A program made the position numbers and the translations under genes. Below are positions 1 through 64,000 of a stretch of 64,000 nt of DNA, in pieces (the first letter of the stretch is position 1; every line of letters starts with the position of its first letter). The notes under the pieces are model-generated. The model worked only from the letters and a program-made list of their open reading frames with translations. It was not told where the DNA came from and ran no database searches. This stretch comes from Mustelus asterias (taxonomy: Eukaryota), in NCBI RefSeq assembly GCF_964213995.1, contig NC_135812.1:98704001-98768000 (forward strand). Reading direction: 5' to 3'.

Positions 1-236
1 ACCAACCGACTCAAGAACAGCTCTTTCCCTGCTTCCATCAGACCTTTGAATGGTCCTATCACATATTAAGCTGATCTTTCTCCTCACCCTATCGGTAACT
101 GCAACACTATTTTCTGCACCCTATCCTTTTCTTCTCCCCTGTGTACGCTATGAACAGTATGTTTTGTCTGTATAGCTTGCAGGAAACAATACTTTTCACT
201 GTATCCCAATACATATGACAATAAATCAATTCAATT
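1..236 (+). mobile_element. 3' end of Rex1/Babar-type LINE
   Basis: Begins TNRLKNSSFPASIRPLNG (Rex1/Babar C-terminal motif TNRLKNSFFPxAIRLLN) and ends in AATAAA plus tcaat repeats; a second copy is at 46440-46782. Confidence 0.6.
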
Positions 237-551
237 CTGTGAGAGTATTCATCTACTTATGGATGGCGCTGTTTGGAGAAGCTGCCTCTTCAGGCAAGCT
301 TCTGTCCAATATGTGGACATCATTCATGTCCCAGGTCTTCCTCAGAAAGAAAATGGCACATGGCCCCAAACTTGGTTGAAAGAAGGAAATCCATCATTGC
401 TACATGTGACCAAAACCATATAGTTGACTCTCAAATAACTGAAGTTTGGACAATAAATGCAGACTTGCCCACATAACCTGAAAAAGAATTTAATAACATT
501 TACAAATCTCACATGGGGAAGAGAAGATAGCAACAATCAGAAGAATTGCAC

Positions 552-642
552 CTTTAGCGATTTCTTTGATATGAGCTTCTACTACTGCATCCTTGTCCAT
601 GCGATGTGACCAGCAACTCGGAGAATACTGCTTTTCAAGCTC
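552..642 (-). CDS. AFMID: Kynurenine formamidase (arylformamidase), coding exon 2
   Basis: tgtag|GAG...AAAG|gtgca, 91 nt, ELEKQYSPSCWSHRMDKDAVVEAHIKEIAK(G); matches the vertebrate AFMID motif ELExQYxPSxW; divergent to TK1 as in human. Remaining exons lie left of the window. Confidence 0.9.
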
Positions 643-2124
643 CTACAGCAAATAAAAATGTGAACAAAGTCATACATTTAACGACACATCAAACAACCTC
701 AGTTCAACAAAAACAAGTGAAACTAAACTATTTTCACCTGATTTGGGTTATCGGACACAAGTGCCAAATAAAAATTTGGTTTCTCGTAACCTGCAAAAGA
801 CTGACTGACATTTGAGAGTTCATTTCACCTTTATGAAGCACATCACCAGTGCAGTTACAACGTGGTTATAGAATGTCACTTTCAGAATGGAAAATAAAAC
901 AACAAATATTAAAAATTAGATACAGAAACATAGAATATGAGGGTCGATTCCATGACTCAGAGTTCTCAGCATGAAGCTTCATGAGCACTTGGCGTGGTCT
1001 TCTGGCTCTTCAAGCCGGCTACTTATTCTGGTCCCGCTGACAGCGTACCCCTGTCGCATGTTTCCCGGCAGTGTGAGGTGGAATCAATATGAAATCCCAT
1101 TTCTCGCGGCGGGACCAGAAGATCCCGCTGCCGAGAGACGGCACAGGGAGGCCAGAGAATCCCGGAGTTTATGTCTTATGAAATGTGATTGAATGCTGCC
1201 AGGCCACAACTTCTGGCCAGTTAGGTCTGGGGTTGGGACGCGTGTTCTGGGATCTTAAGAAACCTCTTAGCCTCATTCTTTATCATTCTCCTTGCTGGGA
1301 AAGGCACATATGATATTGGGGATGGTGTAATTCTAGGAAGGTGGCTAGCCCAACTATTTGTCACTGCAGGACCACAGTCAGTGGCCATCTTGAAGAGGTC
1401 ATCATGTTCATTCTCTCACATGGTGAACAATCTCTTTGATTGGTCAACTGGCTAATGGCAGAACAAAATGGTCATTACCCACAATCATTGCTGGAGCACT
1501 GGGCATGTTACTGGCTCCGGCCACTTGAGGGGGCAATGGAATCTCTGGTGGTCCAGGCACAAGTTTACCTCCAGAAGTCCAAAACACTTTCACATTGTAA
1601 ACATTGGTAAAATGCCAAGGTGTGCTTGGTTTACTGATATGCCATGCTATTTTAATCACGTAAATACTGCTCAACGCTACATACAGCAGGCTGCATCTCA
1701 GATTCCCTGTTTTAAATTTAACTTTTGTTGACTAAGTGTGACCATTTCTTATTTGGAGTAAAGAACTAGGAGTTCCAGACACACTGCCATGGGAACTGGA
1801 ACTCAGGGTCTGCACCCACATTCCATAAAATTCAGACTTAATTAACACATGGCACCATGTGATAAAATAGAGTTGTGAAGAAACCCAAGATACCTCCATG
1901 AAATTCAAATTCAGAATAAAATGTACAGCACCCTTCATAGAAAAGCAATGTTGAGATCTTGTTTGTAACATGTGCTTCACTGGAATGCTTGTCTCCTGGC
2001 TTCCAAACATACTGAGAGGATTCTCTGAACTGCTCATTCAGAGAACATGGTATGTACTATCTATTGATCAGGCATGAGGAGGTAATTAAAATGGTAATTA
2101 AAAGAACTAAACACATTCACCTAC

Positions 2125-2154
2125 TTCTTTATTCATTTCCTTCCAATGACTCAT
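2125..2154 (-). CDS. AFMID: Kynurenine formamidase, first coding exon (MSHWKEMNKE)
   Basis: GGCAGC-ATG AGT CAT TGG AAG GAA ATG AAT AAA GAA|gtagg; phase 0 joins exon 552-642 (compare human ..WKKMSAE|ELENQY). In-frame stop upstream; acceptor ttcttttaatcgacag| suggests the whole exon is 2125-2218. Confidence 0.82.
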
Positions 2155-2273
2155 GCTGCCAGTGATTTATGTTACTCTTCATAAACTTGGACCTTAGCTT
2201 GGAATCAACATTGGTGTCCTGTCGATTAAAAGAAGAATTATGAACTGACTAGTGATTAACGGAACTTTGATGA

Positions 2274-2622
2274 ATCCTAGAATCCCTACAGTGCAGAAGG
2301 AGGCCATTTGGCCCATCAAGTCTGTATTGAGACTCTGACAGAGTATCTTACCCAGGCCCTCTCCCCTCCTCTATCCCCGCACATTTACCATGGTTAACCC
2401 CTCTAATCTACACACTTTGGGACAAAGGGGCAATTTAGCATGGCCAACCAACCCAACCTGAACATCTTTGGACTGTGGGAGGAAACTGGAGCACCCGGAG
2501 GAAACCCACGCAGACACGAGGAGAATGTGCAAATTCCGCACAGTCATTCAAGGCTGGAATTGAACCTGGGTCCCTGGCATTGTGAGACAGCAGTGCTAAC
2601 CACTGTGCCACCATGCTGCCCA
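2274..2622 (-). mobile_element. HE1-like tRNA-derived SINE (CR1-type tail)
   Basis: A-box TGGCACAGTGG, B-box GGTTCAATTCC, shared core GTGGGTTTCCTCCGGGTGCTCC, tail GGCCTCCTTCTGCACTGTAGGGATTCTA. Confidence 0.85.
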
Positions 2623-2805
2623 TAACAATTGTTTACGTATGTGTTTTATACAGTGTAAGTCTTTGATTCAATTGCTTGTATGTCCTGTCATTACACTGCT
2701 TAGAGCATGTTTTAATACTGCATTAATATCTCACTTATTAAGCTGCAAAGGTCAAGTGGGACAGTGTTCCAATTGCCCTGAGGCATGTTGGAAAATTGTG
2801 CAAAT

Positions 2806-3115
2806 TTAGAGTCATAGAATCCAACAGTGCAGAAGGAAGCCATTCGGCCCATCGAGTCTGCACCGACCACAATCCCACCCAGGCTCTATCCCCACAAACC
2901 CATGCATTTACCCTAGCTAGTCCCCAACACTAAGGGGCAATTTAGTATGGTCAATCCACCTAACCCGCACATCTTTGGAATGTGAGAGGAAACCGGAACA
3001 CCTGGAGGAAACCCACGCAGACACAAGGAGAATGTGCAAACTCCACACAGACAGTTACCCAAACCAGGAATCGAACCTGGGTCCCAGGCGCTGTGAGGCA
3101 GCACTGTGCCACCCT
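2806..3115 (-). mobile_element. HE1-like tRNA-derived SINE
   Basis: Same family as 2274-2622. Confidence 0.85.
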
Positions 3116-3367
3116 TGTTGCAGGGAAAAGGGAAACCCCAGAACTCAAATTTTTGCTTATGGAACTTTAAGGTGAAATTATCTGGGGTTAAAATTTGGGT
3201 TCAAATTTGTCACTTCAATGAGGCATCTTAATGTTGTAGACTAAGGAGTTTGGTATCATAGACAGATGTCCCTCAATGTGATAGCCAAGACCCATAGCCT
3301 AGAATCCCACTACAGTAAAAATGAAGGTGAAGTAAACCTTAGTAAAGTAAAATTCAAATTAACTTAG

Positions 3368-4278
3368 TGTCACGATGTTTAAACGATGTTCCCTAAAGAA
3401 GCCCATGAATAATATATTTGTGTGTGTGAAGGCGTACATTTTTTTACGGCGGCAGAACCTCTTCGCTTAAAAAGAAAAGGCCAGTATATTTCAATCTATT
3501 ACTTTGGAAGTTACTTAACAAAAGATAATGTTACTAACACACACGTAAATACACACACGCCCACACACACACACTGTGCAGAGTCTGTACATTCTCCCCG
3601 TGTCTGCATGGATTTCCTCCGGATCCTCCAGTTTCCTCCCACAATTTGAAAGATGTGCAGGTTAGGTGAATTGGCATGCTAAATTCTCCCTCAGTGTACC
3701 CAAACAGGCGCCAGAGTGTGGTGACGAGGGGATTTTCACAGTAACTTCATTGCAGTGTTAATGTAAGCCTACTTGCGACAATAATGAATAATCTTAAAAC
3801 TTAAACATACACATGGACACACGCAAGGACACACACACACACACACATACACGCATACAGACACACATGAAATAGATTTCCTGTGCCTCTCCTGTTAGCT
3901 AACCCTGTATCATGAGTTTCCACAATTCTTGTTAGCCAATGTAGTTGATCAGATACCTTCTCAAAAGTGATCCTAAGAGGATTCTACATACCCCTCTTCA
4001 AACCGGGGAACAAGTTTGGAGAATCCTAGGGCCTTAAAATCAATTTCTGAGTTTTGGGGATTTGGAATGTAACTAGGCAGTGTTGGGAGGGTATTGGTTA
4101 CAGAATGGTGTCTTTTAAATAAGTCTTCTGTTGCCTTCAATTGGTTAACTGCAAGTCTTTATGAACAAATAGAACTATTTATACGTGTACAGTAAAGGGT
4201 GCAGCCTAGGATCTAGCCTTAGGTCTTTATGTCTCTGCTCAACATCACACTTACCCCTAGGCCATGTGACTTCTTACA
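3368..4278 (-). mobile_element. Putative LTR (contains a nested SINE at ~3572-3800 and CA-rich tracts)
   Basis: TGT...ACA termini, TATAAATA on the minus strand at ~4176-4183, close to a minus-strand Gypsy pol relic; no clear TSD. Confidence 0.35.
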
Positions 4279-4353
4279 TTGCTTCTTGGCCTTTTGGGTA
4301 AGACCAAGCGTGAGGTCAGGTGTAATACCCTGTTCTTGTCAGCTTGGATCTGG
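4278..4353 (+). pseudogene. U2 snRNA-derived 5' fragment
   Basis: ATTGCTTCTTGGCCTTTTGGGTAAGACCAAGCGT matches U2 nt 1-34 (recalled sequence) at 29/34, then a 12-nt degenerate duplication and weaker similarity to U2 nt ~35-63; no Sm site or 3' domain. Confidence 0.75.
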
Positions 4354-5480
4354 AATGGTCTACCCCGCAGCCCGTGGATGAAGCATCTGCCGCTATGGTA
4401 GTGAGCAGGGTTGGCTCGTAGTGAGCCAGAGTGTCAGCGGAGAGCAGCATTGCCTCGATGTGATTAATTGCTTGCTCTTGCTACATGTCGCAGCACCACG
4501 CAATCTCTTTCTTGGAAATGTGTCCCAAGAGTTCTGTGAGTTGTGCCAAATTAGGTAAGGATTATGCTTGTTGAATCACTATCCATAGAGGATGCTGGAG
4601 GTTGAGGACTGAGGCAGGAGTGGGGAACTCACTGATCTCCTTGGTTTTCTGTGGGTTCACTGTGATCCTTTGTGGCTGATGATGTGGCCCAGGAAACATT
4701 GGACATTTTGTAAGATTTGCATTTGTCACTCAGCATCAGCCCTGCTTCCTGCAGTCACTCCAAGACTGCTGTGAGCCTTTTATCTTGCTTTTCCACTGTC
4801 GCGCCCTGAGCCAAGATATCATTCATGTGGAAAATGACCCCCTGAAGACCCTGCAAAATGTCTGGCATCATGCATAGGAATATCTCTGGTGCTGACTTGA
4901 GCTCTCTGGCTACGGCCTTGTTAAAATGTGTCAGATCAGCACAAATGTGGAGGGCCCGTTCGGTTTTGGGTCTGGGACCATCACGGAGAACCATTCTTGT
5001 GATTGGGGACATGACCCCCATGTTCACCATATTTGCGAGGCAGCTGCTGTACTCTCTCTACGAGGTGGGTGGGGGAAATTCCATGGAGTGAAAAGGCACA
5101 CTGGGTCTAGCATCCTCTCTCAGTGTGATCCAGGACACGTTTTTCACACAGACCAGCTCCATAAAGAGCTTCAGGAACTCACTTTTATATTTGGAGCCAG
5201 TCTCTTGACCTCTTCAATTTTTGCGGGAAGTTCAAGTCGACACAGGCTTTGCGGCTTCACAGTGAGCAGTACTGGTTGTGGATGATAAACAGGGTCACCT
5301 GGTTTGTTCTGTCCTTATACCTGTGTGTCGCCTGCAGGGTGTCCTTGACTGGAAGTCTCAAGCCTTCTGCCGCGTACAGGGGTGTTGTGCATGGCATCAG
5401 CCGTCGGGTTGCCAGCCATGGTTCTTTGTCCAAGACAATGGTTATGCCAGCACCTGATTTGTTCAATGGTTGTTGGCAAA
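4354..5480 (-). mobile_element. Degenerate Ty3/Gypsy pol fragment (protease region-RT-RNase H)
   Basis: Translated motifs ICADLTHFNKAVARE, SAPEIF..ILQGLQGVIFHMNDIL (YxDD position), FLGHII, LAHYEPTLLTTIAADASSTG; frameshifts, stops and internal deletion. Confidence 0.85.
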
Positions 5481-5499
5481 GATACCTGTGTTCCAGAGT

Positions 5500-6416
5500 G
5501 AGAAACCCCGAAGTGGGGTTGTTCGCTGATGATTGCACAATGCTCAGTACTATTCATGACCCCTCAGATACTGAAGCAGTCCATGTTCAAATGCAACAAG
5601 ATCTGGACAATATCCAAGCTTAGGCTGACAAGTGGCAAGTAACATTTGCGCCACACAAATGCCAGGCAATGATCATCACTGATAAGAGACACTCTAACCA
5701 CCACCCCTTGACATTCAATGGTGTTACCATTACTGAATGTCCCACTGTCAACATCCTTGGGGTTACCATTGACCAGAAACTCAACTGGACGCACCGCATA
5801 AACACAGTGGCTACCAGAGTAGGTCAGAGGCTAGGAATACTGCAGTAACTCACCTCCTGACTCCCCAAAGCCTGTCCACTATCTACAAGGCACAAGTCAG
5901 GAGTGTAATGGAATACTTCCCACTTGCCTGGATGAGTGCAGTTCCAACAACACTTAAGAGGTTTGACGCCATCCAGGACAAAGCAGCCCACTTGATTGGC
6001 ACTACATCCACAAACATTCACTCCCTCCACCACCGATGCTCAGTTGCAGCAGTGTGTACCATCTGCAAGATGCAGAACAGTACTTCACCAAGGATCCTTA
6101 GACAGCACCTTCCAAACCCACGACCACTTCCATCTAGAAGGACAAGGACAGCAGATACATGGGAAGACCACCACCTGCAAGTTCCCCTCCAAGCCACTCA
6201 CCATTCTGACTTGGAAATATATTGCCGTTCCTTCGCAGTCGCTGGGTCAAAATCCTGGAATTCCCTCCCTAACAGCATTGTGGGCCGATCCACAACACAT
6301 GGATTCCAGCGATTCAAAAGAAGGCAGCTCACCACCACCTTCTCAAGGGCAACTAGGGATGGGCAATAAATGCTGGCCAGTCAGCGACACCCATATCCCA
6401 TCAATGAATATTAAAA
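5500..6416 (+). mobile_element. LINE 3' portion (CR1/L2-group RT C-terminus and 3'UTR)
   Basis: LFADDCT..LDNIQA*ADKWQVTFAPHKCQ, MEYFPLAW..FDAIQDKAAHLIG; tail AGGGCAACTAGGGATGGGCAATAAATGCTGGCC. Related fragments at ~16420-16920(-), 21400-21530(-), 33635-33990(+), 37480-37625(+), 47860-48075(-). Confidence 0.85.
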
Positions 6417-7810
6417 ATCCCTGATACCCCTGAACCCTATCCCCCATTCCCATTTACTCTTCTCCCACTCCAACCTGCAATCTGTTCCAGAGTTGCGATC
6501 TTCCCCCATCCTCCGACAATCTCTCCCTACCTCGGTTCTGTTCCCCAGCTCTCCAAGGGAGACCTTCTTTCCACCTGTCAGCCAGCCTACCTCTCGGACT
6601 GGCTGGCCAGGAACTGCAGAAAAACATTATCACCCCGAGGTCCTGTCCTTAAATTGGGGAAAGGATTCACGTCACCCACCTTTCCAGGGTTCCAGGTTGC
6701 TACAAGCCACCATGCCCCCTCTCACCCCTCCGCATTGTACTCAAGTCCTTCCCCTAGGTGTCTGTCTAATGAAGGCAAAGCAAAATAATCACAAAGTCAA
6801 ATCAGCCTCAGCTCTTGGTATTCACCGACATCTAGCAGTCATCTAAACCGAAACTCTCTCTTGAATATTGGAGAAGAGACGATAGCTACAAGTTTTAACA
6901 TTGCTCTTACCAGTGCACTGTGCTGGGCTGCTTGAACTTTGCAACTCTGTGCAGGAGCAAACTGTTTGGCAGGATTCGTGTAACTCCCGATTGGCCAATC
7001 AAAGTCAGGTGCTGTGTTAACAACCTGTTAAGTTTAAACTAACAGCTGCTGCTACCCTGTGCAGACAACTTAGAGAGAGGTCATGCTCCAGCAAACTTTC
7101 GCTGCACTGACACCAAATCATTGAATCCATTTAATGTTTGCTGAAGCAAAACATGGGGCACGTTGCAGAAGCGGGTCAGCCAGGCTTCTGTCTCGTCAGC
7201 CTGGACATTTCCCAGTGCAGCTCTTTTGCTCTGAATCCTCTCTAGTTTGTGAGAAATCTTCTGGGCTGCACAAGGCATTACCAAACCAAAATACTTGATG
7301 TGGCTACCAACAAATGCACTTCTGTCTCGGGGGTTGAGGCCACTCCTGATCAGTATTGGAAAACACATCTGAATGAGAATAAAGCCATATTTCAAAAGCC
7401 CACTGACTCACATCTGAAATCCAGGCACTCGTCGTGGGCCTCATTCAGCAAAAGCTATTTGGACACAATGCAATCAAAATTAGGATGAATCTCACCCATA
7501 CTTTGGATGTGTAATGGATGTAATGGGTGCCAAATTCTGGCCATGAGATCCTGCATAAAATCTGCACTAAATCACCATGTTGTCCTTCAATAATTTTTCG
7601 GAAACCCTTTGTAGTCTCTGGAAATCAGTGATGGATCAATTAGAATATTCAGGGTCAGGTCATTGCCTATATCACAAATTGTTTGAAAAGCTACGTGGAG
7701 CAAACATATGGCATACAAACTGCAACTATTTCCTTCAGTTCTAAAGTGGCCTAAACTAGGACCGTAAATGGTTCACTGGAGGCATAGCTAAAGCTACAAA
7801 AGGTATATAT

Positions 7811-8175
7811 TTTTATTCATTCATGAGACGTGTGTGTTGCTGGCTGGGCAAGCATTTGTTGCCCATTCCTTATTGCCCTTGAACTGAGAAGCTTGCTAGA
7901 CCAATTAAGAGGGCAGTTAAGAGTCAACCACATTGCTGTTGATCTGGAGTCTCGTGTAGGCCAGACCAGGTAAAGACAGCAGATTTCCTTCCCTAAAGGA
8001 CATTAGTGAACCAATGCATTGACAATCGACAATGGTTTCATGTTCAACATTAGACTTTTAATTACAAAGTTTTATTGAATTCAAATTTCACCATATGCCA
8101 TGGTGGGATTTGAACCTGCGTCCCCAGAGCATTACTCTAATTCAATGGCGATACCACTGCGCCACCGCCTCTCCC
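7811..8175 (-). mobile_element. Second tRNA-derived SINE family (tail shared with the LINE at 5500-6416)
   Basis: B-box GGTTCAAATCC, core GTCCTTTAGGGAAGGAAATCTGC; other copies at 24410-24750(+), 50625-50850(-), 58716-59105(+), 59875-60210(-). Confidence 0.75.
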
Positions 8176-8589
8176 AAAACCCCACTGCTTCAAAAGGGTA
8201 CCTTTGCCTTTATAGCCCATAGCACAGAGTCACCAACCTTAAGACTGCTCTCTTGGATCATCTGAGCTTCTCTCAATCCCACTTTGCTTCAAGTCTACTC
8301 CCTAAAACTCTTTCTTTACTTGAGCCTCTTTATTTGGTTCCTTTACTGAACAGGATCTGTTTCTGACCTCTCCTCTTGTCCCTTAGCCAGAACTGTGTCA
8401 TGATAATGGAGTAAAAAAACACCAATTACGCTCAGAAATATTGGACTTTAAATAAGAGCTGTGGTTTTAAAAATGGACATACAAATCAAAGAGGGTGGAG
8501 GATGTAAATTCAGTCACTGGCTGAATAGCTGATGAATGATACTGAGAGAGAAGCAATGGGAAATGTAGGAGGGAATGAACGAATTGAGT

Positions 8590-9205
8590 CTTCTGAGACC
8601 ATGTAGGACTTCAACAAAAACGGCTTTATTCAACATGCATGAGGGAGAGCAGAACTCGCGGCTGTAACTACAGCTTGCTTCCGAGCTACTCTGCTAATCA
8701 TCGGTTCTTACATACTCTTATACTTTTTTGTGTTACAAAGTGCTACACTTCGATTAGATCATCAGATTGTTACTTTGGATTGGTCACAGTTCTGTTTTTG
8801 ATTACATTATGCAGATCCATTGCCTTAGTGCTTCAGCTTTAATCGCTTACTGGACATCTCCTGTCTAACTGTTTACAATATCAAAGCCTTGTATTTGTCA
8901 AACTGATTTCGATGGGGTGTTAATTGTCCCATCTCCTGGATATTTGATTAAGTTTTCAGAGGCATAATGGTTCCTCTAGATCTTTTGGAGCCTTGATAAT
9001 TGATATCAATTCTCATATGGTTGTTGTAACCTCGGAGAAATACCATCTGGGATGTGACTGTCTTAGTACCGTCTGAGATATAATTATTTGTATTTTGTTC
9101 TGTCTGCCTGCAGGGAGTGTGGATGCTACAGTACTGTCTGTTTAACCCTTTCTATACACTCTTCTCCTGCTGCAGCCCACACTCCCTGGGTTTTGCCCTA
9201 CTACA
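8590..9205 (-). mobile_element. Putative LTR with tRNA-Leu-like primer binding site
   Basis: TGTAG...CTACA termini (8602-9205), AATAAA ~25 nt from the 3' end on the minus strand, immediately followed by TGGTCTCAGAAG (11/12 to the tRNA-Leu PBS TGGTGTCAGAAG). Confidence 0.45.
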
Positions 9206-9225
9206 GAACCACACCCTGTTTCCAG

Positions 9226-9924
9226 ACAAAGAACAAAGAACAGTACAGCACAGGAAACAGGCCCTTCGGCCCTCCAAGCCTGTGCCGCTCATTGGTCCAA
9301 CTAGACCATTCGTTTGTATCCCTCCATTCCCAGACTGCTCATGTGACTATCCAGGTAAGTCTTAAACGATGCCAGCGTGTCTGCCTCCACCACCCTACTT
9401 GGCAGCGCATTCCAGACCCCCACCACTCTCTGTGTAAAAAATGTCCCTCTGATATCTGAGTTATACCTTGCCCCTCTCGCCTTGAGCCCGTGACCCCTCG
9501 TGATCGTCACCTCTGACCTGGGAAAAAGCTTTCCACTATTCACCCTATCTATACCCTTCATAATTTTGTACACCTCTATTAGGTCTCCCCTCATTCTCCA
9601 TCTTTCCAGGGAGAACAACCCCAGTTTACCCAACCTCTCCTCATAGCTAAGACCCTCCATACCAGGCAACATCCTGGTAAACCTTCTCTGCACTCTCTCT
9701 AAAGCCTCCACGTCCTTCTGGTAGTGCGGCGACCAGAACTGGACGCAGTACTCCAAATGCGGCCTAACCAGCGTTCTATACAGCTGCAACATCAGACTCC
9801 AGCTTTTATACTCTATACCCCATCCTATAAAGGCAAGCATACCATATGCCTTCTTCACCACCTTCTCCACCTGTGCTGCCACCTTCAAGGATTTGTGGAC
9901 TTGCACACCTAGGTCCCTCTGTGT
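9226..9924 (-). mobile_element. CR1 LINE 3' fragment (RT C-terminus, 201-aa open stretch)
   Basis: LYRTLVRPHLEYCVQFWSPHYQKDVEALERVQRRFTRMLPG..RGDLIEVYKI..FFTQRVVGVWNALP; tail (gttcttt)n. Confidence 0.93.
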
Positions 9925-10267
9925 TTAGAAACATACATAGAAACCCTACAGTGCAGAAGGAGGCCATTCGGCCCATCGAGTCTGCACCGACCACAATCCC
10001 ACCCAGGCCCTACCCCCACATATTTTTACCCGCTAATCCCTCTAACCTACGCATCCCAGGACTCTAAGGGACAAGTTTTAACCTGGCCAATCAACCTAAC
10101 CCGCACATCTTTGGACTGTGGGAGGAAACCGGAGCACCCGGAGCAAACCCACGCAGACACGAGGAGAATGTGCAAACTCCACACAGACAGTGACCCGAGC
10201 CGGGAATCGAACCCGGGACCCTGGAGCTGTGAAGCAGCAGTGCTAACCACTGTGCTACCGTGCCACC
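9925..10267 (-). mobile_element. HE1-like SINE, full length
   Basis: Near-identical to copies at 39646-39999 and 53968-54310. Confidence 0.9.
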
Positions 10268-10832
10268 AGTTTCTGCAGTGCCCACTACTAGCAGGAAGTC
10301 CACTGACATTTACCCTATTAATTGATAAATGATAAAGGGGTAGTGAGTTTCTATACTCTTGATGGCTCTGCCATTTATTGTATAACATTAGTTCTTCCAA
10401 AATGGAAGAGGACCACGGACACATCAAAAACACAAAGGCCATACTGAAACTAATTGGCATCCCCTGTGGTAAATAATAGGAACTGGCTATCATCTCAGCA
10501 AGAAGGCTACTGTGAGTCATGTCCTGGACAGGATTGTAGTAATTGTAGATTGTAGATTGTTGCCTTCCGGGAATATACAACAATTGGGATAAAAGCCAGC
10601 TGCAAAGTTGGGTCAGATGTGGTGTTGTGCTGGGTGTGGCACAGAAGCAAAAGCCAGCCAGCAACAGACACCACTCCAAAGTATTTTTCTGCAAGTTAAT
10701 CTTTCTATCTAATTGCTGAAAGCCTTCCAATCATTTTCACTATGTACACCAGTTTCTGCAGTGCCCACTACTAGCAGGAAGTCCACTGACATTTACCCTA
10801 TTAATTGATAAATGATAAAGGGGTAGTGAGTT
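10264..10832. repeat. Exact 86-bp direct repeat (10264-10349 and 10747-10832)
   Basis: CACCAGTTTCTGCAGTGCCCACTAC...GGGGTAGTGAGTT is identical in both copies. Confidence 0.93.
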
Positions 10833-11077
10833 GCCTCAGTGTCAAGTTGAGCATGAAGACATTCTCCCGGAGGCTGAAGTTGAACAAACAAATTTTACTT
10901 AAAGGTTGCTTCATTGGCTGCATGCTTCCAGCTAGTCCATAGCACACTCCTCCTAAGTAGGAAAATTCACCTTAAAGAGATTCCCCACGCTAGATGTGGT
11001 TTGGTTGTTCTGACCACACAATCCCTACTTTGTAAGGATGATCTTAAAGTGGCAATCACCACATCGAGGACCACCAC

Positions 11078-11430
11078 AATTTTAAAATTCTCATCCTTAT
11101 TTTCAAATCCCTTCATGACCTCACCCTTCCTGATCTCTATGATCCCCTCCAGCCCCAAAACCTTCCACATATCTGCTTTCCTCAAATCCTGGTCTCTTGA
11201 GCATCTTTGATTTTAATCATTCCACCATTAGCAGCCAGACCTCTAGAATTTCCTCCCTATACTTCTTTGTCTCTGTATCCTTCTTTCAGATCACCTTTAG
11301 CCTACCCCTCTGACCAAATGTATCGTCATTTGCCCTAAAATCTCTCAATGTGGCCACGTTTCTAACTTTGCTTTGTAACATTCTGTGGCGTGCCTTTGGG
11401 GGTTTTATTATGTTAGTGGAACCAAATAAA
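11078..11430 (+). mobile_element. L2-type LINE 3' relic
   Basis: FKILILFSN/KSLHDL motif typical of the L2 ORF2 C-terminus; a related minus-strand relic is at ~15170-15680. Confidence 0.5.
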
Positions 11431-11471
11431 TCTAAGTTTTCCTTAAACAAGGCAACATTATTATTTAATGG

Positions 11472-12075
11472 AAAGGCAAAATACTGCGGATGCTGGAATG
11501 TGAAACAAAAACAAAAAATGCTGGAAAATCTCAGCAGGTCTGACAGCATCTGTGGAGGGGGAATAGAGCTAACATTTTGAGTCTGGATGACCCTTGGGTT
11601 GACCCTTGGGATGGCCCTGGGGTCATCCAGACTCGAAGGCCGAAAATTTCCTGTCCCGTCCGCTGTGGGAATCGTAGTGGGTGAGGCAGAAAGGGTGGCA
11701 CGGTGACGCAGTGGTTAGCACTGTCTGCATGGGTTTTCTCCGGGTGCTCTGGTTTCCTCCCACAATCCAGAAGACGTGTTGGTTAGGGGCATTGGCCATG
11801 CTAAATTCTCCCTCAATGTACCCGAACAGACGCCGGAGTGTGGCGACTAGGGGATTTTCACAGTAACTTCATTGTTGTGTTAATGTGAGCCTGATTGTGA
11901 CACTAATAAATTTAAGAAAATTTTAAAAGAAAATTCGGCGAGGCCATATAAAAATCTGTCGAGTTTCCAATCTTGGGGTGCACATGGCCGGAAAATCCCG
12001 CCCAAAACGTTAGCTCTATTCTCTCTCACGGATGCTGTCAGACCTGCTGAGATTTTCCAGCATTTTCTGTTTTTG
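11472..12075. mobile_element. Palindromic Penelope-like terminus (family B) with nested MITE-like and SINE insertion (~11638-12003)
   Basis: Arms AAATGCTGGAAAATCTCAGCAGGTCTGACAGCATC / GATGCTGTCAGACCTGCTGAGATTTTCCAGCATTT; a shorter collapsed copy is at 35395-35502. Confidence 0.6.
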
Positions 12076-12362
12076 ATGTTATTTAATGTGTTCAGTTTCT
12101 TTTCTACAATTTGGTTTCATTCGTTCTAATCCTTGATAAAGAGGATATTTTTAATTAAAGCCATCATTGTCTCCTTATCCGTTTGATCAATTAAATAGAC
12201 TTCCTTCCAGCAGTGAGCACTGCAGAGACTGGTGCACATAGTGAAAATAATTGGAGGGCTTTTGTGTCTTGTGCTTCAGTTGTCTTGACATGTCACCTAC
12301 ATTTTGGGAAGTCCTATTTCCTGTATATGCAGGGGATTTTCACGGTAACTTCGTTGCAGTGT

Positions 12363-12576
12363 ATGACGTGGAGATGCCAGTTGGACTAGGGTGGGCACAG
12401 TAAGAAGTCTCACAACACCAGGTTAAAGTCCAAGGGGTTTATTTGGAATCACCAGCTTTCGGAGCGCTGCTCTTTCATCAGGTGAATGACTGACCTGATG
12501 AAGGAGCAGCGCTCGGAAAGCTGATGATTCCAAATAAACCTACTGGACTTTAACCTGGTGTTGTGAGACTTCTTAC
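12363..12576. mobile_element. Palindromic Penelope-like terminus (family A) with hammerhead-like motifs, inserted in a SINE tail
   Basis: Inverted repeat 12400-12576 (~85-bp arms); CTGATGA-stem-GAAAGCT on both strands. Confidence 0.75.
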
Positions 12577-12699
12577 AGTGGTAATGTAAGCTTACATGTG
12601 ACACTAATAGATAAACTTACATAGATTTTAAACATTTGGTTGCACACATCTGTTGGTAACACTCAGTATTTCAGATTGAGGGATAAGTCTGGGTGAAGT

Positions 12700-12780
12700 G
12701 GGGTTTTTTGATTGGATACAGTTATTGTTACACCCACTAGCTGACGCAGTTTTGGCGGGTGGGACATTTGAATGTAGTTC
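12700..12780 (+). promoter_or_regulatory. Candidate TK1 cell-cycle promoter (inverted CCAAT, CRE-like, E2F, CHR)
   Basis: ATTGG 12711-12715, TGACGCA 12742-12748, TTTTGGCGGG 12750-12759, TTTGAA 12767-12772; about 180-240 bp upstream of the TK1 ATG. Confidence 0.55.
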
Positions 12781-12949
12781 TGCTGAGTTGCTCTGAATTA
12801 AGCTAGCTTCTCTTCTGCCTCTTACATTTCACTGGTATTCAATTCTCTCCAGATAGGAATTTATTTATTCCCCCCCCATCAATCTTTAACCCTACTTGTA
12901 CAAGTTTGTTTTCCTGCATTTAGCTATTTATATTGTATTTTCCGACACG

Positions 12950-13015
12950 ATGAACTGTTTATACACACCAGAGAGCTCACTCTCATCTCCCCGCAAAGTG
13001 AAGGGCCAGATTCAG
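12950..13015 (+). CDS. TK1: Thymidine kinase 1, exon 1
   Basis: MNCLYTPESSLSSPRKVKGQIQ|gtaag; aligns to human MSCINLPTVLPGSPSKTRGQIQ. Confidence 0.93.
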
Positions 13016-13329
13016 GTAAGAAAATAAATATATATACTAATTTAATTCTATGTTTTTAAGTTTAAATTATATAAATAATCAAACACGTTAAAAAATAAGA
13101 CGAATCTCCCAATGTTGATATCCAGCTGCGTGTTGAGTATTTGAAAACATTTTTAAAATTAAATTTTAGGCAAGGACGCACAAAGACTTGTTAAATTTGA
13201 TGTTTCACTTTGTTGTTACATTATTTCGGCAGTAAATTTGATTTTGATCCCACTTCCGAGTTGCGCCTCCTCAAAAGGCGCCACCTAAATGTTCCACTAT
13301 TTGAAGATTTTATTTTGTCGTTTTTCCAG

Positions 13330-13361
13330 ATTATCTTCGGACCAATGTTCTCGGGGAAAAG
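13330..13361 (+). CDS. TK1: Thymidine kinase 1, exon 2 (P-loop)
   Basis: ttccag|IIFGPMFSGK(S)|gtaac, 32 nt. Confidence 0.96.
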
Positions 13362-13450
13362 GTAACAGATTTCATATTATCTCTTTTCTCCCCTTTTTTA
13401 TTTTTCTTGACAATGAAATGTTTGAAGGGATTTTGCCGGTAAAGCAGCTG

Positions 13451-13461
13451 TTTGGCGCCAA
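13451..13461. promoter_or_regulatory. Palindromic E2F-type site in TK1 intron 2
   Basis: TTTGGCGCCAA. Confidence 0.4.
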
Positions 13462-13744
13462 CTCTCCTTCCGCCCAGCTCTGCCCCTCTCTCTCGTCCTG
13501 CAAACTGCTTTTGTCTTCATAGACATCTACTCAACTGCATTCTGATTTATACTTTCCTCTCTCTCTCTGTTACAAATCCGGTTCTCCATTCTCACCACAT
13601 CTAACTGGTGTATTTTAAATCCGTGCTTGTAAATAATTGGAATAAATATTTCACATTAGCCTTTTAATTCAATGTTGTTGCCAGTTTCTTTAAATGCTTC
13701 ATTCGCCTTCTATGTGTTAGCTGCATTTTGTGAAGTCCTGCACT

Positions 13745-13907
13745 GTGCCTAATATGCATTCTATCTATACCTTCAAGTCATTAACAATGACCCAAAGTGC
13801 CCAATATACATTCTAGTTGTAGTGCCTAATATACATTCTATCTATACTTTTGAGTCATTAACAATGACTCAAAGGTATAGATAAAATGTATATTAGGCAC
13901 TACAACT
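13745..13907. repeat. 45-bp-stem inverted repeat with upstream direct partial copies
   Basis: Arms 13815-13859 and 13863-13907 match at 43/45, loop AAC; degenerate direct copies at 13745-13814. Confidence 0.9.
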
Positions 13908-14024
13908 TGCATTTATATAGCGCCTTTAACTTACCGAAATGTTCCCAATAAAGAATGACTCAACCAAATCTAACACCCAGCTACATAAAATGGTGTTCAA
14001 TGACTAAAATCTGGCTTAAGGAAG

Positions 14025-15170
14025 AATGCTAGCCTTGGAGAAGATCCAGAGGAGATTCACAAGAATTATCCTGGGAATGAAAAGCTTGACATATGAGTGT
14101 CTGAGGACGCTGGGTCTGTACTCAATGGAGGATGAGTGGGGGTGGGGAGGAATCTCATTTATACATCATGTCTGTGTGGAGTTTGCACATTCTCCTCGTG
14201 TCTGCGTAGGTTTCCTCCGGGTGCTCTGGTTTCCTTCCACAGTCCAAAGATGTGTATGTTAGGTTGATTGTCTTACTGTGTTTACCCCAGTCCAACGCCG
14301 GCATCTCCACATCATGACATTAGGTTGATTGGCCATGCTAAAAATTGCCCTTAGTGACCTGAGATGCGTAGGTTAGAGGGATTAGTGGGTAAAATATGTA
14401 GGGATATGGGGGTAGGGCCTGGGTGGGTTTGTGGTTGGTGCAGACTCGATGGGCTGAATGGCCTCTTTCTGTACTGTAGGGTTTCTATACTTTTTTTACA
14501 GAATAATGAAAGGCCTGGATAGAGTAGACATGAGGCGGCACAGTGGCACAGCGGTTAGCACTGCTGCATCATGGACCCAGAGACTCGGGTTCAATTCCGG
14601 CCTCGGGTCACTGTCTATGTGGAGTTTGCACATTCTCCCCATGTCTGCATTGGTTTCCTCCGGGTACTCTGGTTTCCTCCCACAGTCCAAAGAGTTTCAA
14701 AGGTTAGCTTGATTGGCCATACTAAATTGACCCTAGTATCAGGGGATTGGGAGGGGAAATATGTGGGGTTACAGGGTTAGGGCCTGCGTGGGATTGTGGT
14801 TGGTGCAGACTCGATGGGCCGAACGGCCTCCTTCTACACTCGAGATTCAATGATTTTAAGATGTTTCTGTTAATAGGATAGACTAGTACCTGAGGGCACA
14901 GCCTCAGAGTAAAAGGACAACACTTTAGAACTGAGATGAGGAAGAGTTTCTTTCGCTGGAAGGTGGTGAATCTGTGGAATTCATCGCCACAGAAAGTTGT
15001 GGAGGCCAGGCATTTAAGATAGAGATAGATGGGTTCTTGATTGGTAAAGGGATCAAGGGTTATGGGGGGAAAGCAGGAGAATGGGAGTTGAGAAACTTAT
15101 CAGCCATGATTGAATGGCAAAGCAGACTTTACGGTTTGAATGGCCTAATTCTGCTCCAACATCTTATGGT
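14025..15170 (+). mobile_element. CR1 LINE 3' fragment split by two HE1-like SINEs (~14168-14488, ~14533-14855)
   Basis: ALEKIQRRFTRIILGMK..., RIMKGLDRVD, and the CR1 tail resume after each SINE. Confidence 0.8.
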
Positions 15171-15680
15171 CTTAAAGAGAGAGGTTTTAAGGATCACATT
15201 AAAGGAAGAGAAGTTTAGGGAGATGAATTTCAGAGTTTAGTGGGCAGGTAGCTAAGGGACACTAAAATCAGGATGTTCTAGAGGCTGGAATTTAAAGAAC
15301 TGCAGTTATCTCAGAGGATTGTGAGGCTGGAGGAGATTACAGAGATAGGGGCAAGGCCATGGAGGGATTTGAAAATGAGCAACAGTTACTTAACTGAGCT
15401 AATGTAGATCAGTGAGCACAGGGGAATGGACTTGCTACAAGATAAGACACAAGCTTCAAGGTTTTGAATGGCTTCAGAGGGGAGAATGCGGAAGGCTGTG
15501 TCGTGAGTGCGTTAGAATGGCCAAGTCTACAGATAACTAAAGCATGGATGAGGGCTTCAACAGCAGAAGGGCTGAGGCAGGGGCAGGGATGGGTGATGTT
15601 ACAGAGGTGAAAAAGGCAGTCTTAGTAACATCTGGTTGAAAGCGCATCGTGGAATCAAATACGAAACCGAGTACAAACAG

Positions 15681-15975
15681 TGGGTGGCACAGTGGTTAGC
15701 ACTGATGCCTCAAAACTCCAGGGACCCGGGTTCAATTCCACCTTGGATGACTGACTGGGGTTTGCACATCCTCCCTATGTCTGCGTGCGTTTCCTCCGGG
15801 TGCTCCGGTTTTCATCCACAATCCAAGAAGATGTGCAGTTTAGGTGGAATGGCCATGGTAAATGCGCAGGGTTTCAGGGATACGGCAGGGGAGAGGGCTT
15901 GGGTAAGATACTCTGTCAGAGAGTTGGTACAGACTTGATGGGCCAAATGGCCTTCTCTGCATGGTAGGGATTCTA
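15681..15975 (+). mobile_element. HE1-like SINE
   Basis: A/B boxes, core and tail. Confidence 0.8.
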
Positions 15976-17789
15976 AGAGTAGTTCAGAGGGCGATGGGTC
16001 AATGACAAGAGTGTAGTTTATGGTGGGGAATGAAGACAATGGCCGAGAGTTCTATCTTCTTGGTGGGAATTGGGGAAAGTCCCGGCTTTGCAGGCTCCCC
16101 TCTGGTGGAGGTGTGCTGGCAGTTCTCTGGGCAGCCAGCCCCAGAAACACGCATTGGGCAGAGGCAGTATGTGACTTAGTAGGCGGCCATTTCACTATTC
16201 AACTCCTATATGCTGGAAATCAGTCGCTGTAAGAAGGCGAAAGTTATCAAAGATTCACAAGGTGTCTGAGGGGATACTTCAGAAGCTGTCAGGTGCGTGA
16301 AAGTTAAACATATTGGCCAACTGGTTTTTAACCCTTGAGGTGCTGGCCCAGCAAGAGCCTGTGATAGGAAACTTTGGATTGAGGTCTGACCATTGGAAAT
16401 GTATGAAGTGTGACCACACAGCAGCCATTCATTTTTGCCAATGTCACACCACACCCAGCCTTGTAGATTTTTGCAAGTTGTGGCAGAGCGTTTGTAGATG
16501 GTGCACATTGCTACCACGGTGCGTCGCTGGTGCAGGGAGTGGATGTTTAAGGTGGTGGTGGTGTGCCACACAGATGGGTTGCTTTGCCGTGAATGATGTT
16601 GTGGCCCTTGAGTGTTGTTGAAGCTGCACTCATCCAGGCAAGTGGAGGGTATTTCATCACACTCCTGACTTAAGCCTGGTAGATGGCGGACAGGCTTTGG
16701 GAAGCCAGTAGGTGAGTTACTCACCTCAATTCCCAGGCCTGCTCTTGTAGCCTCTGTTCATAAGGCTGGTTCAGTTCTGTTCAATGGTAACCTGAAGGAT
16801 ATTGATAGAGGATTCAGTGAATGTAATACCATTGAATTTTAAGGAAAGATGGTTAGATTCTCTCTGGTTGGAGATAGTCATTGCCTGCCAGGCATTCGGC
16901 ACAAATGTTACTTTATGCTGAATAGTCTTGATTTGCAACATCTCTGTTGGTTCATCAATCATGTCAGCATGTGCCGTGACTCATCCAATACTAGATAGGT
17001 GCGTTATTAACATTGGAGCCAGATTATCTGCCCTGTATTTGATAGCATTGAAAGTACACTTTCTGGCATGTCTGGATCAATCACTCAGTGTGACCGAATG
17101 CAGACTTATAATGGTGAAGATTTCAGCTATTGCGATGCCAGAGAGTCTGGAACTCACCAGTAGATTTTCCCTCTCCTGTCGGGAATGGGCATCTCCTGGA
17201 AGAGGTGAAGTGCCCGCGATCTTGAGGGCACTTGTATATCAGTGGCCTGACAGCCATTTGTGTCTGAGGATGCATCCATATCCCCAATTTGGTTATGTGA
17301 AATGTGTCTGTATTAGGTCCTCTCCATTGACTATGGTGTCAGGGGCAGAGCTGATCCTATGTGACGGGCAACCCCCCCCCAACCCACATTTCCATCATTG
17401 CCCTCCTCCCCCATCCTTGGTTAGAGCAAGAAATAATCTGAGGAGAGAAAGCCTTCAGCTAAGATGGGCCGGGGGAAGGGAAGTTGGTCGGTAGGAGATG
17501 GGTTTTATAGACAAGATAAGCTTGGAGAAGGCGTGAGGGGAGATGGGAGAAAAACTAGAAATGTAAACGAGGTCAGGAATAGGGTAGCGGAGATTGGTGT
17601 GGAAGCCTCAGGGCATTTATTCCAGTGGGCTAGGATAAGGGAAAGAGCTGATCAAATGGTCTCAATCTTGGTGACAAATCATGAGTCGCTCATACTATGT
17701 TGTTGAAGATGAGGGAGGAGGTTTAAGAAGAATCGTTAATTAGGATTATTATGGCAGGCCAGCAAAACTTCAGCAACAAAGTAAACAAC

Positions 17790-18025
17790 CAGGAAATATG
17801 TTTGCTTTTGGTGATAATTGAGGGGTAAATGTTGCCATGAGAACTCATGGAATCTGTTGGACATCAGGTTAACACCTCCATCTGAAAGACAGGAGTGCCA
17901 ACAACACAGCACTCACTCAATACTGCACTGGAGTGTCCACTTGGATTGTTTGCTCAAGTCTCAAATGGGCTTTGAACCACAAACATCTGACTGAGGTGAA
18001 AATAGTACAAGTAAGCCAAAGCTGT
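17790..18025 (-). mobile_element. DeuSINE (SacSINE1/AmnSINE1-like) relic
   Basis: Resembles the Deu domain GAGACTTGAGCA..GACACTCCAGTGCAGTA..GAGTGCTG..GTCTTTCAGATG; other relics at ~30483-31050(-), 42500-43000(-), 57945-58125(+). Confidence 0.55.
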
Positions 18026-18649
18026 CACTTAACTGCAGTCGCCACATTTATTTAATACTTCTTTCAAACTGACTTCTCGGTGTGTGTAAAACAGCTCAAA
18101 AATCAGAACCATTCTCTGGTCGATTTAAAAAGTTTGCATAGCTCAGCTGTAGGGACCCAAACAGACTCATTCAAAAGTTTTCTGTCTTAATTTAGAAAGT
18201 TACCAACTAATTGCCTGCCTCTATTGCTTTACAATTATTCTCCTCTCTTAAAACAGGAGAGTAGATTATAAGCACTGAGGATGTTATAACTCTTGTATAA
18301 AGATCAAGAATTACTTTAAGTCTGTGAAATGAAACTTGGATTTGACTTCAGTCTCTGGCAAGAGTGCTGTCACTGAGCCATAGCTGACATGTCACCATTT
18401 TGAGAACTGAATTCTGTCGGTGTGGTTACGATGCCAGTTCAGCTTTGCACCTGCTGTTTCCTTTCATTCGCTCAGCTAGTTCTCAATCTCACCTGGCTGA
18501 ACAGGTGCCTCTGTAGGAAGAGTTGGTGATAACTCTCGGTTTGAGGATCAAAATCAAAATTTTGTGGTTTCTGCAAAGACCTCTTCATGAGTCCCAACTT
18601 CACAACCTGTGCATCTGACTAAACTCTCATTTTTCTCTCTCCACTACAG

Positions 18650-18763
18650 CACAGAGCTGATGCGTCGGGTGAGAAGGTTTCAGATTGCTCAATATCATTG
18701 TCTTGTGGTAAAATATGCAAAGGACACTCGGTACAGTAAGGAAGACCTGGCTACACATGACAA
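18650..18763 (+). CDS. TK1: Thymidine kinase 1, exon 3
   Basis: ctacag|(S)[37 protein letters not shown](K)|gtgag, 114 nt. Confidence 0.97.
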
Positions 18764-21700
18764 GTGAGTATTAAGTGCAGTCTAGGAGTTGCAGCATACT
18801 CGTTAAGTGACTAAGGCAATCTATTTGACCAGTGCCTATGCACAGATTTTTATTATCTAATTGTGAACAAGATAAAAGCTTACAGTAAATTACAGCTTCT
18901 TCTGTAATGTCCCTTGTAAATGGCAAAATACTTGCTGCTAACCTTGCTATGACATTTTTGACCAATGATTCCTCTGAACCTGATTGGCACTTCCTTAAGT
19001 GGAAAGCTGCCCTCTTGCTGGCTCTCTTGCCAGATAACTCTCACAAACTCTTGATAGTATGGTCTGTGTCTTTTTGTTTCTGACTGCAATCCCTGGGCTT
19101 GACTTCTAACCTCCGTTAGTGGAGATTAGCTAACCACTTCACTTAACCAGCTACCACCCAACAAATGAGTGCTGCCTGTAGCTGCCCTCTACTCTTTCCC
19201 AAGGATTAGCCATAATAAGTATGAAACATAATGACCGGGATTCTCCCCAAAAAATTCAAAGTGTCGAATTTGTGTAAAAACTGGAGTAAATCCCCCTAGT
19301 TTTTTTAGCGGGATTTTCAAAATGAATTTCGCACATGTTGTGCATTACAGAGTGCCATAACGAGTTTCATGATGAAAATCAGGGGGCAGAGTCTATTCCC
19401 ACTGGAGAGGCCAGCAGCATAGTGCTGAGCAGGCCAATGCGCTGATCTGCCAGAGCCGAGATCGGCGCATGCGCAGTAGCTGCGCACTCCTGGCCGACCC
19501 CCATCCCAATGGCCAGCCCCAATCAGCCCTTCCCTCCCTTTGTCACCGATCCCAAATACAGAGTGGCAGCAGGCCCCCCCACCGATCTCCCCCCAATAGG
19601 CCCCGCCTACTTGGCACTGCCTGATCTGATTGGGGCATAAGGACACAATCCGATCAGCCATGATCTTATTGAATGGAGGAATAGGCTCAATGGACTGAAT
19701 GGCCTACTCCTGCTCTTATTTCTTAACCATACTGTTAGTGTTTAGAGTGTACATTTCTCACAATTCATTTGGCAGATTTCATTGTTTATTTCTAACCATC
19801 TGTTCTTCCATCCATTTGACTAATTTCTAAAATATCAATTTTTCCCTCCATGGTTTCTCTGTAACCTTTAACACAGTCAACCCCTGTTCTTCAATGTTCA
19901 AAACACCCTTGCCCCCATGTAAACCCGCCCTGGATACCTCACCAGTAGTTTGCAAAAGATCAAAGATGGGGGTGGGGGGGATGCAAAACAATTCAAGAAG
20001 GGTCACCCGCGTACATATTTCTTGCATTATGGATTTGAGGAGCAGTGCGTGTGGGAGAGTCTTTGAGGAGCTCCTCCTCCAGTAACTGATTCTCTCTCTT
20101 TCCAAGCTCGCTGCTTCACCCTTCCAATCACATCTTTCCTCTCTCCCACTCTCTCTGCTCCTCCAGAGATAGCATCTATGATTGGAGGAGCAGCAAGGCG
20201 GGAGGGAGAGAGGCTGTGATTGGGAGAGCTGGAGCAATTATTCTGGCCAGTGCCACTGCCACCAAGCAGGAGACTTGGCTGCATTATTACCAATCTCATT
20301 GATAGGAGGCTGTTGAGAAGAAGCCGGAAATTAAAAAGGAGGGGGTGGCTGGAAAGCCAGGAAGAGGGCTGGGAGCTGGACGTCGCTGCCATTCCCACAA
20401 ATGGCCTCAGCATTCTTATTAGGACACAGGCCATTCAGCCCTTCAAGCCTGCTCTCCCATTCGGTAAGATCATGGCTGATCTGTGTATGGTCTCAACGCC
20501 ACCTTCCTGTCTGACTCCCAGAACACTTGACTCCCTTGCCGATCAAAAATCTCTCTAATTCAAGCCTTGTATAAATTAATGGACCCAGTCTTCACTAGAC
20601 TCTGGGGAGGGGGATTTCTTAGAGAAAAAAAATTCTCATTTCTTGACTTAAAGGGCCTTTTACTCTCAAATGGTGTCCCCTAGTTCTAGTAACCTCACGA
20701 GAGGAAACCCCTTGACTGACTTTGCACTCTCACAGTGACTGGGCCGGGAACAGCTTGCCGGGTGTTATTGTGAAGGGAGGTGAGAAACGGAGAACATTTG
20801 TAGAAGTGCTGTTTAGTTGGAGGGTCAGAGGTCCAGGTCTGCACCTGGTGCCTGTAAAGGAGCAGACACTTAATAGAAAGGGGTCTGGATCCCCATATTG
20901 AGTTGCAGCCTGGTAAAAATAAGCTTAAGCTTACTTTTTCTTCCAAAAGTTAATCCCACAAAAACTTTGAATTATTGTCACGAGGATGTGCTTTTTAAAG
21001 GTACAATTTCTCATTTTTATTTTTCTGACTGGATTCTTTGAAAAACGGGGACCCTATAAAGGCAATGAAGAAACTGCCCAGCTTACTTCAATTCCCACCA
21101 TTTCACATTCCATGATCTGGGATGCAGAAAGACACTCAACCCCCTTGGGACCATGAAACACCCCCCTCCCCTGTCGATTCACACCACCCTGAGATTTCTG
21201 AAATGTTTCTGAGACAAGGCATAAAAATGCAGTTACCTATTCTGAAACAAAAACTGCAACAGACATGAATGAGTAGAATTTCTCTGGAATAAACAGCCGG
21301 TTAGGTATTTCAAGGGCCTTACCAAGCAGGAGGGGGAGAAGAAAAATGACAGTGCTGTAGAGTACTGAACACAGACTGATTGGAGCGGTGCGGTCTCCTT
21401 CGGGTGTGCGTTGATCTTGCAGTGCATCTTGTAGGTGGTACACCCCGCTGCCATGTTTTTTGTAGGTGGTGGAGGGATTGAATATTTGTGGAAAGGACAG
21501 CAACCAGACAGGCTGCTTTGTCCTGGACTATCCTCTCATGGAAGATTAGTAAGTTACCAATGACAGTAAGGTGCTGGCGCTATTTAAGGTACTGCTACAG
21601 TATCAGATTAGTAGGGCTACATTCTGGACATTCTTCCAGACAGTATTCTCGGACTTAGTGACATCTTCATCCTGTAGCCGGTCAGTTACATGGGTAAGAT

Positions 21701-21826
21701 GGTTATAGAGGGATATGGGCCAAATGCGGGCAATTGGGACTAGCTTAGGGGTTTAAAAAAAAAAGGGCGGCACGGATAAGTTGGTCCGAAGGACCTGTTT
21801 CCATGCTGTAACCCTCTGTGACTCGA

Positions 21827-21935
21827 TGACTGCTCTGACTGTGTGATCTTGCTCACTAGTGGATCCATGTAGAAATGTGTCTTCCATTTGGCTTATTACA
21901 CCTTCCACGCCTTCTAGAATATGATAATGTAGAAT
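21827..21935 (-). mobile_element. Small Gypsy RT relic next to a CR1 tail (21690-21826,+)
   Basis: HILEGVEGVISQMEDTFLHGSTSEQDHTVRAV resembles the RT segment in 4755-5030. Confidence 0.55.
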
Positions 21936-23435
21936 ATTTAAAATAATTTCCCATGCTATTGCCACAATGGATTTGTAAGTCAATAGTTTCACAGCAACTA
22001 ATGAAACAGACTAAAATAAGATCCTAGACATCAAAGTGAGATACTGACTTAATTTAACTAAGAAAGCACAAGATATCTTTCATAAACAAAAAAAAAACGA
22101 ATGATCAAGGCCAAAAGGTACTCTGCTTTGTAATTTATACAAGTTAATATAGTTCAAGTTCAGGAAGAACAAAACTGATGTTCAAGTAGTCTAGTGCAAG
22201 TAAATTAATGTTTCAGAAATAGTGAATCCAAAGGATAGCTGCTTGACTGATTCAGTGGTACAATTTCCATATTATATGGAATAGAACTGTACAAGGCAGA
22301 GGAGATTCCAAGTTGATCCGTTAACTGATGTCAGCCAGAGTGATGGTGAGACTTGTATTCTTGGCCGGGGGGAAAATTGAAGTTGCTGTTTTTGGGAAAT
22401 GTACATCTAATTAACTTGAGGCTTGACGTTTAACTGATGCAAAATCATTAATACCTCTGCATTATCTTCATTGCTCCCAATAAAACTTCCCTATTGTCAC
22501 CAACCTTCAATTCATCTTTGTTATGCTTCGAGGAGATTTTGCTATTTTCTTTTTTAGATTTTCCAATCCCACTTTTTAACTTACAATTCCTATAGTTATG
22601 ATTTTCTCCTGCAGCATTACCCTGAGCCTGCCTTCTAAGTTTAATTTTAGATTTTATCTCCTCCTTATTCTCAAAACTGTACCTTTTGTTGCACATTCTT
22701 TTTGCCTTGAGGAATATATTTATTTTGCACTCTTCGTCGCGTTCGTGAAGATTTCCAAGTGTAGCTCTTGCTGTCTCATTTGGCACTTACTTTTACCCAA
22801 TTAATTTGTGTCAAATCTCTTATTTCTGAACTTTCTAGACCACAACCCTTATTTTTAACTCCATTATCCTGTTCTTTTTCATATGTACCACAACAATGTT
22901 ATGGTCACTATTTCCCCAAATTTTCCACTATCACATCAGGCATTTACCTCAGAAGGAAGTCAAGCAACATGCTTCCCCTGTTGGACTAGAAACCTACCGA
23001 TTTGGGACCATTCTTAGCTGCATTCTTAAAGAGTATTCCCTACATTGGCCAGGTGCCTAATCTTTATTGTGGGTGGCCATTTTGGGAAGACAAAGTATCT
23101 GAGATGTATCATGCAGGCTTTGCATGTCTCAGCTTCTAGCTGTCTTAATCTTGGGTGGCAGCCACTAATAATTCAAGGCAATTGTCAAAACTTCTCCATC
23201 ACACCTTTGATATTCTGCCTGTTTTATTTTACACCACTATAAATCGAAGCTGAAGTTGGTCTGCATTCTGAAATGATGCTATGCTGATTGTGCACCTTTG
23301 TAATTTCCTCTAATCCTCTAGTTGACGTGTTGAGTTAGCTGGGGTGCATCGCACAGTTCTAAATTGAGATTGTTGATGTTGATCCAGAACTTCCATTTGT
23401 AAAACCTGCTGCTGTTTTGTTTCTTTATCTCTCAG

Positions 23436-23529
23436 GTTTACAATGCAGGCAGTTCCTGCGACAAAGCTGAGTGAGGTTCTTCAAGAAGCACTGAAATCTG
23501 CAGTTATCGGAATTGATGAAGGGCAGTTT
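23436..23529 (+). CDS. TK1: Thymidine kinase 1, exon 4 (DEGQF catalytic motif)
   Basis: ctcag|(K)FTMQAVPATKLSEVLQEALKSAVIGIDEGQF|gtaag, 94 nt. Confidence 0.97.
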
Positions 23530-23801
23530 GTAAGTGTGGCCCGTAATGCTTTATTTGAAATTTCAGAGTGCACTGTATCCAAAAAATCCAAGCTACCCAG
23601 AGTCTAATCCCTGGATAAAGTCCATTTTCAGTCAATTAAGAAGTTTGGAGTGGAAAAAGTTGCTGTTTTCAACCTTTAAGGAAATTGTATGACTTCTAAT
23701 GGTGCTGTCTCATTCTGGTACATGGATCAACGCTCCTCCAGTTGTGCTCCCTGAGCGTAAACTTGGTGGTGAATGCTAGGCTCCTCAAATCTGAGACACC
23801 C

Positions 23802-24070
23802 AGTAGCACAGTGGTTAGCAGTGCTGCTTCACAGCGCCAGGGACCTGGGTTCGATTCCCGGCTTAGGCCACTATCTGTGTGGAGTTTGCACATTCTCCCT
23901 GTGTCTGCGTGGGTTTCGTCCGGGTGCTCCGGTTTCTCCCACATTCTGAAAGATGTGCTGGTTAGGTGCATTGACCCGAACAGGTGCCGGACTGGTGACC
24001 AGGGGAATTTCACAGTAACTTCATTCCAATGTTAATGTAAACCTTATTTGTGACTAGTAAATAAACTTTA
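23802..24070 (+). mobile_element. HE1-like SINE, alternative tail type
   Basis: Same head and core but tail GACCCGAACAGG..TTCACAGTAACTTCATT..GTGACTAGTAAATAAACTT. Confidence 0.8.
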
Positions 24071-24754
24071 AACTACTGCAGAATCTGATCCTTCTCTTAT
24101 CTGATCTACTATCACACTATCCATCTGTGTTCTTTCCTGATTTCTTCCCCCACCCCTGCCACTAGCTCTTACTCCAAATCTCCAATTTGGGGACACTGAG
24201 GCTAATTGTTGCATTTTCATAGAATTGGAATGGTTACAGCATAGAAGGAGACCATTTGACCCATTGTGTCCATGCTCGCCCTCTGAAGGAGTAGTCGACC
24301 TAGTGCTACTCCCGTGTCTTATCCCTTTTTTACTTTAAGATAATGATCCAATTCCCTTTTGAGTGCCATGATTGAATTGCCTCCTCCACACTCTTGAGAC
24401 AGAGCAATGAGGAGGCAATGGCCTAGTGGTATTATCACTAGACTATTAATCCAGGAACTCAGCTAATGTTCTGGGGACCTGGGTTTGAGTCCCACCACAG
24501 CAGATAGTGGAATTTAAATTCAATTTTTTTTAAAACTGGAATTAAGAATCTACTGATGACCATGAAACCATTGTCAATTGTCAGTAAAACCCATCTGGTT
24601 CACTAAGGAAATCTGCCGTCCTTACCTGGTCTGGCTTACATGTGACTCCAGAGTCACAACAATGTGGTTGACTCTCAACTGCCATCTGGCCAAAGGCAAC
24701 TAGGGATGTGCAATAAATGCTAGCCAGCAACGCCCATGTCCCATAAATGAATAC

Positions 24755-26933
24755 AATTGCAGCAAAACATCCCTATTTCTATACTCTCGCTATAAAGGTC
24801 AACATACTTTACTGCCTGCTGTACCTGCGTGCTTACTTTCAGCGACTGATGCACAAGGACTCCCAAGTTCTCATTGAGTATCCACTTCTCTCAATTTACA
24901 CCCATTCAAATGATAATTTGTCTTCCTATTATTGCTACCAAAGTGGATAACCTCACATTTATCCACATTATACTGCACATTCAACCTGTCCAAATCAAGC
25001 TGAAGCATCTCTGCATCCTCCTCACAGCTCACCCTCCCACCCTATTTTGTATCGTCTGCAAATTTAGAGATAATACATTCAGTTCCCTCTTCCAAGTCGT
25101 TAATATATAATGTGAACAGTTGGGGTCCTAGCACAGATCCCTGCAAAACCCGACTAGTCACTGACTGCCAATCAGAAAAAGACCCATTTATGCCAACTCT
25201 TTGCTTCTTATCTGCTAACCAGCTTTCTACCAATCTCAAGACATTGCTTGCAATCCCATGTGCTTTAACTTTACATAGCAGTCTGTTATGTGAGACCTTG
25301 TCAAAAGCCTTCTGAAAGTCTAAATAAACCACATCCACTGGTTCTCCTATCTCACTTTTTGAATAGCGGGCTTACATTAGCTACCCTCCAATCTGTAGGA
25401 ACTATTCCAGAGTCCATAGAATTTTGGAAAATAACCACCAATGGATCTGCTATTTTCAGGGCCACTTAAGTACCCTGGGATGAAGATTATCAGGACCTGG
25501 AGATTTATCCACCTTCAAGCTCATCAATTTCCCCAAAACCATTTCTCTACTAATGCTGATTTCCTTCAGCTCCTCACTAAACATGCTTCTCTCAGCATTT
25601 CTGGCACATTATTCATGTCTTCCTTTGTGAAGACTGAAGCAAAGTACAAATTTAATTCCTCAGCCATTTCTTTATTCCCTGTTATGAATTCTCCCGTTTC
25701 TGACTGAGGGGTGTTTTTGTCAATCTTTTTCTCTTTACATGTCTGTAGAAACCTTTACAGTCAGTTTTTATGTTCCCGCTAGCTTTCTTTCATACTCTAT
25801 TTTTCCCTTCTTATCAATTGCTTGGTTCTCCTTTGCTGAATGTTAAACTGCTCCCAATCCTCAGACCTATTGCTTTTCTTTGCCAATTTGTACGCTTCTT
25901 CCTTGAATCTGATACTATCACTAATTTCCCTTGTAAGCCATGGTTTGGCCACAATTCCCTTACGGCTCTTCACCAAACAGGAATAAACAACTTCTGGAGT
26001 TTACCTATTCATTCTTTAAATGCCTGTATTCCCACTCCATCATGGCCAATTCATGCCATCATAGTTACTTTTATTGAGATTCAGGATCCTGGTTTCAGAG
26101 TCAACTGCATCACTATCCACCTTGACAAAGGATTCTACCATATTATGGTCACTCGTCCCCAAGGGTTCTCTCACAACTGGATTGCCAACTAATCCTTTCT
26201 CATTGCACAACACCCAGTCCAAGATGGCCTGCTCCTTGTTGGTTCCTCAAAACCATCCTGTATGCACTCCAGAAATTCCTCTCTTGTACTGTGACTAATT
26301 TGACTCCCAATCTATATGCAGATTAATCACAGATGTTCCTTTGACACATGCATCTCTGATTTCCTGTCTAATGCTTTTCTCAACATTACCACTACAGTTT
26401 GGTGGTCTGTATACCACCCCCACCGATGTTTTTTGCCCCTTGTTGTTTCTTAACTCTAAACAGATTCCACATCATCTGTGCGAATATCTTTCCTCAATGA
26501 TGTATCAATATCATTTTTAATCAGCAATGCAACTCCACCAGCTTTTCCTTTCCATCGGTCCTTCCTAAACAGTGAATAGCCCTCAATGTTTAGTTCCCGC
26601 CCTTGCTCACCTTGGAGCCATGTCTCCATAATGCCAACGATATATCCCTTTACATCTGTCTGTGCAACTAATTTATCCATTTTGTTTCGAATGCTCCGAG
26701 CATTCAGGTACAAAACCTTAAGGTGCGCGCTTATAACATTTCTTTTCCCTTTCCTACTATTTTTCACTCGGTCCTTATCTGACTCTGGCCCTTGATTTCT
26801 CTGCCTGTCACTTTCCTTATTCTTCTTACTGTCTTTTCCTCTTGTTCTTGATTCCCCCTGCTCTGCATCCTTGCAACAGTTCCCAACCCCCTGCAATATT
26901 AGTTTAAACCCTCCCCAATCACTAGCACGCACC

Positions 26934-26965
<32 letters not shown>

Positions 26966-27185
26966 ACTTCCCCAAGGACATCAGTTCCGATCCTGCCCAG
27001 GTGTAACCCGTCCAGTTTGTACAGGTCCCATCTCTCCCAGAACCGGTCCCAATGTCCTAGGAATCTGAAACCCTCCCCCTCATACCATCTTTCCAGCCAC
27101 ATATTCATCCTATGTATCCTGCTGTTACTACTCTGACTAGCACTTGGCACAGGCAGTAATTCTGAGATCACTACCTTTTGAGGTC
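24755..27185 (-). mobile_element. Degenerate CR1 LINE with ORF1 esterase, APE endonuclease and RT remnants
   Basis: ORF1 SGNH-like FRFLGHWDRFW..LYKLDGLHL (26899-27171); APE LKVLYLNARSIRNK..IVGIMETWL (26456-26750); [41 protein letters not shown] (25042-25338); many deletions and stops. Confidence 0.92.
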
Positions 27186-28087
27186 TTCAGACTTGATGGG
27201 CTGAATGGCCTCCTTCTGCACTGTAGGGATTCTATGATTCTAAAGTCCAAGATCCTATATGCTTTATTAACCTGTCCTGCCACCTTCAGTGATTTGTGTA
27301 CACACACTTACAGATCACTCTGCTCCTGCATCCCCATTAGAATTGGGCCTTTTATTGTCTCTTCAAGTTCTTCCTAACAAAATGAATCACTTCGCACTTT
27401 GCTGCTTTCAATATCACCTGCCACTTGTCTTCCTGTTCCCCCCGCTTGTACATATCCTTTTGAAGTTCCACACTATCCTCCTCTCAATTCACAAAACTTG
27501 CATGTTTTGTGTCATCTGCAATTTTTCCCTGTACACAAATCTAGGTCGTTAGAATATATCAGGTGGAACAGGAGTTTCAACACTGACCCCAGGGAACTCC
27601 ACTATAAACCTTCCTCCAGGCTAAAAAAAACAACCATTCGTCACTTCTCTCTGTGTCCTGTCACTCGGCCGATTTTGTATCCATGTTGCTATTTTCCTTT
27701 TTATTCCTTGCTGACAAATCTGTTGTGTGGCCCTTTATCAAATGCCTTTCGGAAATCCATGTGTTCCATAACTCAGACCAAGAAACCCATTACAGAAGAA
27801 GGATCAAATTCAGAACCTGCCTATTCTTACTGGTTCCGTATCACAGCAGGCAGTGCGCTGAACCACTGGGCTGTTAGTGATATCCATTCAACACCAAGGT
27901 TCCCATGAACTTTGAGGCTGGAAATGGGTTTGATCGCTCCTCTGCAAAGTACCTAGAGATGGTTTGCTATGTTAACAGCGCTGATGTCAAGGCAGGATGT
28001 TGTTGATTGGCTTGCCTAACTCTTTCTGAATCTGAGGAAAGGTGCTGGTTACAAGCAATGATGTTGAAGTTCTTCGTGTATTTCTAG

Positions 28088-28177
28088 TTTCCAGACTGTG
28101 TTGAATTTGCTGAGGAAATGGCTAACCAAGGAAAAACTGTGATTGTGGCGGCCCTGGATGGAACTTTCCAAAGGAAA
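28088..28177 (+). CDS. TK1: Thymidine kinase 1, exon 5
   Basis: ttctag|[30 protein letters not shown]|gtaag, 90 nt. Confidence 0.97.
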
Positions 28178-29122
28178 GTAAGTAGAACTCATGAGGAGAT
28201 TGTGCAGTAGTGGAGCCAAATGAGTACATCTTGTTCAATTTACATGCTGCCTGTCCAATATCATAATCATATCTTTTACAACTCAATTTCATTCACTTAA
28301 TTTTGGCTTGGGAGATGCTCTTTATAAAATATACTCCAAAACTATTTAAGAATTTCCACTGAATTCCTGACTTTGCTCATACTTTTAAGCAGAGGTCAAG
28401 CCCTTTCCCACGGGAAGTGTTTCAAGGATGTGGGGGAGAGATTTAGTGGTTTTATCACTCGAGGGACCGTAAACAGATGAGCGGCAGTGTTGAAGTGGGA
28501 GGGAAGGGCAGTAACAAGCATCTTATTTCAAACAAATTGGTGAAATGGTACTGCCCTGAAGGAGACCATTCGGCCCATTGTACCTGTGCCAGCTCTTGGA
28601 ATGACCTTCCATTTCCCTGCTCTTTTCCGGTTTGTTCCTTTTTGAATATAGATTCAATTAACTTTTGAAAGTTCATATTTCACCATCTTCGCAGGCAATC
28701 ATCATAACTTGCATCATAAAAGCAATCTCCGGTATTTTGCCAATACCTTTAAATCTGTGTCCTCTGCTGATTACCTACTCTCCTGCCTACTCTATCCAAA
28801 TAGTTCCCAGTTAAAACTCTTTTCACCAAGGAGAACAATTCCACCTGGACATGGTTCTCCCCACAATCGATTTTGATCATCCCTGGTATGATTCTGGTAA
28901 ATGTGTCCCACTGCCTGTCCAGGCGCACTGGAAAACTGACTCCCGGATTCTATCATTCCTGACTGCAGTGAGAGGAAGGAGGCAGAATGCTTGCTGTGTG
29001 GCAGGAAAGTTTGTCCTCAGCCTGGCCAGTCTGATGTGGTGCAACAGCAATTCGTCATGGAGTCAAAATGTATTCATTGCTTTTGGAATCTGATTCTGAG
29101 CAACTCTTGTTTGTCTCTCTAG

Positions 29123-29242
29123 GCTTTTGGCAACATTCTGAATCTGGTTCCCCTGGCCGAGAGCGTGGTGAAACTGAGTGCTGTGTGCACAGAGTGCTAC
29201 GGGGAGGCTGCGTATACCAAGAGACTGGGAGCTGAGAAAGAG
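29123..29242 (+). CDS. TK1: Thymidine kinase 1, exon 6 (first Zn CxxC)
   Basis: ctctag|[40 protein letters not shown]|gtttg, 120 nt. Confidence 0.97.
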
Positions 29243-29582
29243 GTTTGTTTTTTTTTGTCCTTCCTTTTTTTTTAGTTTCTTTGTTTTCTTCCCCTCCTGA
29301 AGAAACCATTCCCCAGATTCTGGGCACCATCCAGAATCTTGCCAATTGTCCACTCAATGTATGTGACCCTAGGTGGAGGGAGAAGGTGCCATCATTAAGT
29401 ATGATCGAGGCACTATCAAAAGTCACATGCACATCAGTGGAGTTTTCTCTATCTCAGCTTGGGGCTCAGGCCAATTGTGATCCCTAAGCTGGTACCTCAG
29501 CTGAGACCTTGACACAGGCGTGGGACCTACCTGACCTTTTATGGCTCAACTTCAGATAGACTTACTGAGCCATTACAGGACA

Positions 29583-29785
29583 TGATGTGGAGATGCTGGC
29601 GTTGGACTGGGGTAGGCACAGTAAGTAGTCTCACAACACCAGGTTAAAGTCCAACAGGTTTATTTGGTAGCACAAACTTCCGGAGTGCTGCCCCTTCATC
29701 AGGTGACTCACCTGATGAAGGGGCAACGCTCCGAAAGCTCGTGCTACCAAATAAACCTGTTGGACTTTAACCTGGTGTTGTGAGA
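29583..29785. mobile_element. Palindromic Penelope-like terminus (family A) with 10-11-bp TSD
   Basis: 78-bp arms 29629-29706 and 29708-29785; ATTACAGGACA at 29572-29582 and 29785-29795. Confidence 0.8.
29709..29743 (+). ncRNA. Minimal type I hammerhead ribozyme motif
   Basis: CAC-CUGAUGA-A-GGGGC-AAC-GCUCC-GAAA-GC-UC-GUG: stem I CAC/GUG, intact core, 5-bp stem II, palindromic AGCU stem III, cleavage triplet CUC. Confidence 0.6.
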
Positions 29786-30593
29786 TTACAGGACAATAAG
29801 AGATTTACTTGACAATTCATTCAGTCATGTGAGAGTTCAATGAATTGTAAATGTGACTGACCCATTGCAAATAATGGACAGAGTGAGCGACTAGTCAAGC
29901 CACAAATACCCTGCCCTGCATTAGTCTAAATGCAGGCAGGTCTGACTATGCAAGTGAAAGCTATTGGGATAGAATGGTGCTCAGCTAATTCTGGGTGAAG
30001 AGTTGGCTTCTTTAAATCATTGTGCCAACAACTTATATAGTGTCTTTAATAACAAAAATATTTTGAGGTGTTTTTACAGAGGAAAAATAACTGGACGTAG
30101 AAGCTAAGACTGCGATCAAAATTAGAGGGACTGAGTTGGTGGTTGGTGAGTGGGCGGGTGTAATTGGAGTGTTGGAAAAAGTTTCCAAAAATAGGAGGAA
30201 GGGAGGCCAACAATGGGATTTTGTCCCGTTGACACACACGTCAGAGAAATCATTGGTCCCGTTAGCTTCCTAAGGACTGAGTGTGAAGCATTGTTTCTGG
30301 GTCCTGGGAGCAGGAGACCTTGACAGAATCTGGTGTGGATCTTTTCAGCAACAGATAAAGAAAGGGAATATTCGCTGTCAGTGTTCTGTGGTCAAACTGC
30401 TCTCAATGGGAACGAGGATGAAGATGAAAAGGATGAATTGTGTTTGTTCAGCACCTTTCACAACCTCCAGCTGACTAGGAGCATTTTATAGTCAAAGAAG
30501 TACTTTTGCAATGAGGTCTCTGTTGTAATTTAGGAAATGAGGCAGCCAGTTTGTGCACAGCCAGCTCCCACAAACAGCAATGGGACAATGACC

Positions 30594-30903
30594 ATAGAAT
30601 CCTTCAGTGCAGAAGGAGGCCATTCGGCCCATCAAGTTTGCACCAACCACAATCTCATCTAGCCCCTATCCCCGTAACCCCATGCATTTACCCTAGCTAA
30701 TCCCCCGACACTAAGGGGCAATTTAGCATGGCCAATCCACCTACCCCGCATATCTTTGGAGTGTGGGAGGAAACTGGAGCGCCTGGGAGAAACCCACACA
30801 GACACGGGAAGAATGTGCAAACTCCACACAGACGGTGACCCTAGCCGGGAATTGAACCCGGGTCCCTGGCGCTGCGAGGCAGCAGTGCTAACCACAGTGC
30901 CAC
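30594..30903 (-). mobile_element. HE1-like SINE nested in a DeuSINE relic
   Basis: Full head, core and tail. Confidence 0.85.
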
Positions 30904-32042
30904 ATGTCATCCTCTCTTTTTTACTGATGTTGGTTGAGGGATAAATATCGGCCACGAAAGCAGAGAGAACCTCCTGCTTTTCTTTGAAATAGCGCCTGGG
31001 ATCTTTTCCATCCACCTAAGAGAGCTGTTACAGACAGAGAGAAACTCAACTTCTTTACCCTGTCCCCGTCTGCCCGTAAACAGGGGTGGTTTGGGACTAT
31101 ATCTAAAGTGGGCTGTGGCGTGCTTTCCCCTAACCCTCGGTCAGTGTGGTCTAATTTAATAATAACTTGTATTATGATCAACTGGTTAGTTCACTCACAT
31201 TCAAACCCAGTGAGGAGCAGTGTTTGCAACCACGCACATGCACACAAACATATATATGTTCAGTAAGGGGGCAGTAGAAAAGAGGAAGATTTGCAACTAT
31301 GGGCAACACAAATAAATAAATATTAGTTCATGTGATTTCCAGAGTCTGAGAAGTCAGAATCCAGAGGGCATTCCTTTGTGGCAGAGTTTAGTCCAGATGG
31401 GTTTCTGGTTGGAGACAACAACACGAGTGCTTGATATGACTGACGATGCAGCACAGTGGAGTTTGCATTTAGATCGCTCAGCCAGCGATAACCAGAGACT
31501 TTTAAAATCCAGGAGTTGAGAGGTGGTGGCCGGCTGCTTGGTCAGCTAGGAGCTGCTGGAGTTCTTCCTGTGTGATGTTAAATCAGTGGGTCATGGTGGG
31601 CCTGGGTAAGATGCTCTTTCAGAGAGTGTGCAGACTTGACTTGCCATGGGCAGCCTCCTACGCTGTTGGCATTCAATGGCTCAATAATTTCTGCTCCAAG
31701 ATTCTTTTATTTCATCAGAATCCTTTCTTCCCTTGAAGAGATAGCAAGGGGCAACAAACATTGGTGGGAGTTATTTATAGGCCACCAAGTTGGAGTGGCG
31801 ATGTTGGGCGTGGTATAAATCAGGAAGTTAGAGCTTCATGTAAGGAGAGTAATACAGTAATAATGGAGTGCTTCAGTTTACATATAGACTGGGTAAACAC
31901 TAAAGCTGTGGAGGATGAATTCCTAGACTGTGTACAAGATGGTTTTCCGGAGAAGTACTTTGAGGAACCGATTGGGGATCGGGCTATTTTAGATTTAGTA
32001 TTAAGAAATGAGAAAGTGCTAATTGATAACCTTGCTATAAAG

Positions 32043-33473
32043 CAGGTGTCTCCAAACTTTTCAGTACGAGGGCCACATCGTATATTTTACACATTTTCGG
32101 GGGCCAAAGAAAAAAATTAGTTTTATAAATGAACTGGCGATGATTAAGCCTGTGAGATCAAATGAAATTCACTGTTGAAACAACAGGTTTCAGAACACAA
32201 GACATATCCACGTATTTTCCGCACAATGCTTGTTGATGGATAATGCAATGCAGAAACATGGGCTTTGAGAATCCACCAACCTCACAAGCTTTTGTGATTT
32301 GTCCAACCAAACCTTTCTTCACCCCAGACATGTTCTTTCCTCCATCAATTGTCACGCATTGCAGTTTATTCCACTCCAGGTTATATTTTTGCAATTCTTT
32401 GAAGATGTCTTCTCCAATTACTGTGCTGTGCATGCTACGCACTGATGCTAATTCTTGTGTCACGTTAAATTCACTGTCGACGCCACGGATGAATACTAGG
32501 AGTTGTGATGTGCCACACACATCAGTCGATTCATCAAGTGCGAGAGAATACAACTGAAAATTTCTTGCTTTGTCTGCAATTTGATTAAATATATTGCTTC
32601 CTATATCCTCAATTCTACGAGCAACAGTATTTGGCGCAAGACTGATGATTTTGAACAGATTAGCTTTTTCTGGCCATAACTCTTCCACTGCTTCCATTAT
32701 ACACTCTTTGATGAGATCTCCATCGGTGAATGGCTTTCCTCTTTTAGCCAACACATAAGCTAGTTTGTAACTGGCCCTGGTTAAAGCTTCATTTTCAGTT
32801 ATCTTCTGTGTAAAAAAAGCTTGTTGGGAAAGCAACCTGCGTTGCATTGATTCAAATTTTTCCGAACGCTGTGTTCCTGTGAATTGGGAATAACTTGGTT
32901 CATATTTGGTCTCATAGTGCCGACGTACATTGTACTCCTTCAAACCTGCAACAGTTTCGTTGCATATGACACACTAGGCTTTATCACCTGCTTGTACAAA
33001 GAAGTACTTTATACCCCATTCTTCATTAAACAGGCGGCACTCACTGTCCACTTTTCTTTTTTCCTTCCATAACTGAATTGGTCTGAATTGCCGCCATCAT
33101 TGTCATTGTTCTCGCTCAGTTCAGACAGATGGAGCTTACGAAAGCAGCTTTCATTTAGTCAATGCAGGGCAGCAATTGGATAACAGATGTCTCAATTGCT
33201 GATTCGTTTAATGAACTGTCAGTCACAGGACGGCAGCTCTGATTGGACAATAGGCCGGTAAAGAGGGCGGGGGTTCCCATGGGTCCATCGGACACCGCGC
33301 GGAGCAGCAGCAAATGTCCGGCCTGTGGCTTCCGTCCCCGCGTCCGGATCCTGAGTCAGCGGCGGGGTGCCGGACGCGGGAGTGTCTTCAGCAGCGGGAA
33401 TCCCGTCCCGTCCCGCCCCACTGGCTGCGGGCCAGATGTTAGCCCACTGCGGGCCGTAGTTTGGAGATCCCTG
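32043..33473 (-). mobile_element. hAT DNA transposon (Charlie/SPIN-like), internally deleted, inserted in a CR1 endonuclease relic
   Basis: TIRs CAGGTGTCTCCAAACT / CAGGGATCTCCAAACT (14/16); perfect 8-bp TSD CTATAAAG at 32035-32042 and 33474-33481. Confidence 0.95.
32130..33070 (-). pseudogene. Truncated hAT transposase (SPIN/GTF2IRD2-like)
   Basis: KRKVDSECRLFNEEW..C..C..KEYNVRRHYETK (BED-like finger), YSLALDESTD, TIDGGKNM, HCIIHQQALC; N-terminal frameshift and stop, TGA in NFI*SHRLNHRQF, C-terminal half absent. Confidence 0.9.
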
Positions 33474-34067
33474 CTATAAAGGATCCATTAGGAAATAGTG
33501 ACTGTAATATGCTAGTTTTACATTAAATTTGAAAGTGAATCTGAACATAGGAAATGATGACGATATGAGGGGCAAGTTGGCTATGATGGATTTGGAAAAT
33601 ATATTGATGATCTCATTGAAATTTACATTCACTCTCGCACCACCCACACACTGGCTGCAGTGCACCCGCTACAAGATGCACTGCAGAAACTCAGCAAGGC
33701 TCCTCAGGCAGCACCTTTCAAACCTGTAACTGCTACCATCTAGAAGGATAAGGGCAGCAGACACATGGGAATACCAGTATCTGGAAGTTGTCCTCCAAGC
33801 CACTCACCATCCTGGTTAGGAAATATATCGCTGTTCCAAAAACCTGGAACTCCCTTCCCAACAGCACTGTGGGGTGTACCTACACCACATGGACTGCAGT
33901 GGATGGCGAAGGCAGCTCATCATCACCTTCTCGAGGGCAATTGGGGATGGGAAAAAAGTGCTAATCTAGCCAGTCACACTTGTGCCATCTTAAAGGAAAA
34001 TAAGCAAAATTTCCAAAGTTCTCTCCCTTGTTTGATTTAGTTCAGTGACCCTGTTTTGTCCCAACAG

Positions 34068-34268
34068 GTCGAAGTGATTGGTGGAACAGACATGTACCAA
34101 GCGAACTGCAGGTCCTGTTACTTTGCGAACGAAAGCCGGATGGATATGAAGAGTGATAAGGAGAACAGTGGACAAGAAGGAACTCACCAACATATAGCTT
34201 CAAAACAACCAGTCTGGCCCCAACAAGGCAAATCACAAAGAAAACTCTTTGAAAGTCTGCAGGTCTAA
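34068..34268 (+). CDS. TK1: Thymidine kinase 1, exon 7 (lasso, second CxxC, KEN box, stop)
   Basis: caacag|VEVIGGTDMYQANCRSCYF..SDKENS..QRKLFESLQV*; the seven exons sum to 717 nt = 238 aa plus stop. Confidence 0.96.
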   Translation, partial: VEVIGGTDMYQANCRSCYFANESRMDMKSDKENSGQEGTHQHIASKQPVWPQQGKSQRKLFESLQV

Positions 34269-35658
34269 CTCCTAAAGTTAATCCTCCTCCCCCTTCCCCA
34301 GCATCCCCTCCCTCCACCCCTCAACTACCCACAAACTTTATCTCCTCCTCATCTAAGGTGTTGACCTATGTTGGGTGTGGCCCCTCTGCCATAGACAACT
34401 CTTCAGCACTTTTCCCCAAGCAATTATCCTCGTGCAATTCTGGGCAAGTCACTGATGTGTTGAGACATCACAATCGAGGCTAATTCTGTCCTCTTACCTT
34501 CTACATTTGCACTTTCAGTTGGGGACTGGATGGAGCCTGAGGATCAGCCACGATGTTACACGGATCGGTAAAAGCAGCATTGCATCTTCTTCCTCTAGCT
34601 TACAAATTACAGCGAGCTTATTTACACTAACTGCACTATTTCAAAATCCACACAAAGTCCTTTTGCATTTAACTAGAGCGGAGGTACTGGCTCTGTTCTC
34701 TTACACCCTGCTTGTTCTCCATGTGAGTCTGGGCTATGTTTTCCAGCTACCAAACTAAATTATCTTTTCACCTTGGATGTGCCTTCCGGCAATCACTAAA
34801 TGATGAACAGAATTCATGAGACTCCACCCGCCTCCCCCTCCCCGCTTCCACTGTCACCTCCCAAAGCTATGCTGCAGCAGTACAGCTAATGTTTAGTTTT
34901 TAATTATAGATATCTATACTTCATTTTTTTAATAGCTTTGTCTAATTAGTTGCTCAGTCTAGTTTATTAAAATGGCCACACAGGAAATGTACAGTACAGT
35001 TCAGTGGTCGCAATCATTAATAATTACTAACTCTGAAGTTGGAACAAAAATCTTCCAGTCCCCGGTGTGTTCTTTAGTTGGTGTTGCAATGCAGGTTAGT
35101 GTGACAAGATTCATTGTGTGATGCTGAAAATAATTAACTTGGTAGCTATCTAATGCTGGAGTGTGGGACTGCCATTAACTGCTGTGTAGAATACTGAAAG
35201 AAAAATAAACCTTGTTTTTTATTAACCACCGCCATATTTATTTGACTGAGAAATCATTACTGTAACTGTTTGAAATGAAAACATTTGGTATTATTGACAT
35301 AAATTTTGAGGACCGTGGCTCCAAAAGCCATATATTTTAAAATGTCACTTCACCGCCATGTATCTGCATTCGGAGCTAATGTATTGATGATAATAAAGGC
35401 AAAATACTGGAATGTGAAACAGAAAAGGCTGAGAAAATCTCAGCAGGTCTCCCCACAGATGCTGTCAGACCTGCTGAGTTTTTCCAGCATTTTCTGTTTT
35501 TGTACTGATGGTAATATTTTGCTGAAGATCTGAAAACTCAGTAACAGTGCTCAGAAAACACCAATCTAGTTTAGCACTGCCATTTAGATGAGCATAATTT
35601 AAATCTGAGAACTTGATCTGCAATTCTTTGTTTCATTGTTCCTACATTTGTAAAAAAA

Positions 35659-35664
35659 AATAAA
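35659..35664 (+). terminator. Candidate TK1 polyadenylation signal
   Basis: AATAAA followed by GT-rich ttgtctattgtgtgtt; alternative hexamers at 35204 and 35392. Confidence 0.45.
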
Positions 35665-35787
35665 GTGGATTGAATTTGTCTATTGTGTGTTCACTAGTCC
35701 TGCCTAATGCACATCTATTACTTTATATTGTAATGGAACCCATGTTTCAAAGCTTGTACTTTTTAAAAGATAGACCTTAGCCGTACA

Positions 35788-35876
35788 GGGAAACTGAAAA
35801 AAAGAAACTGACCCTTTGGGTTTCCAGGGAAACTGAAACTGCAATTAGAAACCAAAGCTTCTAGGGAAACCAAACC
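35788..35876 (+). promoter_or_regulatory. ISRE/IRF motif cluster
   Basis: GGGAAACTGAAACT at 35827-35840 plus GGGAAACTGAAA, GAAACTG, GAAACC and GGGAAACCAAACC within 90 bp. Confidence 0.35.
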
Positions 35877-35879
35877 TAA

Positions 35880-38800
35880 GTAAAGTATAGTCACAAGTAG
35901 GCTTACATTAACACTGCAATGAAGTTACTGTGAATTTCCCCTAGTCGCCACACTCTGGCACCTATTTGGGTCAATGCACCTAACCACGCTTCCAGACTGG
36001 GAGGAAACCCATGCAGACACAGGAAGAACGTGCAAACTCCACACACAGTGACCCAAGCCAGGAATTGAACCTGGGTCCCTGGTGTTGTGAGGCAGCATTG
36101 CTAACCACTGTGCCACCCATATTGAACCTAGGTGAAGGCATACACAAGATTAGTACAAGCTCAGTAGAAGTTGATGAGCCCAGTGATGCAGTAGAAACAA
36201 GCTGAAGGAGATGGGCTAGGTTCAGAAGCTGAGAATAAGCAAATGCACAGTTGTTGCCGCTGTGTGTGTGGCATTGATCCACCAATGTTATCTTCAAGTG
36301 ACAGACAGTGTTGCGGTTCTGCAGACATGTGGTATTTTTGGTGAAGATTGTGCCTGCAGAACTCTAGCTTGTTGTGTGCCTCTGTCATCTAGGGAGGTTA
36401 AACATTAAAAGCTGAAATTCTTCTTGAAGATGGAATTTTGAAGGGCTTTTGATAGTGAGATTGACCCACATGCTGAGTGGATTGTTGAGTGAATTTGTCT
36501 TCATTGTATCTGCCATTTAATGTGCAATAAATTAGAATTGACTGCAATTTTCCTGTGAATTCATGTTCAATGTGTTGATTCTGGGTTTTTGAGTATAGGT
36601 GGTTGGCTAAGAAAGCGGGAGTCATGCTAGACATTTCATAGGTTCACACACACACACGGCCTGTCCTTTACAAGCAGAACAGATCCATCCATTCAGCCTT
36701 TTTAATTGAACAAACATTTGGGCGACTGACATTGCAGCCATTCCCAGATTCATTCCCCCTCGCAATGTCTTGATCAATCCGACCGGCTCCATTTGGAATT
36801 AAACAAAAGCTTGCCAGTTAACTGTTCCCTGATGTACTCTCCATGACAATGCCTCTACCAATCAGCACCCTCTGCTTATGCAGCATAAAGTTAATTTATT
36901 AGTGTCACCAGTAGGCTTGCATTAACATTGCAATGAAGTTACTGTGAACATCCCCTAGTCATCACACTCCAGCGCCTGTTCAGCTATGCTGAGGGATAAT
37001 TTAGCATAGCCAGTCAATTGGACTGTGGGAGGAAACACATGCAGACACGGGGAAAAGGTGCAGACCACACAGACAGCGACCCAAGCTGGGAATTGAACCC
37101 GGGTCCCTGGCCCTGTGAGGCAGCAGTGCTAACCACTGTGCAGCCACAAATCTCAGTTGTTAGTCTTACAAATCTGCTGAGCACAAAACAAAAAGTTTTG
37201 ACAGCACGTCTTCTTTTCAGCAATACTCAAAATAGCATTTATTGTTTTGCTTATCTAATTGTATAATAAAAATTCATTTGTTTTAAATTGCAAATAATTT
37301 TTGTAATATCCTCATAAGTCAATCTGCTGCCATTGGGGTCCAACCACAACCTTTCTCGACCAATTTCAGAGCTTAGAGGGTTCCCCTGTTCCATAGCAAG
37401 AGCTTCAGCTGTCTATGGAGGCAGCAACTCTGCAAACCTGTGATCTATAGCACTGACAAAAACAAAGGCAGCTGACACAAGGGAACATCAATATCTGCAC
37501 ACCAAACATCTTGACTAGGAAATGTATCACTGTCAGCAGCCAGTCAAAATCCTGGGAACCAGCACTGTGGATGTAAATGCACCACCACCTTCTCCGGGGC
37601 AATTATGGATAGGAAATAAATGCTACACGTGACTTAATTTTGTGCTCAGCATAAAATTGGGTGGAGGTTTCTCACGTGGTAAGCTTGCTGATATCAGTGA
37701 TGAGGCTTGAGAGTTAGAAAGGCCTCATTGTGTTCTTACATATAGAGAACAAAAGACAGTTCGTTAAAAGACACACAGGACATCTCTTGATTTATCATTG
37801 TTCTATCCAAAGCCTGGTGTCCCTATCGCAGAGATATGCAATACACGTGTCAAGTTTCACAATTTTTATCAGTTTGTTCAGGTTTCCACATCTCAAATTA
37901 CTGATAACAGACTTGGTATTTGGATTTATAATTTATTCAGAGGCAATATATTCCAGCCTCTCCAACTTTAGAAGCGATATCACCCCTCTCAGTTCAAACA
38001 TAGTTATCCACTTGTGAGATGTCAGTCATTTTACCTTTATGTCGATTTTGTTTCCAGTCAGTTGCAAGTCCCTCCTCTTCAGCTCAAGGCAAGGACCCCA
38101 GCCTTGGTTTTGAATTTGTGCAAGGACTGAATTCTGAATAATGTAATACAACAGCCAAATATTCTGGCTCATTTGGCTGTTCTCATGTGACCTGCTAAAT
38201 GCTGATCAAACAGCGGCTTGTTAACTAATGTAGGAAACGCACACTGTGACTGTTGTACTAATTGCCTGATCCCACGATTTAATCCATGAACAGTTGGAGA
38301 GACCAGGTGAAGCTCCAGAGACAGTGTACAGATTCCATGCAAAGCACATAAAGTAAAGTTTATTTATTAGTCACAAGTTAGGCTTACATTAACATTACAA
38401 TGAAGTTACTGTGAAATTCCCCGAGTCACCACACTCTGGCACCTGTTCGGGTCAATGCACCTAACCAGCACATCTTTGGACTGTGGGAGGAAACCGGAGT
38501 ACCCGGAGGAAACCCACGCAGACACAGGAAGAACATGCAAACTCCACACAGACAGTGACCCAAGCTGGGAATCGAACCCGGGTCCCTGGCACTGTGAGGC
38601 AGCAGTGCTAACTACTGTACCACCCACTGTCTACACACCATGTGGGTAAGGTGCTGTGCGCTGACAGCTTTGCAATAACAGTGGCATGCCCAAATTTGGA
38701 ACAAAGGTGGAGATACATTGCTCTGTGGGTAGCTAGGAGAAAAATAAAGTCCATCAAGTTTGCCTTCCACCATTCTGTTGAGTCCTCATGTACATCATTG

Positions 38801-40102
38801 TATTAACTCAATAAAAACAGAATCATTTCTTCACACCATCATCTGTCCATCACACAATGGAAATATAATCACAATGCACATATTAACTTCAGTGGAAGAC
38901 CAGCATTACATTCATGTGATTTAATTAAGTCAGGCAAGATCTGTCCTATTACCATTTGGAGAGAACCCATGGAATATTGGTAATGAAGTTAGCATACCCT
39001 ATTGCATTTATCTCATGATTTACATGAGGGCGGCACGGTTACCACTGCTGCCTCACAGCACCAGGGACTTGGGTTCAATTCCAACCTCGGGTCACTGTCT
39101 GTGGGGAGTTTGCACATTCTCCTCGTGTCTGCGTGGGTTCCCTCTGGGTGCTCCAGTTTCCTCCCACAGTCCAAAGATGTGGGGGTTAGGTTGATTGGCT
39201 ATGCTAAATTAACCTGAGTGTCAGGAGGATTAGCAGGGTAAATATGAGGGGGTCACAGGAATAGGGCCTGGGTGGGATTGTGGTCAGCGCAGACTCGATG
39301 GGCTGAATGGCCTCGTTCTGCACTGTAGGGATTCTACGATTCTAATTTGATTCGGATTTCAGCATGATTGTTCAAGTCAGCAAAACCTGTGACTAAGAGT
39401 TTGTTACAATTGTAATTCATATTTTGTGATCCTTGTCTATGCTACAGGATGGAACTTAAGTTATCAGTACATAATAACGGGCGGCACTGCTGCCTCTCAG
39501 CATCAGGGACCTGGCTTCGATTCCAGCCTTGGGTAACTGTCTCTGTGGAGTTTGCATGTCCTCCCCGTGTCTGCGTGGGTTTCCTCCCACAGTCCAAAGA
39601 TGTGTGGGTTAGCTATGCTAAATTACTCCTTGCAGTCAGGGGGATTCATAGAATCATAGAAACCCTACAGTACAGAAAGAGGCCATTCGGCCCATCGAGT
39701 CTGCACTGACCACAAATCCCACCCAGGCCCTACCCCCATGTCCCTACATATTTACCCACTAATCCCTCTAACCTATACATCCCAGGACACTAAGGGCAAT
39801 TTTTTTTTTAGCATGGCCAATCAACCTAACCTGCACATCTTTGGACTGTGGGAGGAAACCAGAGCACCCAGAGGAAACCCACGCAGACACGAGGAGAATG
39901 TGCAAACTCCACACAGACAGTGACCCAAGCCGGGAATCGAACCCAGGACCCTGGAGCTGTGAAGCAGCAGTGCTAACCACTGTGCTACCGTGCCACCCTG
40001 ATTCACAGGGTAAATATGTGTGGTTACAGGGATAGGGTCTGGGTGCGATTGTTGGTGGTGCAGGCACGATGGGCTGAATGGCTGCATTGTAGGGACTCTA
40101 TG
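35880..40102. mobile_element. Intergenic cluster of HE1-like SINEs: ~35880-36119(-), 36887-37147(-), 38349-38627(-), 39028-39345(+), 39478-40102(+) with nested 39646-39999(-)
   Basis: Shared head, core and tails; the nested copy is flanked by GATTCA duplicates. Confidence 0.85.
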
Positions 40103-40275
40103 GTATCACAGGAAACACTCCACATTCAAACAGGTAAAGCCTTAAGGTATCTTCTATATAAATTGCCTCAAAAGGCATTGAACCAAATAGTCCTATAGTG
40201 TATGTAAATCAGTGTCACACACATCCTAACACAAAATAGAGTCAACTAGCACAGGCCACTACTTTCAAAAAAAAG

Positions 40276-40281
40276 TTTATT
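40276..40281 (-). terminator. Candidate SYNGR2 polyadenylation signal
   Basis: Minus strand TGTACAAATAAA with downstream GT-rich tattttgtgttaggatgtgtgtg; marks the edge of a repeat-poor block. Confidence 0.5.
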
Positions 40282-42591
40282 TGTACAGTGGATTGAGCAC
40301 AATGACCATTTCTTTATGCTTTATTTGAAAGTTTCAAGTCCAAAGACCACAGCTACAGCTGGCTGTGTAAGCTCTAATACAATCAATATTAATGATAAAG
40401 AGACTTTGGAAGGCACAGCAGGAGGTGAGGCATGAACATCAGAGATTCGCAAACAATTTCTCCAACATCAGCCAGAGTAAATAAAATATTTGGTTCAACT
40501 ACACTCAAATGTCCAGTCCGTATGATTTTGAAATAATAGTCATTCTTCACTAAACACCTTTCGCTGTCCCCATTACTTCAATAATAATATTAAAATACAA
40601 CATTTTTCCATCACTAAGAACTTAAAGAAAAATTACTTTTCTGCCACCTCTCCTGCAGGCACAGGCTCCTGCTGAGTATCATTCCACAGGTTTGGATATT
40701 TTATTCTGAGGACATCACAGTTAAGCCCGAGTTCTCCTAAAGAAAGTGGGAACTTGGGCCCTGTCTCATACACCCAAGAATAAATACACAAGCCCTCCAA
40801 TTACAAAATAAAACAAGGGATATAAGCCACAACACTTCTCCAGAAACTAGTGAAGTGGGCTTCCACCACTTGGCACTCTTCAACAGTTATAAATAAGTCA
40901 GTAACAAAGACAGCAGTACAGAGCAGTGACTCCAGACTGAACACAAGGTGGTTGCTCTCCATTAGCTTAAACTGTACAAGTGGGAGGTTAGCTCTGGATG
41001 TAGCATTGAGGATAAGTATAATAACCTAGGAGATTCTCATTTGTTTAAAATAAACAGCATGAGTGCGTACTAATTGCATTAGCAAGTGGCTGTTCAACAG
41101 TTCAGCTGAGCAATGGATAATTATTAAGGCAGGAAGTGTTGATTTGAGCCTGGTGCTGTTAAAAATCCTTACACATTGGAATCCTCAGTGAAAATTAGTA
41201 TGTACTGGTGCTGTGCACACACTACAGTGCAGCGGGGACATGTGCTGTGCTGCTGTGACTGTCTGTCTGTCTATTCCAAGTGCTTAGTCAGTCACAGTCC
41301 TGCACAGCAGCAGTCGAAAGGCAGTGGGGTTCCAGCTGGTAGCTGTTGAGCAGACTTGACATCAAATCCAGAGAGTCTTCTCAACCTGAATGCTTGAAAT
41401 GTCAATAGTCTGCAAGACCCCAATATCATTTCAAAGGCACTTTGCAGTAAGTTGCCAGTTAATTATACAACACCTTCCCAGTGCAACAGTTGCCAATTTA
41501 ATTACAATTTCATATTCAGTATATGCCACAGAGAACCAAAAGCTAAATAACATTTCCCTAACATTTAAAAGCCCAATTTCAGTAGTTCATACAGTACAAA
41601 GAATACAAAAAAAATCCTTTTACAAAAAAAGTGATTTTGGTTATTTAACAAATTATAGAATATAATAAAGTGGTACAAAAGAAAAACACCCAACTTAATG
41701 AAATAACAACGTATTTCTGGATTCTAGACGTTGTGCAGATGTTTCAATTCAACAGATCAAACTAAATAGCCTCTCCCAAGTACTGCCCTGACCACAGTTT
41801 GTTTGCAACAAGAATCCTGGCTGGGATACGTGCGGGTTCCAGACGGGCCCTTTCCCCCCCACAAGCCCTGACCATTGGTCTAGTGTTTTTCAGAGGCATC
41901 TCTCTGCACAAAACAAAATCCCTCCTCCACCCCTCGAAATAAAGGAGGAAAGTCCACATGCAAAACAGGAAATACACAGCAGGAAAGAAGAACATTAACC
42001 ATTCCAACTCAGGACAGAACCCACCCAAAACATTAACCCATATTTAATCATTAAACACACATGCCTCCGTATTTAGTAAAACATTAGCCCATATACCCTT
42101 AGATTCTGGCAGACGTGCTGTGCATTTGCTGCTTTTATGGAGTAGTATAATTTCATTGAATATATTGTCCAGCCAGTCAAGCGAACACACAGGGAATAGA
42201 AAGCTCCTTTTGATTTTCAGACTCATTAGTGGATCCAGGCACCACTTCTTCCTAGTGCACTGTATTGGGCTGGGGTAAGAATTCTGACCCAATGAAAATA
42301 CAAAACCAGCTGCTATTCCTGATGCAAATGAAAACCTTAAAATTGTGACTGCACATACAACTGCTGCTGAGGGTGGTTTCCCCATCATCACAACGGAGAT
42401 CTTTCCCTCTCTGACAAACAGAGTTTCCGTCTGTAGCACCCAAAACTCCCAATTTGATCTTGGGCATCAGATCAGATGAAAATTTTTAAGATATGGTGTC
42501 TTTCCATGACCTCAGGGCATCTCGATGCACTTGATCTGTGCACAGCAAGCTCCCACAAACAGCAATGTAATAGTGGCAAGATGATCTGTTT

Positions 42592-42864
42592 TAAGTTTAT
42601 TTAATGTCACTAGTAGGCTTACACTAATTGCAATGAAGTTATGGTGAAAATCACCCAGCTGCCACACTCCGGCGCCTGTTCGGGTACACAGAGGGAGAAT
42701 TTAGCATGGCCAATGCACCTAACCAGCATGTCTTTTGGACTGTGGGAGGAAACCCACGCAGACACGAGGAGAATGTGCAGACTCCGCACAGACAGTGACC
42801 CAAGCCGGGAATCGAACACAGGCCCCTGACGGTATGAGGCAGCAGTACTAACCACCGTGCTGCC
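42592..42864 (-). mobile_element. HE1-like SINE (alternative tail) in the putative SYNGR2 3'UTR
   Basis: Head, core and tail match 23802-24070. Confidence 0.8.
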
Positions 42865-45800
42865 TTAAGTGATAGCGGTTGTGGAATAAATAAATATTGA
42901 GGACATCAGTGGGGGGGGGGGGGGGGGTGCGGGGAATATCCTAAGTAGTGCCTCCAGATCTTTTACATCTTTCCCTGGGGAAGCAGACAGTTTAATACCA
43001 TCACAATTACATTTGAGGCAAGGGCTTCTTGTTCCATCTCCAGCCCTTTTAACTCTACCACAGCGATTGAAGGTAACCTGTGCAACGACACAAGCCAGAT
43101 TGGCAATTAACATTGCTATTCTTCTCCACACACCGTCCCACCAGTTTCTCCCTGCCCTCCCCACCCATGACATTTCCCTGGGTTATTTTACTCTATAAAC
43201 TATGCATCGAGTGCAGACTGCTTTTGCTCAGCTTGGGATCCACGCTGTACACCTGTAAACAAAGTACTTCTGACGTCTGGAATCCAGCTTAGTTCAGATG
43301 CCTAAAAAAAAACAAGTCGCCACTCTTTCAAAACTGCAAGGAATCCACCCAAATTCCACCTTCAAACTCCTTGCAGTCATTTCACATCAGGCACAGCAGG
43401 TTTTACATTTACATATCCGACCAACACAAAACAAAATCAGATTAGCACATTTTTCATACACTCAATTTTTAAGAAACACTCCAGCGATAAAATAATTAAA
43501 CCCCAGCAGATCAACGAGGGATCGATGAGTTCACACCCAGCGCTCGTGGCATTTGGTGCGTGCCCTCACTTTGAGTGCTCAAAAATGTTCCTGTAGCATG
43601 TGACAAATTGAACCATAGCCAGTGGATGACAAGCTGCTCAAACCTGCCAGCAAAAAATAAAAATACTCTTGCACACAACAGGCGTTCGCAACAAAAGGCC
43701 AGTTCAATTCTTGATCAAAATTTAGGGGGTCCCAAGAAATGTACAGCACATGGGGGGAGCAAGCAGACCAATTTCTGAGGAACGAAAAGCACATGTGGAC
43801 ATGTTCCTGAGGGACGTGTAGTGCATGGGGAACACAGGAATGTAAAGCCCCATAATCTGCATCAGTTTTATGATAAATTTGTATCTTATTTGCTGTTTCT
43901 CAATGGCTTCATTCTGTTTGTACTTTTTTATTGGGGACATTTCATAGGAATTTACAATAGCAGGACCTAATTGGTACGGCTTCGATCCCAATTTCCCCAA
44001 GAGTTTTTCAAACGGTTACATCTGCAAAGATTCGGAATTCAAAGGGGCTTCAAATTGTATCCAATGCCTTTTGTTGGATATTTAAGGGGCTAATATCTGT
44101 GCAGTATGGGCACAATAAATGGATCATTCACAGAGGTTGCAGGGCTGTATTACTAATGTTACTAATAACACAGATACATGCAATAAATTGACACAATTTC
44201 TCCCAAACTCCTACTGCATAGCAGCCCAGTGGAAAACAAAGAAACAGGAAAGGATTGTTTCATGCTGTTTCTATAGTTTCCAAAGTTACAGTGATCAATC
44301 AGGAAAAGCCGGTGGAAAATTCTACCCTCGAAGGAGAGTGGAGCAATGATCAGAATCTTCTTCCGGCATCTTTGTAAATTTGTGGAAAAACACTGGGTTA
44401 CTGACGAGGGCAAGGCACCATGACAACTCGGGGAAAAAAAAGGACGGAATCTTTCCCAACTCACCACTGAGTGCTTACGTCAGAAATCTCCACAAGCTCA
44501 AAAGGTTCAAAAGATGTCACACTCCATTAATTTAAAATCCTGCTCCAGTGTTTCTGATCAGAACACATGCAGCAAGGCTGAGTGAAGCGTGGCTTAATGC
44601 ACTGAAATGCTTCACTTAGAACAGCTATGGATTGATAAAGAGCAGGGCAGACCTAAATTCACTTCACTGGAGACAATATTTCACCCAAGCCTCTGCACAC
44701 TGATTTATGGTAATATAACAACCCAGGTTCTACACTGCACATATTATAACTCTTGATTAAATTATCATGCACAGATTTGACACACTTCACTAGCTCATCT
44801 TGTATTTCTGGCACAAACCAACCATGGACTTGAGCTTAGATACAGAAACGTAAAGTTTTCAAGTAATCCTCCCATCTTTTAAAGGGGAATAGTGTTTGCC
44901 AACCACCCTCCTCCGGCGGATGTTAAACTGAACATGTTATTGAGCAGAAAAGGAGAAGCTTATGTTGAGGGAAGTCACAAGAGTATGAAACATTCTTCCA
45001 CTTTTTACATCCCGCTGCGATTTCCTTAACTGATGGCAGGCCATGGATAAACCTAGAGTTAAAGCTCCTCCTACCAACTGCGACCCAAAACCACAAACTG
45101 AAACCATTCAGCAGAACATTTTCATCGCCGACATTATTCTGTTTGGAGTGGTGCCGAGTGCTGCCTTAAAAGGGGTTTTATCCCGAGATTGCACCCACAA
45201 TGCTATGTAAAGGTTCTGTTGCTGCTGCCAAGCTTTACCCTGCCAGCCACATTCAACAAGCGCAGGGCAACTCTGGGGTTTTCCCGGCACTGGCGATGCG
45301 ACTGTAAAGCAGCAGCGCACAACAACCTGGCGCACTTCACTAATACAAAACCACACTTGGCACCGCCCAAAGACTTTCCTCAACAGAGGAAGATCCCACT
45401 AGGCAATGCTAGATTTAAGGTATACAGAGTTAAAATTGTTTGAGGCAGTTGAGAGTACATCAACAAGAGATGTCTCTGATGGCACGCGATTCAGGTTTTA
45501 CATAAAGATCCGCCATAATGCCTTTGCCAAACTTAGAGTTAGTGTTCTGAACTAGTGAGTTTCCAAACTCAAGCAACACAAATGGAAATGTACCAACTTT
45601 ATGGAGGGCAACATCCCGTTCTCAACATTTAAAGGTTAGATTTTGCAATGGGAGGTGATGGGAGATTACAAATTACACCTTCTGTTAGAAACTGTCCTTA
45701 AAGGTGGTCTTCAAACAGCGCATTTGTGGACCAGGGTTAAAAGGAAAGTGGTTGGTGATACAGGAAGAATTTTACTCGGAATAGCCGCTGGACGAATGGG

Positions 45801-46194
45801 AGCTCAGCTTAAAGGCTAGCTTCGAAAGGACGGAAGAAAGCGAGGGCCTGTGTCGATCCCAAACCGCAGACCCTCACTTCCAGCTCACTGCTGAGACACA
45901 TTGAGCAGAGACGTCCCCCTCCCTGAGGGAGGGGCACACATGCTCACACTTCTGGTGGCCAGTGTGTTACAGGAAGTCTGGCATCATGCCCACCCTCTTA
46001 GCAGAGGGCAGGAAAGTATGTTTGGGGTTCGGGGGGGGGGGGGGGGGGGGGGAGAAAAACAGAAAAAGAGGGTAAAAGTCACACCAAAATTGAAAAATGA
46101 TTATAGTAACAGCAACATCTATTCCTGCTCGCCATCGCTTGGTTCAGTTTGCCTCATACTCCAGGAGCTGGGGGAGTGAACTGCTCACTTTGGT

Positions 46195-46374
46195 TTAGTA
46201 GGTGGGTGGTTTGTACTCAGAGTCTGACTGGGCAGTGCCGCCAAATGGCGGCTGCTGGTAGTTTTCAGTGACGTTGGGATATGGTGGGTAATCATTCGTC
46301 GGGTCCATATACTTCTCGGTGAATTCCTCTGCGCCCATACGATATCGCTTGAAGGCAAAACAAACCAGCAACCC
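46195..46374 (-). CDS. SYNGR2: Synaptogyrin-2, last exon
   Basis: tttag|GLLVCFAFKRYRMGAEEFTEKYMDPTNDYPPYPNVTENYQQPPFGGTAQSDSEYKPPTY*; compare human ..NYQQPPF..YQPPPVY; paralogue assigned partly by synteny with TK1. Confidence 0.92.
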   Translation of the reverse strand, partial: GLLVCFAFKRYRMGAEEFTEKYMDPTNDYPPYPNVTENYQQPPFGGTAQSDSEYKPPTY

Positions 46375-46439
46375 CTAAACGGAAGGAAAACACCAAGAGT
46401 CACAATCAGGAATTCCAAACCTGGAACAACATCTCATGA

Positions 46440-46782
46440 AACAGCCTCCTATCCATCGTCTACACTTCCCACTGCCTCGGAAAAGCAGCCAGCATAATCA
46501 AAGAGCCCGGACATTCTCTCTTCCACCTTCTCCCATTGGGAAAAAGATCTGAGGACACGTACCAACCGACTCAAGAACAGCTTCTTCCCACTGCCATCAC
46601 ACTTCTGAATGGACCTATCCCGCACTAAGTTGATCTTTCTCTACACCCTAGCAATGACTGTAACGCTACATTCTGCACGCTCTCCTTTCCTTCTCTATGA
46701 ATGGTATGCTTTGTCTGTATAGCACACAAGAAACAATACTTTTCATTGTATACTAATACATGTGATAATAATAAATCAAATC
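46440..46782 (+). mobile_element. Rex1/Babar-type LINE 3' fragment
   Basis: YTSHCLGKAASIIK..GHSLFHLLP..TRTNRLKNSFFP. Confidence 0.65.
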
Positions 46783-47309
46783 TCTATCAGTGTAACACTG
46801 AGCCTGAGTGCCAAGCTTCGGTTTCCAATGAAGTGAAGATTGCTTTTCTATTCTTATTCTGATGCACTAAGGCAGACTTCCGTCTGTTTCTGTAGCTAGT
46901 AATTCCTGGAACAGATCACTTGTCTGTTGCCAGGGGTCTGCAGCATGAGGGAGCGACAGTCCACATCAAACGTGGTTGACCAGGAGTCTCTCCCGCTCTT
47001 ATCGCCAGCCACTGGTGTGTTTGGAAGAATTTGCATGTTGACATTCAACCTTTTTGACCACATTATGAATGCACCTTACTTAACCATCAACTCCTGGGGT
47101 GGGACTTGAACCCAGAGCTTCTGGCTCAGAGGTAGGGACAGCACCAACTGTGTCACAAAACCTCCTGAAGATTGCTTTTGCTGAACAGTAAAACTCTAGT
47201 TGCACACGTCAATTCCCTGACAATTCCCTGACACAGTGCATACAAAGGAAGTTGAATCCATGGTTTCACTCTTCTGTCAAGTGCTCCCACGTGACCCCCG
47301 CCCCCCAAA

Positions 47310-47820
47310 CTATCATAGTCAGAGTCATAGAGGTTTACAGCATGGAAACAGGCCCTTTGGCCTAACTTGTCCATGCCACCCCCTTTTTTTTTAAAAAACC
47401 ACCAAGCTAATCCCATATGCCCACATTTGGCCCATATTCCTCTATATCCATCTTACCCATGTAACTATCTAAACGCTTTTTAAAAGACAAAATTGTACCC
47501 ACCTCTACTACTACCTCTGGCAGCTTATTCCAGATGCTCACCACCGTGTGAGAGAAACAAATACTACTTTGGACACTTTATCTCTCCCCTCTCACCTTAA
47601 ACCTATGCCCTCTAGTGTTAGACTCCACTACCTTGGGAAAAGATATTGACTATCTAGCTGATCTATGCCCCTCATTATTTTATAGACCTCTATAAGATCA
47701 CCCCCAAGACTCCTGCGCTCCAGAGATAAAAATTACAGTCTATCCAGCCTCTCCTTATAACTCAAACCACCAAGTCCCAGGAGCATCCTAGTAAATCTCT
47801 TCTGCACTCTTTCTAGTTCT
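47310..47820 (-). mobile_element. CR1 LINE 3' fragment
   Basis: GDLIEVYKIMRGID motif; tail shared with 21690-21826. Confidence 0.75.
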
Positions 47821-48146
47821 GTAAAAAACCTAGCTATGAAAATATTAACTTATTTTAATGTGTTCTTGGGACGTGCATGTTGCTGATGAGGCCAGCTTTT
47901 ACTGCACCTCCCTCAGTGCCCCCGGGAAAATCTGGTGAGCCACCTTCTTGAACCCTTGCAGTCCCTGTGGTGTAGGTACACCTGCAGTGCTGTTAGGGAG
48001 GACATTCCAGGATTTTGACACAGCGACAGTGAAACAACAGTAATATATTTCCAAGTCAGATGGTGAGACATGGGAGAGAGATCAAAATTGGAACATGGCA
48101 GAATTCTTTCCTCCATTGATGTTTCCTCCCTACATTCCCCTGTTAT

Positions 48147-51125
48147 GGGTGGCACAGTGGTTAACACTGCTGCCTCACAGCGCCAGGGATCCCGGCTTGG
48201 ATCAGTGTGTGTGGAGTTTGCACATTCTCCCCGTATCTGCGTGGGTTTCCTCCCACGGTCCAAAGATGTGCGGGCTAGGTGGATAGGCCATGTTAAATTG
48301 CCTCTCAGTGTCAAGTAGCAGCTGCTAGGGTAAATGTGTGGGGATAGGGCCTGCATGGGATTGTGGTTGGTGCAGACTCGATGGGCCAAATGGCCTCCTT
48401 CAGCACTGTAGGCTCCTATGATTCTATGTCATTTTTTGCACCTCTAAGGAGATTTAATGGGACAATTTTAGACCAGCTTCATGTGCCAGTGCTCTGTCCC
48501 AGGTAAAGACAGGAAGAAGTTGGACTACTCACTCTCTACTCTCCCATCAACAGAGCCTTCCACATTCGACAACTAGAGCCAGAATGTGACAGCAAACTAT
48601 AAATACCAGAGATCAAACAGCACAGCAACCCAACCACCTTACCCTTACAAACAGCCCGGATCTCATCTAAAACTGTGGCCACTGAATGGGGGAGGGAGTC
48701 ACGCTGGTGCACGGTTGAGTGAATTTTATGAACACTGGTTCAGATTTCCCTGGGCCCCATGTTATTTAATGAGCAGCTGGAGCTTCGAGGCCCTTGAACA
48801 ACAAGGGGAAATTAATCGAGCCAGTTATTCATGCCATCGAACGATGCTACTCTCATGTTTGCCCGATGCACTATTTCATTTCATTCGCTTTGACGAAAAC
48901 AGTGAGGGGTTAGTCAGAATTCTCAGCACTGCCACCCACCAATGGTGATTTTCTTGCCGTCAAGTTAAACGCTGCCGCCCTTTATTTAAGGCTGAAAAAA
49001 AAAAACACACTGGTGCAGGAGAGCTGGCAGCAGAATAATCGATGGACTGGTTTTTTTGAGGAAACTGGTCGTGACATTTTGCAGGCCTCGAAAGTCCACA
49101 GGCCACATACAAAAAAAAAACACTTTGCTGTTGACCTAATTAACAGAAATACCACCGGGAAACAATCCAAGCATTCCGGATCGTTCTCTTAACCAATACA
49201 GGGTGGTTGATTTGGGAAGTAGTCGGGAGATAAATTCAGGTCTCCCGACTCCAAGCAGCACTTTTATTCTGGCAGATATTTAAAACCCCTTTCTTATAAA
49301 GGGAGGCCACAATTATTTGTTACATGGTCTGATGTACAAAGGGAGGCAGTCGAATCGAGAAGTCTGTCCAAAAAACAAAAATTGCTTCTGTTGTTGCTTC
49401 TAAAAATCAGCAGCATGCACGCAATTTAAATAAAATGTGATACAAACATACTTTTCCTCAACGAATACAGAATCTCGCAAGAAAAAGTGAGTCATTTATC
49501 TCTATAAAATGTTAACTAAATTTAAGCAGCACCTTTCTATTTACTGTGTCTACACATGTCGGTTAGAACTAAGTAGTTAATAGTCGAAACTATATGGTTG
49601 GTCCCTTTGATCTGCACCAAATTAGCTTCCCCCTTTAGTGAAGCTTGTAGAACAAGCAGTCACAAGAAAAGAACCAGATCTCCTTGAAACACACCTCCGC
49701 TGGCACTCACCTCCACAGTTCATGGAGATTAACCTGTTGATGGCTCAAAAATATTCTATCGACCACCCACAAATGAGAAGAAAGCAGCTCATCAGAATCT
49801 TTGAGGGCAATGAGGGGTGGAATGGTGGCGCAGTGGTTAGCACTGCTGCCTCACAGCGCCAGGGACCCGGGTTCGATTCCTGGCTTGGGTCACCGTCTGT
49901 GTGGAGTTTGCACATTCTCCCCATGTCTGCTTGGATTTCCTCCGGGTGCTCCAGTTTCCTCCCACAATCTGAAAGATGTGCTGGTTAGGTGCATTGACCC
50001 GAACAGGCGCCGGACTGTGGCGACTAGGGGATTTTCACGGTAACTTCATTGCAGTGTTAATGTAAGCCTTACTTGTGACTAATAAATAAACTTTAACTTC
50101 AGAAGTGAGATTGCAGAGAAACAGCTGGTGCTTTAATTGTTTCATTAATTCCAACCCCACCTCCCAAGAAACTGGATATAAATATTTTGCCAAACCCCTT
50201 CCTCCCACAAATTCATATTCACGTCAATCCAAACCTACCATATCATTTAGGCCAAATCACCTTAACATGTCCACTTCAATATAGCGAGCGATTAAACAGC
50301 TGTACAAACTCACGCTTTGACTTACCCAGCTGAAAATGGAGAAGAAAGAGAAGGCAATGGCTGCCCGGGCACTGTCAACCCCGATGATTGGATTGGAAGT
50401 TGTGGACACCCACTGATTGGTGAGGAAACAAAAACCAACAAACCACAAGAACGTCCAGAAGCCTAGGAGAAGAACAGAATAAACTGGTTAAACTGCTACC
50501 AGCAATTACTCTGATAACTAGTGTGAGCCATCAACAGTATTTTGACAACGACCCTCATGTATTAGTCGAGCAAATGACAGAATCAGCAATAGACCACAAG
50601 CCCCGAAGCACTGCTACTGTCCGTTTTTATTCTTCTGTGTGGGTGTCACTGGCTGCCTGCATTTATTGCCCATCCTTAAGTGATGTAGTTTGTTAGTCTG
50701 TTTCACAGGGCAGTTAAGAGTCACCATTGCTGTGGATCTAGAGTCACATGTAGGCCAGACCAAATACGTACAGCAGATTTCCTTCTCTAAGAGGACAGCA
50801 GTGAGTCAGTTGGATTTTTAATGGCAATTGACAATGGGTTCATGGTCGTTATTAGGGACAGCACGGTGGCAGAATGGTCAGCACAGCTGCCTCACAGTGC
50901 CAGGGACCTGGGTTCGATTCCCAGCTTGAGTCACTGGGTCTGTATGGAGTCTGCACATTCTCCCCGTATCTGCGTGGGTTTTCTCTGGGTGCTCTGGTGT
51001 CCTCCCACAGTCCAAAGATGTGTGGGTTAGGTTAATTGGCCATGGGAAATTGCCCCTTAGTGTCAGGGAGATTAGCAGGGTAAATGCGTGGGATTATGGG
51101 GATTGGTGTCTGTGCAGGTTTGATA
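48147..51125 (+). mobile_element. Three HE1-like SINEs around SYNGR2 exon 3: ~48147-48428, 49814-50097, 50854-51125
   Basis: Family head, core and tails; the interval also contains unique sequence and exon 3. Confidence 0.75.
50326..50462 (-). CDS. SYNGR2: Synaptogyrin-2, exon 3
   Basis: cctag|(G)FWTFLWFVGFCFLTNQWVSTTSNPIIGVDSARAAIAFSFFSIFSW|gtaag, 137 nt; MARVEL TM3-4. Confidence 0.95.
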
Positions 51126-51789
51126 GGCTCATGGTTCCATGAGAAAGGTGTCAAGGTTTACAAATGACAAACTAGGGGCAGTGGCTAATGATGCAAATGA
51201 TCATAATCTAAAGAGAATCCTGGACCAATCGTGATTGCAGGTGGAATTCAAAGTTGGAAGAGTATAGATTACATACAGAATGGCAATGTGCTTAAAATAA
51301 CAGTGGGACGGTGATCCAGGCGTTTTGCCACACAGGTCATTGGTAGCAATGAAAACACATGATATTGTTGATGTACAGCTGGGGAGGTGTGACTTCCAAA
51401 ATCAAGTTTGTGAGGGTCTTGGTGAGGGTGCAACTGGAGCCTGGTGTTCAGCATTTGGTCTCAGAATACTACAGTGCAGAAGAGGCCCTTTGGCCCACCG
51501 ACACATAAAATGCCCTGACCTGCCCACCTAATCCCACTTGCCAGCACTTGGCCCATAGCTGTCTCCATGGTGCGGGAGGGATGTAAATTTATTTGAGCGA
51601 GTCCAGTGCAGGATTAGGAAGCTGGTAGTTGCTATTAATGGGGCCAAGTTATGAGGAACGATGGGCTAACACAGATTCACATTTTGGGCCAAAGGAGGAC
51701 GGATGGGGCAGGTGGATGGTAGTCTTTACAAGTTTTCACTGGATTGGAGAATCTAGATCGAGCACCGAATTCAATAATAGACAAGTTTT

Positions 51790-52325
51790 ACATAGAACAT
51801 TACAGCGCAGTACAGGCCCTTTAGCCCTCGATGTTGCACCGACCAGTGAAACCAATCTAAAGCCCATCTAACCTACACTATTCCAATATCATCCATGTGT
51901 TTATCCAATGACCATTTAAATGTCCTTAATGTTGGTGAGTCCACTACTGCTGCAGGCAGGGCATTCCACGCCCTTACTACTCTGAGTAAAGAACCTACCT
52001 CTGACATCTGTCCTATATCTATCACCCCTCAATTTAAAGCTATGTCCCCTCGTGCTAGCCATCACCATCCAAGGAAAAAGGCTCTCACTATCCACCCTGT
52101 CTAATCCTATCATCTTGTATGCCTCTATTAAGTCACCTCTTAACCTTCCTCTCTCCAACGACAACAACCTCAAGTCCCTCAGCCTTTCCTCACAAGACCT
52201 TCCCACCATACCAGGCAACATCCCAGTAAATCTCCTCTCCCTTTCCAATGCTTCCACATCCTTCCTATAATGCGGCGACCAGAACCGTACGCAATACTCC
52301 AAGTGCGGCCACACCAGACTTTTGT
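51790..52325 (-). mobile_element. CR1 LINE 3' fragment
   Basis: PHLEYCVRFWSPHYRKDVEALE..RGDLIEAYKM. Confidence 0.88.
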
Positions 52326-53626
52326 ACAGAGTTTTGGAGCTGAGTCCACAAAAAGATCTGCCAAGATCTTATTGAATGGCGGAGCAGGCTCGAAGGGCCA
52401 GATGGTCTACTCCTGCTCCTAGTTCTTATGTTCTCTCACAATGTCCTGGGATGCACTTCATCAGGTCCCGTGGATTCGTCTACCTTGATGCGCTTCAAGA
52501 CTTCCAGCACCTTTTTCAAAGCAAAAAACTCAAGTGGAAAATGGGAAATCCTGGCAACATTTTTGCCAGCACGTGGATGGTAGGACAGATTATCAGCGTG
52601 GGAGGTAGAACAAAAAGCCACAACTTAACCCAGAATCAGGTTAGGCTAAATGGACCATCTGTCTTCTGTGGTCACCCAGAACAGGATGTATTTGTTTTCT
52701 TTGCAATGTATACAAGTAAAAATGAAAGGCATATGCAATTAATTGGTAACCAATATTATTGCTTCCTCTAGCTAATACTCAAACCCTTAAATGCTGCCTG
52801 GGCAATTAGCAAAGATCAAGGGTCAAACCTGCCCATCTGATACAAAACTACATAAGGCAATGAATTTGGGTAGTTTTTTTGAGGGATGTTGGCAAGCAGG
52901 CCATGAAGAACTGTTCACTTAAAAACGTATCAACTACCTACTTACCTCCCTGCAGAAACCCAACCCTGTCCAAGACCTGGGGCTTGGGTTTTATTTCAGT
53001 TACCAACTCCTTCCAAGTCATGAGCAGCGGAGAGTTCCAGCTGCCATTGGAGAGATTCAGTATGTGGGAGACAGTGATGGATTCTGGGGGTGCAACTCAA
53101 TAAGACCAAAACTGCGCCACATTAACTAATGTCAAATGACATGAAAACAAAATAATTGCAAATAGCAATGAAAAAAGTACATTTCAGCAACCTGATGCAT
53201 TTTATGTTGCTAAATCTTTGAGCTTATAGTTTTTCTTTTTAAAAAATGCTGGAGAATATTTACAAAGAAATTTGATGCAGAGGCCAGAACCAAGACATGT
53301 CCAGGTTCGAAGCTTGAAGCTCTGGTCAATGGATACAAGATGGTAGAAAAAACTGCCCAGGGCAGTGTCACACTAATCATCCATCGAGCAAAAAACATTC
53401 AACCCACCATTGGGGAGGTGAAGAATAGACCTTTCTTTATAAATCATGCAAATAACTGGGAAATAGAATAGATAGCAAAATATTTTGAATCTTATATGGA
53501 ATATTACACTTCTGGGGCAACAATAAAAATACAGACGTTAGACTCAATTAACACCACACATGGGAATCGAGTTGCATATTGCATGTACCTTCCTCTAATA
53601 GGTTGCCTCTCTTCTTCTGAAATTAG

Positions 53627-54310
53627 TAGAATAGAAATCATAGAATCCCTACAGTGCACAAGGAGGCCATTTGGCCATTGGATCTGCACTGACCACAATC
53701 CCACCCAGGCACTATTCCCATAACCCCACACATTTACCCCACTAATCCCCCCGACGCTAGGGTCAATTTAGCATCGCCAATCAACCTAACCCGCACATCT
53801 TTGGACTGTGGGAGGAAACCAGAGCACCCGGAGGAAACCCACGCAGACACGGGGAGAATGTGCAAACTCAACATAGACAGTGACCTGGGGCCGGAATTGA
53901 ACTTGGGTCTCTGGTGCTGAGAGGCAGCAGTGCTAACCACTGCACCACATGCCGCCTCGTATCTGAAACCATAGAAATCATAGAAACCCTACAGTGCAGA
54001 AGGAGGCCATTCGGCCCATCGAGTCTGCACCGACCACAATCCCACCCAGGCCCTACCCCCACATATCTTACCCGCTAATCCCTCTAACCTACACATCCCA
54101 GGACTCTAGGGGCAATTTTTTAACCTGGCCAATCAACCTAACCCGCACATCTTTGGACTGTGGGAGGAAACCGGAGCACCCGGAGGAAACCCACGCAGAC
54201 ACGAGGAGAATGTGCAAACTCCACACAGACAGTGACCCGAGCTGGGAATCGAACCCGGGACCCTGGAGCTGTGAAGCAGCAATGCTAACCACTGTGCTAC
54301 CGTGCCGCCC
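53627..54310 (-). mobile_element. Two tandem HE1-like SINEs (~53627-53955, 53968-54310)
   Basis: Full-length family members. Confidence 0.88.
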
Positions 54311-54855
54311 TGACCCTGCAGCACACACCCACAGGTACCACCTAATACCTCAGCCAAGTAGTCATTCATCATGGGTAGAACCTGACACAAGAGCTGGGAA
54401 TGGGAGGGAGAAAGAGATAAAGAATGAAGTCCAGAACTCAGTCTAGGCCTCATCATTCCTTCTCCAAGGACAGAGCAAGGAGTGGTACAGCAGCTAAAAT
54501 CAGTCCGGTAATCAGAGAAGAAACCTAAACTATCTTTGTCTTTGTGCTTCAGTTACAAACAAACCATAACTGCACTAACCAACTGTAAATCATTTGGGAC
54601 ACTTGGGTTCCAGGCTTTTGTTCATAAGCAACTCATCTAATTTGGGACTTGTATACATTTGTGTCTTCCAAGTTTTGATTAACCTTTGGTAAACAAATGA
54701 TAATGTCCCATTACTCATCTCTCAGCACGGATATGATCAGATAACTGTGTGAGGCAGTCCTGGGGACTAACATTGTGAAGCCTGGCCTTGACTAGGGAAC
54801 AGCATCACAAAGATTTCCCCATTGCTCGTAGCCCACACTCGATTGGTCTGCCTAC

Positions 54856-55093
54856 CTGAAATACCAAGATCAGCCATAATGATGTGCTTGCGCTGGTTAG
54901 CATTGCTAATCTGAGGAAAATAGACATCAAGAGCGAAGAAGACTATGCAGATGAGGAACGCAATCACACCAATCCCTACACCATAGTGACAGGCATCCAC
55001 ATTTTGATTGAAGATGCATTGCAGTTTTGAAGTATGAAGCGAATTCATGTAACCCTCACTGGTGATGCAGCCAAACACAATTATGGAGAAGAT
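54856..55093 (-). CDS. SYNGR2: Synaptogyrin-2, exon 2
   Basis: tccag|IFSIIVFGCITSEGYMN..CIFNQNVDACHYGVGIGVIAFL..LDVYFPQISNANQRKHIIMADLGIS(G)|gtagg, 238 nt; exon 1 not found in the window. Confidence 0.95.
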
Positions 55094-55639
55094 CTGGATA
55101 AAACAAAAAAAACAACAAAACAAAATTATTACACACAAGAAAGAAAAGCTGACATTGCTATAGTGCCACCCATGATCCCAAAGGACTTCACTGCCATGAC
55201 TCACGGCCCATATCCTGGTGAATGATGGTGCAGTCCCCATTCTTACATCTACAGATCAGAATGTCACATCCGACACGGCTCCTTATTTGAAAAATGATAC
55301 AATTGCGTTTGAAGTTTGCTTGTGTCTTTTACACAACGCCACCACCTGAACAGAGCACATCTAGTTGACATGGAGTAACATTAAGGTATTAGCTCTGCCT
55401 TGATACTCTCCATGTTTGGAAAGACAGTTTGCAGTTAGTACCTATCTCCATGCACGAGGAATGGTCACCGCCAGACTGCTGTAACTGTGGAGCCTAGCCC
55501 ACCAATGAGATTCTAATTGTTTTTAAAAATTAGAGGAGGAAGGGAAGACACTTGGGATAAAGTAACAATTGTTGTATACTTAAAAGGAACTCATTTGAGA
55601 ATATACATTTATTCAGGAAAATATTCTGTCTAAACTAAG

Positions 55640-56083
55640 AGCGTGTCGTATGAGGAACAGTTGAGGACTCTGGGTCTGTCCTTGTTGGAGTTTAGAAGGA
55701 TGAGGGGGGATCTTATTGAAACTTACAGGATACTACGAGGCCTGGATAGAGCGGACATGGAGAGGATGTTTCCACTAGTAGGAAAATCTAGAACCAGAGG
55801 GCACAACCTCAGGCTAAAGGGACAATCCTTTAAAACAGAGAGGAGGAGGAATTTCTTCAGAGAGTGATGAATCTGTGGAATTCATTGCCACAGGAGGCTG
55901 TGGAGGCCAGGTCATTGAGTGTCTTTAAGACAGAGATAGATAGACTCTTGATTAATAAGGGGATCAGGGCTTATGGGGAAAAGGCAGGAGAATGGGGATG
56001 AGGAAAAATATCAGCCATGATTGAATGACGGAGCAGATGCGTTGGGCTGAGTGGCCTAATCCTGCTCCTATGTCTTATGGTCT
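55640..56083 (+). mobile_element. CR1 LINE 3' fragment
   Basis: SYEEQLRTLGL..RRMRGDLIETYRILRGLDR. Confidence 0.88.
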
Positions 56084-57009
56084 AAACTTGCACAGTGGAT
56101 AGAGCCAAAAGCTTTATAATCATGTGAAATATTCTAACTAAGAGGACAGTTTGAAATAGCTTAAGACTCTTAACTGGGACATCAGTTACAAAACGTGAGC
56201 ATGCTGGGGCTCTAATTCCTTTAGAATCTAACATTATTACTGCAATTTAATTCCACTGGAGCTGACTGCAATTCCTGATAATGCCTCAAAGACCTCATGC
56301 AACAAGAGATCAGCATACTTCAATTTGTCAGTAATGTGGATCATTACGAGACATACATTATTTAACCTGACAGTTCAAATGGTATCATTAAGCAGAGCTT
56401 CCTCCAGATCTATGATGTTATGTAAAGTGTTTATTCATCACTGCGCAGTGACGGGAGCGAGGAGATCCTTGGCTGGATCAATGAATAAAGTTCAATATTT
56501 CAAGGAGATAGTCAGTCGATAGCAGCAGTATTTTTTTTTGTTTGCGTCTAATTTATTTTACACTGAGCTGCCAACTCTGGTTATAGTTATCGCCGCAGCT
56601 TTCACCACACGCTCTCTTACCAGCGACTGCACTACCCAGTTGAATAGACTCTCTCCAACAAGTGCCCAGAGAAAATGAAAATCATATTTTTAATAGCCCA
56701 ATAGTTTTATTCCAGGTTTGGCTGCATCCTGAAGATTAATCTGAACTTTCTGCAGATTCCAGGGCCATCCCGGGCTTTGGCAACCCTACAGATACAAACC
56801 TAGATTTGAATTTGAACAACATACACTGCACATGATCTCTCCCAGTATCGGTTTACACAGCACTGCCAGCACTTTCTTATTGACTGTTTACCATGACATG
56901 CAGGAACACACATGATGCTTGCATACCAACAACATGGAACACGTGCTATATATAATTCTGATTGTACCCGAGGCTGAACCCTTTGATCCAATCTTCAGTA
57001 AGTCACCTT

Positions 57010-57903
57010 TGGGGGTGGCACGGTGGTTAGCACTGCTGCCTCACAGCGCCTGGGACCTGGATTCGATTCCCAGTTTGGGTCACTGTCTATGTGGAGTTTG
57101 TACATTCTCCCCGTGTCTGCGTGGGTTTCCTTGGGTGCTCCGGTTTCCCCCCACATCCAAAGATGTGCAGATTAGGTGCATTGGCCATGCTAAATTCTCC
57201 CTCAGTGAACCTGAACAGACGCCTTAGTGTGACGACTAGGGGATTTTCACAGTAACTTCATTGCAGTGTGGATGTAAGCCTACTTGTGACTAATAAATAA
57301 ACTTACTTTACCATAAGGAAGCAAGCCTACATAACCATAATATTGGAGGGTCACAGCATAAGCAAGGCACTGCAGAAACACAATTGGACTTCTGTGTATA
57401 ATTCTATCTTTTGGTCCTCTTCACAAGGATGTGGGAGTTGCCGTTTTGAACAAGCGCAGATATTATGAGTTGGGATTTCAGGAGTGGGCATAGGAAAGGG
57501 AAGTCAGAAGATTAATAATGAAAGCATCAGAAATGATATTTCCATAGTATTGAGGGACTGCAACACTATCATATGTCTGAGTACATGGGCAGCACGGTGG
57601 CACAGTGGTTAGGACTGCTGTCTCTCAGCTCCAGGGACCACAATTCTGGCCTTGGGTCACTATCTGTGTGGAGTTTGCACATTCTCAGTATCTGTGTGGG
57701 TTTCCTCCGGGTGCTCTGGTTTCCTCCCACAGTCCAAAGGTGTGTGGATTAGATGGATTTGCCATGGGACATGTATGGAAGTATGGAGATAAGGTGGAGG
57801 GGGGTGGGGGGAGGGCCCCGAGTAAGATACTCTGTCAGAGAGTTGGTATAGACCTGACGGACTGAAAGACCTCTTCTGCACTGTAGGGATTCTATGATTC
57901 TAT
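57010..57903 (+). mobile_element. Two HE1-like SINEs (~57010-57310, 57587-57903)
   Basis: One of each tail type. Confidence 0.82.
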
Positions 57904-60900
57904 AAAACCAAAGCTCCATCTTCCCTCACGGGTGGGTGTTATGGATCCCCCAACACCATTCAAAGGTGGTCAGGGGAGCTCTTCCAGTGTGTTCTGGCAT
58001 GCAAATTGACCGCTGTGTTTCCTGCATTGCACCAATGAACACACTTCAGAAATACCCCATTGGATGTGAAGCACTTTAGGATATCCTGAAGTTCTGAAAG
58101 GTTCGTGATACATGTCAGTTCTTTCTTCCTTACTTGTTTCTCACAGGAAAAGGGGAGGGGAAGATCTGAATTCTGATCATTTGAATTTGACTTGCATTGT
58201 AATGTGTTGTCTGAAGTTACTAAAGTCATTACAAATTTCCAAAATCTTTGTCCCAAACAAATTAACAGTTTGCATTCCAATAGTGCTCTTCACGTGCAAG
58301 AAGACACACAAACTTATGAAATAGGACCAGGAGTGGGCCAGTCAGCCCCTCGAGCCTGCCATCTCAAACCACTTATCAAAAGAGGGAAGGATTGAAGAAA
58401 ACCAGGGCAGGGGAAGTTCGGAGAGTTCAGACTGGAGACCCAAAGACATCTTTGAAGAAAGAGGTTATAATGAGAATTTTGAAAGCAGGAAGTAAACTAA
58501 CCAGGCAGGAAGAATTAAGCAGGAAGCTTCTGAGTGCAAGAGCAAAGTGGGTTAATGAGCAGGCATCAGTGATAGAGGGAAGGGAGCAACAGCCAAAGAA
58601 GTCTAGTGGTAAAGGAATGCAAGATACAAGTGGAGACTTATCAGCACAAATTAGTTTGCTATGGTGATTTCTGGTCTTGCCTCAAGACAGAGAATACAGC
58701 CCATTCTTAACACAGAGAGGCGATGGCCTAGTGGTATTATTGCTAGACTAATAATCCAGAAACTCAGCTAATGTTCTGGGGACTCGGGTTTGAATCCTGC
58801 CGTGAGAGATGGTGGAATTTGAATTCAATTTTTTTTTTTTTAAATTCGGGAATTTTATGAAATATTTCACTGATCACCATGAAACCATTGTCGATGGTCA
58901 GAAAAACCCATCTGGTTCACCAATGTCCTTTAGGGAAGGAAATCTGCCGTCCTTACCCGGTCTGGCCCACATGACTCCAGAGCCACAGAAATGCGGTTGA
59001 CTCTCAACTGCCCTCGGAAATGGCCAAGCAAGCCACTCGGTTCAAAGGCAACTAGGGATGGGTAATGAATGCTGGCCAGCCAGCGACGCCTATGTCCCCG
59101 AACGAAGAGAGAAAAACATGTGAGCATCAAACAAGGAATGGAAACCTCAACATCTGGCTGAGATCTAAAAGTGAGTAGGAGCAGGTGGGAGGGTGTTGGT
59201 GTTTGCTGCACTCTTTCTTCATTTCTTAGCTCAAGAATAATAATATTGGTGTTTGAGAAGGGTGCATGTCAGACAGGAAATAGCACGAAAGGTAAAAACA
59301 TCTAATAACGAAGAAATAAAAAGTTGTGGCTGGTAAGAACTATACTGCAAGATTCTCTTGTGGTAGAGAGTAACATCTCTGTCCATTAAATACAAGTTTG
59401 CATTTTGCCGAGTTGCAGCATCTCAAGCCAAAGGCTCCTTCCAAAAATCCTAGCATTACAACCGACACCTACATCCCAGGAGCTAAAGAAAAGTACTTCT
59501 GCATCTCTCTCTCGGCATCAGACAGTCTCATCCCACAACAGTACAAGGCAGAGCTTAAAGCCTGGGGTCCTGAAGGCACGGCCACCAATGAAAATCAGGC
59601 ATGCCTAAGAGGCCAGGACAGAGGAATGCAGAGAACCCAGAGATTTATGGGGTGGGGGGAATGACCCTGAAGGTCAAGTTGTCAGTCAGCCCTCCCTGTG
59701 TAGAAAATGGCTAAATAGGTGAAATATCGGAGCGTCGCTGTGGTTGTAAAGCAGCCTCTCAATATAAATCTCAGCATTCAGCAGCAAAAAGAGAAAATAA
59801 TGGGTACAAAAGGGGTCAGTTTAGAAACTTTGCTGTCACCACGTTGCCAACTGAAATAGACCTCGTGCCGTTTTATTTTTTAAATTGTTCATGAGCTGTG
59901 GGCGTCACTGGCTGGGCCAGCATTTATTGCCCAACCCTAATTACCATGAACTGAGTGGCTTGCTGGGCCATTTAAGATTCAACACATTGCTGTGGCTCTG
60001 GAGTCACATGTAGGCCAGACCAGGTAAGGGTGGCTGGTTTCCTTCCCTAAAAGGACATTAGTGACCCAGATGGGTTTTTCCGACAATGGTTTCATGGCCA
60101 TTTTAGATTTTTAATTCCAGATTTTTTTTGTTGAGTTCAAATTTCAACATGGTGGGATTCGAACCCAAGTCTCCAGAGCATTACACTGGGTCTCTGGGTT
60201 ACTAGTCCAGTCCTTGTGTAACAGTAGCTGTGTTATACTGAAGAGAGAAGCAAAGATGCAATCAATCAGCTCTGTTTTAATACACCTTACAACATGAACA
60301 AAGGACAAAATATGGAATTGAACAATATAACAAGGTGGTGAATCATCATGGCAAAACAGGGCAGTGTGAAAAATTGGCTCCCACATAACACACTTCCTGT
60401 TCTTACCACCACCTTTTCAGTTGAGCTCCAAGTGGTTTCAAAAGTCGATTAAGCCGCAACTGCTATCCTGTTCGTTGGTATCACAACTGGAGACTTTCCG
60501 AACGACTGTTAGGTTATCAGTTTCAGTTCACACAGAGTTCAGTGTCTGCTAGTGCAGCATCACAACAGTGAAACTCAATGATGACATTAACTGAGAGGAG
60601 GGCTGTATTTTAACAGACAAGAGTTTAATACAAGAACTGCATCCTGTACAATCAACAATATTTCTCTTCGAAGATTGGGAAGGACGTGCGGAGAGAGAGG
60701 GAGAGTGATGGTTGAAGGACTTGAGTTCAAGACTTGGCCTATAAGAATCACAGAATTCCTACAGTGCAGAAGACGACCATTCGGTCCATCAAGTCTCCGA
60801 AAGAGCATCTTATCCAGACTCTACCTCCGCAACCCCATGTATTTATCCCACTAATCTCCCTTAGCTAGATCCCAAGATCTAGTGTCCCTCAGATCTTGGG

Positions 60901-61364
60901 ACACCAAGGGGCAATTTAGCATGGCCAATTCACCTAACCAGCACATCTTTAAATGCGGGGATAGCCTACATCTTGCAGTTTCTTTCTTTCCACGTGCTCC
61001 TTGTCTAACTTTTGTTTTAGTTGATCTAATGTCCAGCCAGTCTGCAGTAATTCCTCCCATTTCCCAAGCCAGCCAACCATTCATCCAAGGCCATGAATAG
61101 AGGAAAGAGCTACTTCAGTAAAATGATTCCTCTCCGATGCTTTGTAAATTAATATCGGTATTATTTGTTAAATATGGTGGGCATCAAAACAACCACTTTT
61201 TCAGTTTGAACTGACGTTCGGTTGAATAAAGGAATAAACCCAAGGACCAGAATTAGATTCGGGATTTAGGAATAGTGAGGCAGAAACCAGAAAGAGACAA
61301 AACATATCTCCTTGTAGCAGAGACACAGAGAGAGCGCGGACAGCTAGCTAGGTTAAAAAGTAAG

Positions 61365-62135
61365 AAGGTGGTCGTAGTTAGCACTGCTGCCTCACAGCCC
61401 CAGGGACCCAGGTTCGATTCCCATCTTGGGTCACTGTCTGTTCGGAGTCTGTTCGGGTTTCCTCCGGGTGCTCCGGTTTCCTCCCACAGTCCAAAGTCGT
61501 GCTGGTTAGATGCATTGGCCATGCTAAATTCTCCCTCAGTGTACCCGAACAGGCACCGGAGTGTAGCGACTAGGGGATTTTCACACTAACTTCACTACAG
61601 TGTTAATGTAAGCCTACTTGTGACACTAATAAATAAACTAATGGGAGTGACATCTTCAGATGGATATCAAATCTGAGGAGCAGAAAAATTAAATTAAAAT
61701 AAAAGTGAACAAAGATGGAAAGTGATCTCCCTTAAAGAGATAGCCTAGTGGAACATAGACATGGGGCAGCACGGCGGCACACTGGCTAGCACTGCTGCCT
61801 CGCAGCATCTAGCACTGCTGCCTCGCAGCATCTAGCACTGCTGCCTCGCAGCATCTAGCACTGCTGCCTCGCAGCATCAGGGACCTGGGTTTGATTCCCG
61901 GCTTGGGTCACTGTCTGTGCGGAGTCTACACATTCTCCCCATGTCTGCGTGGGTTTCCTCCGGGTGCTCCGGTTTCCCCCCTCAGTCCAAAAGTCGTGCT
62001 GGTTAGGTGCTTTGGCCATGCTAAATTCTCCGTCACTGTACCCGAACAGGCGCTGGAGTTTGGCGACTAGGGGATTTTCACAATAACTTCATTGCAGTGT
62101 TAATGTAAGCCTACTTGTGACACTAAAATAAACTT
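61365..62135 (+). mobile_element. Two HE1-like SINEs (~61365-61640, 61763-62135)
   Basis: Alternative-tail type. Confidence 0.82.
61786..61877 (+). repeat. Minisatellite, 4 perfect copies of 23 bp
   Basis: (CTAGCACTGCTGCCTCGCAGCAT)x4 inside a SINE head. Confidence 0.95.
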
Positions 62136-62779
62136 TTTTTAAAAATCAATGTAAAAAGTACAGGTGAGTGACAGAAGAAGTGGTATATGTACACTAGAAA
62201 GCTGCACAGGCTGCCATACCTGAATTAATAACGTATTTTCTCTTTACAGATTCGTACTCTTGTACCTGCTCGGCATTTCCAGCACTTTGTGGGGTTTTTT
62301 AAATTTCAGATTTCTAGTTTTAACCTTATTATCCCATTCTTATCCCGCAGGGCGTTTTTGTTTAAAATCCCAGTCTCTAACATGAGGGAGTGTGTGGAGG
62401 AGGGGTGCAAATCTAAGGACAGATCTCAAAGTCCCCTTGACAGCCACAAACATTGGACACTGTGTAAACAGAACACCTAAAGCAAAAACAATCACTGTCA
62501 AGCAAAAGTGATAGAATTATGCATTGGAAACAAATCTATCCAACATGTACAGAGCTGTAAGCACAACTAACAAGAAATTGAAGAGACGACTGCCAGAATC
62601 ATTGCATGACATAATTTGGAATTTTGGTAACTTTAAACACAGGTTTCAAAGATTCTATGTTACAGTATTACCATGCACCAGAGCAGGAAGGAAAAACTGC
62701 AGCATGATGGACAAATACCAAGCAATAAAAAAGCTGGGAACTGTAGAAAGATGGGGTAATCCAGGACTGAGAAAGAAAG

Positions 62780-64000
62780 AAACATAGAAAAACTACAGCA
62801 CAATACAGGCCCTTCAGCCCACAAAGTTGTGCCGAACATGTCCCTACCTTAGCGATTACTAGGCTTACCTATAACCCTCTATCTTACTAAGTTCCATGTA
62901 CTTATCTAAAAGTCTCTTAAAAGACCCTATCAAATCCGCCTCCACCACCGTTGCTGGCAGCTCATTCCACGCACCCACCACCCTCTGAGTGAAAAACTTA
63001 CCCCTGACATCTCCTCTGTACCTACTCCCCAGCACCTTAAACCTGTGTCCTCTTGTGGCAACCATTTCAGCCCTGGGAAAAAGCCTCTGACTATCCACTC
63101 GATCAATACCATCTTATACACCTCTATCAGGTCACCCCTCATCCTTTGTCTCTACAAGGAGAAAAGGCCGAGCTCACTCAACCCATCCTCATAAGGCATG
63201 CTCCTCAACCCAGGCAACATCCTTGTAAATCTCCTCTGTACCCTTTCTATGGCTTCCACATCCTTCCTGTAATGAGGCGACCAGAACTGAGCACAGTACT
63301 CCAAGTGGGGTCTGACCAGGGTCCTATATAGCTGCAACATTATCTCAACTCCTAAACTCAATTCCTCGATTGATGAAGGCCAGTACACCATACGCCTTCT
63401 TAACCACAGCCTCAACCTGCACAGCTGCTTTGAGCGTCCTATGAACTCGGACCCCAAGATCTTTCTGATCTGTCACACTGCCAAGAGTCCTACTATTATT
63501 ATATTCCGCCATCCTATTTGATCTGCTAAAATGAACCACCTCACACTTATCTGGGTTGAACTCCATCTGCCACTTCTCCGCCCAGTCTTGCATCCTATCA
63601 ATATCTCGCTGCAACCTCTGACATCCCTCCACACTATCCACAACACCTCCAACCTTTGTGTCATCAGCAAACTTACCAACCCATCCCTCCACTTCCTCAT
63701 CCAGGTCATTTATAAAAATCACAGAGTAAGGATCCCAGAACAGATCCCTGGGGCACTCCACTGGTGACCGACCTCCATGCAGAATATGACCATCTATAAC
63801 CACTCTTTGCCTTCTGTGGGCAAGCCAGTTCTGGATCCACAAAGCAATGTCCCCTTGGATCCCATGCTCCCTCACTTTCTCAATAAGCCTTGCATGGGGC
63901 ACCTTATCAAATGCCTTGCTGAAGTCCATACATACTACATCTAGTGCTCTTCCTTCATCAATGTGTTTAGTCACATACTCAAAAAATTCAATCAGGCTCA
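62780..64000 (-). mobile_element. CR1 LINE RT region, running off the window
   Basis: DVVCMDFSKAFDKVPH..IFINDLDEEVEGWVGKFADDTK..LYRTLVRPHLEYCAQFWSPHY; frameshifted. Confidence 0.93.

Follow-up and report, generated by a model that had tools for sequence, protein, structure and literature searches.

An intron of TK1 in Mustelus asterias, within a 64-kb stretch of genomic DNA (hereafter, the window), contains an old, mirror-image remnant of a very common Penelope-like element (PLE), an insertion of a known kind. With considerable confidence, we interpret this 202-bp insertion as two copies of the PLE 5′ untranslated region (UTR) joined head to head, probably in a single event with reverse transcription primed from both cut DNA strands, and the hammerhead that it carries as likely inert in the TK1 pre-mRNA, where it is predicted to be locked in a hairpin. 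The locus itself is ordinary; the ends of the copies, when compared at the level of the entire family, provide a testable clue to the Penelope mechanism, with possible bearing on the start of the element RNA, the formation of inverted copies and the cutting by minimal hammerheads in cells.

Anatomy and age of the TK1 insertion

The insertion occupies 202 bp between two identical copies of an 11-bp target-site duplication, ATTACAGGACA, located at 29572–29582 and 29785–29795 (plus strand, 11/11 identical), in agreement with the first-pass annotation, which described an insertion of about 200 bp with a 10–11-bp duplication. The two inverted arms, 29625–29706 and 29708–29789, are 93% complementary, so that the near-perfect palindrome originally described is borne out, but with arms of 82 nt each rather than 78. 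There are six mismatches between the arms, five of these within the hammerhead and one in the overlap with the duplication.

The long, tailed arm (29583–29706, minus strand) corresponds to the 5′ UTR, or pLTR end, of the element and extends from 2 nt past the putative transcription start site to the A in the ATG of the ORF; the last two bases of the left duplication copy match the TG of this ATG on the minus strand, a case of microhomology. This arm includes a one-sided tail of about 38 nt (29583–29620, minus strand), which lies between the two families of 3′ ends described below. The short, tail-less arm (29706–29784, plus strand) starts exactly at the A of the putative transcription start and terminates at +75/76, some 10 nt before the typical range of +83 to +89. 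At the head-to-head junction (29705–29706, plus strand), A29706 is preceded by G29705, which is common to the left arm (again, microhomology). Around the junction, at 29698–29709, the element antisense strand resembles a splice donor (CAG/GTGAGT), and the TK1-sense junction reads as a weaker one (CAG/GTGACT).

On the TK1 sense strand, the short arm carries a minimal type I hammerhead that is intact (29709–29743), with all core nucleotides present and the predicted cut after C29740, precisely as initially noted. In this motif, stem I consists of 3 bp, with CAC (29709–29711) pairing with GUG (29741–29743); the core comprises CUGAUGA (29712–29718), an unpaired A (29719) and GAAA (29733–29736); stem II is GGGGC/GCUCC (5 bp); and the AGCU palindrome (29736–29739) is followed by the cut base, C29740. 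The copy in the long arm (29671–29705, minus strand) is damaged: the replacement of GAAA by GGAA that was recognized previously is indeed present, but is not the sole lesion, given that this copy also contains AGUU for AGCU and a C-A mismatch in stem II.

The host gene was identified as TK1 through the exon at 29123–29242 (plus strand; Pfam TK, E = 4.4e-11, and exon motifs). Motifs of five further TK1 coding exons are found upstream of this exon, which is thus the sixth, and the next exon begins at 34068, so that the earlier placement of the insertion in intron 6 (29243–34067) fits the count of coding exons. The insertion is old: the TK1 arms differ at 5 of 76 positions, and flanking contigs from other samples, in which the flanks are diverged by 1.4–7.6%, run into the arms, at both ends in X3 and X13 and at the right end in X11. 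These contigs break at the repeat, and the core lies outside their span.

An abundant family and its parent element

The family to which the insertion belongs is extremely abundant. The genome contains 58,313 exact matches to a 40-mer from the arm and 13,006 to the pattern of the intact hammerhead core, and at least 1,779 head-to-head junctions are located within 30 nt of stem I. The parent element encodes a 535-aa frame that combines a reverse transcriptase (RT) with a GIY-YIG endonuclease. In the parent frames, the RVT_1 domain scores 33.6 bits, above the cut-off of 29.6, and the GIY-YIG domain 20–21 bits (E = 4e-4 to 6e-4), just under the cut-off of 22.6; between the RT and the endonuclease, these frames carry a Neptune-type cysteine linker, C-x4-C-xx-C. 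In the available text of PMC8557442, a CX2-5CxxC motif in this position is given as a trait of Neptune and Nematis. A search of PDB yielded no relative at E 0.01.

A full-length copy (L216) contains, in this order, a pLTR, a hammerhead, the ATG, the ORF and a second pLTR, with an inverted partial copy in front. The ATG of this copy lies 122 nt after the start of stem I, and from this layout, the long TK1 arm is the untranslated leader of the element. Arm lengths vary continuously, the longest being full-length copies with the ORF. Altogether, the family shows the features of an EN+ PLE, namely, an ORF with RT followed by GIY-YIG, pLTRs with an inverted copy, a one-sided tail and a short duplication. 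The Penelope-like origin proposed in the first-pass annotation is therefore substantiated, the genome-wide search for a parent having produced an RT and GIY-YIG ORF linked to the hammerhead family.

In copies at L216:2147, L161 and L162, the tailed 3′ ends stop at the ORF start codon, which has a strong Kozak-like context, so that an RT start site and the translation start fall at the same position. Long RT frames that are found beside a Penelope copy, at L139:2081–2863 and 7608–8570, belong to a different, LINE-type element.

Conservation of the hammerhead motif

The CUGANGA … GAAA … UH pattern was examined in the 239 arms that span the motif, and the core pattern is intact in 170 of these. 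An unpaired A precedes stem II in all 170 intact-core arms; the G10.1-C11.1 pair is G-C in 149 and G-U in 15; AGCU, in which the A and the U are prescribed by the search pattern, is present in 164; and the cut base, H17, is G in only 5. The first three pairs of stem I are paired in 488 of 510 cells, compared to 28–206 in slid controls, the first pair being C-G in 91 and U-A in 59 of the 170 arms, and the third pair of stem II is A-U in 125, G-U in 35 and G-C in 8; these covariation counts represent a few subfamily changes that were inherited and counted many times. Given that stem I covaries across subfamilies, the motif is real, and its original classification as a minimal type I hammerhead stands. 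The comparison with Rfam Hammerhead_1 that was suggested at the same time produced no match: a covariance search of 28500–31000 detected no hammerhead family at E up to 5, and the best Rfam matches at the insertion were hairpin (miRNA) models, below gathering scores. Because the intact core is the norm of the family, its preservation in the TK1 copy is no sign of selection and nothing special to TK1, contrary to the impression left by the initial description.

Formation of head-to-head copies

To characterize the ends of the copies, we mapped 372 arms from 1,556,423 bases. Most of these arms were retrieved from the surroundings of exact pattern matches, and the references for the arm ends were 60 natural long copies. 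The 3′ ends are bimodal, falling either at +82 to +93 or at +120 to +122. The 372 arms include 127 head-to-head pairs, among which 109 combine a tailed arm with a tail-less one, 3 have two tails and 1 has neither. Both arms belong to the same subfamily in 68 of the 72 classifiable pairs. Duplications of 10–14 nt flank 65 of 121 pairs, against at most 0.15 per length in shuffles; in 43 of the 121, there is no duplication near both ends.

We infer that a pair is likely made in one insertion event, in which the RT is primed from both cut DNA strands. Under this scenario, the element protein would nick the two target strands about 11–14 bp apart; one of the resulting ends would prime at the start codon and the other about 35–40 nt upstream; both cDNAs would be copied from uncut RNA of the same kind and would run back toward its capped 5′ end, with the cap copied into one of them as an additional C; and the cDNA 3′ ends would anneal via 2 bases and then be filled in. 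Such a scheme has precedents in the portions of the literature available to us: an inverted copy with a one-sided tail is the published layout of EN+ PLEs (PMC8557442, PMC3846280), and in vitro, reverse transcription of an Anolis element has been described to start at two sites and to be primed on both strands (PMC11167929).

Alternatively, a single cDNA could have snapped back and copied itself, with no second priming involved. Self-priming of this type has been proposed for head-to-head palindromes (PMC3846280, in the part available), and it would fit the observation that paired arms are closer to each other than random arms (median 9% versus 19%), as well as one recurrent junction in another subfamily that is compatible with a snap-back through a 3-nt loop. 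However, in TK1, the strand ending with the extra base is part of the tail-less arm, which could not have served as the template for the tail; the short arms end within the narrow +82 to +93 window, as expected of a fixed second start site; and the start-site end can be carried by either arm (16 tailed, 11 tail-less). We therefore regard the fold-back of a single cDNA as unlikely.

Still less probable is that the TK1 stub was copied from a distinct palindromic element that is non-autonomous, similar to a retrozyme or a SINE, and spreads as a unit. The exact TK1 junction does recur, in 8 of 50 loci among the matches listed (hand count), and retrozymes have been described as PLE derivatives (bioRxiv 10.64898/2026.07.22.740005). 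In the other 42 of these loci among the matches listed, however, the junction spacers vary freely; arm lengths are continuous up to the full-length copies; and the two arms of a pair match each other but differ from those of other pairs. Moreover, non-LTR retrozymes are defined by tandem repeats (bioRxiv 10.64898/2026.07.22.740005), whereas the TK1 stub is a head-to-head pair without a direct repeat of the unit.

Putative transcription start and cap

The 5′ ends of the copies bear on the template of the proposed two-strand-primed event. Among the 372 arms, 38 start either at an initiator A, which lies three bases before stem I, or at the base preceding this A. The rate of 5′ ends at these positions is 8.4% per nt, compared to about 0.5% upstream, and reaches 20% per nt in the TK1 subfamily. 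In this subfamily, the A is part of an initiator-like run, and a TATA-like run is located about 32 nt upstream, a distance to be read against the usual spacing between a TATA box and an initiator. The arms that start at the A have a G in front of it in 14 of 16 cases, compared to 29 of 99 for other ends at which C is likewise the native base, although the partner arm, with its G-rich end, may account for part of this G excess. Genome-wide, hand counts give a G before the A in 70 of 100 cases and, at the next position inward, in 38 of 100 (Fisher p = 9e-6). The 474 kb that were unselected by pattern contain only 31 arms, 5 of them at the start site.

Judging from these sequences, the 5′ ends likely mark the start of a capped RNA, and the extra G would be the copied cap; in the available text of PMC3287187, the untemplated G at the ends of full-length L1 and SVA copies is attributed to cap copying as well. 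The TK1 right arm begins with a G followed by the A (29705–29706), so that its template was likely a capped RNA that had not been cut by the ribozyme. The recurrence of the TK1 junction in several of the loci considered above may result from the 2-base overlap that the extra base provides.

An apparent pile-up of 5′ ends at +30 to +33 turned out to be largely an artefact of comparing several subfamilies to one reference. In the subfamily with a U-A pair in stem I, there is no TATA-like run and little pile-up at the initiator A; accordingly, transcription of this subfamily may start elsewhere.

Predicted fate of the hammerhead in the TK1 pre-mRNA

The insertion is predicted to fold into an exceptionally stable hairpin (z = -17.65; 0 of 200 shuffles are equally stable). 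The predicted energy of this hairpin is -148.7 kcal/mol versus -101.3 kcal/mol when stems I and II are forced and the core is left free, that is, a penalty of 47 kcal/mol for ribozyme formation in a folding prediction that ignores proteins. In the folds of the growing transcript, the core bases, including CUGAUGA, are fully paired in every prefix that holds them. The isolated motif shows no preferred hammerhead fold by energy alone. Being a 4-nt palindrome, stem III requires a second copy, with a duplex energy of -2.5 kcal/mol. A search of the 64-kb window found no sense-strand dimer partner within the TK1 gene; besides this motif, the window contains a single copy on the sense strand, a damaged one located upstream of the TK1 coding exons.

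Given the energy penalty, the absence of a sense-strand dimer partner in the gene and the old age of the insertion, the TK1 hammerhead is likely inert: according to the folding models, it would stay zipped in the hairpin and would not cut the TK1 RNA. The left arm would be transcribed first and would pair with the right arm as the latter emerges, so that the ribozyme would be left unfolded and the intron would be spliced out normally. The first-pass annotation suggested both that the ribozyme is masked by the antisense arm and that cleavage competes with hairpin formation. The models support the former, with a highly stable hairpin that would capture the core during transcription, and speak against the latter, given how strongly the hairpin is predicted to be favored. 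Action of ADAR or Dicer on such a long hairpin is plausible. Most likely, the insertion, as one of many such intronic hairpins, has no consequence for TK1.

It is highly improbable that the hammerhead is a working, regulated ribozyme that cuts the TK1 intron when the hairpin is opened or a protein refolds the RNA: all core bases on the sense strand are intact whereas the antisense copy is damaged, the insertion is common to other samples, and a related hammerhead is protein-assisted in vitro (PMC11167929, in part), but against this stand the predicted penalty together with the co-transcriptional capture of the core, the predicted failure of the lone motif to fold as a hammerhead, the requirement of the palindromic stem III for a second copy when the gene holds no other in the sense orientation, and the intact core in 170 of 239 family arms anyway.

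A possible cleavage footprint in the family

Within one base of the predicted cut, we find the starts of 17 of the 372 arms, or 1.7% per nt versus 0.6–0.7% on either side (Poisson p = 7e-4 in this sample). The signal is more pronounced in the subfamily with a 4-bp stem I, where 72 of the 100 matches listed out of 2,321 are truncated at the cut or one base before it, compared to 24 of the 100 listed out of 741 for the same truncation three bases upstream. This translates to about 1,670 versus 180 copies where even truncation predicts a ratio of 1.4 to 1; about 26 of the 72 cut-site ends represent one junction that snap-back could favor, and without these, the excess is about fourfold, for a 4–7-fold step at the predicted cleavage site. 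A downstream control, which is contaminated by another subfamily, shows no clear drop past the cut and, at face value, no excess at the cut over the next base. A seeming contrast between an uncut TK1 subfamily and the cut others (2 versus 15 events) was dismissed when 4 more TK1-type arms at the cut proved to have been misassigned.

The distribution of copy ends is suggestive of a cleavage footprint that would concern the family, not TK1. We consider the chances roughly even that the short copies, including the one in TK1, are mostly run-off products of a capped, uncut 125-nt 5′ UTR and that a second class begins at the cut. If true, the minimal hammerhead would be a switch that, in living cells, strips the Penelope mRNA of its cap and first 35 nt, and the copy ends would give two exact coordinates, the capped start 3 nt before stem I and the cut 35 nt later. 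The literature that we surveyed, with few subscription papers and without supplements, contains no report of a cap or cut footprint in Penelope elements, nor of such a footprint in sharks. As far as their available text goes, PMC4209133 gives no in vivo evidence of cleavage by minimal hammerheads (min-HHRs) and PMC11167929 no RNA reads ending at the cut.

Relationships with known PLEs and hammerheads

The following comparisons refer to the portions of the cited papers that were available. The motif closely resembles the metazoan PLE min-HHRs described by Cervera and De la Pena (2014, PMC4209133) in having a type I core, an unpaired base between 9 and 10.1, the G10.1-C11.1 pair, palindromic 15.2–16.2 and no real helix III, and likewise in its occurrence in pLTRs, in thousands of solo copies and close opposite-strand pairs. 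For such minimal hammerheads, no cleavage of the monomer and weak cleavage of the dimer have been reported (PMC4209133). The stems are shorter here, with 3 bp in stem I and 5 bp in stem II versus 4–5 and 7–8 in the Schistosoma examples, and the 13,006 exact cores exceed the 4,000–9,000 given for coelacanth and Xenopus (PMC4209133). Sharks are not named in the main text of that paper, as far as available, and its alignment supplement may hold cartilaginous-fish motifs.

The parent element is similar to EN+ PLEs of the Neptune and Nematis groups (PMC8557442, PMC3846280) with respect to the RT, the C-terminal GIY-YIG, the CX4CxxC linker and the pLTRs; other shared features are an inverted, 5′-truncated copy, a one-sided tail of 30–40 bp, a duplication of 8–14 bp, and a TATA-like run with a TCACT-like initiator in the pLTR. 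Unlike those elements, the TK1 copy lacks any ORF, and both of its arms stop at or beside the putative start site.

Poseidon PAc from Anolis (Frangieh et al. 2024, PMC11167929) also has two RT start sites that bracket the tail, and both target strands are cut and extended with uncut RNA as the template, as would be the case here. A Penelope hammerhead that cleaved only with its own protein was reported in the same study (PMC11167929). The ORF of PAc begins within the hammerhead and contains the RT start sites (PMC11167929). In contrast, in the family analyzed here, the hammerhead and both 3′ ends are located upstream of, or at, the ATG.

The amniote hammerheads HH9 and HH10 are single-copy, conserved, canonical hammerheads with tertiary contacts. 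The TK1 motif shares with these (RECK; PMC6155905) the location on the sense strand of a host intron, but unlike them, it is a minimal, high-copy transposon remnant that is paired to its own antisense.

Related copies in the window

The hammerhead pattern has 4 matches in the window, against 0.00 expected. Another palindrome (12363–12580, unstranded), which belongs to this family and has the same layout, precedes the first TK1 coding exon by a few hundred bases and lies likely in the promoter or 5′ region of the gene, and both of its hammerheads are damaged. TK1 intron 2 contains a tail-only fragment of the Penelope-like family (14272–14316, plus strand) that is flanked by a repeated short run. 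At 30837–30901 on the minus strand, there is a tRNA-like SINE head with a weak match to the mascRNA model, which we take to be an ordinary repeat.
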